From: an uncultured Desulfosarcina sp.
GTDB taxonomy: Bacteria; Desulfobacterota; Desulfobacteria; Desulfobacterales; Desulfosarcinaceae
DNA length: 64,000 nt
Assembly (NCBI GenBank): GCA_963674945.2
Contig: CAXXWQ010000001.1
Coordinates: forward strand, 160,001-224,000
Direction of reading: 5' to 3'
Position 1 is the stretch's first letter; each line of letters opens with the position of its first letter. The translations under genes and the position numbers were made by a program. Under the pieces are notes generated by a model. That model ran no database searches. It worked only from the letters and a program-made list of their open reading frames with translations, and had not been told where the DNA came from. Shown here in pieces: positions 1 through 64,000 of the stretch.

Positions 1-271
1 AAGGGCGTTTGCCGTCAAAGGTGCCATTTCGGGCATCGCCGTCGGTGTGCTGATGGCAACCGGGTTTGGTTCCTGGTTATCACCGTTGGAGATGGTGGCG
101 GTAAGCCTCTTGATCTTGGCCGTTGGCTCTTTTCTGGCAATGAATTTTACTGGATGCACGCCGTTTACCTCTCCCACCGGTGTGGAAAAGGAGATGCGGC
201 GGGCCATTCCGGTACAGGCCGTGGGCGTTGTGATCGCCGCCATTTTATGGGTAGTCTCAGGTTTTTACTAA
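1..271 (+). CDS. hgcA: Mercury methylation corrinoid protein HgcA, C-terminal membrane part (5' truncated by window)
   Basis: Frame open from base 2: RAFAVKG...hydrophobic helices...MNFTGCTPFTSPTGVEKEMRRAIP, typical HgcA C-terminus; directly upstream of hgcB. Cap-helix motif lies outside the window. Confidence 0.88.
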   Translation, partial: RAFAVKGAISGIAVGVLMATGFGSWLSPLEMVAVSLLILAVGSFLAMNFTGCTPFTSPTGVEKEMRRAIPVQAVGVVIAAILWVVSGFY

Positions 272-274
272 GAA

Positions 275-415
275 GTGCCCATCCAGAAATGGCCAATTTG
301 CCCGATATTGGCGTTGCGCGAAAAATTTTATCCTCGAAATATCAACCATATGTCTCCGGTAAAATTTTTCGCGCGCCTTGATCTCAACCAAATTTGCCTA
401 TTTCTGGACAGACAC
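275..415 (+). mobile_element. Repeat family A, MITE-like element (141 bp) between hgcA and hgcB
   Basis: Imperfect terminal inverted repeats GTGCCCATCCAGAAAT / ATTTCTGGACAGACAC; flanking direct repeat TAAGAA at 269-274 and 416-421; related copies at 15756 and 42920. Confidence 0.8.
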
Positions 416-436
416 TAAGAAACAAGGAGGGGTGCG

Positions 437-730
437 GTGAAGACGTTTCGGTATCTTCCCGGAGTCTCGACCATCGAATACGACGAGGAACGTTGCATGG
501 GCTGCGGGTCCTGTGAGATTGTATGTCCCCATGCCGTGTTTGTCATGGACGGAAGAAAAGTCCGGCTGGTGGACCCGGACGGCTGCATGGAATGCGGTGC
601 CTGTGCATTGAATTGCCCCACCGAAGCCATTCGTGTGACGCCGGGTGTGGGCTGTGCCGCCTATATCATCTCCGGATGGATCCATGGCAAGGAAAACGCC
701 AGTTGTGGTGGGCCGGGGGGATGTTGCTGA
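437..730 (+). CDS. hgcB: Mercury methylation ferredoxin HgcB
   Basis: Two CxxCxxCxxxCP motifs including CMECGAC, then GVGCA and C-terminal CC; GTG start with AAGGAGG RBS. Confidence 0.93.
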   Translation: MKTFRYLPGVSTIEYDEERCMGCGSCEIVCPHAVFVMDGRKVRLVDPDGCMECGACALNCPTEAIRVTPGVGCAAYIISGWIHGKENASCGGPGGCC

Positions 731-755
731 CGAGTTCGGTGTTCCATCGTTTTTA

Positions 756-793
756 TGCCCGTCCAGAAATGGCAAGTTCGTCCGATATCTTCG
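756..793 (+). repeat. Truncated left end of repeat family A
   Basis: TGCCCGTCCAGAAATGGCAAGTTCGTCCGATATCTTCG aligns with the start of the 275 copy. Confidence 0.65.
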
Positions 794-833
794 AAGGAAT
801 TCGTTCATCAATACCTTATAAAAGTGCTTTATA

Positions 834-933
834 TAAAAAGCTTTTCCCAATCATGGGCCATCGGCAAAATAATGGACGAGTGAGTTTCATTCGCAATATT
901 GTTCGGCTATCTTTGACTCGGAAAAGCATTTTA
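834..933 (+). repeat. Repeat family B (~100 bp, TAAAAAGCTTTT inverted ends)
   Basis: Shares the termini and the internal CCATCGGCAAA and TTCGYAATAYTGT motifs with 15640-15737 (reverse) and 35309-35409. Confidence 0.75.
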
Positions 934-936
934 CGG

Positions 937-1140
937 CTACACCCGTTTTGCCTGCACCAGCTTGGCAAAATGTTCGAAGCTCCGGTCATAGGTTCGTTCG
1001 GCGTCATCGGGAAAGACGCAGGCCGGCAGTTGCCGCATTCTCACATGGTATTTGATGCAGTCGCAGCATACTCCTTTTCTTGCACAGGGTTCATAGGAGC
1101 AATTGCAATTTTCCAGGTTTTTCTCTTTCTTGCACTCCAT
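937..1140 (-). CDS. Small Cys-rich protein (DUF6485-like)
   Basis: 67 aa, 8 Cys, CNCSYEPCARKGVCCDC...LPAC; AGGAG RBS; coupled to the upstream HD gene. Confidence 0.8.
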   Translation of the reverse strand: MECKKEKNLENCNCSYEPCARKGVCCDCIKYHVRMRQLPACVFPDDAERTYDRSFEHFAKLVQAKRV

Positions 1141-1141
1141 T

Positions 1142-1720
1142 CTACGCGTCTCCTTTCAGTCCGATCTCATCTGCTACTTCACGCATGCCCATGATGGTAT
1201 CGGTGATCAGGTCACCCAATTCCACATCCAGCATCTCTGCGCCTTTCTGAATGATGGAACGGTCCACGCCGGCGGCAAAGCGCTTGTCCTTCCACTTCTT
1301 TTTCACGGATTTGGCCTTCATGTCCATGACGCTCTTTGTGGGTCGAACCAGAGCCGAGGTGGCCACGAGACCGGTCAATTCGTCGATGGCATAAAGGACT
1401 TTTTCCATCCGTGTCTCGGGTTTTACATCCGTGCAGATGCCCCAGCCATGGCTGACCACCGCTCTGATCAACTCCTCGGGCCATTGATTTTCCCGCAGGA
1501 TTTGTTCCGTTTTCCTACAGTGTTGGTCGGGAAACTGTTCGTAATCCAAGTCGTGGATCAGGCCTACCACACCCCAGGTTTCTTCGTCTTCCCCGTATTT
1601 TCTGGCCATGTAGCGCATCACCCCCTCCACGCAAAGGGCATGTTTGATCAAACTCTCACTCTTGTTGTAGCTCTTGAGCAAGGCCAGGGTATCTTCTCGA
1701 CTGGGAATCGGGCTGCTCAT
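1142..1720 (-). CDS. HD-superfamily (HDIG) hydrolase
   Basis: H...GLIHDLD...H...SH...DELTG motifs; GGAGG RBS. Confidence 0.9.
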   Translation of the reverse strand: MSSPIPSREDTLALLKSYNKSESLIKHALCVEGVMRYMARKYGEDEETWGVVGLIHDLDYEQFPDQHCRKTEQILRENQWPEELIRAVVSHGWGICTDVKPETRMEKVLYAIDELTGLVATSALVRPTKSVMDMKAKSVKKKWKDKRFAAGVDRSIIQKGAEMLDVELGDLITDTIMGMREVADEIGLKGDA

Positions 1721-2043
1721 CGTCGCCTCCTCCGATTAGCGTTGGATGGATGGTGATGAAAGATGGCAAAGGAATCAATGGCTCCACATGGAATTCTGAT
1801 GTATCACAAGGACGATCGGGCAACAACCCCATGGGGCCGTGAAAGCATGACACTTTTGTCCGGTCGGAATGAAACCTCTGCAGACGTCTCTTTCGGGGCG
1901 TTGATCATCGATTTTATATTTTTGCCTTTCAAATGCGGTCCCCCTGTTATTACCCGATGAGGGTTGCAATATGGCCAGGGATTGGTATGATCGCTTTTTT
2001 GCCGTTCATGGTGAAAAAATGTTCCCTTGCTTCGGAGTGTCCA

Positions 2044-2727
2044 TTGAAAATTGTCGTAACCAATGATGATGGATTCGATCAGCCCGGGTTGAAGACCCTG
2101 ATCGCATCGGTCCAATCTTTGGGAGAGATCACCGTAGTGGCACCGGCGACGCCGCAGTCCAATGTGGGGCATCGGGTGACCATGAGGGAGCCCATACCCG
2201 TGAAACGGACCGGAGAACGGTTTTATGTGGTCCATGGGACGCCGGCCGACTGCACTCGTCTGGCCATTAAAAAGTTCGTGCCCGATGTGAATTGGGTGAT
2301 TGCCGGAATCAATCCCGGTGCCAATCTCGGCAGTGACGTGTATCAATCGGGCACCGTCGCCGCAGCACGGGAGGCCGCCATCCTTGGCGTACGGTCCGTG
2401 GCCGTCTCCCAATACATCTCTCCCGAATGGGTCATCGACTGGCCCACCGTCCAACACCATGTCGAACCATGCATTGCAAAACTCGTCCATCAGCGGCTTT
2501 CGATCGGCGACTTCTGGAATATCAACCTTCCCAGCCCCATCACCGTCGGCGATGTTTTGGCCCATCGATTTTGCCCCCTGGACAAGCATCCACACCTTTA
2601 TGATTTTGTGGAGAAACAGGGCGTCTATCATTACGACGGAATCATTCATGATCGTCCCCGGACCGACGGCAGCGATGTGGATGTATGTTTTGGGGGCATG
2701 GTTTCAATTACCCGGATGGAGATGTAA
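2044..2727 (+). CDS. surE: 5'/3'-nucleotidase SurE paralog
   Basis: VTNDDG, GTPADC, GINPGANLG, SGTVAAAREA; TTG start inferred. Confidence 0.9.
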   Translation: MKIVVTNDDGFDQPGLKTLIASVQSLGEITVVAPATPQSNVGHRVTMREPIPVKRTGERFYVVHGTPADCTRLAIKKFVPDVNWVIAGINPGANLGSDVYQSGTVAAAREAAILGVRSVAVSQYISPEWVIDWPTVQHHVEPCIAKLVHQRLSIGDFWNINLPSPITVGDVLAHRFCPLDKHPHLYDFVEKQGVYHYDGIIHDRPRTDGSDVDVCFGGMVSITRMEM

Positions 2728-2731
2728 CCGG

Positions 2732-3280
2732 ATGAATTTTTGTTCCCACTGCGGCGGCACGGTTGTTCGGAAAGTACCTGAAAACGACAACATGTCCAGA
2801 TACATCTGCACATCCTGCGGCATGATCCACTATGAGAACCCCAAGCTGGTGGTGGGAAGTATCCCTGTCTGGGAGGACCGTATCCTCTTGTGCAAGCGGG
2901 ACATCGAGCCCCGAAAAGGCTTTTGGACCCTGCCCGCCGGTTTCCTGGAAAACGGAGAGACCACGGCGGACGGTGCCAGGCGGGAGACCCTGGAGGAGAC
3001 CGGGTCCACCATCGTCGACCTTACGCCCTATCTCATGGTCGATATCGTCTACATTCATCAGATCTACTTTATGTACCGCGCACGTCTCTCGGCGCCGGAT
3101 TTTCACCCGACCCCGGAAAGCGTCGAGGTGCGTCTTTTCGATGAGGCGTCCATTCCATGGAATGACATCGCCTTTTTGGTCATCGAGAAGACATTGCGAC
3201 AGTACTTCGCCGATCGTCCGTCGGGTCGTTTCGACTTTCGGATCGACAGGATCGATCCGCCCTCACGGAGTCTTTCTTGA
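2732..3280 (+). CDS. NUDIX hydrolase with N-terminal Zn ribbon
   Basis: FCSHCG...CTSCG...YENP; Nudix box GFLENGETTADGARRETLEETG. Confidence 0.92.
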   Translation: MNFCSHCGGTVVRKVPENDNMSRYICTSCGMIHYENPKLVVGSIPVWEDRILLCKRDIEPRKGFWTLPAGFLENGETTADGARRETLEETGSTIVDLTPYLMVDIVYIHQIYFMYRARLSAPDFHPTPESVEVRLFDEASIPWNDIAFLVIEKTLRQYFADRPSGRFDFRIDRIDPPSRSLS

Positions 3281-3301
3281 CTTTTTGATTCTGATCAATT
3301 C

Positions 3302-4171
3302 TCACCACTGCGGCTGCAAAGAACGAATAAACGACACCTCTTTGCGGTAGCGCTCGATGGTTTGGCGTTGGACGCAGAAGGGGTTGGCGGGCCGGTTGGG
3401 GATGGGGATACCGAATCGTTTTGCAAAGGGGGTCCGGTCCACTTTCATGTTATAGGCAGTCACCATCAAGGCTTCCAGATTGATGGCATCCTGCAGGTTG
3501 TAGGCGAGCAAGGTTTCCAAGGCATGCCTGTCGCCGTTTCGTAAATAGGCCTTCCAGAGCACCACCGCGAAAATACCGTCCACATCCGCAAGATTGTCTC
3601 GGTCGATTTCCAGCCGGGCCTCACAGCGCTTGAGTCCCCCCGTAAGGCCCAGGCTGGCCAGCACGTAGCGCAGGTCGATATGTGCATGGCTCATCTGGAT
3701 GCCAAAAAACCGTTCGATCACCGGAACATCGAAGCACTTTCCGTTATACGTCACCAAGAGGGAATATCTTCGGATGTCCGCAATGAAATCGTCGAGGTTC
3801 TGTCCGTTTACGTAGGTCGACATGGTCGAGCCGTCGTAGACGGCGATGGTGGAGATGTCGCAGTCGTTTTCAAGCCCGGTGGTTTCGATGTCCAGGTAGG
3901 CGGTCTCATCCCGGAATTGATCAAACAGGCGCCACTGCTGGCCGGCGGGAAGGCGGCTGGCGAAGAATTGCGGACTGCGACGATCCAGCGCATGACTGGA
4001 GTCAACCAGGGCCGCTTCGATCTGGCGGCGCCTGGAATCGGTGACCTTCAGGGACCCGTTACCAGAAAATGCGTCCCAGTCATCCACGCCGGCCGCCCAA
4101 AACCCCTGTTCGGTTTTCGGTCCGACACCGGGAATATGAATGAATGTTTGTCGTAGCATCCAATGGCTCAT
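3302..4171 (-). CDS. RNase H-like (YprB-type) exonuclease domain protein
   Basis: YLDIETTG, YNGKCFD, GGLK, YNLQD motifs. Confidence 0.85.
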   Translation of the reverse strand: MSHWMLRQTFIHIPGVGPKTEQGFWAAGVDDWDAFSGNGSLKVTDSRRRQIEAALVDSSHALDRRSPQFFASRLPAGQQWRLFDQFRDETAYLDIETTGLENDCDISTIAVYDGSTMSTYVNGQNLDDFIADIRRYSLLVTYNGKCFDVPVIERFFGIQMSHAHIDLRYVLASLGLTGGLKRCEARLEIDRDNLADVDGIFAVVLWKAYLRNGDRHALETLLAYNLQDAINLEALMVTAYNMKVDRTPFAKRFGIPIPNRPANPFCVQRQTIERYRKEVSFIRSLQPQW

Positions 4172-4311
4172 AGCCTTTTTGGGCGGAAATTGGAATCCCT
4201 TTGCTGGGAAGTTACCGGAATCGGTTTGTCACCGGCCTGGTTTTTTTATATACAAACGATCCTGCGGCGCTTTGGCTTTACACATGTAGTCGATTCCGAT
4301 ATGAATGAACC

Positions 4312-6105
4312 ATGATTGACCTAAGAAAATTCAACCCCACTTACATTCAGGCAAAGGCCCCGGAAATATTCACCATCGCAAAAAACATCACATGTGTGGA
4401 TGACTTGCGGGCAAGCCTCTCCCGTCTTGCCAATGACATGATGTTCGAAGCCTTCGACGATTATGACACTTTTACGGAAGGGTCGGTCCTGCGGGTGAGG
4501 GACTGTGCCAAGGTGATGATCCGGTTGATGACCCGGAGAAGTGAGGACATGGCCAATTTTTCCGTGGCACAGGCGATCCTGGACATCGCCCAGGGAAAAG
4601 GCCGGCCGGACCTGGCACCAGCCTTCTATGCCGAACTGCTCTACCTGATACTGGGGCTCCAAGGGCGCGGTCCCGGTCGGGCGCTGGCGGACCTGCACCT
4701 GATTCCCAGCCGTCTGGAACACCGCGAGGCGGCCCTGGAACGGTCACGGCAATTGGACGACCTTTATGCGGAAGTGAACCTGCGAATGGCGAAGTTTGTT
4801 TCCGGTATGGACGAAGCTTCCGTGAACCGAAGGCTTCTGCGTCGTCAGCGGATACTGGATCGGCTCAAGGCGACAAAGAAGGATTGGGAAGACTGGAACT
4901 GGCAGGTTGACCATATTCTTCGTGACACCGAAGAGATCGCCGGATTGGTGACCCTGCGGGAAGAAGAGTATAATGCCATCGAAATGGCAAGGAAAAATGG
5001 CATTCCCTTTGGTATTACGCCCCATTATTTGTCCCTCATGGACGATACACCAGAAGAGGGCCGTGACATCGCCATCCGCGCCCAGGTGATTCCCCCCCTC
5101 TCCTACGTGGAGAAGATGAGCAAGGCCCAGAGATTCGGCCACTGCCTGGATTTCATGCTCGAGTCGGATACTTCGCCCATCGACCTGGTCACCCGGCGGT
5201 ATCCGTCCATTTGCATATTCAAGCCTTTCAACACGTGCCCCCAGATTTGCATCTATTGTCAACGCAACTGGGAGATCGACGACGCAATGGAGCCGGGTGC
5301 CCTGGCGCCGGAGAAGAAGATCGAAGAGGCTATCCGCTGGATTCGCCGTCATCCCGCCATCCATGAGGTATTGCTCACCGGTGGTGATCCCCTTGCCATG
5401 GCAGACGAAAAAATCGAAGATATCATGCGTCGCATCGCAGACATTTCGACCATCGAGCGTATACGCATCGGTTCCCGCACGCCGGTCACCCTTCCCATGC
5501 GAATCACCGAATCCCTTGCCGATTTGCTTGCACGTTTTCGACAGCCCGGTAGACGTCAGGTCACCTTGGTCACACACGTGCAGCACAGCTATGAACTCAC
5601 GCCCCAGACCGTCGAAGCGGTGAACCGCCTGAGAAAGAGAGGCATCCCGGTATACAATCAACTGGTCTATACCTTCTTCGCATCCCGTCGTTTCGAGGCA
5701 GCTCACCTGCGCAGGAACCTCACGCGCGTTGGCATCGATCCATATTACACCTTCAACACCAAGGGAAAGGAGGAAACCCTCGAGTATCGTGTTCCCATCG
5801 CAAGATTGCTGCAAGAGCAAAAGGAGGAGGCAAGGCTGTTGCCCGGTCTCGCCAGAACGGATGAGGCGGTTTACAATGTTCCCGGTCTTGGAAAAAACTA
5901 CCTCCGTGGCAGTGTTCATCGGGATTTGATCTCCATTTTGCCAGATGGGTCCAGACTCTATGAGTTTCATCCGTGGGAAAAAAACATCTCCAACGCCGCA
6001 AAGACACATTTAAGTGAAGATGTGCCCATTCTCGATTACCTGTTGCGCTTGGACGCCATGGGCGAAAACGTCTATGATTATGGAACAATCTGGTATTATT
6101 ACTGA
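4312..6105 (+). CDS. KamA-family radical SAM protein (aminomutase-like) with long N-terminal extension
   Basis: WEDWNWQ, ITPHYL, CPQICIYCQR, LLTGGDPL, IRIGSRTP. Confidence 0.88.
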   Translation: MIDLRKFNPTYIQAKAPEIFTIAKNITCVDDLRASLSRLANDMMFEAFDDYDTFTEGSVLRVRDCAKVMIRLMTRRSEDMANFSVAQAILDIAQGKGRPDLAPAFYAELLYLILGLQGRGPGRALADLHLIPSRLEHREAALERSRQLDDLYAEVNLRMAKFVSGMDEASVNRRLLRRQRILDRLKATKKDWEDWNWQVDHILRDTEEIAGLVTLREEEYNAIEMARKNGIPFGITPHYLSLMDDTPEEGRDIAIRAQVIPPLSYVEKMSKAQRFGHCLDFMLESDTSPIDLVTRRYPSICIFKPFNTCPQICIYCQRNWEIDDAMEPGALAPEKKIEEAIRWIRRHPAIHEVLLTGGDPLAMADEKIEDIMRRIADISTIERIRIGSRTPVTLPMRITESLADLLARFRQPGRRQVTLVTHVQHSYELTPQTVEAVNRLRKRGIPVYNQLVYTFFASRRFEAAHLRRNLTRVGIDPYYTFNTKGKEETLEYRVPIARLLQEQKEEARLLPGLARTDEAVYNVPGLGKNYLRGSVHRDLISILPDGSRLYEFHPWEKNISNAAKTHLSEDVPILDYLLRLDAMGENVYDYGTIWYYY

Positions 6106-6250
6106 TAGACTTGATCGTCGTGCAATTCTTACCGAAAAAGCGATTTGCACCAAATTGTTAGGTTGCCAGGGACGATTTCATTGCATATACAGGTCGAACC
6201 GGTAATCAAGGAAGGATCTTTTTGGCACCCCCACAGACAGGAAGGCAACC

Positions 6251-6934
6251 TTGCTCGGAACCATCGTCAATACCTTGAGTATCATCGCGGGAAGTCTGAT
6301 CGGAATGCTTTTTCGGGGCGCGATACCCGAAAAGTTCAGCGACACCATCATGCACGCCGTCGGGCTTGCAGTGATATTGATCGGCTTGAAAACGGCGCTC
6401 TCCACCGATGATATCCTGATGGTCATCGTGAGCCTTGCCATCGGCGGTTTGATCGGCGAACTACTCGCGTTGGAGGACCGCCTGGCATCGCTGGGAAACT
6501 GGATCGGCAACCGTATCTCCAAGGAGAGTCATGGCATATCCAAGGGTTTCGTGAATTCCAGCCTTCTTTTTTGCGTTGGGGCCATGGCCATTGTGGGCTC
6601 GCTGGAGAGTGGCCTGTCGGGCAACCACCAGACGCTGTTTGCCAAATCCATCCTCGATGGAATCGGATCGGTATTGTTTGCTTCCACTTTTGGGGTCGGG
6701 GTGTTGTTTTCGGCGGTCTCCGTCTTCGTATATCAGGGGCTGATTACCGTGACGGCATCCCTTGTCAAGGATCTTTTGTCACCGGCGGTCGTTTCCCAGA
6801 TGTCCGCCGTCGGCGGTCTTCTCATCATGGCTATCGGATTGGGGCTATTGGAGATAAAGAGAATAAAGATCGGCAACATGCTGCCGGCCATCTTCATTCC
6901 CTTCGTTTATCAGGTCATTCTCTTTTTCCTATAG
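6251..6934 (+). CDS. DUF554/YdfK-family membrane protein
   Basis: GTIVN, LFCVGAMAIVGS, KSILDG, YQG, NMLPA. Confidence 0.88.
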   Translation: MLGTIVNTLSIIAGSLIGMLFRGAIPEKFSDTIMHAVGLAVILIGLKTALSTDDILMVIVSLAIGGLIGELLALEDRLASLGNWIGNRISKESHGISKGFVNSSLLFCVGAMAIVGSLESGLSGNHQTLFAKSILDGIGSVLFASTFGVGVLFSAVSVFVYQGLITVTASLVKDLLSPAVVSQMSAVGGLLIMAIGLGLLEIKRIKIGNMLPAIFIPFVYQVILFFL

Positions 6935-6976
6935 ATACTGCGGCCGCTGTAATTTACTCACTTTTGATTTTTGGTT

Positions 6977-8038
6977 TTACTCTTTTTCCAGAAAGTGGCA
7001 ATGTGCCTTGCCATAGCGTTGCTCGCATAAAATTCGTGCGTCTTTTTCTTTTGTATGGGACGCGTCACCGATGATGGTATGTTTTTCCAATTGTGGAGAA
7101 TAATCGCTTGCCGGGACGGTCCTTCCCAACGCTTCCGCCATGGCCCGAACGTGGTGGGGGCCCGACCCGCAGCAGGAGCCGATATAGTTTATGCCGATTT
7201 TTTCGGCTTTCACCGCATAATCCGCCATTTCCGTTCTTGTCAGAACAAACGGGTCGAGTTCCAATGGAAAGGCGACATGTCCGTCAATTTCCTGAATTTG
7301 GAAGTATGGCTTTTCGTTAGAACATCTGTATGCAACCGGCTGTGTAGCGACGAAGCAACTGACGGCATTTCGTACTCGTTCGGCTAACGGGAGAACTCTT
7401 TCAGGATCACGGAAGCAGTTGATGCCGACGATCTCGGCGCCATTATCTTCGAGTATTTTGAAAGATTCCTCCAAGAGAACGCCTTCCAACGTCTTGTCGT
7501 CTCTTTTGAATCCCAACGTGATCATGGCAGGCAATCCTGCGTCTTTGATCGCCTCCAGCGCAATTTTTGCTTCGCCGAGATATTCAATTGTTTCGGCGAT
7601 GAAAAAGTCGACCCCTTCATCGCTTTGATATTGTATCTGCTTATCAAATTGATGCCTGGTTTCCCCATGGGTCGAGGTGTTTCCAGGTTCGTATGACCAC
7701 GTGTTGCATATATTACCGGCCACAAGCGTGTCGTACCGATCGGCAACCCGGCGTGCGATTCTTACCGCTTGGGCGTTTATCTCCTCTAAAACTGACGTCA
7801 GCCCGACAACTTTTAATTTTTCTTCATGTGCGTAATAGGTACAGGCCTGCAATACTTGTGCTCCGGCACGGGCAAAGTCAATTTGCAGTTGCTTGACGGC
7901 ATCAGGATGCTCGATCACGGCTTGCGGGGTGAACGGCCCGGCACTCACATATCCTCTTCGTTCAAGCTCGAATATCGTACCACCATCGCCGAGGACAACA
8001 CCTTCTTCCAGTTTTTTCAGTATCGAATTGTTTGTCAT
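6977..8038 (-). CDS. Homocysteine S-methyltransferase, betaine-homocysteine methyltransferase-like
   Basis: GDGG..FELERRGY, GPFTPQAV, GINC and GSCCG Zn ligands. Confidence 0.88.
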   Translation of the reverse strand: MTNNSILKKLEEGVVLGDGGTIFELERRGYVSAGPFTPQAVIEHPDAVKQLQIDFARAGAQVLQACTYYAHEEKLKVVGLTSVLEEINAQAVRIARRVADRYDTLVAGNICNTWSYEPGNTSTHGETRHQFDKQIQYQSDEGVDFFIAETIEYLGEAKIALEAIKDAGLPAMITLGFKRDDKTLEGVLLEESFKILEDNGAEIVGINCFRDPERVLPLAERVRNAVSCFVATQPVAYRCSNEKPYFQIQEIDGHVAFPLELDPFVLTRTEMADYAVKAEKIGINYIGSCCGSGPHHVRAMAEALGRTVPASDYSPQLEKHTIIGDASHTKEKDARILCEQRYGKAHCHFLEKE

Positions 8039-8090
8039 ATTCTCATCCTCATTAGTAACGAACGAAATGTGGTGAAATTCCCAAAAATCA

Positions 8091-8486
8091 TCATTTTTCA
8101 GGTTCTTCCATAAGAGTTCTTTTCAACATGATCATTTCCGTCTTGTTCTCATATACTTTTTTCAAAAGAACCGTTGAAGATGTTCCGACCTCCCCGCGAA
8201 GACTGTTGCGAACGATATCTTCGAGCGTCCTTCCGGCGGTTGCTTCACCATCGATCTCCAATAGAACATCACCTGACCGAATACCCGATTTGTAAGCCTC
8301 TTTACCGGGCAACACGTGTAAAACGACGATTCCTCCAAGATTCCCGGGGGCCGCGCCATCGTATAACTGGGCAACGACGAGTCCAAACCCGCCGAAGGAC
8401 GCACCATTTGCCATCAGCGGCATGAAATAGAGCAGGCCGAGCAAAGCGATGATTTTCAATTTCATGGCAAAGCGAAGGTTTTTCAT
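8091..8486 (-). CDS. Exported single-PDZ-domain protein
   Basis: Signal peptide; FGGFGL...AYKSGIRSGDVLLEIDG...LRGEVGT. Confidence 0.8.
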   Translation of the reverse strand: MKNLRFAMKLKIIALLGLLYFMPLMANGASFGGFGLVVAQLYDGAAPGNLGGIVVLHVLPGKEAYKSGIRSGDVLLEIDGEATAGRTLEDIVRNSLRGEVGTSSTVLLKKVYENKTEMIMLKRTLMEEPEK

Positions 8487-8967
8487 TTCGTGCCCCCCTG
8501 GAGAACATTCAAAGGCAATCCATGGATGCGTGAGGCCAGCCTTTTCGGCTCTCTGTTTCCCTTTTTTCTATACATCAAGCGCTGGGCATGGCTTTCTTGA
8601 AGAAGTGATATTCGGACTATGGACGGAACCGTCCGCCCGTTTTTCATTCGTAACGCCGTCACGTGAGATCGGAATGGGTTGTTTTGGTAAAACTGTTCGG
8701 ATATCAGCCAGAACAGTTTGACGCCCTTTACCGCCGGCCATAATGACAGCGTAACCAATTGTCTGTGATCGTTCAACTTGTTTTTTGTCCGTTTTCTGGC
8801 GGATGGATGACGAATCCTTCCCATAAACCGGGACGCACTATGCGGTGCAAGGGAAATTTCCCGTCAAACGGCTTTTAAAGAAAAATGTGCTGATGTATAC
8901 TTCTTCGAACATCAACCAATTACGAAGCCGTCAACCTTTGCGTTTATCCGATACAAGGAGGCCGCTG

Positions 8968-9522
8968 ATGGAAAAGCGTGTTCTGGTACCCGTTGCCGAC
9001 GGTACCGAGGAGTTGGAAGCCGTGGCCATCATCGACATTCTGCGCCGGGCCGGTGCCGACGTTACCATCGCTTCAGTATCCGGCAGTCGCCAGGTAACCT
9101 GCTCGCGGAAAGTGATCATCGTCGCCGATGCAACCATCGAGGAATGCGAAGACAAGGCCTATGACCTGGTAGTGCTTCCCGGGGGCATCCCCGGTGCCGA
9201 GCACCTTCGGGATTCAAAACCCTTGATTCGGATCCTGCGTCGACAGCGATCTTCGGATGGTCTCTATGGCGCCATCTGTGCGAGCCCGGCAGTTGTTTTG
9301 GAGCCCCATGGACTCCTGGAAGGAAAAAAGGCCACCTGCCATCCCGGATTCGTGGACCGGCTTTCGAACCTGGAGCGCGTGGAAGAGATGGTTGTGGTGG
9401 ATGGCAACTGCCTGACCAGTCGCGGTCCGGGAACCGCCGTGGCCTTCGCCCTCGAACTGGTGGCGCGTTTGTACACAACGGCAAAGAGAGACGATGTCGC
9501 CGGACCGATGGTACTTCAATAA
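8968..9522 (+). CDS. DJ-1/ThiJ/YajL family glyoxalase
   Basis: GTEELEA, LPGG, AICASP, TSRGPGTA; AAGGAGG RBS. Confidence 0.92.
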   Translation: MEKRVLVPVADGTEELEAVAIIDILRRAGADVTIASVSGSRQVTCSRKVIIVADATIEECEDKAYDLVVLPGGIPGAEHLRDSKPLIRILRRQRSSDGLYGAICASPAVVLEPHGLLEGKKATCHPGFVDRLSNLERVEEMVVVDGNCLTSRGPGTAVAFALELVARLYTTAKRDDVAGPMVLQ

Positions 9523-9540
9523 GATGAAAGGATCATAAAT

Positions 9541-9840
9541 ATGCAGTTTATCGTCAGAGGACTGGACGGAACGGATGAAAACGCCCTGGAACGAAGAATG
9601 GCAGCCAGGGAAAACCATCTGGCAATGGCCAAGAAAATGTATGCGAAGAAAAAATGGCTGTATGCGGCAGCGATCCTGGATGACGGCGGGAAGATGATCG
9701 GATCTGTCATCATCTGCGATTTTGAATCAGAAGAAGTGCTTCGGGAAGAGTGGCTGGACCGCGAACCGTACATCCTGGGAAATGTCTGGGAAACCGTGGA
9801 GATTTCCAGGGCGCAGGTGGCGCCGCTGTGGGATTTATAG
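9541..9840 (+). CDS. YciI family protein
   Basis: D...RMAARENHL...GSVII...EPY. Confidence 0.85.
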   Translation: MQFIVRGLDGTDENALERRMAARENHLAMAKKMYAKKKWLYAAAILDDGGKMIGSVIICDFESEEVLREEWLDREPYILGNVWETVEISRAQVAPLWDL

Positions 9841-9879
9841 TGGCTTTCAAAATAACGGTCAGATTCGAAAGGAGGACCA

Positions 9880-10152
9880 ATGGTCGCCTACTACATCTAT
9901 GATGAAAGAAAAGACGAAGACATCATCCTCGTGCCGGACATGGGATGTGCCGTAACCGTAGACAAGGCCATGATGGAGGCCTTTATCTCCCCGGCACCCG
10001 TCTTTGCCGAATGGTCGGGCGAAACATGCGTGGACGTGAAGCCGGAGGATTTCGGCACCGTCATCGCTTCCCGTCAGGAGGGGGGGGATGTCTGCGTCCT
10101 CAAGGATAGGATCTGGCAGGCCCGCATGGACCATTATCTAAGCAAGGAATAG
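9880..10152 (+). CDS. Hypothetical acidic protein
   Basis: 90-aa ORF with AAAGGAGG RBS in an operon context. Confidence 0.75.
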   Translation: MVAYYIYDERKDEDIILVPDMGCAVTVDKAMMEAFISPAPVFAEWSGETCVDVKPEDFGTVIASRQEGGDVCVLKDRIWQARMDHYLSKE

Positions 10153-10186
10153 GCCGCAGCAGAGAAAATGGCAGGAGAAATGGAAA

Positions 10187-11062
10187 TCAGGATGTGTGGT
10201 CGTTTTTTTTCTCCACCAACATCTTCCGCAGTGCAACTCTCCAGTGAACCGGCTGAATTTCGAAATCTTTCCAGGTACGCCAGCACCCAAGGGCGCTGTA
10301 GGAGGGACGCCTTGCCCTGGTCGGAAATTCGGCGGTCGTTATGGGCAATATGTGAATCGTGCGGTCGAGCAAGCCGCAACCGAGGGCCTCTTCCTGTATG
10401 GCGACGGCAAAATCGTACCAGCTTGTAATGCCGGCGTCCGACCAGTGGTAGATTCCCTTCAAATCTTTGTTTTCAAGTGCTTTCCAGATCGCCGCCGCCA
10501 GTGTGGACGCCCATGTGGGGGATCCCACCTGGTCGGCGACGACAGAAATCCGGTCCCGTTTGGCCATCAGTCGGAGCATGGTCAAAACAAAGTTGTTGCC
10601 GTATTGGCTGTACAGCCAGGATGTGCGGAGTATCAGCGTATCATCCGCATTTTCCATGATCGCAAGTTCGCCCTGGCGTTTTGTCTGACCATAGACACCA
10701 AGAGGGCTGCAGGGCGAATCGGCCATGTAAGGGGTGCAACCGGTGCCGTCGAAGACGTAGTCGGTGGAGATGTGAATCAGGCGAACACCCGTTTGACCGG
10801 CAACCAATGCCAGATTTTTCGGTCCGGCTGCATTAACCGCACTGGCGATTTCGGCTTCTTCTTCCGAGCGGTCCACGGCCGTGTATGCGGATGCATTGAT
10901 GATGACATCCGGCTTTTCCGAATGGACCCATTTTTCAACGGAAACGGGATCGGTAATGTCGAATTCGGGCAGGTCGAGGGCTGTCATTTCCATACCAGGA
11001 GGCCTGCTCTTCATGAGCGTCGTTCCCAGTTGCCCCTTGGCACCGATGATCATCGCTTTCAT
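10187..11062 (-). CDS. rfbD: dTDP-4-dehydrorhamnose reductase
   Basis: GAKGQLG, STDYVFDG, YGQTK, DQVGSPT. Confidence 0.95.
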   Translation of the reverse strand: MKAMIIGAKGQLGTTLMKSRPPGMEMTALDLPEFDITDPVSVEKWVHSEKPDVIINASAYTAVDRSEEEAEIASAVNAAGPKNLALVAGQTGVRLIHISTDYVFDGTGCTPYMADSPCSPLGVYGQTKRQGELAIMENADDTLILRTSWLYSQYGNNFVLTMLRLMAKRDRISVVADQVGSPTWASTLAAAIWKALENKDLKGIYHWSDAGITSWYDFAVAIQEEALGCGLLDRTIHILPITTAEFPTRARRPSYSALGCWRTWKDFEIQPVHWRVALRKMLVEKKNDHTS

Positions 11063-11604
11063 GGAAAAACCTCTGCATTCTGAAACGACGCGCCCCTCTC
11101 GTCTTTTTCGGAGACCAGAGGGTTTCCTTTCGTTGGCCATTGAATGTTCAGATCCGGGTCGTTCCAATGGATACAGCGCTCGTATTCCGGGGTGTAGTAG
11201 TCTGTGGTCTTGTAAAGGAATTCGGCAAAATCACTCAACACGAGAAAACCATGGGCAAACTCACCCGGCACCCAGAGTTGTCGCTTGTTTTCCGCACTCA
11301 GGTGCGTTGACACCCATTTCCCGAAGGTGGGAGATGATCGGCGAAGGTCCACGGCCACATCGAACACCTCTCCGGAAATCACGCGAACCAGTTTTCCCTG
11401 GGGCTGCCGAATCTGGTAGTGCAGTCCCCGAAGAACGCCTTTTCTGGATTTGGAATGGTTGTCCTGGACAAAGGAGACGGCAACACCGGTCGTTTCCGCA
11501 AATTGCCTTTCATTGTAGCTTTCGAAAAAAAAGCCCCTGGCGTCGCCATGAATTTTCGGCTCGATGACGAGGACATCCTGAATATTTGTTGATATGATTT
11601 TCAT
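11059..11604 (-). CDS. rfbC: dTDP-4-dehydrorhamnose 3,5-epimerase
   Basis: DARGFF, QDNHSKS, LRGLHYQ, FAHGF. Confidence 0.96.
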   Translation of the reverse strand: MKIISTNIQDVLVIEPKIHGDARGFFFESYNERQFAETTGVAVSFVQDNHSKSRKGVLRGLHYQIRQPQGKLVRVISGEVFDVAVDLRRSSPTFGKWVSTHLSAENKRQLWVPGEFAHGFLVLSDFAEFLYKTTDYYTPEYERCIHWNDPDLNIQWPTKGNPLVSEKDERGASFQNAEVFP

Positions 11605-11642
11605 TTATCGAATTTTCATGAACTCGTAAACGTCGGATTTCG

Positions 11643-11766
11643 GACGGCTTCGTAAAAAGTTCGAGATCAAGGCTTGCGAGTCCCGAAGAATGAGGCGTAC
11701 ATAGAGTATGCCACATTGATGAGGGATGAAGCGTAACGCCGATATCGGGCTTTTTACGAAGCCGTC
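11643..11766 (+). repeat. Repeat family C (124 bp) with perfect 17-bp terminal inverted repeats
   Basis: GACGGCTTCGTAAAAAG ... CTTTTTACGAAGCCGTC; extra leader ATGAACTCGTAAA from about 11617 is shared with the 18896 copy. Confidence 0.9.
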
Positions 11767-11772
11767 AAATTT

Positions 11773-12690
11773 TTATTTTTCCAAACAGATGGTACATGGC
11801 CCTTCGGCAAAGCCGTATCTTTTCCCCAATATCCGCAAAAGATACTGCCCGTACCCATTTTTATGCATGCTCTTACCGATATTTTCCAGTTGGCCGTCCG
11901 TGATGTATCCCAGACGCCAGGCAATCTCTTCCGGACATGCGATTTTCAATCCCTGCCGCCGTTCCAGAATTTCAACGAAGCGGGAGGCTTCGAGCAGAGA
12001 CGCATGGGTGCCCGTGTCGAGCCATGCGTATCCTCTTCCCATGAGCATGACTTCCAGTTTTTTCATCTCCAGGTAACGATGATTGACATCGGTGATTTCC
12101 AGTTCGCCTCTGTCCGAAGGCTTGATCTCCTTTGCAATGTCGACCACCTGGTTGTCGTAAAAGTACAGTCCCGTGACGGCAAAATCCGATTTCGGCTGCT
12201 TGGGTTTCTCCTCGATACCGGTTACGTTTCCCTTTTCATCAAAAGACACCACGCCGTATCGCTGGGGATCGGTGACCTGATAGGCGAAAACCGTAGAACA
12301 GTCCGTTTTTTCGTTTGCAATGGCAAGATGCTTGGACAGATCGTGCCCATGAAAGATATTGTCCCCCAAAATCAGTGCGCACGGGGAATGATCGATGAAT
12401 TCGCTGCCGATAATAAATGCCTGGGCCAATCCTTCCGGTTTCGGTTGAACCGCAAATCTGATATTGATTCCCCATTGGTGGCCGTCTCCCAATAGTTGCT
12501 CGAACCGCGGGGTGTCCTGGGGGGTGGAGATGACGAGAATATCACGGATGCCGGCCAGCATGAGCGTGGTCAGCGGGTAATAGATCATCGGTTTGTCATA
12601 GATCGGGAGCAATTGCTTGGAGATGGCGATCGTAATGGGATAGAGTCTTGTGCCGCTGCCACCGGCGAGTATGATTCCTTTACGATTCAT
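11773..12690 (-). CDS. rfbA: Glucose-1-phosphate thymidylyltransferase
   Basis: [37 protein letters not shown]. Confidence 0.97.
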
Positions 12691-13769
12691 TATCGGTTCC
12701 CGTAGTTGGTGTCGATCCACTTGCGATATTCGCCGTCGGTTATGTTTTGTACCCAGGAGACATTGTCCAGGTACCATTCGATGGTTTTGCGAATACCCGT
12801 TTCAAAGGTCTCTTGGGGCACCCATCCCAAATCATTTTCGATTTTGGTGGCATCGATGGCGTAACGCCGATCATGCCCCGGACGGTCGGTGACGAATGAG
12901 ATCAACCGTTCATGGGGGCAATGATCGGAAGAAGGAGCGATTTCATCGAGAATGGTACAAATGGTTTTCACCACTTCGAGGTTGGTTTTCTCATTGTTGC
13001 CGCCGATGTTGTACACTTCTCCGGGATTTCCCCTGTCCAGGACCGCCATGATGGCGCGGCAGTGATCCTCTACGTAGAGCCAATCCCGAATGTTGGCCCC
13101 ATCGCCGTATACGGGAATGGTTTCGTTGGACAGCGCACGGTTGATGACCAGGGGGATCAATTTCTCCGGAAATTGGTAGGGACCATAGTTGTTGGAGCAA
13201 TTGGTGGTCAGCGTCAAAAGTCCATAGGTATGGTGATAGGCGCGGACCAAATGGTCCGAGGCCGCTTTGGACGCCGAATATGGGCTATTGGGTGAATAGG
13301 GTGTCGTCTCCGAAAATGCCGGATCATGTTTGCTAAGGGATCCATAGACCTCGTCGGTGGAAACATGCAGGAATCGAAAGGCGGATCGCCGGTCGTCGGA
13401 GAGACGCTCCCAGTAAGTGCGGGCCTGTTCGAGCAGATTGAAGGTGCCGACGACGTTGGTCTGGATAAAGTCGTCCGGGGCGGAGATGGAACGATCCACG
13501 TGGCTTTCGGCGGCGAAATTGACCACCGCCCAGGGCTGGTAGGTTTGAAAAAGCGATGCCACCGCATCGCGATCGCCGATGTCACCTTTTACGAAAATAT
13601 GATTCGGGTTGTGCTTCGCCGAAGCGAGATTTTCCAGATTTCCGGCATAGGTAAGTTTATCCAGATTGATGACACGATTACGATTTTGATCCAGGCATGT
13701 GTGAACGAAATTGGCACCAATAAAACCGGCGCCGCCTGTGACAAGGATAGTAGGAAAAGCGTCCATCAC
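12690..13769 (-). CDS. rfbB: dTDP-glucose 4,6-dehydratase
   Basis: [38 protein letters not shown]. Confidence 0.97.
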
Positions 13770-13942
13770 AACTTTCTGTCGAGTTTGGGATTACCAGGAT
13801 GCAAACCTCCTTGATTAACTAACAATGCTGGCAGCCTATGTCAATACTCGTCTATGGCATTTTCATGCCTTCGCAAAATGAGGTCGTCGATTGCCGGAAA
13901 AATGTGGGAACGAAAGACCTGAAGGATGGTTCTTTGGTATTC

Positions 13943-14743
13943 TCAATCGTCTAACAGGAGAAATTGCATAAATACGAGCGGATTTACAGGTCCCGCGTTC
14001 GGATCGCTCTCTCCTTCGTCCACCATGCCGTTATGGTCTGTATCCTCATCGCCGTCCATGATGCCGTCATGATCCGAATCGGAGTCCGTCGGGTTTGTGG
14101 TGGTGGTCGGATCGGCGTCCGGGATGAAAATGTTTCTATCCGTTTCAGGCCCAATATCATCCAGTGTCAGGCCGATCTCCGTTCCGTCCTGGATCCCGTC
14201 TCCATCACTGTCCGCATCGTTTGGGGATGTGCCGAAGAGTTGTTCGTCCACATCCGTTATGCCGTCATCGTCGCTGTCGATCGTCGTGTCGTAAATAAAA
14301 TAGACTTCGTTCGAATCACTGCTTTCCACATCTCCTTCGAATGCCCGGACAACAAAATAATACCCGGTATCGTCGTATAGACCATATATGGTGGCGTTTG
14401 GTTCTTCCCCGGACCAGATGCAATTTTCGTAATCATAGTCCTGGCCTTCCAATCGATGGTACAGACGGTATCCATCCGGTGCCGGATCGGTGGGGTCCCA
14501 AGCCATGGTGACTTGGGCGGCATGACCCTTCGTCGGGATCAACAGGATTGCGATGGTGATGAAGATCAGGTAGTAGAATTTACGATACCGGCTGATGCAT
14601 TTCTTCGCCAAAGTACAGTCCTCCGCGACTTTCCGGAAAATCGGTGTATTCTTAATAATTTCAATGTGTGTTTGTGGTTTCGATGAATGGAAAGCAATAC
14701 AGATGCCAAAATTATAGGCCCATTTCCGATAAGAGTATAACAC
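13943..14743 (-). CDS. Exported protein: fibronectin-III-like domain plus acidic Ca-binding (TSP3-like) repeats; start uncertain
   Basis: Signal-like segment ending GHA-AQVTMAWD; YYFVVRAF..ES..SNEV; DSDDDG/DSDGDG/DSDHDG repeats; hydrophobic tail. Confidence 0.75.
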   Translation of the reverse strand: MLYSYRKWAYNFGICIAFHSSKPQTHIEIIKNTPIFRKVAEDCTLAKKCISRYRKFYYLIFITIAILLIPTKGHAAQVTMAWDPTDPAPDGYRLYHRLEGQDYDYENCIWSGEEPNATIYGLYDDTGYYFVVRAFEGDVESSDSNEVYFIYDTTIDSDDDGITDVDEQLFGTSPNDADSDGDGIQDGTEIGLTLDDIGPETDRNIFIPDADPTTTTNPTDSDSDHDGIMDGDEDTDHNGMVDEGESDPNAGPVNPLVFMQFLLLDD

Positions 14744-14877
14744 CCTGTATTAAATTAAGATAATCTGAACATGATGCCGTGTTTTCAAGTGCCTACAGTC
14801 CTCTGGCACGTAAGATCCGGAAAAAAACGTAATTTGATCGGCGGAAGCAGTATCGAAATCTTCACTCGATGAAAGTG

Positions 14878-14963
14878 ACGGATTCGTCAAAAGCCCGATA
14901 TCGGCGTTACACCGCATTCCTAAGGCTTTGCACACCTTGATCTCGTGCTTTTTACGAATCCGT
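14878..14963 (-). repeat. Repeat family C, internally deleted copy
   Basis: ACGGATTCGTCAAAAG ... CTTTTTACGAATCCGT with core CCGATATCGGCGTTAC and CCTTGATCTCG. Confidence 0.8.
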
Positions 14964-15282
14964 TCAAACAGCAACTATTTACGAGATCGTCAACGTTCGG
15001 ATTCGATTCAGAAAAAATTACTTGTAAAATTAAAGAAGTTTTCAGATTGGACGGCATCGGCGAGTTCAACCGCAAAATGGAAGGAAAAACCAAATCCGTC
15101 CGGATCGAAGAGATGGGAAATCGATCAAAGCCCCAATTGGAAGGATTTTCCCGATGTTGACTTACCAGTGAAATGGTATAGTCTATATGGACAGAAAGGA
15201 ATAGGAGGTACTACGAAGTCGGCGAGAATGGCGGTTTTTATGTTTTTTCCAACTTTGCACGATGGACAAAGGAAACCATCTT

Positions 15283-15627
15283 ATGACCGGACTCGAAGAT
15301 CTGAAAATTGCCACACTGAGCCCCGAAGATGTTGAAACCATCCGACGGCTGGAAAAGAAACTGGGCCCCAGTATTCGATTGGTCGCCGTGGAAGCAAAAG
15401 ACGTAATCTATGCGCTCGAGGCAAAGATGGCCCCCAATGAATGGCGGCGCGTGGACGAAGTCTATCCGCAGATCCAAGGCATGAAGGCTTTCTATGCAGA
15501 GCACGACGACGCAAAAACGGCCAAAGGCTGGTTGAAGGGCTTTCTCATCAACAACACCCTGGATCCCAAACCCAAGAAGCGCCCCATCCGCATTCGCCAG
15601 GTTGTGAATACGGAATCCGATTCATAG
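15283..15627 (+). CDS. Hypothetical protein
   Basis: Protein-like ORF with AAAGGA RBS; no recognised motif. Confidence 0.7.
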   Translation: MTGLEDLKIATLSPEDVETIRRLEKKLGPSIRLVAVEAKDVIYALEAKMAPNEWRRVDEVYPQIQGMKAFYAEHDDAKTAKGWLKGFLINNTLDPKPKKRPIRIRQVVNTESDS

Positions 15628-15639
15628 TTGACGGCGCAG

Positions 15640-15737
15640 TAAAAAGCTTTTCCAGGCCATAGGTGGCCAAACAGTATTGCGAAAGTAACGATTCTGTCAA
15701 TAATTTGCCGATGGCTTACAATGAGAAAAGCTTTTTA
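15640..15737 (-). repeat. Repeat family B copy
   Basis: Reverse complement aligns with 834-933 and 35309-35409. Confidence 0.75.
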
Positions 15738-15755
15738 TAAAAAATTCCTTTAGAC

Positions 15756-15948
15756 AGTGTCTATCCAGAAAGAGGAAAATTTGGTCGAGATCGAGGAGCG
15801 CGACCAATTTTCGCTCGGGTTTTACCACAGGTGCCCCGAAGGAGATGCCCTTGGGGTGCATATAGTTGATATTCCGAGGATAAAATGTTTCGCGCAACGA
15901 AGATATCGGCCAAAGCTAAAATTGGTTTGGCCATTTCTGGGTGGCAAT
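15756..15948 (-). repeat. Repeat family A, long variant
   Basis: Reverse complement closely matches 42920-43099, including the extra CCCCAAGGGCAT..CCTTCGGGG hairpin. Confidence 0.85.
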
Positions 15949-15950
15949 AG

Positions 15951-17570
15951 CTATGCGCCGCAGAGTTTTCCCTTCTGTAATCCAGCGATAAATTCTCTGC
16001 AGAGCGACTCAGATGTGACATGGGTGAACACCGTACCTTCGTGGTCTACCCCCCGAATCCGGCCATCAAACAAAAAATAGGAAAGCAATTTCAACCCAAC
16101 CAGGTGGCGATCGAGGCCGGGGTCCATATGGCATTTTGGGGGTGCCGGCATCGGCATGGGTATTTTTTGAGACACCAATGATTTCATGAAGTTGAGAATG
16201 CGGCCGAGGCGCAAGAGAGTGACCGATGCGGTCCGCGTGGTCGTATGGTCGATGGGAAGGGCCGTTGCGCGCATGGCGGCAAAGGATTCGGGGAGCAGTC
16301 CGAGCCGCTCACAACGATCGTAATCCCGGCTTCCCGGAGCCGGATAAAACACCGATACACCAACCAAGGCATCGCGTCGGGCCAGGAACAGAAGATCCTC
16401 CACCGAGGACCTGGGATCCTGGCCGGGTGCGCCAACGATAATGTAGCCGACGGCGGCCATCTTCTGCCGCCTCGCATATACCAGCGCCCGGTCAAACGCA
16501 TCGCGCACATCGGGGCGATGAAAGCGCTTCAACTGTTGCGAGTCCGTACTGCCCAATGAGAGATTCAGGGTCTTGAATCCCGCCGTTGCCATACCCGCAA
16601 CAACCGTTTCGGAAAGACTCGGGGGAAAGAGCCCGTTCATGGCGCGAAGTTCAGGAGGCGTTTCGCCGAAGATTGTGCCGATCCCAGCCATCAGTTCGAG
16701 AAACCAGCTTTGGTCCATGGAAAGGTTCTCGTCCTCGAAATCGATGAATCCCACGTTTTGCCCTGCGGTGACGGCACGCAACTCTTCAAGGACAGCAGAT
16801 ACCGGCCGTCGCCGGTATCCCATCCACGATTTTTTCCCGGTCGCGCAGTAGCTGCAGGAAAAGGGGCATCCACGGCTGGCTGTAATCGTTATGCTCTGCT
16901 TTCCGGCGCGACCATAAAATTTTTTATTGGTCAGGGCATGGGCGGGAATGGGGAGCCGATCCAAATTTTCACAGACGACGGGGGAACTGACATGCAGGGT
17001 CCCTTCTTTTCTTCGAAACACGAGACCCGGGACCTTTTCCATGTTTCGACCCATTTTCAATGCCATGGCGAGTTTTGGCATCGTCGTTTCGCCCTCGCCG
17101 CGCAACACCAGGTCCACGGCCGGTTCCTTCATTACCTCATGGAAACAGGTGGTGGGGTGATGGCCGCCGAGAACCACGGTCGTGCCGGGAAGCCGTTCCT
17201 TGACCGTTTGCGCGACGGCCCTGGCCATGTCCCAATACGCCGTAAACAGGGAGGAGATGCCCACGAGAAAAGCCCCGGATGATTCGACCCGTTCACCGAT
17301 ATAGGAAAGACTGTACCCATAGTGCCGAAACCGGTGAAACAGGGCAAACGGGCTCCGGTCCGCACGGCCGTAATAGGGGGAGAGGTATTCCATCTCGCCG
17401 GGTAGAGGATGCGGCCGGGACTTTCCCGTTGCCATTGCATCCAATATCTCCACCGAAAAACCCTCTTGCATCAGCGTCGCGGCGATGGACGCGAGACCGT
17501 AAGGAATGGTTCGTTTGGCCGTGTGGTAGAAATCCGCGATGGGTGGCTGGATCAGCAGGATGTCGGGCAT
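15951..17570 (-). CDS. B12-binding-domain radical SAM protein
   Basis: LLIQPP, PYGL, LGGHHPT, RGEGE, SRGCPFSCSYC. Confidence 0.9.
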   Translation of the reverse strand: MPDILLIQPPIADFYHTAKRTIPYGLASIAATLMQEGFSVEILDAMATGKSRPHPLPGEMEYLSPYYGRADRSPFALFHRFRHYGYSLSYIGERVESSGAFLVGISSLFTAYWDMARAVAQTVKERLPGTTVVLGGHHPTTCFHEVMKEPAVDLVLRGEGETTMPKLAMALKMGRNMEKVPGLVFRRKEGTLHVSSPVVCENLDRLPIPAHALTNKKFYGRAGKQSITITASRGCPFSCSYCATGKKSWMGYRRRPVSAVLEELRAVTAGQNVGFIDFEDENLSMDQSWFLELMAGIGTIFGETPPELRAMNGLFPPSLSETVVAGMATAGFKTLNLSLGSTDSQQLKRFHRPDVRDAFDRALVYARRQKMAAVGYIIVGAPGQDPRSSVEDLLFLARRDALVGVSVFYPAPGSRDYDRCERLGLLPESFAAMRATALPIDHTTTRTASVTLLRLGRILNFMKSLVSQKIPMPMPAPPKCHMDPGLDRHLVGLKLLSYFLFDGRIRGVDHEGTVFTHVTSESLCREFIAGLQKGKLCGA

Positions 17571-17715
17571 TGCCTTGGCGGAAAATAAAACGTCGAACAT
17601 CCAACATTCAACGTCGAAACAGAAACGTATGAAAAAATCCAACCACCAGATTACATGGGGATTTCATTTCCAATTGATAAAAAAAACAGCGAATACTGAT
17701 TTTTCCTCTCGCCGT

Positions 17716-18876
17716 CTACTCTTCCGTTGAATCCAATTGAGAGATGGTGCCGAAGGTGCGAATTTCCGCCGGCAGGTCTTCCTGGCCGATGACATTTTCC
17801 ACACCCATGGCATAGGCGCGTTCGATCACGTTTTGCAGCTGGATCAGATTTCCCGGCCAGTGGTACTGGAGCAAAATACTCATGGCGGTAGGATCAATGC
17901 CGAAAATTCCGGGTTTTCCGGTGGGACGTTTTGCAAACAGAAAATGGTTGACCAGCAGCGCAATGTCCTCTTTTCGTTCCCGCAACGGCGGAAGCTTGAT
18001 GAAAACGGCGTTGAACAGGTCCAGAAAATCCTTTTTTATGGCGCCGCTGGCGATGACATCCTCCAGATCCTGGCTGGTACCGGCAATCAGGCGGGGAGGG
18101 TGTTTCTCTCCGACTTTTTCACTGTGCAACAGGTCCTTGATCCGCATGCGTGCAGTGTCCGAAAGGGAGGAGACCTCGTCCAGGTACAATGTTCCCCCAT
18201 CCACGGATGTTAAGAGTTCGGAAAGGTTTACGCTGGTTTCTTCGGAGGTCTGCATCTCCTTGTCCAGGCTGTTGCAATTGGTGACGATAAATGGTTTTTC
18301 CTTTCGATCGCTCTGGTTATGAATGGTTCGCGCCGTAAGCTCTTTGCCCGTTCCACTCTCCCCTTGAATCAACACCATGGGATTGTCGATGCGAAGGGTG
18401 TCGATCACCTCGTACAACTCACGCATTTTGGGGCACAGACCGATGAGCGGGCCGAATTGGTGCCGATCCCGAGCAATTTTTCGAATCAGTTGTGCCTTGT
18501 TTTTGATCTTCTTTTCCTCACCGATCCGATCGATGATCAGTTTGAGGTGATCCAGCTTGAAAGGTTTTTGCAGGTAGTCATAGCTGCCGAATTTCATTGC
18601 CTGGATCGCCGATTCCATGGATCCGTAGCCGGTGACGATGATCACCTCGGTCTGGGGACGGTATTTTTTAATGGCCACCAGAAGTTCCAGACCATTGAAT
18701 TCAGGCATCTTATAGTCGGTGAAGACGATGTCGATCTCTTTTTCCTTTACGATTCCAACGGCTTCTATGCCGTTGTCAACGGTCGTTACATTGTATCCTT
18801 TGATCGTCAGGTATTGCTCGACCATGGCCAGGATGTCACGATCGTCGTCTACAAACAGGATTTGGGCGTCAGACAT
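17716..18876 (-). CDS. Response regulator with degenerate sigma54-activator AAA+ domain
   Basis: Receiver VDDD/TDYKMP/KPF; Walker A GESGTGKE; Walker B LYLDE; LPPLRER; WPGN; no GAFTGA and no HTH. Confidence 0.88.
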   Translation of the reverse strand: MSDAQILFVDDDRDILAMVEQYLTIKGYNVTTVDNGIEAVGIVKEKEIDIVFTDYKMPEFNGLELLVAIKKYRPQTEVIIVTGYGSMESAIQAMKFGSYDYLQKPFKLDHLKLIIDRIGEEKKIKNKAQLIRKIARDRHQFGPLIGLCPKMRELYEVIDTLRIDNPMVLIQGESGTGKELTARTIHNQSDRKEKPFIVTNCNSLDKEMQTSEETSVNLSELLTSVDGGTLYLDEVSSLSDTARMRIKDLLHSEKVGEKHPPRLIAGTSQDLEDVIASGAIKKDFLDLFNAVFIKLPPLRERKEDIALLVNHFLFAKRPTGKPGIFGIDPTAMSILLQYHWPGNLIQLQNVIERAYAMGVENVIGQEDLPAEIRTFGTISQLDSTEE

Positions 18877-18895
18877 AATTTGCTCCTGGAATGTT

Positions 18896-19021
18896 AACGG
18901 CTTCGTAAAAAGACCGATATCTGCGTTACGCTCCACCCCTCGTCACTGCGACGTATCCAACCATACGCCTCATTCCTTGAGGGTTCGCAAGCCTTGATCT
19001 CGAACTTTTTCTAAAGCCGTC
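18896..19021 (-). repeat. Repeat family C copy (shared leader extends to about 19050)
   Basis: Reverse complement aligns with 11643-11766. Confidence 0.88.
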
Positions 19022-19256
19022 CGAAATCCGGTTTTTTACGAGTTCATCAATATTGGTGGAAAAAAGGCGTTTTCTCTTTTTCGCTACTCCCATTAAACGA
19101 CACCTACATGAAAATTGATAACTTATGATGATCTATAGTCGACCCATGATAAAAGATCAACCATCAGTATACGCTACCATGACCTTGCCTTGCTGAATTG
19201 ACTTTGCAGCCGCCGGTTTTTATAATTAACAATAATAACAACGAATCGAAGAAGTA

Positions 19257-19742
19257 GTGGCTGCGGAGGCGCTTTTGTCATTTAACGTGATCATGGTTTG
19301 TACGGGTAACATTTGCCGCAGTCCCATGGCAGAAGGTATTCTGCGTACGATGTTGCCGGCCTCTGTAAAACCGGCGGTTCACGTGGGCTCGGCAGGAACC
19401 CACGGTCTTCATGGGAATCGGGCAGAGCCGTTTGCCATCGAGGTCGCTGCTTCTTACGGGGCGGATATTGGCGATCACCGCGCCAGGTTTCTCGATTCCC
19501 AATTGGTGAAATCTGCCGATCTGATACTGGCCATGGAGAATCACCATCTGGACGCGATTCACGACATGCTGTTCTTCCGCTGCAAATATGCCCACCTTCT
19601 GGGAAATTTCGCACCCGATCGAAAAATCGGAGAAATAGGAGACCCTTACGGCGGCCCGCAGGCGGCATATGAAACCTGTGCCAAGGATATTCTCGCCTGT
19701 ATGCCGGGGCTCATTGATTATATTCGACACAAGGTGTGTTGA
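19257..19742 (+). CDS. Low-molecular-weight protein tyrosine/arginine phosphatase
   Basis: VCTGNICRSPMAE, SAGT, DPYG. Confidence 0.92.
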   Translation: MAAEALLSFNVIMVCTGNICRSPMAEGILRTMLPASVKPAVHVGSAGTHGLHGNRAEPFAIEVAASYGADIGDHRARFLDSQLVKSADLILAMENHHLDAIHDMLFFRCKYAHLLGNFAPDRKIGEIGDPYGGPQAAYETCAKDILACMPGLIDYIRHKVC

Positions 19743-19759
19743 AAAGGGGGACGGAACAT

Positions 19760-20041
19760 ATGGGCACAGTCCGCCAGCAAATCGTCTCCTTTCTGCGTCA
19801 GGATGCCATGACGGCCCTGGAGATCTCCCAGGCCGTTCGGGTTTCGGAAAAGGATGTGTACCGGCACCTTTCGCACATTCAAAAAAGTATGGCCGGTCAG
19901 GGGAAGAAACTGGCATTTACGCCATGCACTTGCCTGGCCTGCGGATTTTCCTTTACGGATCGAAGACGTCTCACTCGTCCGGGACGATGCCCGCGGTGCC
20001 GGGAGAGCCGTATCGACCATCCCGTGTTTCGAATCGAGTGA
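19760..20041 (+). CDS. HTH plus Zn-ribbon putative transcriptional regulator
   Basis: HTH-like N-terminus; CLACGF...RCPRC. Confidence 0.8.
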   Translation: MGTVRQQIVSFLRQDAMTALEISQAVRVSEKDVYRHLSHIQKSMAGQGKKLAFTPCTCLACGFSFTDRRRLTRPGRCPRCRESRIDHPVFRIE

Positions 20042-20044
20042 TGC

Positions 20045-20128
20045 GGGATGAAGCGCAGGCGCGGATATCGGACTTCTATGAAACTCGTTCCTTATTCCAC
20101 GCAAAAAGGACTTTTTACGGAGCCGTCA
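20045..20128 (+). repeat. Degenerate right half of repeat family C
   Basis: GGGATGAAGCG..GATATCGGACTT and GGACTTTTTACGGAGCCGTCA. Confidence 0.6.
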
Positions 20129-20925
20129 TGATGGAAGCGCCAGAAAACAGCCTTTTTATCATCACGGGCACCACCCGGGGCATCGGTGCCGCGTTGGTGG
20201 AATCGGCCCTGGCCCAGCCCCATAGTACGGTGGTGGGGCTTTCTCGAAAAAAGAGCCATTACGGGAAGAACCATCAGAACATCCAGATCGATCTGAACGA
20301 TCTCGATGAGATCGGATCGGCCTTCCAGCGTATCCATGTAGACAGGCGGCATGCGCAGGCATTGACCAGCACCGTGCTGGTCAACAATGCCGGCGTCCTC
20401 GATCCCATCGGTCCTGTCATGGATTGCGATGATTCCATGATATCTCAGAATATTCGTGTCAATCTGACGGCGCCCCTGATCGTTTGCCGGCATTTTTATC
20501 ATTTCGCCAAAGGGTTTTCCGGTCACAAATGGATCATCAATATCACTTCCGGTGCCAGTCGATCGCCTTACTACGGTTGGTCGGCCTACGGGGCGGCCAA
20601 GGCCGGTCTGGACATGGCCACCCGGGCCGTGGCCATGGAATTTTCCCGCATCGATCCGAGTTTTTCCGCAATTGCCGTGGCACCGGGAACGGTGGACACG
20701 GCCATGCAGGAAAAGATACGGCAATGCAACCGAAAGCAATTCGACCGGATTGATAAATTCATGCGGCTCAAGGAGGACGGGCAGCTCTCTTCTCCCAGAC
20801 AGGTGGCCGACGCCCTGATCCATCTTCTGCTTGCGGGAAGATTTGAAAACGGCGGACGATACGACATAAGGGAGATGCGAAAGGAAGATATCGCTCTTTC
20901 CCGTGAGCAGTCCGCCGGACAATGA
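20128..20925 (+). CDS. Short-chain dehydrogenase (benzil/sepiapterin reductase-like)
   Basis: TGTTRGIG, NNAG, YGAAK, PGTVDTAMQ. Confidence 0.9.
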   Translation: MMEAPENSLFIITGTTRGIGAALVESALAQPHSTVVGLSRKKSHYGKNHQNIQIDLNDLDEIGSAFQRIHVDRRHAQALTSTVLVNNAGVLDPIGPVMDCDDSMISQNIRVNLTAPLIVCRHFYHFAKGFSGHKWIINITSGASRSPYYGWSAYGAAKAGLDMATRAVAMEFSRIDPSFSAIAVAPGTVDTAMQEKIRQCNRKQFDRIDKFMRLKEDGQLSSPRQVADALIHLLLAGRFENGGRYDIREMRKEDIALSREQSAGQ

Positions 20926-20990
20926 AGATGCCCGTGGCCACCGGTGCCTGCGGTCTTGTTTGCGCAAGGGGAGCCGGCGGCGTTTCGAGA

Positions 20991-21028
20991 CAAAAAGAGG
21001 CAACGCCCCGGCCGGCATTGCCTCTTTG
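20991..21028. terminator. Intrinsic terminator between convergent genes
   Basis: Stem AAAGAGGCAA / TTGCCTCTTT with flanking A/T tracts. Confidence 0.7.
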
Positions 21029-21057
21029 ATGTTGTTCAGACGCTTCTACGCGGGCAA

Positions 21058-21678
21058 CTATATGTTTCCTTTGATGGTTACGCCGATTCGGATGGAATAG
21101 TCGATCGTATACGAGTCAGGATCATCAGAGCAGCTGAGGCAGTAGGTCAACGGCTGGCTGAGATTGTCCAGATAGCCGTTGATGGTATTGATTTGATCCT
21201 GGGTCAGTGACAATGCAGACCAATCTGACGAGGTGCCGCTGACCTGGGCATCGATGGAGAGCTCATCATTGATCGTCAAGGTGCAGGAAATACTGGTGAT
21301 CGAACTCGGGGTCCATACGGCCGTGTATGCGGCATCAACATAGTCTACCGTGATATCGGTTATGTCCACGTTATCCAGACTGTACCCGAATTGGTCTTCG
21401 ATATCGGCTTGCGCTTCATTAATTAACGTTTGCAGGGTGGTGGGTTCTCCGCATTCCTGTACCGCACTTATCACGGACAGGGTCGATGATTTTTGAACGG
21501 TGACCGGATCGAGTTCAAATTCTGCCTGGGCTTCCACATCGACATTCACCACATCTGCTACAAGATCTTCCAAATCGTCTGAACTGCAGGAGACCATGCC
21601 GAATAAAAAGAAGCCAAGAACAACCGTGAGCCCAACATGAATCATGGTTTTTGCCAGATTTTTGTTGCTTTGTCCCAT
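21058..21678 (-). CDS. Putative acidic lipoprotein
   Basis: Signal peptide with lipobox-like MVSC; GGAGG RBS. Confidence 0.75.
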   Translation of the reverse strand: MGQSNKNLAKTMIHVGLTVVLGFFLFGMVSCSSDDLEDLVADVVNVDVEAQAEFELDPVTVQKSSTLSVISAVQECGEPTTLQTLINEAQADIEDQFGYSLDNVDITDITVDYVDAAYTAVWTPSSITSISCTLTINDELSIDAQVSGTSSDWSALSLTQDQINTINGYLDNLSQPLTYCLSCSDDPDSYTIDYSIRIGVTIKGNI

Positions 21679-21892
21679 GGTGCACCTCCGGATTAATTGG
21701 TGATAGGAGTGATGGTGATAAACGAAATCTTGCTTTTGCCAAACGAAAGTAAAGCAAGCTATCCATAGTGCATCATTAATACCATAAGTACAACATGTCG
21801 TATAGCATAAAATCGAAAAGGCGATGGCAGTGTTGCCCTTGTCGCAAGCATTCGAAATCCGTCAAGCCGACCCGCCCAAAGCCGGAAATCGA

Positions 21893-23461
21893 TTATATCC
21901 GTATCGATTGTCCTATTCTGGGAACCACCACTTCGAACCCCCTGGCCTTTAAAAAGTCGGCAAACGCCAGGCTCTGCTCCTCCTCTCCGTGGACCACGGC
22001 GATTCGCTTGATCTTCAAGCCGGATGCATCGATGAACCGCGCCATTTCGTTGCGATCCCCGTGTGCGGAGAATCCGCCGATTTTGACCACCCGTGCTTTC
22101 AGGGGATACTCTTTGTTCAGAATCTTGACGATGGGCGGATCGCCCTTGCGACCCGACTGCGCATAGGCCGTGCCCAGTTCCAATATGCGGCGTCCCAGCG
22201 TATGGTTGGCCATGTAACCGACGATGAGGATGGTATTCTTGGGGTCGTGGATTTTGTAGCGCAGATGGTGCAGGATACGGCCGGCCTCGCACATTCCCGA
22301 TGCGGAGATCACGATATGGGGGGACGTTTCACGCATGAGATCCATGGATGCTTCGACGCTTTCGGTGAAGTGGACCTGTTTGAATGAAAATGGGTTTTTT
22401 CCCTGTTCCAGAAAGATTTTATGGGTCTCGGCGTCGTAGACCTCCGGATGCTCGCCGAACACCTTGGTGATGGCGGTGGCCAGGGGGCTGTCCACATAGA
22501 CCGGTATGCGCGGAACTTCCCCGGAATCGTAGAGTTCGTGGATCACGTATAGCAGTTCCTGGGTCCGACCGTAGGCGAAGGAGGGAATTAAAATCGTTCC
22601 CCCTTGCGCCAAGGTTTCGTTCAGCACCTGTTTCAACCGCGGGCGAAGGTCGATTACCGGTTCGTGTTCCCGGTTTCCGTAGGTGCTTTCCATGATCATC
22701 AGATCCACGTCACGGTCGGGGCCTTCGAAGTTGCTGGCCGGATTTTTTAAAATGGGTTTGTCGTAGCGGCCGATGTCTCCTGAAAAACAGATGGTTCTCT
22801 GGCGGCCATTGACATTGATGTGGATCATGGCGACGGATGATCCCAAGATATGGCCGGCTTCATAAAGGGTGAGGGTGATACCATTGCCGATGGTAACCGG
22901 CGTGCGGTAGGGGATGCCTTCGAATGCCTGCAGGGCCAGTTCCGCATCCGCCACGGTGTAAAGGGGCTCCACGCCTTTGAGCTGGAGTCGGGCCATGTAA
23001 CCGTTGATCGCCTCGGCGTCCAGCCCATGTTTGTTTTTTTTCAACAGCTTCTTGATTTTATCGATGTCCCGCTTACGGTTCCCGCCGCCGGGGGGGATCT
23101 GGGAAAGGGCGCCGCGTACCGTCTTGTAATTGAGGTATAATGCGTCGCTCTCTTGAATATGCGCAGAGTCCAGGAGAAGATATTTACAGGCATCGGCGGT
23201 GGCCCGGGTGCAGTAGATCCGTCCGTTGAAACCGTTTTTGGCAATCAGGGGTATTCTTCCCGAGTGATCGATGTGGGCGTGGGACAATACCATGTTGGTG
23301 ATGATGGCCGGATCAACGGGCAGGACCCGATTTTTCTCCGCCGCAGTCTTTCGCTGGCCCTGGTACATCCCGCAATCCATCAGAATATGACTGTTGTCCG
23401 TGCTCAAAAGGTGCATGGAACCGGTCACTTCTCTCACTGCTCCGTAAAAGGTCACGTGCAT
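21893..23461 (-). CDS. MBL-fold beta-CASP nuclease
   Basis: EVTGS, SHAHIDHSG, GHILGS, ESTYG, SASGM, FSAHGD. Confidence 0.93.
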   Translation of the reverse strand: MHVTFYGAVREVTGSMHLLSTDNSHILMDCGMYQGQRKTAAEKNRVLPVDPAIITNMVLSHAHIDHSGRIPLIAKNGFNGRIYCTRATADACKYLLLDSAHIQESDALYLNYKTVRGALSQIPPGGGNRKRDIDKIKKLLKKNKHGLDAEAINGYMARLQLKGVEPLYTVADAELALQAFEGIPYRTPVTIGNGITLTLYEAGHILGSSVAMIHINVNGRQRTICFSGDIGRYDKPILKNPASNFEGPDRDVDLMIMESTYGNREHEPVIDLRPRLKQVLNETLAQGGTILIPSFAYGRTQELLYVIHELYDSGEVPRIPVYVDSPLATAITKVFGEHPEVYDAETHKIFLEQGKNPFSFKQVHFTESVEASMDLMRETSPHIVISASGMCEAGRILHHLRYKIHDPKNTILIVGYMANHTLGRRILELGTAYAQSGRKGDPPIVKILNKEYPLKARVVKIGGFSAHGDRNEMARFIDASGLKIKRIAVVHGEEEQSLAFADFLKARGFEVVVPRIGQSIRI

Positions 23462-23751
23462 GTCAGCCTCCCTTTTTCCCACTTGAAATCAATACGTTCC
23501 ATCGGTCAGATGCAGTCGATTCACTATCGGCCAAACAGACGAAAAACACAACCGAATTCAGGCGACGACATCGGCCCATTCCATGGATTTCTCCATGCAA
23601 GTGTGATAAGGCAGAATGGAAAACCACAGGAGTCGGGGGGCTGCATTCTGACTCGTGGATTCTTTTCGCAAGAATACGGCAGAGCCCATGAACCAAGATC
23701 TGGTGCAACAGGACCAGGTTTCTATACCGCAACGAAAATATTGGTGTCACG

Positions 23752-24777
23752 ATGAAGGAACTACTGGTCCAGGGAGGCAGAGGAACCTCCCGAATCCTGG
23801 TGGGGGGGGCCATCGACGATGTCGGTGCCCATATCGAGCCCGCACGAACGGTAATCATCACGGACAAAACGGTGCAGGGCCTTTACGGCCAGCGCTTTCC
23901 CGACTGCCCCGTCATACCCATCGGTTCGGGTGAAACGCACAAGACCCTGGAAACCGTGTCAAAGATTTTCGGTCGTCTCGTGGAACTGGAGGCCGACCGG
24001 TCCAGTTTTATTTTGGGCATCGGTGGCGGAATCGTCTGCGACATCGCCGGATTCGTCGCCTCCACCTATATGCGCGGAATTCGATTCGGTTTCGTCTCCA
24101 CAACCCTGCTTTCCCAGGTGGATGCTAGTGTCGGCGGTAAAAACGGCGTGAACTTTGGCGGATTCAAGAACATGGTGGGAACCTTCAACCAACCGGAATT
24201 CGTGATTTGCGACCTCTCCATGCTCAAGACGCTGCCCTACGAGGAATGCCTGTGCGGATTTGCCGAGATCATCAAACACGGCGCCATCGCCGACGGGGAG
24301 ATGCTCGACTTCATCGAAAACAGAAGGGCGAAAGCATTGAACCTGGACGCGGAAACCATCGCCCATCTGGTCTTTCGATCGGTTGAAATCAAGGCCGGCG
24401 TGGTTTCCCGGGACGAGCGGGAGAAGGGAGAACGGAGAAAGCTCAATTTCGGCCACACCTTTGGTCACGCCCTGGAAAAGCTCACGGGTATCCCCCATGG
24501 GCAGGCCGTGGGAATCGGAATGGGAATGGCGGTGCGCCTGTCCGCCGAAAAGGGACTGCTCCCCATTTCCGACGCAGACCGCCTGTCGCAGATCCTGCAC
24601 GATTATGGTCTGCCGATCCGATCCCCCGTGGATGGGCCATCCATGGTGGCCACCATGAGAAAGGACAAAAAGCGGGAAGGCGAACATATCCACTTCGTAT
24701 TTCTGGAGAAACTGGGCGCTGCAAGGGTGGAGACGTTGGATTTCGAAGAGTTGGCACGGCTGGCGGGAACGATCTAA
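23752..24777 (+). CDS. aroB: 3-dehydroquinate synthase
   Basis: GGGIVCD, TTLLSQVDASVGGK, LNFGHTFGHA. Confidence 0.96.
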   Translation: MKELLVQGGRGTSRILVGGAIDDVGAHIEPARTVIITDKTVQGLYGQRFPDCPVIPIGSGETHKTLETVSKIFGRLVELEADRSSFILGIGGGIVCDIAGFVASTYMRGIRFGFVSTTLLSQVDASVGGKNGVNFGGFKNMVGTFNQPEFVICDLSMLKTLPYEECLCGFAEIIKHGAIADGEMLDFIENRRAKALNLDAETIAHLVFRSVEIKAGVVSRDEREKGERRKLNFGHTFGHALEKLTGIPHGQAVGIGMGMAVRLSAEKGLLPISDADRLSQILHDYGLPIRSPVDGPSMVATMRKDKKREGEHIHFVFLEKLGAARVETLDFEELARLAGTI

Positions 24778-24789
24778 TTCAGCAGAGGG

Positions 24790-24968
24790 AAATCCCAATA
24801 CGCAAATAGCAAATTACAAATAAATCACAACTTCCAATTTTTCAAATTCCAAACAAAGCTACAAAAGATTGCGGAATAGGTATACGTTGATTTTTCATCG
24901 TTTCATGTTTGAATATTGGGATATGGCATTTCTTCCATGGATTCTGACTCCTTGATTCTGGATTCTAT
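24790..24968. repeat. AT-rich degenerate short (about 7-mer) repeat tract
   Basis: AAATCCCAA/CAAAT-type units mirrored by TTTGAATATTGGGAT; ends with family-D-like ATTCTGACTCCTTGATTCTGGATTCT. Confidence 0.5.
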
Positions 24969-24980
24969 ATTTTACTTTTT

Positions 24981-26123
24981 ATGCGTTTTTTATTCATCGA
25001 ACCCTTTTACGGTGGATCGCATCGGGATTTTGCAGACGGGTTGATCGGTCACTCCCATCACGACATCCACCTTCTGACCCTGCCGGCCCGTTTCTGGAAA
25101 TGGCGGATGCGTGGTGCGGCCCTTTATTTTACCCAAGTCATCGACGATCTTCGGGCCTACGACGGCATCATCACCAGTGCCATGATGAGCCTGGCCGATT
25201 TTACCGCCCTGTGCGACGGCCGTCGTCCGCCCACACTGGTTTACTTTCATGAAAATCAGTTGACCTATCCCCTTGCTCCGGGAGAACGCATGGACATGCA
25301 ATTCGGTTTCACCGATATCTCCACGGCCCTTTGCGCCGACCGGGTCCTGTTCAATTCACGGTTTCATTTCGATCAGTTCTTTGCCACCCTTCCCGATTTT
25401 ATAAGAAAGATGCCCGAGTTCAAGCCACGGTGGGTCATCGACGATATCCGGAAAAAGGCCCGGGTGGAGCATCCAGGATGCCGATTCGATGCCGACATGG
25501 AAGATCCGGCACCCTGGCCCGCCGGTCCTCCGCTGGTCGTCTGGAACCACCGCTGGGAGTTCGACAAGAACCCGGAAACCTTCTTCTCTGCCCTCGACCG
25601 GGTGGACCGGATGGGGATCGACTTTCGATTGGCTCTTTTGGGCGAAAACTACAAGGTCCGGCCCAAGGCGTTCGTGGATGCCAGATCCCGATTCGGCGAA
25701 AAGATCGTTCAATACGGCTTCGTCGAATCCAGGGAGGACTATTACGAATGGCTCAAGAAGGGAACGGTCGTCGTCAGTACCGCCAATCAGGAGAACTTCG
25801 GCATTTCCATCATCGAGGCCATTCGCCACGGGTGCTTGCCGCTGCTGCCCAATCGCCTTGCATACCCGGAGATCCTGCCAAAGGAATTTCATAAGGATTT
25901 TCTGTATCGGGACGAAGATGAACTTGTGGAAAAACTCGTGTCGCTTTTTCGACGGCCAAAGCATCACAGCGATACGCGGGCGGTACTTTCCGCCATGATG
26001 GACCGCTATGCTTGGCCGTCTGTGATTCGCCGGTATGACCAGGAGTTGGATGTACTGGCCGATGTACAGCCAATTTCAATTTCCAGAAAAATGGATCTTT
26101 CCTTTCCAGAAAAAACCAGATAG
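24981..26123 (+). CDS. DUF3524/GTDC1-like GT-B glycosyltransferase
   Basis: EPFYGGSH, WKWRMRG, YFHENQLTYP, WNHRWEFDK, ENFG, RLAYPE. Confidence 0.85.
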   Translation: MRFLFIEPFYGGSHRDFADGLIGHSHHDIHLLTLPARFWKWRMRGAALYFTQVIDDLRAYDGIITSAMMSLADFTALCDGRRPPTLVYFHENQLTYPLAPGERMDMQFGFTDISTALCADRVLFNSRFHFDQFFATLPDFIRKMPEFKPRWVIDDIRKKARVEHPGCRFDADMEDPAPWPAGPPLVVWNHRWEFDKNPETFFSALDRVDRMGIDFRLALLGENYKVRPKAFVDARSRFGEKIVQYGFVESREDYYEWLKKGTVVVSTANQENFGISIIEAIRHGCLPLLPNRLAYPEILPKEFHKDFLYRDEDELVEKLVSLFRRPKHHSDTRAVLSAMMDRYAWPSVIRRYDQELDVLADVQPISISRKMDLSFPEKTR

Positions 26124-26147
26124 TGGCGAAACACGAGGGAGGAGCAA

Positions 26148-27647
26148 ATGGAAAAGAAATTACCTTATTATCGACACCTTCAAGGCCCGATGTCCTTTCT
26201 CACCTTTTTTTTGATAATAGTCGGATGTGATGGAGGGGGGGATAATTTCTTGCCATCCGTTGAACGCAATGATCCACGCCCCAATGTAATCGTGGTGATG
26301 ACGGACGATCAGGGATTTGCTGACATTTCCGCACAAGAGGTCGTCGATGACATTCAGACGCCAAATATCGATAAAATGGCGCAAAACGGAGTTCGAATGA
26401 CCGCCGCCTATACAACTGCCCCGCAATGCGCGCCTTCACGGGCGGGTCTGGTTACAGGGCGATACCAACAACGCTTCGGTCTGGAAAGCAACAGATACAC
26501 ACCATTGCCCTTATCTACGGATACAATCGCCAAAAGGCTTCAAGATTGCGGTTACGCCACGGGTTTTGTCGGAAAATGGCATTTGGATATTGATAATAAC
26601 TCTGTAAATTGGTTTCAAGAAAACTATCCATCAAGCGATCCCTACACATTTGGCATCGACAGTGTACCGTTTGAAGTCCGCAAACAATATTTCCCCGATA
26701 GCCGGGGATTCGATGACGTCTATTACGGAAAAAAAGATCTATATTGGTGTAATTTCAACTTCAAAGAGCGGAAAGTGGAAGGCGGCTATGTCACAAATAA
26801 CGGCTATCGGCTAGATGTGATCACCGAAGCAGCCCTTGCCTTTATCGATCGGCATCAAGCAGATCCATTTTTTCTGGTTGTTTCTTACTATGGTCCACAT
26901 GTGCCATTGGAGGCGCCCTCGAAATATTTAGAAAATATTCCAACAAATATGCCCGAAAGGCGGCGCTATGCCCTTGCCATGATAGCGGCAATCGATTCCG
27001 GTGTAGGCGCCATCATGGACAGATTGGATGAACACGAACTGCAGACGAGCACGATGGTCTTTTTCGTCAGCGACAATGGCGCCCCTTTGGGAATCCATAT
27101 GGAAGATGTTCCGATCACAAATAATTCCGGTGTTTGGGATGGTTCCTTAAACGATCCCTGGGTGGGTGAGAAAGGAATGCTTTCAGAAGGCGGAGTTCGG
27201 GTCCCGTTTTTGGTCCAATGGGAAGGGAAATTACCGCATGGCATAATATTCAACGAACCAGTAAGTACATTGGACATTGGCGCCACAGCGCTTTCGGTGG
27301 CTGAATCTCCGATGGTTGGTGATTTAGATGGAATCGACTTGGTCCCCATCTTGACAGGAGAAGTTCCAGTCCCCACAGATCGAGTTCTGTATTGGCGTTT
27401 TTGGGATCAGGTGGCGATGAGAAAAGGCAATTGGAAGTACCTCTTGGCGGGGAACCGTGAATTCCTTTTCAGGCTGGACGACCCTAATCCTGAATTCATG
27501 AATATCATTGATGATTATCCCACTATGGCATCGGAGATGAAAGCAGAGTTGACCCAATGGGCGCAATCCATGAAAAGACCTAGAATGACGAGACCTTTCC
27601 TAACGGGTCAAGAGTTGGAGTGGTACAATGCTTATTTTAGCCAATAA
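26148..27647 (+). CDS. Cys-type sulfatase, probably a lipoprotein
   Basis: PNVIVVMTDDQG, CAPSRAGLVTGR, GKWHL, SDNG, EGGVRVP. Confidence 0.92.
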   Translation: MEKKLPYYRHLQGPMSFLTFFLIIVGCDGGGDNFLPSVERNDPRPNVIVVMTDDQGFADISAQEVVDDIQTPNIDKMAQNGVRMTAAYTTAPQCAPSRAGLVTGRYQQRFGLESNRYTPLPLSTDTIAKRLQDCGYATGFVGKWHLDIDNNSVNWFQENYPSSDPYTFGIDSVPFEVRKQYFPDSRGFDDVYYGKKDLYWCNFNFKERKVEGGYVTNNGYRLDVITEAALAFIDRHQADPFFLVVSYYGPHVPLEAPSKYLENIPTNMPERRRYALAMIAAIDSGVGAIMDRLDEHELQTSTMVFFVSDNGAPLGIHMEDVPITNNSGVWDGSLNDPWVGEKGMLSEGGVRVPFLVQWEGKLPHGIIFNEPVSTLDIGATALSVAESPMVGDLDGIDLVPILTGEVPVPTDRVLYWRFWDQVAMRKGNWKYLLAGNREFLFRLDDPNPEFMNIIDDYPTMASEMKAELTQWAQSMKRPRMTRPFLTGQELEWYNAYFSQ

Positions 27648-27813
27648 TTGCCATGACAACCACCGATTGTGTATACGTTTTTGGCAGAAATGAACAACAC
27701 GTATACTTGTTGACAGTGTATGTCCCCACACCTATATTAAAACTTTTTTAAAGTTGGTTAATCGCAATCCAAGAAGATGAATGTAATATTCTATTGATTC
27801 AAAGGAGTGATCC

Positions 27814-28338
27814 ATGAGCAACGTGAAAGAGACCTACAAAGATGAAATCGAACGCGCAACCGCCGTATTCGAGACCAACATGGGCACCTTCGAGGCAGAG
27901 CTGTACGCCAAGGAGTGTCCCGAGACGGTGTGGAATTTCATCAATCTCGCCGAGGGGCGCCAGGAGACGGTCCGTGGGGGAAACTACTATGACGGCTTGG
28001 GTTTCCACCGGGTGATCGAAGGTTTTGTCATCCAGGGCGGCTGTCCATTCGGCAACGGTACCGGCGGCCCGGGGTATCAGTTCACCGATGAGTTCGACCA
28101 GGGCCTTCGGCACGATTCGGCCGGCGTTCTCTCCATGGCCAATGCCGGGCCGGGAACCAACGGCAGCCAGTTTTTCATCACCCTGGCGCCGACGCCCCAT
28201 CTGGATGACCGTCACAGCGTTTTCGGTAAGGTCACGTCAGGCCTGGATGTGGTAATGAAAATCGGTTCCGTGCCCACCGGTCCCATGGACAAGCCAAAGG
28301 ATCCCGTTATCATGGAAAAGGTGACGATTCGGAGATAA
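27814..28338 (+). CDS. Cyclophilin-type peptidyl-prolyl isomerase
   Basis: FHRVI..FVIQGG, SMANAGPGTNGSQFFI. Confidence 0.96.
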   Translation: MSNVKETYKDEIERATAVFETNMGTFEAELYAKECPETVWNFINLAEGRQETVRGGNYYDGLGFHRVIEGFVIQGGCPFGNGTGGPGYQFTDEFDQGLRHDSAGVLSMANAGPGTNGSQFFITLAPTPHLDDRHSVFGKVTSGLDVVMKIGSVPTGPMDKPKDPVIMEKVTIRR

Positions 28339-28341
28339 CAC

Positions 28342-29811
28342 ATGATAGAAGTGAAGACCGTCAACCTGAAGCGTGCCAAGGTTCAGACCCTGGTGGTTCC
28401 CGTGTGTGAGGATGCGGACATTCATGCCGACAAGACCGTGGTGGCATTGGTCGCGCAGGCAAAGACGCTCGAGGAGTTCAGCGGTAAAAAAGGGGAGCGG
28501 GTGACCTTGTTTCAACCCAAAGATACCCGTATCACCCGAACGGTTTTTCTCGGCATGGGAAAGTCCGAGAACCTTTCCGTCGATTCCATCCGCTCTTTTG
28601 CCGGAAAGGCCGTGCGGGTTTGTATCGATGCGGACCTGCCTTCCTTGACCATTGCAACGCCCGCTGCCAAGGGGCTTTCCATGGGGATCCGAACCCTTTT
28701 TTCGGCACTGATGGAAGGTATTGCCCTGGGAAATCACATTTTCGACCGGTACAAGGAAAAGAAAGAGAAAAAGCCGGTACGCCGTTCGACCCTCATGGCT
28801 ACGGCCGCAGAGAAAAAAGAAGTCGACGGGTTGGCCGAATCGGTGACCAGCATATGTGATGCCAGCATCATGGCAAGGGAGTGGGTGACGACGCCGTCCA
28901 ACGACAAGCGGCCTGAAACCTTTGCCCGGATGATTGAGAAAGAGGCGATCGCCTGCGGATTGAAGGTGAGCGTAAAGGACCACAAATGGCTGGAGAAAAA
29001 CAAATTCGGTGCCATGCTGGCCGTAGGGCAGGGCAGTGATGCAAAATCACGCCTGGTGACCATCGAATATACACCGAAACATGCCAGGGAGACACTTGTA
29101 CTGGTGGGCAAGGGGGTGACCTTTGATTCGGGTGGTATCAACCTGAAACCATCGGGAAGCCTCGAGACCATGAAGATGGACATGTCCGGTGCCGCCGCGG
29201 TGGCCGGTACCATGATGGCCGTGGCGCGGCTCAAGCCGGAAATCAAAGTGGTGGGAATCATGCCACTGGTGGAGAACATGCCTTCGGGAACGGCAATTCG
29301 TCCCGGGGATATCGTCCGGTCCTTTGCAGGCAAAACCATCGAGATCGGCAATACGGATGCCGAAGGACGGTTGATCCTCATCGATGCCATGGCCTGGGCG
29401 GTCAAACAGTACAAACCGGATACCCTGATCGACCTGGCCACCTTGACCGGTGCCTGTGTCATCGCCCTCGGCGAGAAGATTGCCGGTCTGTTTTCGACGG
29501 ATCAGAAGCTGGCCGATGCCATCGTGGAAGCGGGGAAGAATACCCACGAACGCTGCTGGCAACTGCCCTTGCCCGATGATTACAAAGAACTGTTAAAAAA
29601 CGATTTCGCCGATCTGAACAACGTGAGCCGCAGCAGATGGGGGGGGGCCATCACGGCAGCGTTGTTTCTCTCCGAGTTCGTCGGCGATACACCATGGGCA
29701 CACATCGACATCGCCGGACCGGCATGGGCCGCCAAGGCTTCGGATTATTGTGGTACCGGAGGAACCGGTTTCGGCGTGCGGCTACTTTGTGATTGGATTC
29801 AGAATCGATAG
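28342..29811 (+). CDS. pepA: Leucyl aminopeptidase
   Basis: GKGVTFDSGG, MKMDMSGAA, NTDAEGRL, ATLTGA, WAHIDIAG. Confidence 0.96.
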   Translation: MIEVKTVNLKRAKVQTLVVPVCEDADIHADKTVVALVAQAKTLEEFSGKKGERVTLFQPKDTRITRTVFLGMGKSENLSVDSIRSFAGKAVRVCIDADLPSLTIATPAAKGLSMGIRTLFSALMEGIALGNHIFDRYKEKKEKKPVRRSTLMATAAEKKEVDGLAESVTSICDASIMAREWVTTPSNDKRPETFARMIEKEAIACGLKVSVKDHKWLEKNKFGAMLAVGQGSDAKSRLVTIEYTPKHARETLVLVGKGVTFDSGGINLKPSGSLETMKMDMSGAAAVAGTMMAVARLKPEIKVVGIMPLVENMPSGTAIRPGDIVRSFAGKTIEIGNTDAEGRLILIDAMAWAVKQYKPDTLIDLATLTGACVIALGEKIAGLFSTDQKLADAIVEAGKNTHERCWQLPLPDDYKELLKNDFADLNNVSRSRWGGAITAALFLSEFVGDTPWAHIDIAGPAWAAKASDYCGTGGTGFGVRLLCDWIQNR

Positions 29812-29892
29812 GGTTTTATTCAGTCCGCAAAGCGGGTGGCCTGGGTTTGGGATGTAACCGGGTGCAACGCACCCGGTTTGAATACAACTAAG

Positions 29893-29984
29893 CAGGTATT
29901 CACCTTCGGCTCGATCCATCCTATCCAATCGGCGACGCGACATCAGATTCATTCTGGCTCCCGAATCCTGGCCTCTGACTCCTG
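29893..29984 (+). repeat. Repeat family D (partial)
   Basis: CAGGTATTCACCTTCGGCTC...ATTCTGGCTCC...CTGACTCCT matches the 43290 and 46876 copies. Confidence 0.8.
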
Positions 29985-29991
29985 TTTTTTG

Positions 29992-31452
29992 TTACTTCCC
30001 AGCAGTCGGCGTGATCAAAAGATCGATCCTTCGGTTGATGGCACGGCCTTCGGCGGTCGTATTGGGGGCCAGGGGCCGTTCCGATCCATACCCCGTCGCC
30101 CGGATTCGTCCTGCCGGAAGTGTGTCGTTGGCGACCAGGTAGGTTTTCACCACATCGGCGCGCCGAAGGGAGAGTTCCTGGCTCGTCAGCGCCTGACCGG
30201 TACTTTCCGTCGTGTCGGTGTGCCCTTCGATGGTGACGAAGGGCTGGCCGAATGTTTTGATTGCCTTCTGGACCTTGCTGAGAAGGATGTAGTTGTCCGG
30301 ACGCAAGGTTGCCTCTCCTGCCGGGAACTGGATGCCCCGCAGCCGAATGACGAGTTGGTTCCCCTGCTTGTAGACCTCGGCTTCATCGCTGCGAAACACC
30401 TCTTGTACCGCATTGTATTGTTCGTCGAAGGCACGCTCTGCTGCCAGTGCTTCCTTGGCTGCTTGCTGTTCGCGCGAATACCCCTTCAGTTCGTTGATTT
30501 GGCTCTGCAGTTGGGCCGATTGCGTCGTAAGGTCTTGGTTCATTTTTGAAAGATACACCTGCCTGCTTTCCATCTCCCGGATAGAACCGGCCAAGTTTGC
30601 GATTTGGTCGTCGAATGCGATGTTTCGTAAATCACCGGCGGAAAGCTTTTCACTCAGGTTCGTCAATATTCTTTCGAAGTAAAGCGCCGTCTGTTCCGGG
30701 TCCATGCTTTTGAATTTGCCGCTGCTTTCCTGGATGGCCATCATTCGCCGTGCCATGAATTCGGCATGGTCCGCTTTTTGGGCGATGGTCGATGCCGCAT
30801 AGGGATTCTGTTCGATGTAGGCGTCCGCCGCCTCGAGGACCTTTTGGGCATCTTCGTATGCCGCTGGAACGATATCTTCGAAATCATTCTCCTTTGCATC
30901 GGCCATCATTTTGCGCGCTTCGCCAAGAGCGGCATCCTTGATGGCCATGATTTCCAATTTCCGAAAGTCGGCCGCGACACCAGGGGCATTTTTCTGGGCG
31001 TAACTCAGATTATCCTTTTCGATGGCCCGGGTGAGTCGTAAAAATTGGTTCTCCACCTCCATATACGGTTTGTCCAGTCTGTCGGCATTCACCGCAAGGG
31101 CTTTGTCCCTGGCCTTGATCGTTTCCGGGAGAATGGTCCGGGATACCTGGGCGATCTCTTCGGCTTTGTCCAAACTCGCGTTTCCATCGGATATGTTCTC
31201 CTGGATGGAGGAGAGTTTGGCTCCCTTTTCCAACCCCTGCCCGGCTTTCATGAATGCGGATTGGGCATCTTCGAAAAGACCGGGGGCCAGCACGTTCACC
31301 TGGTTGGATCGTGCCGACTGGAGACGATTCTCCAGGTTTTTGACCATCTCTCCGGGGCTTCCCTTTGCCGTCGTTTGCGCGATAACCGGAGAGTACATGA
31401 CCATTGAAGCCAGAAGAACCACCAATACGACAGACAGATCTCTTTTTTTCAT
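29992..31452 (-). CDS. OmpA-family peptidoglycan-binding protein with long helical N-terminal region
   Basis: Signal peptide; IEGHTD, LSLRRA, GYG..P, NRRID. Confidence 0.9.
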   Translation of the reverse strand: MKKRDLSVVLVVLLASMVMYSPVIAQTTAKGSPGEMVKNLENRLQSARSNQVNVLAPGLFEDAQSAFMKAGQGLEKGAKLSSIQENISDGNASLDKAEEIAQVSRTILPETIKARDKALAVNADRLDKPYMEVENQFLRLTRAIEKDNLSYAQKNAPGVAADFRKLEIMAIKDAALGEARKMMADAKENDFEDIVPAAYEDAQKVLEAADAYIEQNPYAASTIAQKADHAEFMARRMMAIQESSGKFKSMDPEQTALYFERILTNLSEKLSAGDLRNIAFDDQIANLAGSIREMESRQVYLSKMNQDLTTQSAQLQSQINELKGYSREQQAAKEALAAERAFDEQYNAVQEVFRSDEAEVYKQGNQLVIRLRGIQFPAGEATLRPDNYILLSKVQKAIKTFGQPFVTIEGHTDTTESTGQALTSQELSLRRADVVKTYLVANDTLPAGRIRATGYGSERPLAPNTTAEGRAINRRIDLLITPTAGK

Positions 31453-31499
31453 AACGTTTTTCTCCTCGCTGACACTTCCGAATGTGAATAAAGACAACA

Positions 31500-34400
31500 T
31501 CATCGATGCCTCTCCACCATGGCTTCGGCGATTTTTTCCGCCGATCGGCCGAACAATTCGTCCACGTCCACCTCGTCCAGGTAGGAATCGGACCAGGGAA
31601 TGCTGTTTTCCTGGACAATACTTTTCATGTTCTCGTACTTTCCACCGAGAGCCCTGATTTTATCATCCAGTGCAATCTCGCCCTTGAAACCGATATTGAG
31701 CAAGAGCAGGTATCGAATGCGATTGCCGTCGGTTGGATCCTCGGAGGTGGCCGGAATCACGACGATGCTTCGGCCGTCTTTCCGTCCTTTACCGATATAG
31801 ACATTGCCCTGGCGAACGATGATCCGTTTGGAACCCTTAAGCACGTTGTCCGTCTCCACCCGGGAGGTCAGGTTCGCCAGAATTCCCGTTTTCTTCAATA
31901 TGGCGATAGTGGTCTGATCCGTCGGATCGCCCAAAATTCCAAGGCCATCGATGCGATAGAGGATGCTTCCCTTGATCTTTTCGATAACGGCCTGGATGTT
32001 TTTCATGACGATGATGTTTCGGTTGGTGATCTGGGCGATATCCAGGTCATGGTCCGCAAGGGCCTCAAAGAGGACGCCTTCCAGCCGTTCGCTGATGCGA
32101 CTGGTGCCCACGGTAACGGTCTTGGCCTGATGCTTGATGGCGTCCACCGGCCGGGACATGAGATTGATGGATTCGCCCAGCACCCGGAACAAGGTATTGA
32201 GAATATTTTTCGCCGTTCCCTTGATGCCGAAATCCAATTCGAAATCGGTGAGGGGCAACCGCCCCGACAGATACTTGAAAAGCAGCGTCAGATCCGATGC
32301 ATTGGTGATTGCCGTGGGAAATTGCGCGGCACTTCGCCTGCTCCGGAAGGCCTGGTAAAAACCGGCGATCTTCTCCCGGAATCCCTTTTCCAGCACCACC
32401 TCGTAGACATCCAGTCCCTGGGCTGCAAGATCGTCGAGGGTTTTGTAGATGGATTCCCGCACCTCGTGGAGAAACCGGGATCCTTCGTGGATGGCCAGGG
32501 CCGCATGGTACCCCCAGATATGACCCACGAGGGTGTTCAGGATCGGTGCGAATTGGGGGCTCACCTGGGGAACGTGGAACACGTCCTCGGCGTAGGGCGC
32601 GAATCTCTCTTCTCCCTCGTCGGCGATGATCACCGGTGCGGCCTTGTGGGCCTTGAAGATGGCGGTATCCTTGATGATGTCCCCGATGACGGTCCCCTTG
32701 GACCCGGCGGCACATACGATGATGAGCGGTTCCGAGGAGAGATCGATGTGTTTTTTGTCTTCCACGAAATCGGACGAGATCGTTTTGTAGCATAACTCAC
32801 TGAGTTTGATACGGATTTCATCTGCAGAGGATTTGTTGGGTCCGCTGCCCACGGCGGCCCAATAGGTCTTGGTGCCCGCCAGTCGCCGGGCGGATGCCTG
32901 AATGGGTTCCTGCATTTCCAGGATGCTGCGCATGTGATCGGGAATTCTGAGCAGTTCGGCGATCTGATCCGAAAGAAATTCCGAAGAGCGCTTGCCCCGA
33001 ATGCTGGCCACCTTCAATCCCAACAGGGCGCCGGCGACGATCTGTGAGTAGAATGCCTTGGTGGAGGCCACGCTCATTTCGATGTCCCGGCCGCTGGAGG
33101 TATACAATACGCCGTCCACCTTGAAGGTGATATCCGAATCCCGCCGGTTCACAATGGCCAGGGTGTGTGCGCCACGGGCCTTCACCATGTCCACGGTGCG
33201 GTTGGTGTCCGTGGTGGTCCCCGATTGGCTGATGGCGACGACGAGCGTATCGGTCATGCTCTTTTCATCGTCCCCTTCTTTCAACTCGAATCCGGAAAGC
33301 TCCGAGGCCTTGAGGGCACGAAGCTGCATGGTGGGATCGGAAAGATACGATTTCAATATGTCCGCACATGCCTGGGCGGCGATGCCGGCGGTCCCCTGGC
33401 CCACGAAGAAGACCCGCCGAATCCGATTTTCGGAAAAAGCCTTTTCCAAAGATGGGGGGAACATCTTTTCATCCAGATGGATCACGTAACGCTGGCCCTC
33501 TCCTTTGTCGATGATTTTCCAACGATTGAGAAGGGTACGTTCCACCGACAGGGGCGCTTCGGAAATTTCTTTCAGGAAGTAGTGGGGAAATCCCTGGCGG
33601 TCGATGTCCCGGGAAGTGATCTGCGTCTGTTTGACATCATCGTCGGTGAGGGAAAGGGGCGTTCCATCGTAGTACATGGCCTGGATGCCTTTCGTGCCGC
33701 CGGTGGATCGTTGATCCAAAACGAAGATTTGCCCCTGGGTGTTACCGGATTTTCCCGCTACGATCTTTTCGCCGTCCATTTTCACGAAGGCCTGTGTCTC
33801 CTCGATGAATCCGTACACCTCGGATGTGGGCATGTAGTGGTCGCCTGCCAGTCCCACGAAGACCGCCTGACCGCTTCCCTTTTGTGCCAAAAAGAATTTT
33901 CCCGGCGCCAGATCCGTATGCATGGCGATGGCGTGGGACCCCTGGAAATCGTTTACCGCCAACCGAAAGGCCTCCGTCACCGTCACGCCCTTTTTCAGGT
34001 GATGCTCGATCTGCAAAGGGATGATTTTCGTGTCCGTGGTGATGGGGTCGGGGATCCGATTCCCGCACGATTCCATGGCCGCTTTGAGTTCCATGTAATT
34101 GTCGATGTCGCCGTTGAGGCAGGCGTGGATGATGGGTCGATCCTTCAACGTTGCCCCCGCTGTCGTGTTGTCCACCGGATGACAATTGGGTTCGGTGATG
34201 GCTCCCACGGAAGCCCAGCGGGTATGGGAGGAAACCGTGTGAAAGTCATGATCGGCGGCTGCGATGCGTTGCAGGATGTCGTCCTGCCGGATTTGTCCGC
34301 GCAAAAACCGAATGTTGTCCCCGAGGCTTCCGATTTCTGCGGCGATTTTGTAAACCAAGGTCACGGCGACCATTGACCTGCCGTCCTCGCCAATGGAACG

Positions 34401-35252
34401 GTTGCGGCTGATGCTGGTATTGCCCAGAACATCCTTGTCCATGCGACTTTCGAATTTCGCTGCCAGATTTTTTTGTTCCAGCTCTGTAAAGAAATGTTCA
34501 TAGGCGTCTTCCGAAAGGAGGAACATGATGGAGATGCCCGCGGAATCCCGCCCCCGAACTTCCAACCGATCGATGCTGTTGAGTACCGCGTTGATCTGCC
34601 GAAGGACTGTCGTGTGATTTTCAGACAGAGGCTCACCGTCATCGGGCATGAGGTCACGGATTTTTTCGATGTTGCCGGCCAGTTCCACGTTCAGGCACCA
34701 GATGATGTCTTTTAGCGTCTCGATACTTTTGGAAACGGCGTCCACCGTTTGACTTTCCAGACTGCCCGCCTGTTCGGCCAGCAGCGTCTGCTCACGATTC
34801 AATAGAGATGACAAGGTTTCGCTCAGATCAGAAAGTTGCTTTTGCGCTCCCGCATCATTGAAGAGGCGGAGAAACAGTGCCTCCTGTTTGAGAGTGCGGA
34901 TCCGATCCAAAAGGGTGGCAAGGTTCGTTTCCCCGCCGAGATAGCGATCGACGATGTCACCCGTGCCATGGGACAGGGTCTCCAGGCCCGCGCTATCGGC
35001 TGCCGAAACGAGTTTTACCATGGGCGCGAGATCCATTGCCGCCGCCGGAACCCTGCGGCCTTTCACGGCAATGATGCCGGCCAATCCACAACAGAATTGG
35101 TTGGCAAGGCATGGAAATAGGATGATCGCCGGTCCGTGAACCGTATGTGGATGACGTCCCCATCGGATTCTTGGAAACGGAAAAAGACGATCGCCAATTT
35201 TTCTGAGAAAGTGCTTCATGTGAAAAGCAGCACTCGATTCGTTTCGTGCCAT
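31500..35252 (-). CDS. Enlarged GlmS-like glutamine amidotransferase/SIS protein (1250 aa)
   Basis: CGLAG, RLEVRGRDSAG, HTRWA, SQSG, VASTKAF, KLSEL, AKTVTV. Confidence 0.88.
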   Translation of the reverse strand: MARNESSAAFHMKHFLRKIGDRLFPFPRIRWGRHPHTVHGPAIILFPCLANQFCCGLAGIIAVKGRRVPAAAMDLAPMVKLVSAADSAGLETLSHGTGDIVDRYLGGETNLATLLDRIRTLKQEALFLRLFNDAGAQKQLSDLSETLSSLLNREQTLLAEQAGSLESQTVDAVSKSIETLKDIIWCLNVELAGNIEKIRDLMPDDGEPLSENHTTVLRQINAVLNSIDRLEVRGRDSAGISIMFLLSEDAYEHFFTELEQKNLAAKFESRMDKDVLGNTSISRNRSIGEDGRSMVAVTLVYKIAAEIGSLGDNIRFLRGQIRQDDILQRIAAADHDFHTVSSHTRWASVGAITEPNCHPVDNTTAGATLKDRPIIHACLNGDIDNYMELKAAMESCGNRIPDPITTDTKIIPLQIEHHLKKGVTVTEAFRLAVNDFQGSHAIAMHTDLAPGKFFLAQKGSGQAVFVGLAGDHYMPTSEVYGFIEETQAFVKMDGEKIVAGKSGNTQGQIFVLDQRSTGGTKGIQAMYYDGTPLSLTDDDVKQTQITSRDIDRQGFPHYFLKEISEAPLSVERTLLNRWKIIDKGEGQRYVIHLDEKMFPPSLEKAFSENRIRRVFFVGQGTAGIAAQACADILKSYLSDPTMQLRALKASELSGFELKEGDDEKSMTDTLVVAISQSGTTTDTNRTVDMVKARGAHTLAIVNRRDSDITFKVDGVLYTSSGRDIEMSVASTKAFYSQIVAGALLGLKVASIRGKRSSEFLSDQIAELLRIPDHMRSILEMQEPIQASARRLAGTKTYWAAVGSGPNKSSADEIRIKLSELCYKTISSDFVEDKKHIDLSSEPLIIVCAAGSKGTVIGDIIKDTAIFKAHKAAPVIIADEGEERFAPYAEDVFHVPQVSPQFAPILNTLVGHIWGYHAALAIHEGSRFLHEVRESIYKTLDDLAAQGLDVYEVVLEKGFREKIAGFYQAFRSRRSAAQFPTAITNASDLTLLFKYLSGRLPLTDFELDFGIKGTAKNILNTLFRVLGESINLMSRPVDAIKHQAKTVTVGTSRISERLEGVLFEALADHDLDIAQITNRNIIVMKNIQAVIEKIKGSILYRIDGLGILGDPTDQTTIAILKKTGILANLTSRVETDNVLKGSKRIIVRQGNVYIGKGRKDGRSIVVIPATSEDPTDGNRIRYLLLLNIGFKGEIALDDKIRALGGKYENMKSIVQENSIPWSDSYLDEVDVDELFGRSAEKIAEAMVERHR

Positions 35253-35308
35253 GTCGTTTGCCCTCTTCTAAAACGCGTCCATCAAAATAAAGTAAAAGAG
35301 ACTTTCTG

Positions 35309-38019
<2,711 letters not shown>

Positions 38020-38123
38020 ACCCTGTGGTCGTGATATCGGGCCCAAGGAGCAGTGGGCGCGTTGGCTTTACGCTTCGGTATCGTTCGTGTTCTGCTTTTC
38101 ATATGGATTGCATCCGAGGACAT

Positions 38124-40046
38124 CTATCCAATCGGTGTGCCGGGTGCCACCGCTTTGTCCAATGTGGCCACGACGGCTCCCTTTTCGTCCGTCGCCGCGA
38201 TGAGCATGCCATGGGACGTAACTCCCATAAGTTTTGCCGGTTTCAGGTTCGCGACGATGATGACCTGTTTGCCCACCAGGTCCTCAGGCGTATAGCTGCC
38301 GGCGATGCCGGAGACGATGATCCGCCGCTGGCCCAGGTCGACTTCCAGCTCGAGAAGTTTTTTCGCCTTGGGTATGGCCTTGGCCGAAACAACGGTGGCC
38401 ACCCGAAGGTCGATCTTGGCGAAGTCTTCGATGGTGATCTCAGGCTTCATGGGCCTGACGGTTTTTTCGGGTTGGGGCGGCTTTTCCGGTTCCTGGTTGA
38501 TTTTATCCACATCGATACGGGGAAACAGGGAAACGGCGTTTCCGATCTTTTGCCCCGGATTCGTGCCTCCCCACCGGGAAAGGCGATCGATTTTGAAAAA
38601 GGCGTCCGTTGCGGAAAAACCCAGGTGCCTTTGCATGGTTATGGCGGTCTGGGGCATTACTGGATAGATGAGGCCGGAGATGATGCGAAGTCCTTCCAGA
38701 AGGTTATAGATCACCGTTTCCAGTTGCCGCCTTTTGTCCTCCTGTTTTGCCAGCACCCATGGTTCGGTTTTCACCACATACTTGTTCATGTGGTCGATAA
38801 ATTCCCAGGCGGCAGTGAGCCCTTTGTGGAAAGCGAAGTTTTCCATGGCTTCCATGTAGGCATCGATGGTGCTGTGGCTCCGGTCGGAAAGACTTTCCTT
38901 CATATCCTGGTCTGCCTTCGGATCCGGCGACGGGATGATGCCGTCGAAATACTTATGGGCCATTGCGAGGATCCGGGAGAAGAGATTGCCCAGGTCATTG
39001 GCCAGATCCGAATTGATCCGCTGGACCAGGGCCGCCTCGTTGAAGCTGGAGTCCAATCCAAAGGACATGTCCCGCATGAGGAAGAAGCGAAAGGCATCCA
39101 GGCCGTATTTGTTTCTCATGGATAGCGGCTCGACCACGTTGCCGATGCTTTTGGACATCTTGCTGTCGTCTACGTTCCAGTAGCCGTGTACATTGAGATG
39201 TTGATAGATGGGAATCCCTGCGGCCTTGAGCATGATGGGCCAGTAGATGCCGTGGGGTTTGAGGATATCCTTTGCCACGATGTGCTGGGCGACGGGCCAG
39301 TATGTCTTGTACAATTCGCCATCCGGATAACCAAGTGCCGAAATATAGTTGAGCAGCGCGTCGAACCACACGTAGGTAACGTAATCGGGGTCGAAGGGCA
39401 AAGTGATGCCCCAATTGATACGTGATTTGGGTCTGGAGATGCAAAGGTCGTCCAAGGGTTCCCGCAAGAAGGCGAGCACCTCGTTCCTGTAGCGCTCCGG
39501 CCGGATGAAATCGGGGTTGTCGTGGATGTGGTCGACAAGCCATTTCTGGTACCGGCTCATCTTGAAAAAGTAATTGGACTCCTTGATGGTTTCCGGCACG
39601 GTCTGGTGGTCCGGACAGCGCCCCTCGACGAGTTCCCGTTCGTTATAGAAACGTTCACAGCCGAAACAGTAAAGACCTTCATATTCGCTGAAATAGATGT
39701 CTCCGGCATCGTAAATGCGTTGAAGGATGGATTTCACGACGGCCTTGTGGGCCGGGTCGGTCGTCCGGATGAAATCATCGTTGGAGATGTTCAGCTCCGG
39801 CCAGAGGGCTCTGAACAGGCCGCTGACGTGATCCACATATTCGCGTGGTGTCTGATTCTCCTTTTCGGCGGCGCGGATGATCTTGTCGCCGTGTTCGTCC
39901 GTTCCGGTGAGAAAGTAGGTCTTTTCGGTGGACATCTGGTGAAACCGGCGGGAAACGTCGGCAGCGATGGTCGTATAGGCATGGCCCAGGTGGGGCCTGG
40001 CGTTCACGTAGTAAATGGGTGTTGTTATGTAAAATGGCAATGCCAT
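38124..40046 (-). CDS. metG: Methionine--tRNA ligase
   Basis: TTPIYYVN..HLGH, KMSKS, C-terminal tRNA-binding domain. Confidence 0.98.
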   Translation of the reverse strand: MALPFYITTPIYYVNARPHLGHAYTTIAADVSRRFHQMSTEKTYFLTGTDEHGDKIIRAAEKENQTPREYVDHVSGLFRALWPELNISNDDFIRTTDPAHKAVVKSILQRIYDAGDIYFSEYEGLYCFGCERFYNERELVEGRCPDHQTVPETIKESNYFFKMSRYQKWLVDHIHDNPDFIRPERYRNEVLAFLREPLDDLCISRPKSRINWGITLPFDPDYVTYVWFDALLNYISALGYPDGELYKTYWPVAQHIVAKDILKPHGIYWPIMLKAAGIPIYQHLNVHGYWNVDDSKMSKSIGNVVEPLSMRNKYGLDAFRFFLMRDMSFGLDSSFNEAALVQRINSDLANDLGNLFSRILAMAHKYFDGIIPSPDPKADQDMKESLSDRSHSTIDAYMEAMENFAFHKGLTAAWEFIDHMNKYVVKTEPWVLAKQEDKRRQLETVIYNLLEGLRIISGLIYPVMPQTAITMQRHLGFSATDAFFKIDRLSRWGGTNPGQKIGNAVSLFPRIDVDKINQEPEKPPQPEKTVRPMKPEITIEDFAKIDLRVATVVSAKAIPKAKKLLELEVDLGQRRIIVSGIAGSYTPEDLVGKQVIIVANLKPAKLMGVTSHGMLIAATDEKGAVVATLDKAVAPGTPIG

Positions 40047-40049
40047 GTT

Positions 40050-40856
40050 CTAGCTCCTGTCCGTGATGATCTCGTCTCTTTCGATCTCCACCTCCCCACC
40101 GGATTCCAAACGAACCGTAATGCGGTTTCCGATCACGTTGTGTCGGGTGACCTTTCCCTGACCCTTTTGCGTATTCACGACTTTTCCGATTTTCGGGTAT
40201 CCTTTTTTTAGGGCGCGGTAAGTTTCGTTTTCGAATGTCAGGCAGCACATGAGCCTGCCACACTGGCCGGAAATCTTCGTCGGATTCAAACTCAATCCCT
40301 GCTGTTTGGCCATGCGGATCGAAACCGGTTCGAACTTTTCCATGAAGGTGGAGCAGCAGAAAACGCGTCCACACCGGCCTATGCCGCCGCACATCTTGGC
40401 CTGGTTTCGAATGCCCACCTGGCGCATTTCGATGCGAACCCGAAACTGTTTGACCAGGATCTTCACCAATTGCCGAAAGTCCACCCTTCCGTCCGCGGTG
40501 AAAAAGAAGGTCAAACGACTGGCATCGAAGGTGCTTTCCACCGAAAAAAGGTTCATTTTCAGACCCAGTCGCTTTACGCTTTCCAGGCAGAAGGCATGGG
40601 CTTCTCTTTCCAGGGTCTCGTTCTGTTCGACCTGGCTCAGATCCTTTTCATTGGCCTTTCGAAAAACCTTTTTCAGGGGCTTTTTGGGTGTGTCGTCCGG
40701 TTCGATCAACTCCGGTGGCGTTTCCACCGTACCGAATCCCAACCCTTTTTCGGTTTCAACGATCACCTTGTCCCCCACATTGAGGACGAAGGCGCCGCAG
40801 CTGAAATCATATACCTTACCGCCGGTCTTGAACCGGATTCCTACTCGTTTTTCCAT
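40050..40856 (-). CDS. PSP1/YaaT (RicT) family protein
   Basis: GRVDFR, RIEMRQVG, CGR..CC, KISGQCGRLMCCL. Confidence 0.92.
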   Translation of the reverse strand: MEKRVGIRFKTGGKVYDFSCGAFVLNVGDKVIVETEKGLGFGTVETPPELIEPDDTPKKPLKKVFRKANEKDLSQVEQNETLEREAHAFCLESVKRLGLKMNLFSVESTFDASRLTFFFTADGRVDFRQLVKILVKQFRVRIEMRQVGIRNQAKMCGGIGRCGRVFCCSTFMEKFEPVSIRMAKQQGLSLNPTKISGQCGRLMCCLTFENETYRALKKGYPKIGKVVNTQKGQGKVTRHNVIGNRITVRLESGGEVEIERDEIITDRS

Positions 40857-41904
40857 GTCTCACATCTATATGTGCGCATGTCGCTGCCATCCGCAGGACC
40901 ATGGCATCCAGTGTCAGTCTTGTATTTGTGTTGGACCGAAGGGCGGCCAACGCATGATCCAAAGCTTCGATCATCGAAAGCAGTTGTGCCGGTTCCAAAC
41001 GATTCGCAACGGCGGCAACCATTTCCATTCGATCCCGGTTGACGACCTTTTGGGGATCAAACTTGATCACCAACGCGTCCCGTAGCCATATTGTAACGAT
41101 TTCCAGCGATTCTTCAATACGTTCCTTTCTTTTTGCCAACTTTTCGGAAAGCGCAAGCCAGTATCGAATCTGGGACGAATCGCCTTCGTTTATCCGGTCG
41201 GTGATGGCACCGATGAGCCAATCCCGGCGCTTGGGCCATGGCTCCTTTGCCCATCTCTTCGCCCGGGTGAAGCTGCCGCCGCTCAATCGGGTCCCCAATT
41301 CTACGGTTTCCGGTGTCGTTTTGTCCTCCTTTTCCAACAGATGTCGGATCGCTGCCGGATCAAGGGGAAAAAAGCGCATATGCCGGCATCGCGAGGCAAC
41401 CGTGGGCAGCAGATTGGACGGTTGGTTCGCCGTAAGCACCAGCAAGGTATGGTTCGGTGGCTCTTCCAGTATCTTCAACAGTGCGTTTGCCGCCTGCGGG
41501 TTCATGGCCTGGGCTTCGGACAGGATGACGACCCGTTGGGTCGCTTCATGGGGTTTTAAGGCCAAGGTCTCAAGCATGGTTCGAATCTGGGAGATGGCAA
41601 TGATGGATGATCGAGGCTGGATATGAATAATGTCCGGATGCTGGTTCCCCGCAATCTTTTTACACGGGGCACAGTATCCACAGGCATCGATTTCGTCGAT
41701 GGAAAGATGGTCTATACGCTGCTTTTGTAATGTGTGGCAATTTATGGCCATGGCGAATGCCAGGGCCGTCATCTTTTTCCCTATCCCATCGTCTCCCGAA
41801 AAGAGCAGTGCATGGGGCAGTCTACCATTGGCAATGAACGACTGGAGCAGTCTAATGGGTTGCCGTTGACCAATAATGGCGCGAAATCCGTTTGCCGTCG
41901 TCAT
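40816..41904 (-). CDS. holB: DNA polymerase III subunit delta'
   Basis: HALLFSG, CGYCAPC, HPD, ANALLKILEEP, SRC. Confidence 0.93.
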   Translation of the reverse strand: MTTANGFRAIIGQRQPIRLLQSFIANGRLPHALLFSGDDGIGKKMTALAFAMAINCHTLQKQRIDHLSIDEIDACGYCAPCKKIAGNQHPDIIHIQPRSSIIAISQIRTMLETLALKPHEATQRVVILSEAQAMNPQAANALLKILEEPPNHTLLVLTANQPSNLLPTVASRCRHMRFFPLDPAAIRHLLEKEDKTTPETVELGTRLSGGSFTRAKRWAKEPWPKRRDWLIGAITDRINEGDSSQIRYWLALSEKLAKRKERIEESLEIVTIWLRDALVIKFDPQKVVNRDRMEMVAAVANRLEPAQLLSMIEALDHALAALRSNTNTRLTLDAMVLRMAATCAHIDVRHGKTSRNPVQDRR

Positions 41905-42006
41905 TTTCTTCTATGGATCCCGGAATCCTGAATCGGCGTTGCCTCCTTCTTCCTTTTCGACCCATATCCAGATGGCGTCGCTACATGGCATTTGGCCCCG
42001 CTTTGG

Positions 42007-42282
42007 TTATCGATCCACCCGTTCTTTTAATTCTTTGCCGGCTTTGAAAAAAGGAAGTTTTTTGGGTTTTATGGTGACCTTTTCTCCGGTTTTGGGATTT
42101 CTGCCCGTATAGCTCTTGTACTCTTTCACGAAGAAGCTGCATAATCCCCGAATTTCAACACGCTCGCCGTCAGCCATGGCATCTGCCATGCTGTCAAAGA
42201 AAATCTGAACCACTTTGGCCGCTTCGGATTTGGAAATGTCTGCTTTGGTTTTCAAAGCGGAGATGAGCTCCAGTTTGTTCAT
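42007..42282 (-). CDS. HU/IHF-beta family DNA-binding protein
   Basis: VEIRGLCSF, GRNPKTGE, FKAGKELKERV; AAGGAGG RBS. Confidence 0.93.
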   Translation of the reverse strand: MNKLELISALKTKADISKSEAAKVVQIFFDSMADAMADGERVEIRGLCSFFVKEYKSYTGRNPKTGEKVTIKPKKLPFFKAGKELKERVDR

Positions 42283-42372
42283 GTATCCTCCTTGAACCAT
42301 CGGTATGATCTACGGGATTGAAAGGGAGTGAAAGTGGATCTATAAAATAGAACTTGATACAATGTCAAGTAG

Positions 42373-42900
42373 TTATGATAATATTTCCGGTAGTTTTTCA
42401 ACATCGTCGGCATCGACGTTGACGGCGGCGAACTGGCCCAGCGCCTCGATGTTGACGATCACCCGACCATCGCCCCGATAACTGGAAAATACGCCCGTGA
42501 CGCCGGTGAAAGGACCGTTGATCACCACCACCCGGTCCCCCTTTTTAAACCGTGTTCCGGTGATCACCTCCTGGTCCGTTGCGACCATGATCTTCAAGGA
42601 GTCGATTGTCGCATCGGGAATGGAGACCGGCCCCTGTTTGCTGCCGATGAGTTTGACCGCTCCGGTGGTTTTTAATATTTCCAGATGTTCGTTGGGGTTC
42701 AGGTCTGTTTTCACGAAAACATAGCCTGGAAAAAGGGGGACGCGAATCATCTTGTGCCGGTCCCTTCGCCGGCTCTTCACCGTGATTTTCGGCAAAAAGA
42801 CGGTGAGCGTCTTCTTGGACAAGCCTTCGCTCACGACGTTTTCGAATCGGCTTTTCGTGTGCAGGGCATACCAGGCGTTTATCAGTTTATCTCCGGGCAT
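42373..42900 (-). CDS. UpxY/RfaH-type NusG paralog (antiterminator)
   Basis: WYALHTKSRFE, PLFPGYVFV, KOW motif GDRVVVINGPFTG. Confidence 0.88.
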   Translation of the reverse strand: MPGDKLINAWYALHTKSRFENVVSEGLSKKTLTVFLPKITVKSRRRDRHKMIRVPLFPGYVFVKTDLNPNEHLEILKTTGAVKLIGSKQGPVSIPDATIDSLKIMVATDQEVITGTRFKKGDRVVVINGPFTGVTGVFSSYRGDGRVIVNIEALGQFAAVNVDADDVEKLPEILS

Positions 42901-42919
42901 AAATGGCTCGATCCTGTTA

Positions 42920-43099
42920 GTGCCTATCCAGAAATGGCCAAGCCAATTTTAACTTTGGCCGATATCGGCGTTGCACCAAAAATTTTATCCTCTGAATATC
43001 AACCATATGCACCCCAAGGGCATTTCCTTCGGGGCACCTGTGGTAAAATTTTTCGTGCGCCTTGATCTCAACCCAATTTGCCTATTTCTGGAAAGAAAC
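42920..43099 (+). repeat. Repeat family A, long variant
   Basis: GTGCCTATCCAGAAATGGCC...ATTTGCCTATTTCTGGA; homologous to 275-415 plus an internal hairpin. Confidence 0.85.
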
Positions 43100-43289
43100 T
43101 CTTTATACGTCTTGTATCTGACGATTTTTTCTGTCGTAACTGCCGAATGAAGCTCGTGCGATAAAAACGTCGTGTATCATTGCCCATGGTAAAAGGCAAA
43201 TGGCATTGTCAGTTGAATCGTATTTCACCCAGAGATTCTGCCCCTCTGGGCCAAGTTATAAGATAAATGGCGCTGCCGTAATATTGCAT

Positions 43290-43405
43290 CAAGAATCCAG
43301 GAGTCAGAATCAGGTATTCGCCTTCGGCTCAATCATAGGATCGAATCGATGGCGTGAAGCGACATCAATTTCATTCTGGCTCCTGAATTCTGGCTTCTGA
43401 CTCCT
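43290..43405 (+). repeat. Repeat family D
   Basis: CAAGAATCCAGGAGTCAGAAT...TTCGCCTTCGGCTC...TTCTGACTCCT. Confidence 0.82.
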
Positions 43406-43476
43406 ATGATTTCCCAGGATTTCAGTCTTTCCCCCTTCGCGGAGAACCCAATATCCAGCCTTCTGGCATCAAATTT

Positions 43477-45873
43477 CTACTGTCCGAAACCGCCGATTCC
43501 CAACAAGTTCACAAGGAAGGAAAACCTGGTGTCTTCTCCCTCCTTTTCGAGAAATAGATCGATGGACCAGCATTGGGCCGTATAAAGGAGGCCCACTCCC
43601 TTACTGATATCTTCCTTTTCCAAAAGATTTCTTTCGTATTCCCCGGTAAGGGCCAGGCGGTCGGTAACCATGACAAGAATTTGTGAATAGATGGATTCGG
43701 TGACCTCTTTCGTATAGCGATGCTCCACCAAAAAGCGGTCCCCCCGCCCATCGGCCGCCGTCGCATTTACGTTGTGACGGGTAAATCTCGCGTCGGACGG
43801 ATCGTACCGGCCGTCGGCCCCCAGGAGAAGATATCGCCCCAGGTTGACATCCAGTTCCCCATAGATCTCTGAAAAGGGCTCGGCCAGGCCCTTTTTTTCC
43901 CTGTTTTCCAACTCCTGGCTGTTGAAGTAGTAACTCTGCTCCAGGTAAAAGCGCAGGAAGCGGTTATAATCGAAGAGCGTCGGGATCGCGCTCTGGGTCG
44001 TCGACTCTTCCGACGGAAGAACGCCCAGCGGCAAAAGGCCCATTTTTGTCCCTGACTCCCGGTTCGATCCCATGGTTGCCTGGGCAGCCGCGTCGGCGGA
44101 TACGGAGGCTCCTTTCGATCGGGCCGTCAAGGTGTTGGTGAGTGCCCAGGTGATGCGATTTAGCCCTTCGATGCGGTCCAGTTGTGTGAATCTGGGCAGG
44201 TCCGACTGATCCTGGTCCGGGATGTATTCATAAATGAGTTGCGGTTTTATGCTGTGGCGCAACCGGTCCGCGGCAGAAACGGGAGAGGCCATCACCTTGG
44301 AAAACTCCGAGGAGAGATCGAGCCGGGCATCATAGATCTGACGAAAATGGGTGCGATCTTCCGTCTCGTCCTCCCATCTGTCCATGACCCAGGTGGTTTG
44401 TCGGAATCCCACCGACGGTTCGAGCGACAGGTAGTTTTCCCACCGCAGGGGCAGATAGGCCCGCGGGTAGAGGTCCGAACGATGTCCCCGACGATTGTTC
44501 CGATTTTCGTCCTGTCGATAAAAATAGGTGTACGCAACGTCCATGTCCCAGTAAATATTGCTGTCAAAGGCCTGCTGTTTCGCGGTACTGAAACCCAGGA
44601 CCGGCAGTCGCTGCAGGGTCATATCCTCTTGTTCCCACCGGCGGTTCGTCACGTTGTCGTTCCAAAGCAGATCGCCGTTGAAGGTGGCTTTCGACCAGGT
44701 CCGGTTGATGTTCAGCCGATTGGTGCGCGTGGATTCGTCGTAGGTGTCGATATCCCGTCCGAAGGTCGCCAGAAAGGCATCCCGGGTCTCATCGAAGCCG
44801 CTTCGTCCCTCCCTGAATTCGGTGAGGTAATCCTGGTCGCTGACGATGTCCAGATCGAGTTGGGCCGTCGCACCCAAGGGAAGTTCCTGGTCGATCTTCG
44901 CCCTTACCCAGTACCGGTCTGTGTTTGGACGGTCATAGCCATCTCCGGCGTATCCCCATGATTTCGTGTTTTCCGGTGTGCCGTCATCGATCTGTCGATC
45001 TTCGAAACCATCGGCCATGATCGTGCCGAATGCGTCTTCGGTGAGGGCGTAGCGATACTCGATGCCGAATTTGGTGCCGCGTTTTTCCATGTAGTGGGTG
45101 GTCAAGGTCGCATCGCTGCTGTCGTTGATGGCCCAAAACAGCGGCTGATCCCAAGAGATTCCCTTCCGGTCCGAATACCCCGCCTCGGGCAGGAGAAAGC
45201 CGGTTTGGCGCTTGGTTTTCGCCGGGAAAAAAAGATATGGGGTGTATAAGACCGGGACATCTTTCGCCTTGAACATGGCGTGGGTGGCGGTGCCGTATCC
45301 CTCGACGGTCACCGCCACGGTTCGGCCGGTGATGACCCAATCCGGCCGATCCCCGTCGCAGGTGGTGACGGCACCATTTTCCGCCCGATAGGTGTCCTTC
45401 CCCGTTTTTTCGATGCGTTCGCCGCGAATGAAGAAATGGTTCTGCTGTAAAAACAAGGTGCCATGGTGAACCACGCCGGTCTCACGGGTAAGGTCAAGTT
45501 TCAGCCGATCGCCGGTCAGGATATCTTTACCCACGGTCAACACTACATTCCCTTCGGCCGTAGCGGTCATGGCCCGATGGTTGAAATCGACGGTGTCGGC
45601 CACCATACGGGCCGCTTCTTTCTCGATGATTACATCCCCCCTGGCATGATAGGTGGATGATTCGGCATCGTAATCCACCGTGTCGGCGCTGATCTGCCAT
45701 GGGACACCGGGGGTGCCGGTGACCTGGTCGATGATGGACTGCGGATAGGCAATGGGCGGATGTGTCAGACAGCAGAGTATTCCGAGGAATAGGCAGAAGA
45801 ATTGAACCGATCGAAAGAAGGCAACGGGTAATGGTTTGCGCATGTACGGCCGTATGCATCGATGGGAAATCAA
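43477..45873 (-). CDS. lptD: LPS assembly protein LptD (start uncertain)
   Basis: OstA-like N-terminus (ISAD), TTC...PDW, KRQTGFLLP, beta-barrel ending AQCWS. Confidence 0.88.
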   Translation of the reverse strand: MISHRCIRPYMRKPLPVAFFRSVQFFCLFLGILCCLTHPPIAYPQSIIDQVTGTPGVPWQISADTVDYDAESSTYHARGDVIIEKEAARMVADTVDFNHRAMTATAEGNVVLTVGKDILTGDRLKLDLTRETGVVHHGTLFLQQNHFFIRGERIEKTGKDTYRAENGAVTTCDGDRPDWVITGRTVAVTVEGYGTATHAMFKAKDVPVLYTPYLFFPAKTKRQTGFLLPEAGYSDRKGISWDQPLFWAINDSSDATLTTHYMEKRGTKFGIEYRYALTEDAFGTIMADGFEDRQIDDGTPENTKSWGYAGDGYDRPNTDRYWVRAKIDQELPLGATAQLDLDIVSDQDYLTEFREGRSGFDETRDAFLATFGRDIDTYDESTRTNRLNINRTWSKATFNGDLLWNDNVTNRRWEQEDMTLQRLPVLGFSTAKQQAFDSNIYWDMDVAYTYFYRQDENRNNRRGHRSDLYPRAYLPLRWENYLSLEPSVGFRQTTWVMDRWEDETEDRTHFRQIYDARLDLSSEFSKVMASPVSAADRLRHSIKPQLIYEYIPDQDQSDLPRFTQLDRIEGLNRITWALTNTLTARSKGASVSADAAAQATMGSNRESGTKMGLLPLGVLPSEESTTQSAIPTLFDYNRFLRFYLEQSYYFNSQELENREKKGLAEPFSEIYGELDVNLGRYLLLGADGRYDPSDARFTRHNVNATAADGRGDRFLVEHRYTKEVTESIYSQILVMVTDRLALTGEYERNLLEKEDISKGVGLLYTAQCWSIDLFLEKEGEDTRFSFLVNLLGIGGFGQ

Positions 45874-46031
45874 AATACGGGAAACGGTGGCTTTCGTATG
45901 GGTGACGTTAGGGCGCGAAGGATAACCACTTGCACATATATCAAAAATTCAATATAAAGCTATCTTGTTTGAAATTGCAATAATAGTTTTGACGGGTTCT
46001 CTCGTTACTGAGGTGACAAACGAAGGATGCC

Positions 46032-46799
46032 ATGCGGGTATTGTTGACAAATGACGATGGAGTCTTCGCACCGGGATTGCGGGCGCTGTATGGCGCCTAC
46101 CGTGAAGATCACCAAGTGATTGTGGTGGCGCCGGATCGCGAGCGTAGCGCCATCGGGCACGCGATTACCCTGCACCAGCCACTTCGCTACGAGAAGACGC
46201 GTCTGGATTCGGACCTGACGGCCTTTGCGGTCAATGGTACGCCGGCCGACTGTGTGAAACTGGCGTTGGCAGAGATTCTTTCGGATCCACCCGATCTGGT
46301 CGTTTCCGGCGTAAACCCTGGTGCCAACGTGGGCATCAACATCAACTATTCGGGAACCGTGGCCGCCGCCAAGGAAGCCACCCTTGCCGGCATCCCCGCC
46401 CTTGCCGTATCCGTCACCGCCCCGGGTGGCAGGAATATGGATGGTGCAGCCAGATTCGCCGAATCCTTTTCCCGGCAGATGATGGAAAAGCCGTTTCCCA
46501 AAGGGACGTTTCTCAATGTCAACCTCCCCGACCTGCCGGCCGAAGAGATTCGCGGCATTCGTTGGTGCCGGCAGGGAAATGGCATGATCGCCCAGCAATT
46601 CGAAAAGAGGTGGGACCCGCGGAATCGGATCTATTACTGGCAGGGGGTCGACGACCAGCACGCCTATGACCAGCCGGACATCGACTGCGCCGCATTGGGC
46701 GACCAGTTTGTCACCATCACGCCCATCAAATGTGACATGACCGACTACGATACCTTGCAGGAGTTGGCCCAGTGGGAAATTTCCCTTCCCACTTCCTGA
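46032..46799 (+). CDS. surE: 5'/3'-nucleotidase SurE
   Basis: LLTNDDG, NGTPADCV, SGVNPGAN, SGTVAAA. Confidence 0.95.
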   Translation: MRVLLTNDDGVFAPGLRALYGAYREDHQVIVVAPDRERSAIGHAITLHQPLRYEKTRLDSDLTAFAVNGTPADCVKLALAEILSDPPDLVVSGVNPGANVGININYSGTVAAAKEATLAGIPALAVSVTAPGGRNMDGAARFAESFSRQMMEKPFPKGTFLNVNLPDLPAEEIRGIRWCRQGNGMIAQQFEKRWDPRNRIYYWQGVDDQHAYDQPDIDCAALGDQFVTITPIKCDMTDYDTLQELAQWEISLPTS

Positions 46800-46875
46800 C
46801 GACCTCTTTTTTGTCGAGTAAACTTGGTCCTCTGGGCCAGGTCAAAAAATAAATGGCTCTGGTGAATGCTTGTTA

Positions 46876-47011
46876 CAAGAATCCAGGAGTCAGAATTCAT
46901 ACGAGAATCCAGAATCAGGCATTCGCCTTCGGCTCGATCCATCTTATTCTATCGATGGCGCGACGCGACTTCAAATTCGTTCTGGCTCCTGTATTCTGGC
47001 TCCTGGATTCT
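46876..47011 (+). repeat. Repeat family D, full copy
   Basis: 19-bp inverted ends AGAATCCAGGAGTCAGAAT / ATTCTGGCTCCTGGATTCT (1 mismatch). Confidence 0.85.
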
Positions 47012-47104
47012 ACAGTTTCGAGCGATTATGGCATCCCCTTATAAGGGAGCTTACAGCCGGGATCTCTGAAACCGGATTTTTATTTCATTGCAACGGTGGA
47101 CCCG

Positions 47105-48058
47105 ATGACCAAGCGTTTTGTCTGTGAACTCGAGGCCGGCAGTGCCATCGACGATCTCTTTGTATTGGCTGAACGAAACATGGCCCACAAAAAAGATGGG
47201 AATCCTTTTTTGAATGTGACCCTGGCGGATCGTACCGGCCAGGTGAAAGGGGTCGTATGGGACCAGGTGGAGCGCATCAGTGAGGCGGCCAGTGAAGGCG
47301 ATTTCGTCCATGTCCGCGCCCAGATCGGAGAATACCGCGGGGCGTTGCAGCTGGTGGTCAAGGATATGGCCAGGGTTCCTGCGGATCAGGTAGATCCTGC
47401 GGATTTTCTTGCCACCACCGCCCGCGATATTTCCAAAATGGCGGACCGGCTCAAGGAGATGACCGATGGCATGCAGGCGCCCCACTTAAAAGCCCTCTTC
47501 GATGCCTTTTGGGGAGACGATGCGCTGGTGACATCCTTTTGCCGGGCCCCGGCGGCCAAGCATATGCACCATGCCTACATCGGCGGATTGCTCGAACATA
47601 CCCTCTCCATGGCTGTATTGGCGATCTCCATCGCCGGACATTACAGCGGCGTGGATCGGGATTTGCTCCTCGCCGGTGTGATCTTCCATGATCTGGGAAA
47701 GGTTCGGGAATTGGCATATGCCAACCGGATCGATTATACGGACGAGGGCCGCCTGCTCAGCCACATCGTTATCGGACTTTCCATTCTGGATGAGAAAATC
47801 CGGCAGATTCCCGATTTCCCCGAGACCCAGGCCAACCTGCTCAAACACATGGTCGTCAGTCATCACGGTTCACAGGAATTCGGTTCTCCCGAACCACCCA
47901 AGACCATCGAGGCGGTTCTGCTCAACTATATCGATGAGATTGATTCCAGGGTCAACAGCATCCGAGAGTACGTGGCCAAGGATCCGTCCGAAGGCACGTG
48001 GACGCCTTACCATCGGCTGTTGGAACGTCATTTTTATAAAGGTGAACAGAGCGATTAG
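47105..48058 (+). CDS. yhaM: 3'-5' exoribonuclease YhaM family (OB fold plus HD)
   Basis: LADRTG, PAAK.MHHAY.GGLLEH, HDLGK, SHHG. Confidence 0.9.
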   Translation: MTKRFVCELEAGSAIDDLFVLAERNMAHKKDGNPFLNVTLADRTGQVKGVVWDQVERISEAASEGDFVHVRAQIGEYRGALQLVVKDMARVPADQVDPADFLATTARDISKMADRLKEMTDGMQAPHLKALFDAFWGDDALVTSFCRAPAAKHMHHAYIGGLLEHTLSMAVLAISIAGHYSGVDRDLLLAGVIFHDLGKVRELAYANRIDYTDEGRLLSHIVIGLSILDEKIRQIPDFPETQANLLKHMVVSHHGSQEFGSPEPPKTIEAVLLNYIDEIDSRVNSIREYVAKDPSEGTWTPYHRLLERHFYKGEQSD

Positions 48059-48101
48059 CCGTTCGCTGTCGGCAATTGGCAGCATAACTTCAAAGGAAAC
48101 C

Positions 48102-48764
48102 ATGTTTATTACCCTGGAAGGCATCGAAGGTGCAGGCAAGACCACCCAGATCGAGAACATTGCCCGATGGCTGAAGGCCGCTGGTCACGATTTTCTGATC
48201 ACCCGGGAACCCGGTGGAACGCCCATCGGTGGGCAGATCCGTTCGATTCTCCTGCATCCGGAGAATCGGGACCTGGCACCCACGGCAGAACTGTTGCTCT
48301 ACATGGCGGACCGGGTCCAACACCTGGAAACCGTCATCCGTCCGGCACTGACCTCGGAAAAGGTGGTGGTTTGCGACCGTTATTTCGATGCAACGATGGT
48401 ATATCAGGGATACGCCAGGGGCCTGGATAAAGAGATGATCCGTCGGCTGCACCAGTTTACATGCGGCGGCTTTACGCCTTCACTCACCATTTTGTTGGAC
48501 CTGGACCCAGCGGCCGGTCTTTGCCGGGCATGGAAACGGATCGATACCGATGCCGACCATGCCAAAGAATCCCGATTCGAAGAGGAGAAAATGGCGTTCC
48601 ATCATCGTGTTCGGGACGGCTATCTGGATCTTGCCCGCCGGGAACCGGATCGTTTTGTCATCGTCGATGCCGCCGTCGATCCAGGTACCGTGCGCCGGCG
48701 AATCGAAACCGTGCTTTCTGAACGATTATCCCACAAAAAAATGAATCTTTCCCATGAGCCATAG
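48102..48764 (+). CDS. tmk: Thymidylate kinase
   Basis: EGIEGAGKTTQ, REPGGT, CDRY, YQG. Confidence 0.96.
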   Translation: MFITLEGIEGAGKTTQIENIARWLKAAGHDFLITREPGGTPIGGQIRSILLHPENRDLAPTAELLLYMADRVQHLETVIRPALTSEKVVVCDRYFDATMVYQGYARGLDKEMIRRLHQFTCGGFTPSLTILLDLDPAAGLCRAWKRIDTDADHAKESRFEEEKMAFHHRVRDGYLDLARREPDRFVIVDAAVDPGTVRRRIETVLSERLSHKKMNLSHEP

Positions 48765-51036
48765 CATTTTAGATCACATCGGCAATACCCCGTTGGTGGA
48801 GATTCGGCGGCTGAATCCCAATCCCAATGTTCGGGTGCTCGCAAAACTCGAGTATCTCAATCCCGGTGGCTCCATCAAGGACCGGCCGGCCCTTTCCATG
48901 ATCGAGGCCGGCGAGCGGTCCGGGGAACTTACGGCGGGAAAGACGGTGATCGAGGCCACCAGTGGAAACACGGGCATCGGTCTGGCCATGGTATGTTCCG
49001 TCAAGGGATACCGACTGCTTCTCGCCATGAGTGAGGCGGTCAGTGTGGAGCGGCAGAAGATCCTTCGGGCACGGGGCGCCGAGATTTTGCTGACGCCGGG
49101 TCATCTGGGGACCGACGGCGCCATCGAGGAGGTGTATCGGCTGGCCCGGGAAAATCCCGAGATCTATTTCATGACCGACCAGTACAACAATCCCGCCAAC
49201 TGGCAGGCCCATTACAACGGCACGGCAACGGAGCTGTGGAAACAGACGGACGGGGCAATGACCCACATGGTGGCGACCATGGGCACATCGGGGACCTTGA
49301 TGGGACTGTCCCGGAGACTGCACGAGTTCAATCCCGACATCCGGATCATCGGCGTGGAGCCCTATCTGGGCCACCGTCTCCAGGGACTGAAGAACATGCG
49401 GGAGGCCTACCAGCCGGAAATCTTCGAAAAACAGCTTCTCGACGAAAAGATCAACATCGAGGATGAGCCCGCATTCGAGATGACCCGTCGTCTGGCCAGA
49501 GAGGAGGGCCTCATGGTGGGCATGAGCAGCGGGGCCGCCATGGTCGTGGCCGCCCGACTGGCCGGGACCCTGGACAGCGGAACCGTGGTGGTGGTTTTCC
49601 CCGACGGGGGAGAACGCTATCTTTCCACATCGTTATTTTCCGTTCAGGAGAAGATCGATCTTTCCATCTTCAATACGATGACTCGAAAAAAGGAGCATTT
49701 CGAACCGATCACTCCCGGCAAGGTCTCCATTTACGCATGCGGTCCCACGGCCCATGCCCGGATGCACGTGGGGGAAGGGCGGCGTTTCGTTTTTGCCGAC
49801 CTTCTGGCACGGTACTTCACTTTTCGGGGCTTTGCGGTCAAGCAGGTGATGAACATCACCGACCAGGACGACAAGACCATCGAAGGTTCCCATCGAGCCG
49901 GCATGTCCCTGGAAGATTTTACTTCCATGCACATCGAGTCCTTTTACCGGGATCTTGCTACGCTGGGCATAAAGCCGGCGGATCATTATCCCAAAGCCAG
50001 CGAGCACACCGACGATATGGTGAAGCTGGCCAGCCAACTGGTTAACAAGGGATATGCCTACGAGAAGCTGCACTCCATCTATTTCGACATCTCCCGATAC
50101 AAGGAGTACGGACGATTGTCCGGGATCGATCTCGACAAGATCCGCATCGGCGCCACCGTGGATCTGGAAGAGTACGAAAAGGACAACCCCCGTGACTTTA
50201 CCCTGCTCAAACGGACCCGATTGTCGGAACTCAAACGGGGGATCTACACGAAAACCGACTGGGGCAACATGCGTCCCTCCTGGCATCTTCAATGTGCGAC
50301 CATGTCCATGCACCACCTGGGGGCGTACTACGATATTCACTGTGCCGGAAGGGAACTGGTCTTTCCCCACCATGAAAACGAAATTGCCATTGCCGGTGCG
50401 CTTACCGGAAAGACCCTGGCAAAATACTGGGTCCATTGTGACCGTGTGCTGGTGGATGGAAAGAAGGTGGATGAAGGGGAACCGCTCACCATTCAGGCGG
50501 TGTTGGACATGGGGTATTCGGGGCGCGAGATCCGGTTCTGGCTTTTATCGGTGAACTATCGAAAGCCGGTTCTCTTTTCCCGGGCACGCCTTACGCGTGT
50601 GAGAAAGACTTTGAAACGCCTGGATGCCTGTGTTCACGCCCTCAAACATGTCCGTCATGGAAATGCATGCCCGGATATCGATCAGCTGTGCTACGATATC
50701 AAAAACGGCTTTACGACCGCCATGGACGACGACCTGAACATTTCCGCGGCCATGGCCGCGATGTTCTCCGCCGTCAAACGGATCAATACGCTTATTTTAC
50801 ATGGTGACATCGACACCGACGGCGCCGGAAAAATTCTGGAGACGCTGGCCGGGATCAACCGTGTGCTCAATATCTTCGATTTCGAGGACGAAGCCGAAAA
50901 CCCCACCGTGCAGCAGTTGATCGAGCAGCGCATCCAGGCCCGAAAGGCCAAGGACTGGACATTGGCAGACCGTCTTCGGGCGCGTATCGAAGAGATGGGC
51001 GTGGTCGTGCGGGATGATAAGATCAATGATGCATGA
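48754..51036 (+). CDS. Fusion of cysteine synthase (CysK/CysM type) and cysteine--tRNA ligase-like domain
   Basis: N-part NPGGSIKDR, ATSGNTG, GTSGT; C-part YACGPT, NITD.DDK, DFTL.K, RPSWHLQC, FPHHENE, DDDLN, ADRLR. Confidence 0.92.
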   Translation: MSHSILDHIGNTPLVEIRRLNPNPNVRVLAKLEYLNPGGSIKDRPALSMIEAGERSGELTAGKTVIEATSGNTGIGLAMVCSVKGYRLLLAMSEAVSVERQKILRARGAEILLTPGHLGTDGAIEEVYRLARENPEIYFMTDQYNNPANWQAHYNGTATELWKQTDGAMTHMVATMGTSGTLMGLSRRLHEFNPDIRIIGVEPYLGHRLQGLKNMREAYQPEIFEKQLLDEKINIEDEPAFEMTRRLAREEGLMVGMSSGAAMVVAARLAGTLDSGTVVVVFPDGGERYLSTSLFSVQEKIDLSIFNTMTRKKEHFEPITPGKVSIYACGPTAHARMHVGEGRRFVFADLLARYFTFRGFAVKQVMNITDQDDKTIEGSHRAGMSLEDFTSMHIESFYRDLATLGIKPADHYPKASEHTDDMVKLASQLVNKGYAYEKLHSIYFDISRYKEYGRLSGIDLDKIRIGATVDLEEYEKDNPRDFTLLKRTRLSELKRGIYTKTDWGNMRPSWHLQCATMSMHHLGAYYDIHCAGRELVFPHHENEIAIAGALTGKTLAKYWVHCDRVLVDGKKVDEGEPLTIQAVLDMGYSGREIRFWLLSVNYRKPVLFSRARLTRVRKTLKRLDACVHALKHVRHGNACPDIDQLCYDIKNGFTTAMDDDLNISAAMAAMFSAVKRINTLILHGDIDTDGAGKILETLAGINRVLNIFDFEDEAENPTVQQLIEQRIQARKAKDWTLADRLRARIEEMGVVVRDDKINDA

Positions 51037-51083
51037 TGTTTTTATTCAGATCGAAAATCTGGTTCTCTATATCCGAATTTCCA

Positions 51084-51206
51084 GCGGCTTCGTAAAAAGT
51101 TCGAGATCAAGGATTACGAGCCCCGAGGAATGAGGCGTATACAGAAATACGTCGCAATGACGAGGGGCGAAGCGTAACGAAGATATCGGGCTTTTTACGA
51201 AGCCGC
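51084..51206 (+). repeat. Repeat family C copy
   Basis: Perfect 16-bp inverted ends GCGGCTTCGTAAAAAG / CTTTTTACGAAGCCGC. Confidence 0.9.
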
Positions 51207-51227
51207 CATCCATTGGAGAGAAGTAAG

Positions 51228-52214
51228 ATGAACGTAGCCTACATGCCCTTTACCCATATATCCGAATCCATTGCCCGGCGATTGTATGCCCTCGTCGGGC
51301 CCGTGGCGGTTTACCAGCCGATAAAAAGCAGGATTCCCGAAGCCCTGCCGGCCATGGCTGACGCGGGGCTCGTAGAGATACGAACGCCTGTCCCCCATGA
51401 CGAAGAGCGGCTGACCGCCGCGTTGCGGGAGTTTTTCAACTGGGCGCAGATGAATCCGGCATCTTCATCGGCCGGAGTCGGTTATTTCGGTGCGCGGCAG
51501 GGAACGGTTCCTTTTTTTGACGAAACCGTCATCAACCGGATCCGCACCGATATCCAGCATTATGGCGAATCCGATGGCCGTTCCGACGACCCCGATGCCC
51601 TCTTTCGTGCCCGGCTGTTTTTGGCCCTCGCCCAGGATAACGACATGACCGTCCATAGCCTCCAAAGGGACCTGGGAGAGTTCAGGGCCATGGAGCAGGC
51701 GTTCATCGAAAGCCTCGAAGACACCGACGAAACATCTTTTCGTCGGGGAATGGTGAAAAGCGGCGTGTGGGAGGAGGATGCCGGCGCCAGACACACCTTG
51801 CAGCGGCTTCGCTACTGGGGCACGCTGGCCGCCGTCGATTCGCCGCACATGATGGTGACCACCAGTCCGGCGGCAGTCGATGCCCTTTTGGAGCACCTGG
51901 GCGAGACCACCGGTTTGAAAAAATGGCATCAATGCGAGATTCCACTGCCAGAAGCGGATTCTCCTCCCGCATTGATGCCATATCTAAACGATCTGGCTGC
52001 CGCAACTTCCCCGGAAACGGCCGAACCATCCGAATTGGAGAGATGCATCGATAAGACGACCTCCGGCCCGGTCGCTCCCATGACCCTCTACCTTGCAGCC
52101 AATTGTACACCCGGTCAATTTATTGGGCAAATGATCGAAATATCGCCCCGGGAAGAAGAATGCCAGGGGACGGGACCTTGGCGGCATACCCTGATTCTTT
52201 TGGTTGCCAAGTAA
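51228..52214 (+). CDS. Hypothetical protein
   Basis: Long ORF with GGAG RBS; no recognised motif. Confidence 0.75.
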   Translation: MNVAYMPFTHISESIARRLYALVGPVAVYQPIKSRIPEALPAMADAGLVEIRTPVPHDEERLTAALREFFNWAQMNPASSSAGVGYFGARQGTVPFFDETVINRIRTDIQHYGESDGRSDDPDALFRARLFLALAQDNDMTVHSLQRDLGEFRAMEQAFIESLEDTDETSFRRGMVKSGVWEEDAGARHTLQRLRYWGTLAAVDSPHMMVTTSPAAVDALLEHLGETTGLKKWHQCEIPLPEADSPPALMPYLNDLAAATSPETAEPSELERCIDKTTSGPVAPMTLYLAANCTPGQFIGQMIEISPREEECQGTGPWRHTLILLVAK

Positions 52215-52396
52215 AGAAAAATTCCTTCAAATGCCCAACTGACGTGGGATTGCGGTCTGGTCTGGTGATCGTTGAAAAAAACGGTTTCAACGCTTGACTG
52301 GGTGTTTCATTTGGTATAAGGCCTTTTCATGTTGATGACTTTAAATGTTGATAATTGGATCAGCATGAATAAACTTATTGAAAGGAGATCAAAGAG

Positions 52397-52585
52397 ATGG
52401 CTTTTAACCCGATCGTAGATGAGTCCAAATGCGTTGGCTGCGAAGAGTGCGTCGATGTTTGTCCCGTTGAAGTATTCGAAATGCAAGACGAAAAATCCGT
52501 TCCGGTCAACGCGGAAGAGTGTCTCGGTTGTGAGAGCTGCGTCGAAGTTTGTGAAGAAGGCGCCATCACCGTCGAAGAGACCTAA
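52397..52585 (+). CDS. 2[4Fe-4S] ferredoxin
   Basis: CVGCEECVDVCP, CLGCESCVEVC; AAAGGAG RBS. Confidence 0.95.
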   Translation: MAFNPIVDESKCVGCEECVDVCPVEVFEMQDEKSVPVNAEECLGCESCVEVCEEGAITVEET

Positions 52586-52610
52586 TTTTCTCGATTCCGA
52601 ATTGATTTTC

Positions 52611-52651
52611 AAACCCCCATCGGCATATTGTGCTGACGGGGGTTTTCTTTT
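52611..52651 (+). terminator. Intrinsic terminator after ferredoxin
   Basis: AAACCCCC-ATCGGCA...TGCTGAC-GGGGGTTT stem followed by TCTTTT. Confidence 0.8.
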
Positions 52652-52712
52652 GCCTGTACCGGGCGTTTCAAATTTTCTCGAACAAATCACCTTTTGACGG
52701 GAGGGGCGGATC

Positions 52713-53225
52713 ATGTATCATTATCAAATTGTCGATACTTCCTTTGGATTTGCCGCCGTGGTCTTTGGTGTCGATCCTTTTCGTCTCGTCGAAGTCAGAC
52801 TGCCCCGAACCGACGTCCAATCCCTTCATCACGCCTTCGATGAACGGTCGTGGCAGATGTCTCCCCATCACGATCTGGCAAATGAGATCGCTTCCCTTCT
52901 GGCCAACTATTTTGAGGGGCAACCAATCCATATTCCCTGGTCGGTGATGGATCTTTCCCGCTTTACCCCGGCCCAGCAGGAGGTGTATCGGGCGGTGGCA
53001 ACAATCCCCTATGGCCGGACCGCATCCTACAGCCAGGTGGCCCGCATGGCCAACCTCCCCCGTGCCGCACGCTTCGTGGGGACGACCATGGCGAAAAACG
53101 CCTATCCGGTTTTCATTCCCTGCCATCGTGTGATCCGAAGCGACGGTTCGGTCGGCAAGTTTGGCGGCGGATCGGAGCTGAAGGAGAAGATGCTCGCCCT
53201 GGAGGGGTGGGAGGGAAAAGGGTAA
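52713..53225 (+). CDS. ogt: Methylated-DNA--protein-cysteine methyltransferase
   Basis: IPYG...SY, AARFVG, IPCHRV. Confidence 0.93.
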   Translation: MYHYQIVDTSFGFAAVVFGVDPFRLVEVRLPRTDVQSLHHAFDERSWQMSPHHDLANEIASLLANYFEGQPIHIPWSVMDLSRFTPAQQEVYRAVATIPYGRTASYSQVARMANLPRAARFVGTTMAKNAYPVFIPCHRVIRSDGSVGKFGGGSELKEKMLALEGWEGKG

Positions 53226-53234
53226 GGCGGCCCC

Positions 53235-53363
53235 AAACGTGCCGACTATGAACTTTATGCCCGCCCGAATTTACCCATCGCCGTCATTGAAGTGAAGCGC
53301 AATATGTTCAAGATAGACCATGGTATGCAGCAGGCTTTGGCCTATGCGGAGATGCTGGATGCC
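53235..53363 (+). pseudogene. Fragment of a type I restriction subunit R (HsdR) nuclease domain
   Basis: Hand translation KRADYELYARPNLPIAVIEVKRN...GMQQALAYAEMLD (D..ExK and QxxxY motifs); no start codon. Confidence 0.75.
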
Positions 53364-53576
53364 TTGACTTACCTTCCAGAGGTTGCCGGGTGTGCCAATT
53401 TTATCAATACCGATCTGATCGCCGCAGAATTGTCGCCGTTGGCGCCGAACCGGTAAATCCTTGCGGCCAGCAGGTTGCTTCTGAAGAAGATTGCGTCACG
53501 CATCGGACAAAGAGAGGACTTTGCCTTTGAAACCACACTGACCGGCCGTGGATCGCTGTATCTGCTGCATGAATGA
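53364..53576 (+). pseudogene. Fragment of a zeta-toxin-like/AAA ATPase
   Basis: TYLPEVAGCANFINTDLIAAELSPLAP, in-frame TAA at 53454, then ASRLLL...[11 protein letters not shown]. Confidence 0.7.
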
Positions 53577-53748
53577 CGGTGATGAACCGGTGATGATCTC
53601 CGAGCAGCAGGGTAAGAGCCGCCATATCCATCATGAATCCTATTTCCAACTGATATCACAGGAGGCCGGAATATGACGACTACCACACCGTCGGAAAACG
53701 GGAAAAAAGTCTTGGAATCCCTGAAAAAAGCCGTTTCCGATGCAATTT

Positions 53749-55161
53749 CTATTCGCCTCCCGATCTTGCCTCTTTCAGTAGACGCAAGATGGTCGACCGA
53801 TCCGCATCGGGATGTTGGTTCAGCAGGTTGGCCACCTGCCGGGCCGTGTACGCGGTGGCGATGGAGGTGCCTGCGTAGGTTCCCGGGTCACCCTTGTACC
53901 CCACCGGCAGTTCCGCCAGACCCGGTGCGGAAACGGCCACGAAGTCGCCGAAATTGGACTGCTCCCATTTTTCTCCTTTTTGATCCAGCGCGCCAACTCC
54001 AATGACGCTGTCGTAGGCGGCCGGATAGACCGGGTTTCCCGAAGGGGTGTTGCCCGCCGCCGCCACGATCACCAATCCCTTTTTTACTGCATAATCGATG
54101 GCCGATTCCAGCAGAGGGCTTGGATTCTCCGTCCCCCAACTCAGGCTCAATACACGCGCGCCGTTTTCCATGGCATGGTCGATGGAGCGGATCAGCGTAT
54201 GGGTGGAGGTGAATCCGTTGTCGTCGAATGTTCGGATGGCCACCACCGGGCTTCCTGTGGATGGCTCGTTTTCCGTTCCCAAAGGATTGACCGCCCCCGA
54301 TGCGATAAGGGCCATTTGCGTGCCGTGGCCGGACTCGTCTCCCACGTCGGCGTCCAGTGCAATGGCGTCGTAGGTGTTCTGAACCAGGGGATTGGTCGCA
54401 TAATCGGGACGAAGTCCGCTGTCCATTACCGCGATGACGGTACCCCCCGTTGACGGTAGCAGTGACGAAGGCGGCGGCGGTGATTCGCCCGGGCGATGCG
54501 TCGGCCGGTCTCCCTCCAGCGGGTAGGCATAGTCCGGCTCGGCACGCTGGATTCCGGGGATGTCACCGATGGATTCGGCGATGGCCGGCACATCACTTCC
54601 ATGGGGAAGGCGCAGCCGAAGGATGCCAAGGGGCTCGTATCTGTCGATGACGCTGGCACCCAGGCGGTCCAAAAGGGTTGCCAGCTTTTTTTGCGACATC
54701 GCGGGACCCACCCGGATCAACAAAATGTCCTGCACGTGAAAGGCGCCATCTCCCTTGTGTGTCACGGCAAGATTGATTCGGTTTCGCAGCGGACGGATCC
54801 GTTCCTCTTGTCCCTTGTAAAAAATGCGAATCTCCCATAGCCGAGGTTCGTCGTCTCCGGACGCCCGGTCTTTTCTCCAGATGAGAGCATAGTCGACGGT
54901 TCGCAGCATGCTGGATATCGCCTGGTCGATGGGACGATCATGAAAGGACGCGGTGATTTTCGGGTTGATACTCGGATCGATGCGGATGCGGACTCCCTGG
55001 TCTGCCAGAGCGTTCAGGAGGGTGGTCAGCGGCTGTTCCTTCACTTCCAGTGTGAGCCGGTCGTTTTGCAAAAGGACCAGAGGCACAAACGCGTGCGTGA
55101 TCCCCGAAAAGGCCGGCAAGAAGATCGCCAGTAAGACGACATACAATTTTCGTCCGCTCAT
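53749..55161 (-). CDS. Exported S8 (subtilisin-like) peptidase with N-terminal STN-like domain
   Basis: AVMDSG, GHGT, AAAGN, GTSIA; N-terminal LTLEVKEQPL...ITASF. Confidence 0.85.
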   Translation of the reverse strand: MSGRKLYVVLLAIFLPAFSGITHAFVPLVLLQNDRLTLEVKEQPLTTLLNALADQGVRIRIDPSINPKITASFHDRPIDQAISSMLRTVDYALIWRKDRASGDDEPRLWEIRIFYKGQEERIRPLRNRINLAVTHKGDGAFHVQDILLIRVGPAMSQKKLATLLDRLGASVIDRYEPLGILRLRLPHGSDVPAIAESIGDIPGIQRAEPDYAYPLEGDRPTHRPGESPPPPSSLLPSTGGTVIAVMDSGLRPDYATNPLVQNTYDAIALDADVGDESGHGTQMALIASGAVNPLGTENEPSTGSPVVAIRTFDDNGFTSTHTLIRSIDHAMENGARVLSLSWGTENPSPLLESAIDYAVKKGLVIVAAAGNTPSGNPVYPAAYDSVIGVGALDQKGEKWEQSNFGDFVAVSAPGLAELPVGYKGDPGTYAGTSIATAYTARQVANLLNQHPDADRSTILRLLKEARSGGE

Positions 55162-55163
55162 GA

Positions 55164-58100
55164 TCAGGGGCCTTTCATTTGTTTTTGAAGGTCCTCTTCG
55201 TTCGTTGGTGTTGTTTTCGTTTTCGATTCACCCGTTGCCAACTCCGCCGCGCTTTCCACCAGTTTGAAGGGGGATTTCAGGGTTCTTTCCATGATTCCCA
55301 AAAGGCCCGTGCCAACGGCTTTGGGGGACATCGTCACAACATTCGGGTTGTTCAGGGTACCCCCCAGGTGCAGGGGGAAGGAGATCAGGGATCCACCGGC
55401 AATATAACCGATGATGGGCAATTTGTTAACGATCCGATCGACTGTTTTCAGAGGCGCGACCAAGAGTGCGATGTCCATCTCTTTATCCGCCAGGTCAATG
55501 CTTCCCTGACCGGTGATCGTAACGGCGTTCCCGTCGAGAAGGATTTCATCGATGACGAGTTTTCCGCCATCGATTCTTGCTTTCGCAAAGATACGGGAAT
55601 ATCCGAACCCCTTTTCCGCCAGGTCGGATCTCCCACCGGTGAAGATTTCTGTGATATTGAGGATGGAAAATACCTTCATCAGTACACTCGCATATACGAT
55701 CCTTCCGTTTTCGGAAGAAAATGTCAGTTCTCCTTTCAGCAATTGCGGGGATGCCTCACGGGTTGGCGGTAGATCAATGGTTCCGCTCAGATCGTATTGG
55801 GCGTTCGCCTCGATCGGGTGTTGAAACAGGCAGCGAAACGTCTTCTCCAGAGAGGCGCCCGTCGTCGAAGGTGTGACGTGCATGCTGAATCCATCGGGGG
55901 AAAAACCAATCTTTCCGATGGTGGCGATTTCGCACAGATCGGCCCGTTTCATCTCTATTTCCGTTGTCGTTCCATCTATCCGAACCTCTGATTCGATATC
56001 CGTCCAGGTATGACCGGCGTAAGAGAGGTCTGCAGCCCGTACGCGAACCGTCCCATGTGCCGTAACGGCCGGAACGGTCGTGTGGGGGGCATTCTCTTCC
56101 GGTTTCTTGCCTTCCGAGGCTGCAAACAGTCCGATCAACTGCTCGCTGATTCGGTCGGTATCCACATCGAGATCGAAGGAGATTCCATCCGGAGCGCGGG
56201 CGAGAAATCCATCTACGACAACAATACTGTCGCAGATGGCAATTTCCGAGGATGTGATGTTCAGCCTGGATTTATCTCCTTTTAAAAAAAAATGGTTGAT
56301 GTCCACGCGATCGAGGTCCCTGGGGAACAGGTGTACGCCCGTTCCCGAAAGCACTCCGGAAAGAGATGACTGGGTGGGTCTCTTCGCGTCGATGGTTGCT
56401 GAAAAATTACCCGTCAATCCACCGGAAAGGACGCGATTTTCCTTGAGAAGCCGGTCGGCGGTCTCTTTTTTGACATTTCCCGAAAAGGTCATCTCGAATC
56501 CTTCATCCAGTTGGCGGCCCGAGATCGTCGCCTTGGAGTGGCCATCCGAGAATCGGATGTCACGGAAATGCCATTTCCCCGACGTGTAGGTCACGTCGGC
56601 GGCAAGGGTCACTCCCCCGGCGGTATCCAATTCACCCATGAAGGAGAACATCCGGTCGTCATGTTTCGCGATGTTGACCCCACGCAAGGTTACGGGTGGT
56701 TTCAACTGAAGACGACGGGGAATGGGAAGGATCGTGCTCAGCCACCCGATGACGGCTTGCCCCATGGTGCCGTCGATGCGCCCGGTTGCCGATCCATGGT
56801 TTGCGATGCCCTGGGATTGGTACGAAGATACGAAACGGCCATCCAGAAAACGAACGCCCACATCCAATGCACTCTCATGATCGGCACCGTATGTCACCCG
56901 TCCACCTGAAAAGCAGATGGGAAAGGGTGTTAGGGGGGTGCTCATCCAGATCTCTTTTGGCGTTCCGGCGATTTCAAGATCCCAGTTTCCCGGTTTTGTG
57001 AGGGGGCCGGAAATCGTGACTGTGGATAGGTGCCCGAAGCCGATGATGGAGGCAATGTACTGTTTGAGACCGGCAATTTCCTCGAAGGAGGTCAACCAAT
57101 TGAAAAAGATTTCCATGTCGACCTCCACGTCCGGTGATGCGAGAAAGAGCGTGGACGGTCCTTCCCATTGGATGGCGCCATCGAGGCCGGCAAAATCGGC
57201 CCCCTTGAATCTGCCGTTGACATCGGAAAAGGTTACCTGCTTGTCCTTGTAGTTTACGTCACCGGTCATCCCTTCGATGTCGGCTTCGATGCCGATGATG
57301 GTGATACGACCGTCGGTCAGATGGCCGGTTGCTCCCATTGTCGTCTCTTCCCAGCCGTCGTCTTGGGACGTGAACGCTGCGAAATAGGTGACATCGGTCA
57401 AAATACCTTCCCGGGCCACAGAAAATGCCGTTTGGATCGAATCCAGATCGCCGAAAAGGTTACGGGTCACGCTACCGGCCACGGCCACGTCCAGCCGGTC
57501 GGCACTGGCACGAAACATCAGTGAGGTCCCATCTTTGTCTTTGGCGGGGCCGATGGTGATGCCGGCGGAAAGATCCAGTGCCGGTTTGGTGCTTTGTATC
57601 CGATCCAGCGAGACCGAGAGTGCCTGGCCGGAAAGATCATAGCCGCCTGACACGACGACCCCTTGAAGATCCAGTGATTGATTCTTTCGTTTGACGGATA
57701 AGGAGGGGAGACTGACATCGATCCGGCCATTCAGCGATTCCGGTCCGTGTATGGCGAACTCGGTTTTCACGGTCGCCAGACCGCTGGCGGTCCCGCGGAT
57801 GCCCCCCGGGCCAAGGTCATCAGCGATGGCATCGTGCTCCGTCAGCGCAGAGAGATTTACACCGGTAAGGGCGATCTTTCCTGTGGCAGAAAGGAAGGCG
57901 GTATCTGCATCCGCACCGATGGAGATTTCGTTTATCGAATCCGATCGACCCTTTACGGCCAGACGAAGGCGCTCACCATCGTTTTCCAAGATCGCATCGA
58001 TGGCGGTTACTTCGAATGTTCCCTTTTTTCGCGTTATCAGGGCGAGCTTTCCTTTGTCAATGTGCACATTCAATCCGGGATCGATCTTGGCCATGGTACC

Positions 58101-58550
58101 AAAGATACCCTGGATGGCCGAGGCAAGGGTTTTCGACAGGGAAGCAAAATCCGTCGGTGGGGTCGGCATCCGTACCGATTCGTCTGCCGGTTGGCGGTGA
58201 ATTTCCATGTCCGGTGAAAGCAGTGTCAGTTGCCGGATGCGAACCTCTCCCCTAAGGAGTGGAAGAATTTGCACATATACGGACAGTTTCTGTGCGTGAA
58301 CCGAAAAGTGATCCGGACGATACAGATGAATTCCTTGCGCCGCCACATGGGGCATGGGGAAATAGCCGATGGTCAGGCGTTCATAATCCAGGGTCCCGCC
58401 CGTAATTTGGGTGGCCTTGGTCTTGATATAGGTTCTTACCATCGTCCGGTTTGCCATGAGGTGGGTGACGACGACGGCGGTGACCACGATGGCCATTGTC
58501 ATACCGGCACAGGAAAGGGCGACGAGGAACAGTTTTTTGGTGCGGCGCAT
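55164..58550 (-). CDS. AsmA/YhdP-like bridge protein
   Basis: N-terminal TM, beta-rich body, C-terminal G.G.IDL...APLKTVD..V.KLPIIG. Confidence 0.85.
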   Translation of the reverse strand: MRRTKKLFLVALSCAGMTMAIVVTAVVVTHLMANRTMVRTYIKTKATQITGGTLDYERLTIGYFPMPHVAAQGIHLYRPDHFSVHAQKLSVYVQILPLLRGEVRIRQLTLLSPDMEIHRQPADESVRMPTPPTDFASLSKTLASAIQGIFGTMAKIDPGLNVHIDKGKLALITRKKGTFEVTAIDAILENDGERLRLAVKGRSDSINEISIGADADTAFLSATGKIALTGVNLSALTEHDAIADDLGPGGIRGTASGLATVKTEFAIHGPESLNGRIDVSLPSLSVKRKNQSLDLQGVVVSGGYDLSGQALSVSLDRIQSTKPALDLSAGITIGPAKDKDGTSLMFRASADRLDVAVAGSVTRNLFGDLDSIQTAFSVAREGILTDVTYFAAFTSQDDGWEETTMGATGHLTDGRITIIGIEADIEGMTGDVNYKDKQVTFSDVNGRFKGADFAGLDGAIQWEGPSTLFLASPDVEVDMEIFFNWLTSFEEIAGLKQYIASIIGFGHLSTVTISGPLTKPGNWDLEIAGTPKEIWMSTPLTPFPICFSGGRVTYGADHESALDVGVRFLDGRFVSSYQSQGIANHGSATGRIDGTMGQAVIGWLSTILPIPRRLQLKPPVTLRGVNIAKHDDRMFSFMGELDTAGGVTLAADVTYTSGKWHFRDIRFSDGHSKATISGRQLDEGFEMTFSGNVKKETADRLLKENRVLSGGLTGNFSATIDAKRPTQSSLSGVLSGTGVHLFPRDLDRVDINHFFLKGDKSRLNITSSEIAICDSIVVVDGFLARAPDGISFDLDVDTDRISEQLIGLFAASEGKKPEENAPHTTVPAVTAHGTVRVRAADLSYAGHTWTDIESEVRIDGTTTEIEMKRADLCEIATIGKIGFSPDGFSMHVTPSTTGASLEKTFRCLFQHPIEANAQYDLSGTIDLPPTREASPQLLKGELTFSSENGRIVYASVLMKVFSILNITEIFTGGRSDLAEKGFGYSRIFAKARIDGGKLVIDEILLDGNAVTITGQGSIDLADKEMDIALLVAPLKTVDRIVNKLPIIGYIAGGSLISFPLHLGGTLNNPNVVTMSPKAVGTGLLGIMERTLKSPFKLVESAAELATGESKTKTTPTNEEDLQKQMKGP

Positions 58551-59216
58551 TTAGTTTCCTTGGGATCGAGCCAGGAATTTACCCACCAACATGGCAATGA
58601 GAATGGTGAGGTACAATTGACCGAGGATGGCGATGAACAGAGACATGGATCGGGCCAGGTGTGAGATCGGCGTGACGTCTCCGTATCCTAAAGTGGTGAG
58701 GGTGACGAAACTGAAGTAGAGGAAATCGTGGGCTTGCGGTTCCCCTTGCCCCGCAAATTGGATGGCATGGCCCCCGGGCGGGTGTTGGAACGTATAGATA
58801 ATATCACATATGCGAAGCATGTATGCGCTCAATAGACCCAAAAGGAGGTATCCGTTAATGGCGCTGAGAATCGTCGTGGCCGTTACATTTGGGTTCCTGG
58901 CGATGTGACGGATCAGCAACACGACGATGCACAACAGAAAAAGCATCGTGCTGACAAAATCCATGAGCGCGATGAGGTCTGTCGCAAAAAAATGGTGGAT
59001 CCATGTGGTTGTTGCCGTCAGCGTACCCAAAGGGAGCAGAATCTTCAGCGTTTTGCCGGAAAAATCCAGGGAGAAGATGCCGGAATACAAGATGGCGGTC
59101 ATGATAATGTCCCGAAGCAGGAACCTTTTGGTGACGATCACGGGAAGCATGAAGACCGTCACCAAAAGGCATACCAAAAGGACGACGTTATTGCGGACCA
59201 GGTTCTTGAACTCCAT
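58551..59216 (-). CDS. Potassium-channel-family membrane protein
   Basis: YFSFVTLTTLGYGD filter motif. Confidence 0.9.
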   Translation of the reverse strand: MEFKNLVRNNVVLLVCLLVTVFMLPVIVTKRFLLRDIIMTAILYSGIFSLDFSGKTLKILLPLGTLTATTTWIHHFFATDLIALMDFVSTMLFLLCIVVLLIRHIARNPNVTATTILSAINGYLLLGLLSAYMLRICDIIYTFQHPPGGHAIQFAGQGEPQAHDFLYFSFVTLTTLGYGDVTPISHLARSMSLFIAILGQLYLTILIAMLVGKFLARSQGN

Positions 59217-60038
59217 CTACTTCAGGTTTTCCAGCCACGACGGATCTTCGATCCACTTGGCCTTGAGTTTGATCAGTTCATCGGATTCCCGCAAGGTATG
59301 CAGAAAGTTATTGAGCCAGTTGGTGAGATGTGCATCCCCCGGTGGGATGGCGATTCCTAACGGTTCATAGGTAAAGGGGGTGATCAGCGATACCAATCCT
59401 TCGTCGGGGTGACGAAGCAGGGACAACACACAGGCATGGTAATCGGCGACCATGGCGTCCACTTCGTTGTCCAGGACTTTTTTCACGGCATCTTCGTAAT
59501 TTTTCGTGGTGACCAAACGTGCCCTGGGCATCAGCGTCTCGATCAGCATTGCACTGGTGCTGCTCTCCAGGGCAACGTAGGCAAATGCCTCCGAATTGAG
59601 TTTCGCTGTGTCCTGGGTTGCCACGAGGGATTTGAATTTGGTCAACAGGGCCTTGCCCGTGATGTGATAGGGGCCGACGAAATCCACCTTGATATTTCGA
59701 TCCGGGGTTATGGTCATGCCGGATATCACCATGTCCACTTCATCGTTTCTAAGAGCCGGCAGCAGATCCGGAAAGGGTTTCACGATCAGGCTCAATTCCA
59801 CGTCCAGTGCTGCGGCCACGTATCGGCCCAAATCCACATCCAGTCCCATGGGCAGACCGGACTTGTCCAACATGTTCAATGGCGGCATGTTGGCCGAAGT
59901 TCCAACACGCAATACGCCGCTTTGGACGATACGATTCAGGTTGGACAAGGGCAACGCATCACCACCGGTGTGGGTGCATGCCATTGTGACCATAGCGAGT
60001 AAGAGTATAAGGTACCAGGGGCCCTTTGCTTGCTTCAT
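59217..60038 (-). CDS. Polar amino acid substrate-binding lipoprotein
   Basis: Lipobox TMAC; LRVGT, GLDVDL, SGMTITPDR. Confidence 0.9.
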   Translation of the reverse strand: MKQAKGPWYLILLLAMVTMACTHTGGDALPLSNLNRIVQSGVLRVGTSANMPPLNMLDKSGLPMGLDVDLGRYVAAALDVELSLIVKPFPDLLPALRNDEVDMVISGMTITPDRNIKVDFVGPYHITGKALLTKFKSLVATQDTAKLNSEAFAYVALESSTSAMLIETLMPRARLVTTKNYEDAVKKVLDNEVDAMVADYHACVLSLLRHPDEGLVSLITPFTYEPLGIAIPPGDAHLTNWLNNFLHTLRESDELIKLKAKWIEDPSWLENLK

Positions 60039-60257
60039 TACAATTCTCCTCACGTGATGGCAATTTTTAAGGAACGAACGATTACCGAAAAAAGTTATGG
60101 GATGAACAATTTGCGCTGTCACCGGGGCTGGTGATGTTGGCTGGACTCACGCAAACTTCGACGGGTTCATCAACTTTGGATACGCAAAAAATTTTCTACC
60201 ACAATGCCCCAAAAGGGTCAATGTGTCGGTTTTATGAAAAGCGTACTTAAACTTCGG

Positions 60258-60911
60258 TCAATCGATTTCCGGATAGATTATCTTTCGGCAGGGGGGACAA
60301 ATGGTATGGGAAAAATCGACTTCGGCGTGTTCGGCGACATATTCCTCGATGTTCCACCAGTTGCCATCATCGTCTCGAATCTTTTTACATCCTGAACAGA
60401 TGGGAAGAAGTCCGCGCAGCATCTGATTTTCCGCCTCCAGTGCCTGTTGATGACTGATGGCGGTTTCCAATTCCAGAAGCAGACGATCACGCTCCATCCT
60501 GAGGGCGTGTTGTTTGGAGATGTTGCGCATGATGCCGAACAATTGGGTCCGATCATTTTCATCTTTAAAGAATTTGGCCGTGATTTCAACCCAGAACGTG
60601 GAACCATCCTTGTGGGTAAGGGAAAATTCCGCCTTGCGTTTGACATTTTTCCCCAATTTGAATTTTCGATGCGCCTCGGTCAGGATCTCCATGGCTCGGC
60701 CAACACTTTGAGAAGCCATCTTTTCCAACAGATCCGGACGGCTGACCTCATCTGTCGTGTAGCCGCTGATCGCTTCGATGGATGGACTGATATAGGTAAA
60801 ACACATGTCTTCGATGTCCACCACCCAGATCACATCGACGATGGATTTTTCGATGACCTGATGCTGTTTTTCGTATTGAGAAATGATTTTTTCGATGGAA
60901 TCATTTATCAT
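60258..60911 (-). CDS. PAS-domain protein with C-terminal Cys/His motif
   Basis: PAS (YISPSIE..SGY, KDGS.FW), coiled coil, LLPICSGCKKIRD...SHTICPPC. Confidence 0.85.
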   Translation of the reverse strand: MINDSIEKIISQYEKQHQVIEKSIVDVIWVVDIEDMCFTYISPSIEAISGYTTDEVSRPDLLEKMASQSVGRAMEILTEAHRKFKLGKNVKRKAEFSLTHKDGSTFWVEITAKFFKDENDRTQLFGIMRNISKQHALRMERDRLLLELETAISHQQALEAENQMLRGLLPICSGCKKIRDDDGNWWNIEEYVAEHAEVDFSHTICPPCRKIIYPEID

Positions 60912-61070
60912 AATTATCTTTCCCTGTTTTGGACGATACGGCACTCGAACGCCGTACCTTATTATTCGACCAATGGCGGACGATCTTGAGAAAAACCAGC
61001 GATCTTTTTCCATGGCCCTTACCCGGCCAGTCACGACTGGGTTGGCATCGGTTGAATTGAAAACGCGATG

Positions 61071-62195
61071 TTATGATTGCAATTTTTTTTCGATCTTGTC
61101 CGCCAGGTCACCTCTGCCGCGGGCCTTCAACGGCTCGATGAGTTCCGTGTAGAAACTTTCTCTGCCACGAATGGTGATGGAAAAGGCATCCAGCCACGCC
61201 GGATCGACCCGATTGTCTGCAAAGGCGCCGGTTTTTCCCAAAAGGCCCAGCGTCTCCAGTTCCAGCATGGTTCGTACGCACTTTTCGCAACGGCCGCAGT
61301 TGAGCTTGTCCGGCACATTGGCCAGGCAGACGCGAAAATTTTGAAAGGCCACGTCCCACCCGGCGACGATCTCGATTTTTTCCATGCGGGACAACGAAAG
61401 ATCCCGATGACGGATGCGCAGGTCGAAGCTTCCGTACTCCGGATCCAGCAAGGGGTGGGAGCCACACGGATGAAGGTGTTCGATATCATAGGAGGAGGCG
61501 AGCCATGCCAGGGCGATGCGTGGCGAGAATGCATGGGCGGTGGCGGCCAGCACCGCCCCGAAGAAATAGTTGAGCCAAAGATCGCGTTCGTCGCACAGGT
61601 GGCGGATGTTCGTGTAGACGGGAATCAGGTTCATGCCTGCGTTTTCGGCCACCGGTGCCATGGCGGCCTTTGCCCGATCGAAGACGTGGTATTTGGCGCC
61701 CCGCTGGATCACGCCGCCGATATCGAAGCCATGGACCAGCAGGGCGTCTTTGGGATATCCGGGATGGTCCTGCGAGTATCGGTCCATAAGTCGCTTCAAT
61801 GCAGCCAGAGAATCCATGCCGCCGGACAAAAAAAGGGCGCTGTTTCGCTGCTTTTCGCCGTACCTGGGCGTTCGGGCGATGGGTGCTTCGATGGCAAGGG
61901 GGGTAAATCGCCCGCCGGTCCACTTTTCCATCAGGGCCATGACCGTTTCCAGCCCCTCCAACAGGCGGGGGCAGATGGTTTCGGAAATGGCCAGCCGCTC
62001 TTCTTTGAAGTGAAGCGCCGGAATGATGCAGCCTGCGGCAAAGGCGTGGGGATTGGCAGCGATATCATCGGCAAATGTCGATTCGGTCTCGATGAAGACC
62101 TCTTTGGGGGCAAGGTCGCACGATTCGAAGTGAACCAGGGCAGAGACCCGGGTCAGGCCTTCGGTCGTTCTTTCATGCAGATCGGACAGGATCAT
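61071..62195 (-). CDS. Hypothetical protein with PP-loop-like SGGxDS and CxxCxKC motifs
   Basis: LFLSGGMDS; RVC...NCGRCEKCVRT. Confidence 0.75.
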   Translation of the reverse strand: MILSDLHERTTEGLTRVSALVHFESCDLAPKEVFIETESTFADDIAANPHAFAAGCIIPALHFKEERLAISETICPRLLEGLETVMALMEKWTGGRFTPLAIEAPIARTPRYGEKQRNSALFLSGGMDSLAALKRLMDRYSQDHPGYPKDALLVHGFDIGGVIQRGAKYHVFDRAKAAMAPVAENAGMNLIPVYTNIRHLCDERDLWLNYFFGAVLAATAHAFSPRIALAWLASSYDIEHLHPCGSHPLLDPEYGSFDLRIRHRDLSLSRMEKIEIVAGWDVAFQNFRVCLANVPDKLNCGRCEKCVRTMLELETLGLLGKTGAFADNRVDPAWLDAFSITIRGRESFYTELIEPLKARGRGDLADKIEKKLQS

Positions 62196-63097
62196 CGGCG
62201 TTTTCCTTCTTTCTGGCGATAGCTGTGGACGGCGAACCGGACGATGCAACCGGCGATATCCATGCCAGTGGCCGCTTCCATGCCTTTGAATCCGGGTGAA
62301 TAGTTGACTTCGACGATATTCGGGTGTCCCTCGGCATCGATCATCATGTCCACCCCGGCTACATCGCAGCCCACGGTCGTTGCTGCGAAAGCGGCCATGT
62401 CTTTCAAATCGGCCGGAAGAGAGATGGGGTGAATCACCGCACCCAGGTGAAAATTGGATCTGAACTCTCCGTCCACCGGTTTCAGGACGCCGGCACAAAC
62501 CACCTCTTTGCCGATGACCAGCGCCCGGATGTCTTTTCGCCCGTCCGGTGGCAGGTAGCGCTGGAGGATCAGCCCCTTGCGACCATCCAACAAGGGCAGC
62601 GCGCGCGCCATGGCATCGTCTTGATCTGCGATACACATGACCCCTTCGCCCTGGCGCCCACTCGCCGGTTTGACCACTACCGGATAGCCGCCCAGCCGCC
62701 TCACCCCCTGGAAGAAACCCCGGGAACGGTTGATGAGAACCGTGTCGAGACAGGGCAGGCCGGCATGGGCAAGCACCTGGTGGGTGAGAAATTTATCCCT
62801 GGCGATGAAAATGGCTTCCGGTCCGTTGATCATATGAAGGCCCATGAAACAGAATTGACGGATCAGGGCCAGGCTGGATTCACCGATCTGTGCACCCTGA
62901 CGGGGCAGAATCACCTGGGGCAGGTCCGTGACAGTCTTCCCGGTGACGGTGAGTCTTTTTGCGATCACGTGGGGCCAAATCTTGTAGGGATGGATGAGGA
63001 TTCCCTCGAACCCTGCATTGACGGCCGCTTCCAGCAGCCGGCGATTGGGATGGTAGTCCGGGTCGCGGACGGAGACGATGCCGATACGGACGGTCAT
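62192..63097 (-). CDS. RimK-family ATP-grasp ligase
   Basis: RDKF, VVKP..G.QG.GV, DIR, EFRSNFHLG, GVD, EVNYSPG. Confidence 0.92.
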   Translation of the reverse strand: MTVRIGIVSVRDPDYHPNRRLLEAAVNAGFEGILIHPYKIWPHVIAKRLTVTGKTVTDLPQVILPRQGAQIGESSLALIRQFCFMGLHMINGPEAIFIARDKFLTHQVLAHAGLPCLDTVLINRSRGFFQGVRRLGGYPVVVKPASGRQGEGVMCIADQDDAMARALPLLDGRKGLILQRYLPPDGRKDIRALVIGKEVVCAGVLKPVDGEFRSNFHLGAVIHPISLPADLKDMAAFAATTVGCDVAGVDMMIDAEGHPNIVEVNYSPGFKGMEAATGMDIAGCIVRFAVHSYRQKEGKRR

Positions 63098-64000
63098 GGA
63101 TCAATCATCCATTCGGGCATCCAGATGCCCACCGGTTTTCCGGCCTTTTCACTGAAATAGGTGGCCACTTGACGGGTGCGATTGCGTCTGGCGATGATTT
63201 TCGTTGCTTCGTTGTCTTCTGCGATGACGGAAAAGATCTTGCGATCTTTGGCCCGCTCGGTCAGGCCGGCGAGCAGACCGGTTCCGAGGCCAAGCCCCCG
63301 GTACTCTGGCCTCACCGAGGTGTATCCCCGCTCCAGATAATCGGTAAGATCCAGCCCTGATTGTTGTCGAACCCGATCGATATACTGAGATCTGGGATTC
63401 TTGAGGCTGGAGTTGGCAACGATGACTCCCTTTTCCATGACATACCCAATGAGATGGGCCCTCTCCAGGTTGGCGCGGACATGGGTGGTGGCCACCGTTC
63501 CGCCGGCGGCCACCATGTTGCAGATTTCGTCCAGATAACCTGCGGGAAGTTGGTGCGGCGGTTCGAAATGGTAGCGAAGATCCGTTCCGACGGTATAGAG
63601 ATGCTCGCCGTCTTCATCGACACGCATTCGCAGGAGCCGGTCTTTGTTCAACTGGTCGACGAGCAGAAACCGCTGCACGGGATCACTGGCGATCTGCCAC
63701 AGGGGCCGGCCGGGAAGGGGGCGGACCTGGGTGTAGGCCATGTTTCGGATCTCTTCGTGCCCGACGGGTCGGGTCGTCTCCCAACTGTGAAGAATATTGG
63801 GCTGGGTTACCGCGGCTTGCAGGGCCTTTTTGCCATGCGTTTCATCATCCAGTACCAGATGGTTCCATACCCCGGCACCGGAAAACGCCTTGAAATAACC
63901 AAGATCGGGAAGTGGCCGTCCGCCCTGATGCCACTGGATCTGAACGACGGTGTTGCTTTTTTTTTTGCCCCGAACCCAATCGAACGCGCCACGTCCGTCA
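63094..64000 (-). CDS. C-terminal part of a larger protein ending in a GNAT domain (5' end outside the window)
   Basis: Frame is open to the window edge by hand translation; VRPEYRGLGLG acetyl-CoA motif, DNEA. Confidence 0.75.
   Translation of the reverse strand, partial: DGRGAFDWVRGKKKSNTVVQIQWHQGGRPLPDLGYFKAFSGAGVWNHLVLDDETHGKKALQAAVTQPNILHSWETTRPVGHEEIRNMAYTQVRPLPGRPLWQIASDPVQRFLLVDQLNKDRLLRMRVDEDGEHLYTVGTDLRYHFEPPHQLPAGYLDEICNMVAAGGTVATTHVRANLERAHLIGYVMEKGVIVANSSLKNPRSQYIDRVRQQSGLDLTDYLERGYTSVRPEYRGLGLGTGLLAGLTERAKDRKIFSVIAEDNEATKIIARRNRTRQVATYFSEKAGKPVGIWMPEWMIDP

Follow-up and report, generated by a model that had tools for sequence, protein, structure and literature searches.

What does a cysteine synthase gain from being fused to a cysteinyl-tRNA synthetase (CysRS) that appears unable to charge tRNA? 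A single 760-aa ORF on the forward strand raises this question in the window, the whole stretch of 64,000 nucleotides from an uncultured Desulfosarcina sp. that was analysed. An earlier note had described the ORF as a cysteine synthase joined to a CysRS; the ORF and all the motifs named there are real. The fusion protein scores above the NCBIfam cut-offs for both cysKM (TIGR01136, 357 bits versus 344) and cysS (TIGR00435, 356 bits versus 340). Pfam places PALP at residues 5-284 and tRNA-synt_1e (PF01406) at 316-616, followed by DALR_2 and CysS_C. Its features, in window coordinates, are:

48754..51036, + strand: CysM-type cysteine synthase with a catalytically decayed CysRS (ORF, Pfam, NCBIfam)
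48754..49641, + strand: PLP fold-type II cysteine synthase domain, aa 1-296 (matches Pfam PALP, passes TIGR01136)
48877..48879, + strand: K42, in GSIKDR at 39 (kept in 89/89 fusions)
49381..49398, + strand: QGLKNM loop with K213 (K213 in 89/89 fusions)
49615..49659, + strand: inter-domain linker, aa 288-302 (AF2 pLDDT <50 for 288-299)
49660..50613, + strand: CysRS-like Rossmann and CP domain, aa 303-620 (PF01406, Foldseek)
49738..49740, + strand: zinc ligand C329 (E. coli C28), in YACG at 327 (78/89 fusions)
49765..49785, + strand: decayed HIGH (HVGE, 338-341), then R343 and R344 (HxGH in 1/89)
50209..50241, + strand: KRxxLxELKxG basic motif of the CP domain, aa 486-496 (88/89 fusions)
50293-50295, + strand: zinc ligand C514, in WHLQC at 510 (82/89 fusions)
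50368-50370, + strand: zinc ligand H539, in PHHENE at 538 (88/89 fusions)
50380-50382, + strand: zinc ligand E543, in PHHENE at 538 (65/89 fusions)
50461..50475, + strand: KKVDE at 570, remnant of the KMSKS loop (alignment to 1LI5)
50614..50898, + strand: helical bundle (DALR; Pfam DALR_2)
50899..51033, + strand: anticodon-binding domain (alignment to E. coli CysRS)

A stop or frameshift at the junction, which would have separated the two halves, is not present: contigs of runs X1, X2 and X3, the first two being one sample from which the assembly may derive, span 49615-49659 with zero mismatches or indels. The same single-ORF fusion recurs in approximately 200 other genomes and is thus no assembly artefact. 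Similar fusions had been expected in related genomes. Of 121 genomes from the order, 105 carry one, as do 104 of 251 from the phylum (taken as Desulfobacterota from the names of the matches), including genomes of 1.5-2 Mb. The fusion is commonly annotated as 'cysteine--tRNA ligase', and the literature searches made returned no description of it. The AF2 model has a mean pLDDT of 89.7 and a pTM of 0.75; as the linker is modelled with low confidence, physical contact between the two domains stays putative. The gene overlaps tmk by 11 nt at its start, and its neighbours are tmk and a gene of unknown function. Scanning 68 neighbours revealed no conserved neighbourhood beyond tmk upstream, and this within the order only. 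Rfam had no match to an RNA leader at 45500-53500 of the window.

The N-terminal domain is, judging by its motifs, an intact CysM. It contains K42 (the PLP Schiff-base lysine), TSGN at 69-72 (the loop that binds a free alpha-carboxylate), GTSGT and S259, so that the PLP lysine, TSGN loop and TIGR01136 score of CysK/CysM enzymes are all present; K42, S70 and N72 occur in 89/89 fusions. K213 aligns without gaps with R220 of Mycobacterium tuberculosis CysM, a residue with a presumed role in phosphate binding, and with R210 of Salmonella/E. coli CysM. The residue is Lys here whereas R220 is Arg, and because a basic residue also matches R210 of the OAS-using CysM, it does not prove O-phosphoserine use. 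In the trees, the domain did not group with CysO-operon enzymes; the sister relation was unrecovered and the deep branches are poorly settled. Stand-alone CysM relatives nest among the fusion sequences in these trees. Seven genomes without cysE, Mec or the fusion carry GLKNM enzymes that stand alone and have a CxxCPP tail. Catalysis can thus probably do without the CysRS part, and the C-terminus of these synthases probably takes exchangeable modules.

The C-terminal part keeps the class I CysRS fold with its CP, helical and anticodon domains. Foldseek matched it to 8QHP (TM 0.91) and 1U0B (TM 0.85, both normalised by target). We mapped residues by alignment to E. coli CysRS (1LI5) and counted conservation over 89 fusion sequences. 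As the earlier note had read them, HVGE stands for HIGH and KKVDE for KMSKS. HIGH (37-40) aligns to HVGE, with His40 replaced by Glu; opposite KMSKS (266-270) stand KVDE and a gap, the first lysine being kept as K571 and the second replaced by Glu574. The GGG loop reads CAG. Since the fourth HIGH position varies freely (E in 31/89, N in 7/89, H in 1/89), HVGE does not form a new conserved motif. KMSK occurs in 0/89 fusions and the whole loop is missing in some; the 15/89 members with KMSRS might retain weak activity. The zinc ligands had also been described as kept. This holds for the present protein, where E. coli C28, C209, H234 and E238 all have counterparts, and fails as a family constant, as all four occur together in only 61/89 fusions and ligands are lost in sequences L067-L072 and L081.

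The tRNA-contact residues are more constant than this cysteine/zinc site. N662 (E. coli N351) is kept in 82/89 fusions. In the anticodon domain, R726, R730, W735, D739, R742 and D754 correspond to E. coli R423, R427, W432, D436, R439 and D451, of which R427, W432, D436 and R439 are named as anticodon-domain residues in PMC13449415. They are conserved in 88/89, 85/89, 88/89 (aromatic at position 735), 88/89, 88/89 and 88/89 fusions, respectively. R343 (E. coli R42) occurs in 89/89 fusions. Other basic residues have been gained: R344, also in 89/89, is fusion-specific (T, A, S or Y in 26 HIGN-type CysRS), and KRxxLxELKxG is found in 0/26 HIGN-type CysRS and is absent from 39 housekeeping CysRS. 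K438, S441 and Y474 were rejected as fusion-only residues, as they are inherited when judged against HIGN-type CysRS. The fused CysRS domain groups apart from the host HIGH-type cysS and has DDKTI and YEK features in common with the HIGN type. Its mean pairwise identity is 43%, versus 53% for housekeeping CysRS from the same 38 genomes, which argues that it is under constraint.

The genome also has a separate canonical cysS (HVGH, KMSKS), the check that the earlier note had proposed. A second CysRS-family gene was found in 79/80 fusion-bearing genomes tested, so the fusion is not the sole CysRS, and HxGH and KMSKS are both present in 39/39 of the stand-alone copies retrieved. By sequence, the fusion thus has the attributes of a non-charging paralog that accompanies a canonical copy and is joined to another enzyme. 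With the ATP motifs lost across the family, the repurposed paralog suggested earlier is supported.

Which cysteine route would such a synthase serve? We searched for cysE at E 1e-25 in an evenly drawn sample of genomes with at least 90% completeness. It was not found in 50/94 fusion-positive versus 32/135 fusion-negative genomes, counts that include related, hence non-independent, genomes and may overlook a diverged cysE. The other 44/94, the present genome among them, keep cysE; here, a cysE-cysK pair exists besides the fusion. Among 41 cysE-less fusion genomes, a further CysK/M was missing from 38, MetX from 37, MetA from all 41 and a Mec-type JAB protein from 38. Prok-JAB occurs in the other 3/41, each time beside a second CysM, and the present genome has one weak, unlinked Prok-JAB match. 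No sulfur-carrier genes were seen in the neighbourhoods read, and we rejected a CysO/Mec carrier route given the missing Mec. SerA is present in 5/5 genomes tested, and an aminotransferase gene adjoins it in 4/4 loci read. In 34/41 cysE-less carriers, the fusion is the only CysK/M found and MetX, MetA and Mec are missing, so the N-terminal domain probably uses O-phosphoserine (or serine) and sulfide, escaping the cysteine feedback that acts on CysE (PMC9547175).

We tentatively favour a pseudo-synthetase that binds tRNA-Cys and cysteine and regulates the fused synthase, by analogy with HisZ or GCN2; its chances come close to even. The N-terminal domain would combine sulfide with an acceptor that does not depend on CysE, releasing free cysteine; O-phosphoserine supplied by SerA/SerC is the likeliest acceptor, serine a less likely one. 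In sulfide-rich cells, this would sidestep the cysteine feedback that normally acts on CysE, so that control would have to sit on the synthase itself. For uncharged tRNA-Cys, the pseudo-CysRS would offer its anticodon domain, its helical bundle and the acceptor side; in most lineages, the zinc site would hold cysteine as well. We guess at the sign of regulation: uncharged tRNA-Cys might activate the synthase and cysteine restrain it.

Could the synthetase domain still charge tRNA? The earlier note had proposed that new cysteine is channelled to tRNA, and a divergent CysRS supplied by the fused synthase would agree with the four zinc ligands, W510 and anticodon residues of this protein, with its TIGR00435 score and with K571. 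Adenylation, however, needs the HIGH and KMSKS motifs, so channelled charging is not supported here: His40 and the second KMSKS lysine are both Glu, GGG is CAG, these positions drift across the family and a canonical cysS accompanies the fusion. We regard an active enzyme as very doubtful. Still more improbable is that the CysRS part survives as a neutral leftover of a once active fusion. Degenerate motifs, the nesting of stand-alone CysM relatives and a few truncated or frameshifted copies (G136, G065 and G109) would fit decay, but some 460 residues are kept in about 200 genomes across the phylum, even in those of 1.5-2 Mb, and invariant residues were gained.

The remaining alternatives give the domain a tRNA- or sulfur-related role. 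The pseudo-CysRS could hold seryl-, phosphoseryl- or cysteinyl-tRNA-Cys while the PLP domain converts the amino acid on the tRNA, as a bacterial counterpart of SepCysS/SelA. The constancy of the tRNA contacts over the zinc site, the new invariant basic residues R344, R487 and K494 in the catalytic and CP domains, the lack of CysE in many carriers and the split stand-alone forms of both halves are consistent with this; the TSGN loop, intact in 89/89, and the close stand-alone GLKNM enzymes that lack a tRNA domain in cysE-less genomes make it unlikely. Somewhat less credible is a tether that holds uncharged tRNA-Cys or the housekeeping CysRS near the synthase, so that the canonical enzyme charges locally without allostery. 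The conserved anticodon domain agrees with it, and an archaeal fusion that has the same layout and is apparently active suggests a benefit from coupling synthesis to charging, yet a domain covering the anticodon would be expected to compete with CysRS for the same surface, and the neighbourhoods read show no linkage of cysS to the fusion gene. Finally, the N-terminal domain might make or use S-sulfocysteine from thiosulfate or cysteine persulfide, or desulfhydrate cysteine, with the C-terminal domain sensing or delivering the product. It has a CysM-type loop with a basic residue, R210 of CysM is thought to bind thiosulfate (PMC9547175), and the present genome retains the fusion beside cysE-cysK. 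Against this, the fusion is the only CysK/M found in 38/41 cysE-less genomes, which would otherwise have no recognised cysteine route, and the cysteate synthase model scores 220 versus a cut-off of 600; we consider this quite unlikely.

In Woesearchaeota and Nanoarchaeota, a similar fusion (18 clusters) has both HIGN and KMSKS intact, and channelled charging may apply to it. For the bacterial and archaeal fusions, neither one nor two origins is favoured (p-AU 0.30). A metagenome scan for the context of the split forms yielded one close locus only, itself a full fusion. Taken broadly, the fusion could be a CysE-independent synthase that reads tRNA-Cys charging via a dead class I synthetase, or that even assembles cysteine on the tRNA. 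Many Desulfobacterota would then make most of their cysteine this way, and an enzyme of amino-acid biosynthesis would be under the control of its own tRNA, the archaeal make-and-charge fusion being the active counterpart; we find this plausible, if short of probable. If true, this would explain how sulfate reducers and their relatives without CysE, MetX and MetA make cysteine, extend the pseudo-synthetase regulators to class I, and have tRNA act on a metabolic enzyme instead of on transcription or a kinase. The common annotation would be corrected. Natural controls exist in the archaeal fusion, which looks active, in the split forms and in the stand-alone enzymes with the CxxCPP tail, so the question can be tested with few purified proteins.

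Among known systems, class I CysRS (E. coli CysS, 1LI5/1U0B; best solved match 8QHP) is alike in fold, domain order, zinc ligands and anticodon residues; the fusion differs in its decayed HIGH, KMSKS and GGG, its added RR and KRxxLxELKxG motifs, its CysM partner and its canonical cysS companion. It is not MshC, which has no anticodon domain (TIGR03447, 169 bits versus a cut-off of 485). CARS2-type cysteine persulfide synthases have the lysine motifs KIIK and KMSK, where the fusion reads KTIE and KVDE. CysRS* of the selC*/selB* system of Desulfobacterales is likewise a second cysS copy in the same order; it lies behind selB*, has no anticodon domain and was proposed to charge a UCA tRNA (PMC5389517). 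The fusion, in contrast, keeps the anticodon domain, has lost the ATP motifs and lies behind tmk beside a gene of unknown function, which rules out this identity.

On the synthase side, E. coli/Salmonella CysM (OASS-B, 2JC3/2BHS) has the same fold and a gap-free loop alignment with K213 at R210, whereas many fusion carriers have no recognisable serine acetyltransferase and the fusion adds a C-terminal pseudo-CysRS. M. tuberculosis CysM (3DKI), an O-phosphoserine sulfhydrylase that works with CysO, Mec and MoeZ (PMC9547175), has an LRNM loop versus LKNM in the fusion, with a basic residue at the R220 position in both; Mec is missing from 38/41 cysE-less carriers. SepRS/SepCysS and the fusion have unrelated folds. 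Like the fusion, tRNA-dependent cysteine synthesis by SepRS/SepCysS links a PLP sulfur-insertion enzyme with tRNA-Cys, and the available part of its description mentions no CysM, CysK or such fusion (PMC5424206).

The nearest functional parallels may be HisZ, a HisRS paralog and regulatory subunit of HisG, and the HisRS-like domain of GCN2, whose roles are listed in a table of PMC9437257. Both are likewise non-charging synthetase paralogs attached to another enzyme, and the partner of HisZ makes the same amino acid, as in the fusion. HisZ is not known to have an anticodon domain. Both have class II HisRS folds, whereas the fusion has a class I fold, and GCN2 controls a kinase where the fusion would control, putatively, a cysteine synthase.

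The window encodes a single 760-aa protein carrying the motifs named in the earlier note, and the fusion of cysteine synthase and CysRS is real and widespread. The gene and the two features following it are:

48754-51036 (+): fusion gene, 760 aa
51075-51210: element of 125-135 bp with terminal inverted repeats, MITE- or REP-like, 3′ of the fusion gene
51213-52214: downstream gene, 333 aa

Searches against Pfam and NCBIfam placed a cysteine synthase domain at aa 5-295 and a full CysRS at aa 303-756, both above cut-offs. An AF2 model from an alignment of 101 rows (mean pLDDT 89.7, low-confidence linker at 288-299) resembled 8QHP, 1U0B and CysK/CysM structures in a structure search. The junction, where the earlier note had allowed for a stop or frameshift, was unchanged in contigs of three runs, two of which possibly represent the source sample. 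The nearest named relatives are Desulfosarcina proteins (~80% identity) labelled cysteine--tRNA ligase, and the fusion is apparently mis-annotated and so far undescribed. No description of a CysM-CysRS fusion was found in the full-text literature, where coverage of subscription papers is thin, nor in passages of PMC5424206, PMC2922099, PMC5389517, PMC9437257, PMC9855970, PMC7311316, PMC9547175, PMC13449415 and PMC13759103. The supplements of PMC13759103 and PMC5389517 may be relevant to cysteine gaps and cysS copies.

The element at 51075-51210 had 138 blastn hits genome-wide, itself counted, and no match in Rfam; the 333-aa gene matched nothing in Pfam or NCBIfam. At three other loci (L103, L104, L106) a same-strand gene of 325-367 aa without Pfam match also follows the fusion, which does not imply homology. 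A longer ORF of 1354 aa in genome G286 (L093:3884-7948) has the fusion at its C-terminal end, preceded by 569 residues that match nothing in Pfam at 1e-8.

Within the order, 105 genomes out of 121 have a junction-spanning match (tallied by hand from the match table, including a few copies interrupted by a frameshift or a contig end); for the phylum the figure is 104 out of 251. Carriers by name, from a scan of 1/64 parts, include Desulforapulum, Desulfatibacillum, Desulfobulbus, Desulfocapsa, Desulfovibrionaceae, Caldimicrobium and one Polyangiaceae bin. We found no conserved neighbourhood around the fusion, except for tmk upstream within the order.

A canonical cysS (HVGH, KMSKS), which the earlier note had suggested looking for, lies in the own genome between ispF and uvrB, so that the fusion is a paralog in this organism. 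A cysE-cysK pair (all these names were assigned by reading translations) and two tRNA-Cys(GCA) genes are also present. The second, divergent tRNA-Cys(GCA) gene directly follows a broken cysK fragment within a polysaccharide gene cluster (L002:8681-9192, contig C4). On contig C3 (L005:5737-7794, minus strand), a selC*-type tRNA (UCA anticodon, A1:U72, U73) lies immediately upstream of a selB-like gene, an order like that in PMC5389517; tblastn found no cysS* in this genome, which is 98.7% complete. Eighty genomes with the fusion were selected by hand on divergence and completeness, eight of them for showing two matches only, which biases the set towards genomes without a second cysK. At least two PF01406 matches were present in 79, while G160 lists the stand-alone one only. 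All 39 stand-alone CysRS genes (38 fetched from these genomes, plus our own) have HxGH and KMSKS.

Residues were counted in 89 fusions (the query and 88 loci, with duplicate genomes and short copies dropped), and E. coli equivalents were taken from a 1LI5 alignment. KMSK is absent from all, KMSRS occurs in 15 and HxGH in one; at the last place of HIGH, E occurs 31 times, L 12, V 10 and N 7. The set of four zinc ligands is complete in 61 fusions, whereas one or both zinc-ligand cysteines have been lost in lineages L067-L072 and L081. Retained are R343 (E. coli R42; 89/89), W510 (85), H511 (87), Y602 (89) and N662 (82), as well as the anticodon-domain residues R726 (88), R730 (85), W/F/Y735 (88), D739 (88), R742 (88) and D754 (88). 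R427, W432, D436 and R439 of E. coli CysRS are anticodon-domain residues in PMC13449415; the roles given to the other retained residues are general background. New in the fusions are R344 (89/89; T/A/S/Y in the 26 HIGN-type CysRS) and KRxxLxELKxG (88/89 against 0/26). Mean pairwise identity is 43% for the pseudo-CysRS; the housekeeping CysRS, compared across the same set of 38 genomes, reach 53%. From these losses and retentions it follows that the family holds constant a tRNA-facing surface, rather than ATP handling or, strictly, the cysteine site. Coupling of anticodon to active site in CysRS is described in 10.1101/2025.02.14.638259.

Among the rival explanations, tRNA-dependent chemistry is unlikely, and a CysRS part serving as a tether slightly more so. 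The fusion falls outside the active CysRS family, and we regard the earlier note's active, channelled charging as very doubtful. That the CysRS part is a remnant, set beside residues invariant in 89 fusions, seems the least probable of all.

Better candidates for true make-and-charge enzymes, judging by motifs, are archaeal CysM-CysRS proteins with intact HIGN and KMSKS (P0249, P0421-P0437). Eighteen clusters of 760-804 aa join a GLK[NS] CysM to a CysRS, with HxGN, GWHxEC, PHHxNE and KMSKS in 18/18; named members are Nanoarchaeota, Nanobdellota or Woesearchaeota. The CysRS of these fusions shares 64-76% identity with stand-alone CysRS of archaea. It falls among HIGN-type enzymes and away from the pseudo-CysRS; the latter, in turn, are separate from host cysS. 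A p-AU of 0.30 does not decide between one and two origins of the bacterial and archaeal fusions. Split forms exist as stand-alone pseudo-CysRS (P0248, 58 members; P0253) and a stand-alone 305-aa GLKSLK CysM (P0170), and there are hints that P0397 and P0412, both recorded on an 8136-nt contig, are putative neighbours. Family f113 genomes carry a third CysRS with HLGN and KMAKS (L225:3050-5248, L226:3005-5191), whose fused C-terminal domain looks like a family 2 glycosyltransferase.

In the synthase part, K42, S70, N72 and K213 are invariant across the 89 fusions. K213 aligns gap-free with an arginine in two other kinds of CysM, R220 in the M. tuberculosis enzyme (LRNM) and R210 in that of Salmonella/E. 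coli, and therefore does not decide the substrate. A different sulfur product is improbable in our view. In an evenly drawn phylum sample, with 22 genomes <90% complete left out, a search for cysE (TIGR01172, E 1e-25) gave no match in 50/94 fusion-positive and 32/135 fusion-negative genomes, related genomes not being independent; 44/94 fusion-positive genomes keep it. Of the hand-picked 80 genomes, 41 are cysE-less. In 38 of these 41 the fusion is the sole CysK/M match; MetX occurs in 4 and MetA in 0, and 3 have a Mec-type JAB, always beside a second CysM. Thirty-four of the 41, several closed, have the fusion alone, with none of these other genes. SerA was present in 5/5 genomes tested, canonical SerC above cut-off in 2/5, and an aminotransferase-like gene flanked serA in all 4 loci read.

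Fusion-negative, cysE-less genomes have CysK/M in 29 of 32 cases. Seven carry a stand-alone GLKNM enzyme with a CxxCPP end and no Mec, and in about nine a GLKH enzyme adjoins CysO-, Mec- or MoeZ-like genes, named by reading translations. The conserved C-terminal CxxCPP tail is shared by stand-alone GLKNM cysteine synthases at L121, L125, L128, L153, L177 and L227-L233. Counting against CysE-independence, cysE is present in four of the five genomes with a stand-alone CxxCPP enzyme in the 1/64-part scan, as it is in the 44/94 fusion-positive genomes noted above, and trees leave the relations among these CysM groups open.

The usual target of cysteine feedback is CysE, according to PMC9547175. 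With the N-domain probably an O-phosphoserine (or serine) sulfhydrylase fed by free sulfide, the fusion route would bypass this control, and an attached domain binding uncharged tRNA-Cys, usually also cysteine, would provide it, sitting where relatives have the CxxCPP tail. We give a pseudo-synthetase sensor controlling a CysE-independent cysteine synthase, each functional step of which we infer, a little less than an even chance. HisZ and GCN2 provide comparable control in other settings. HisZ is also listed in PMC9437257. The likeliest mode of action resembles that of a pseudo-synthetase regulator, exerted here on a CysE-independent cysteine synthase.
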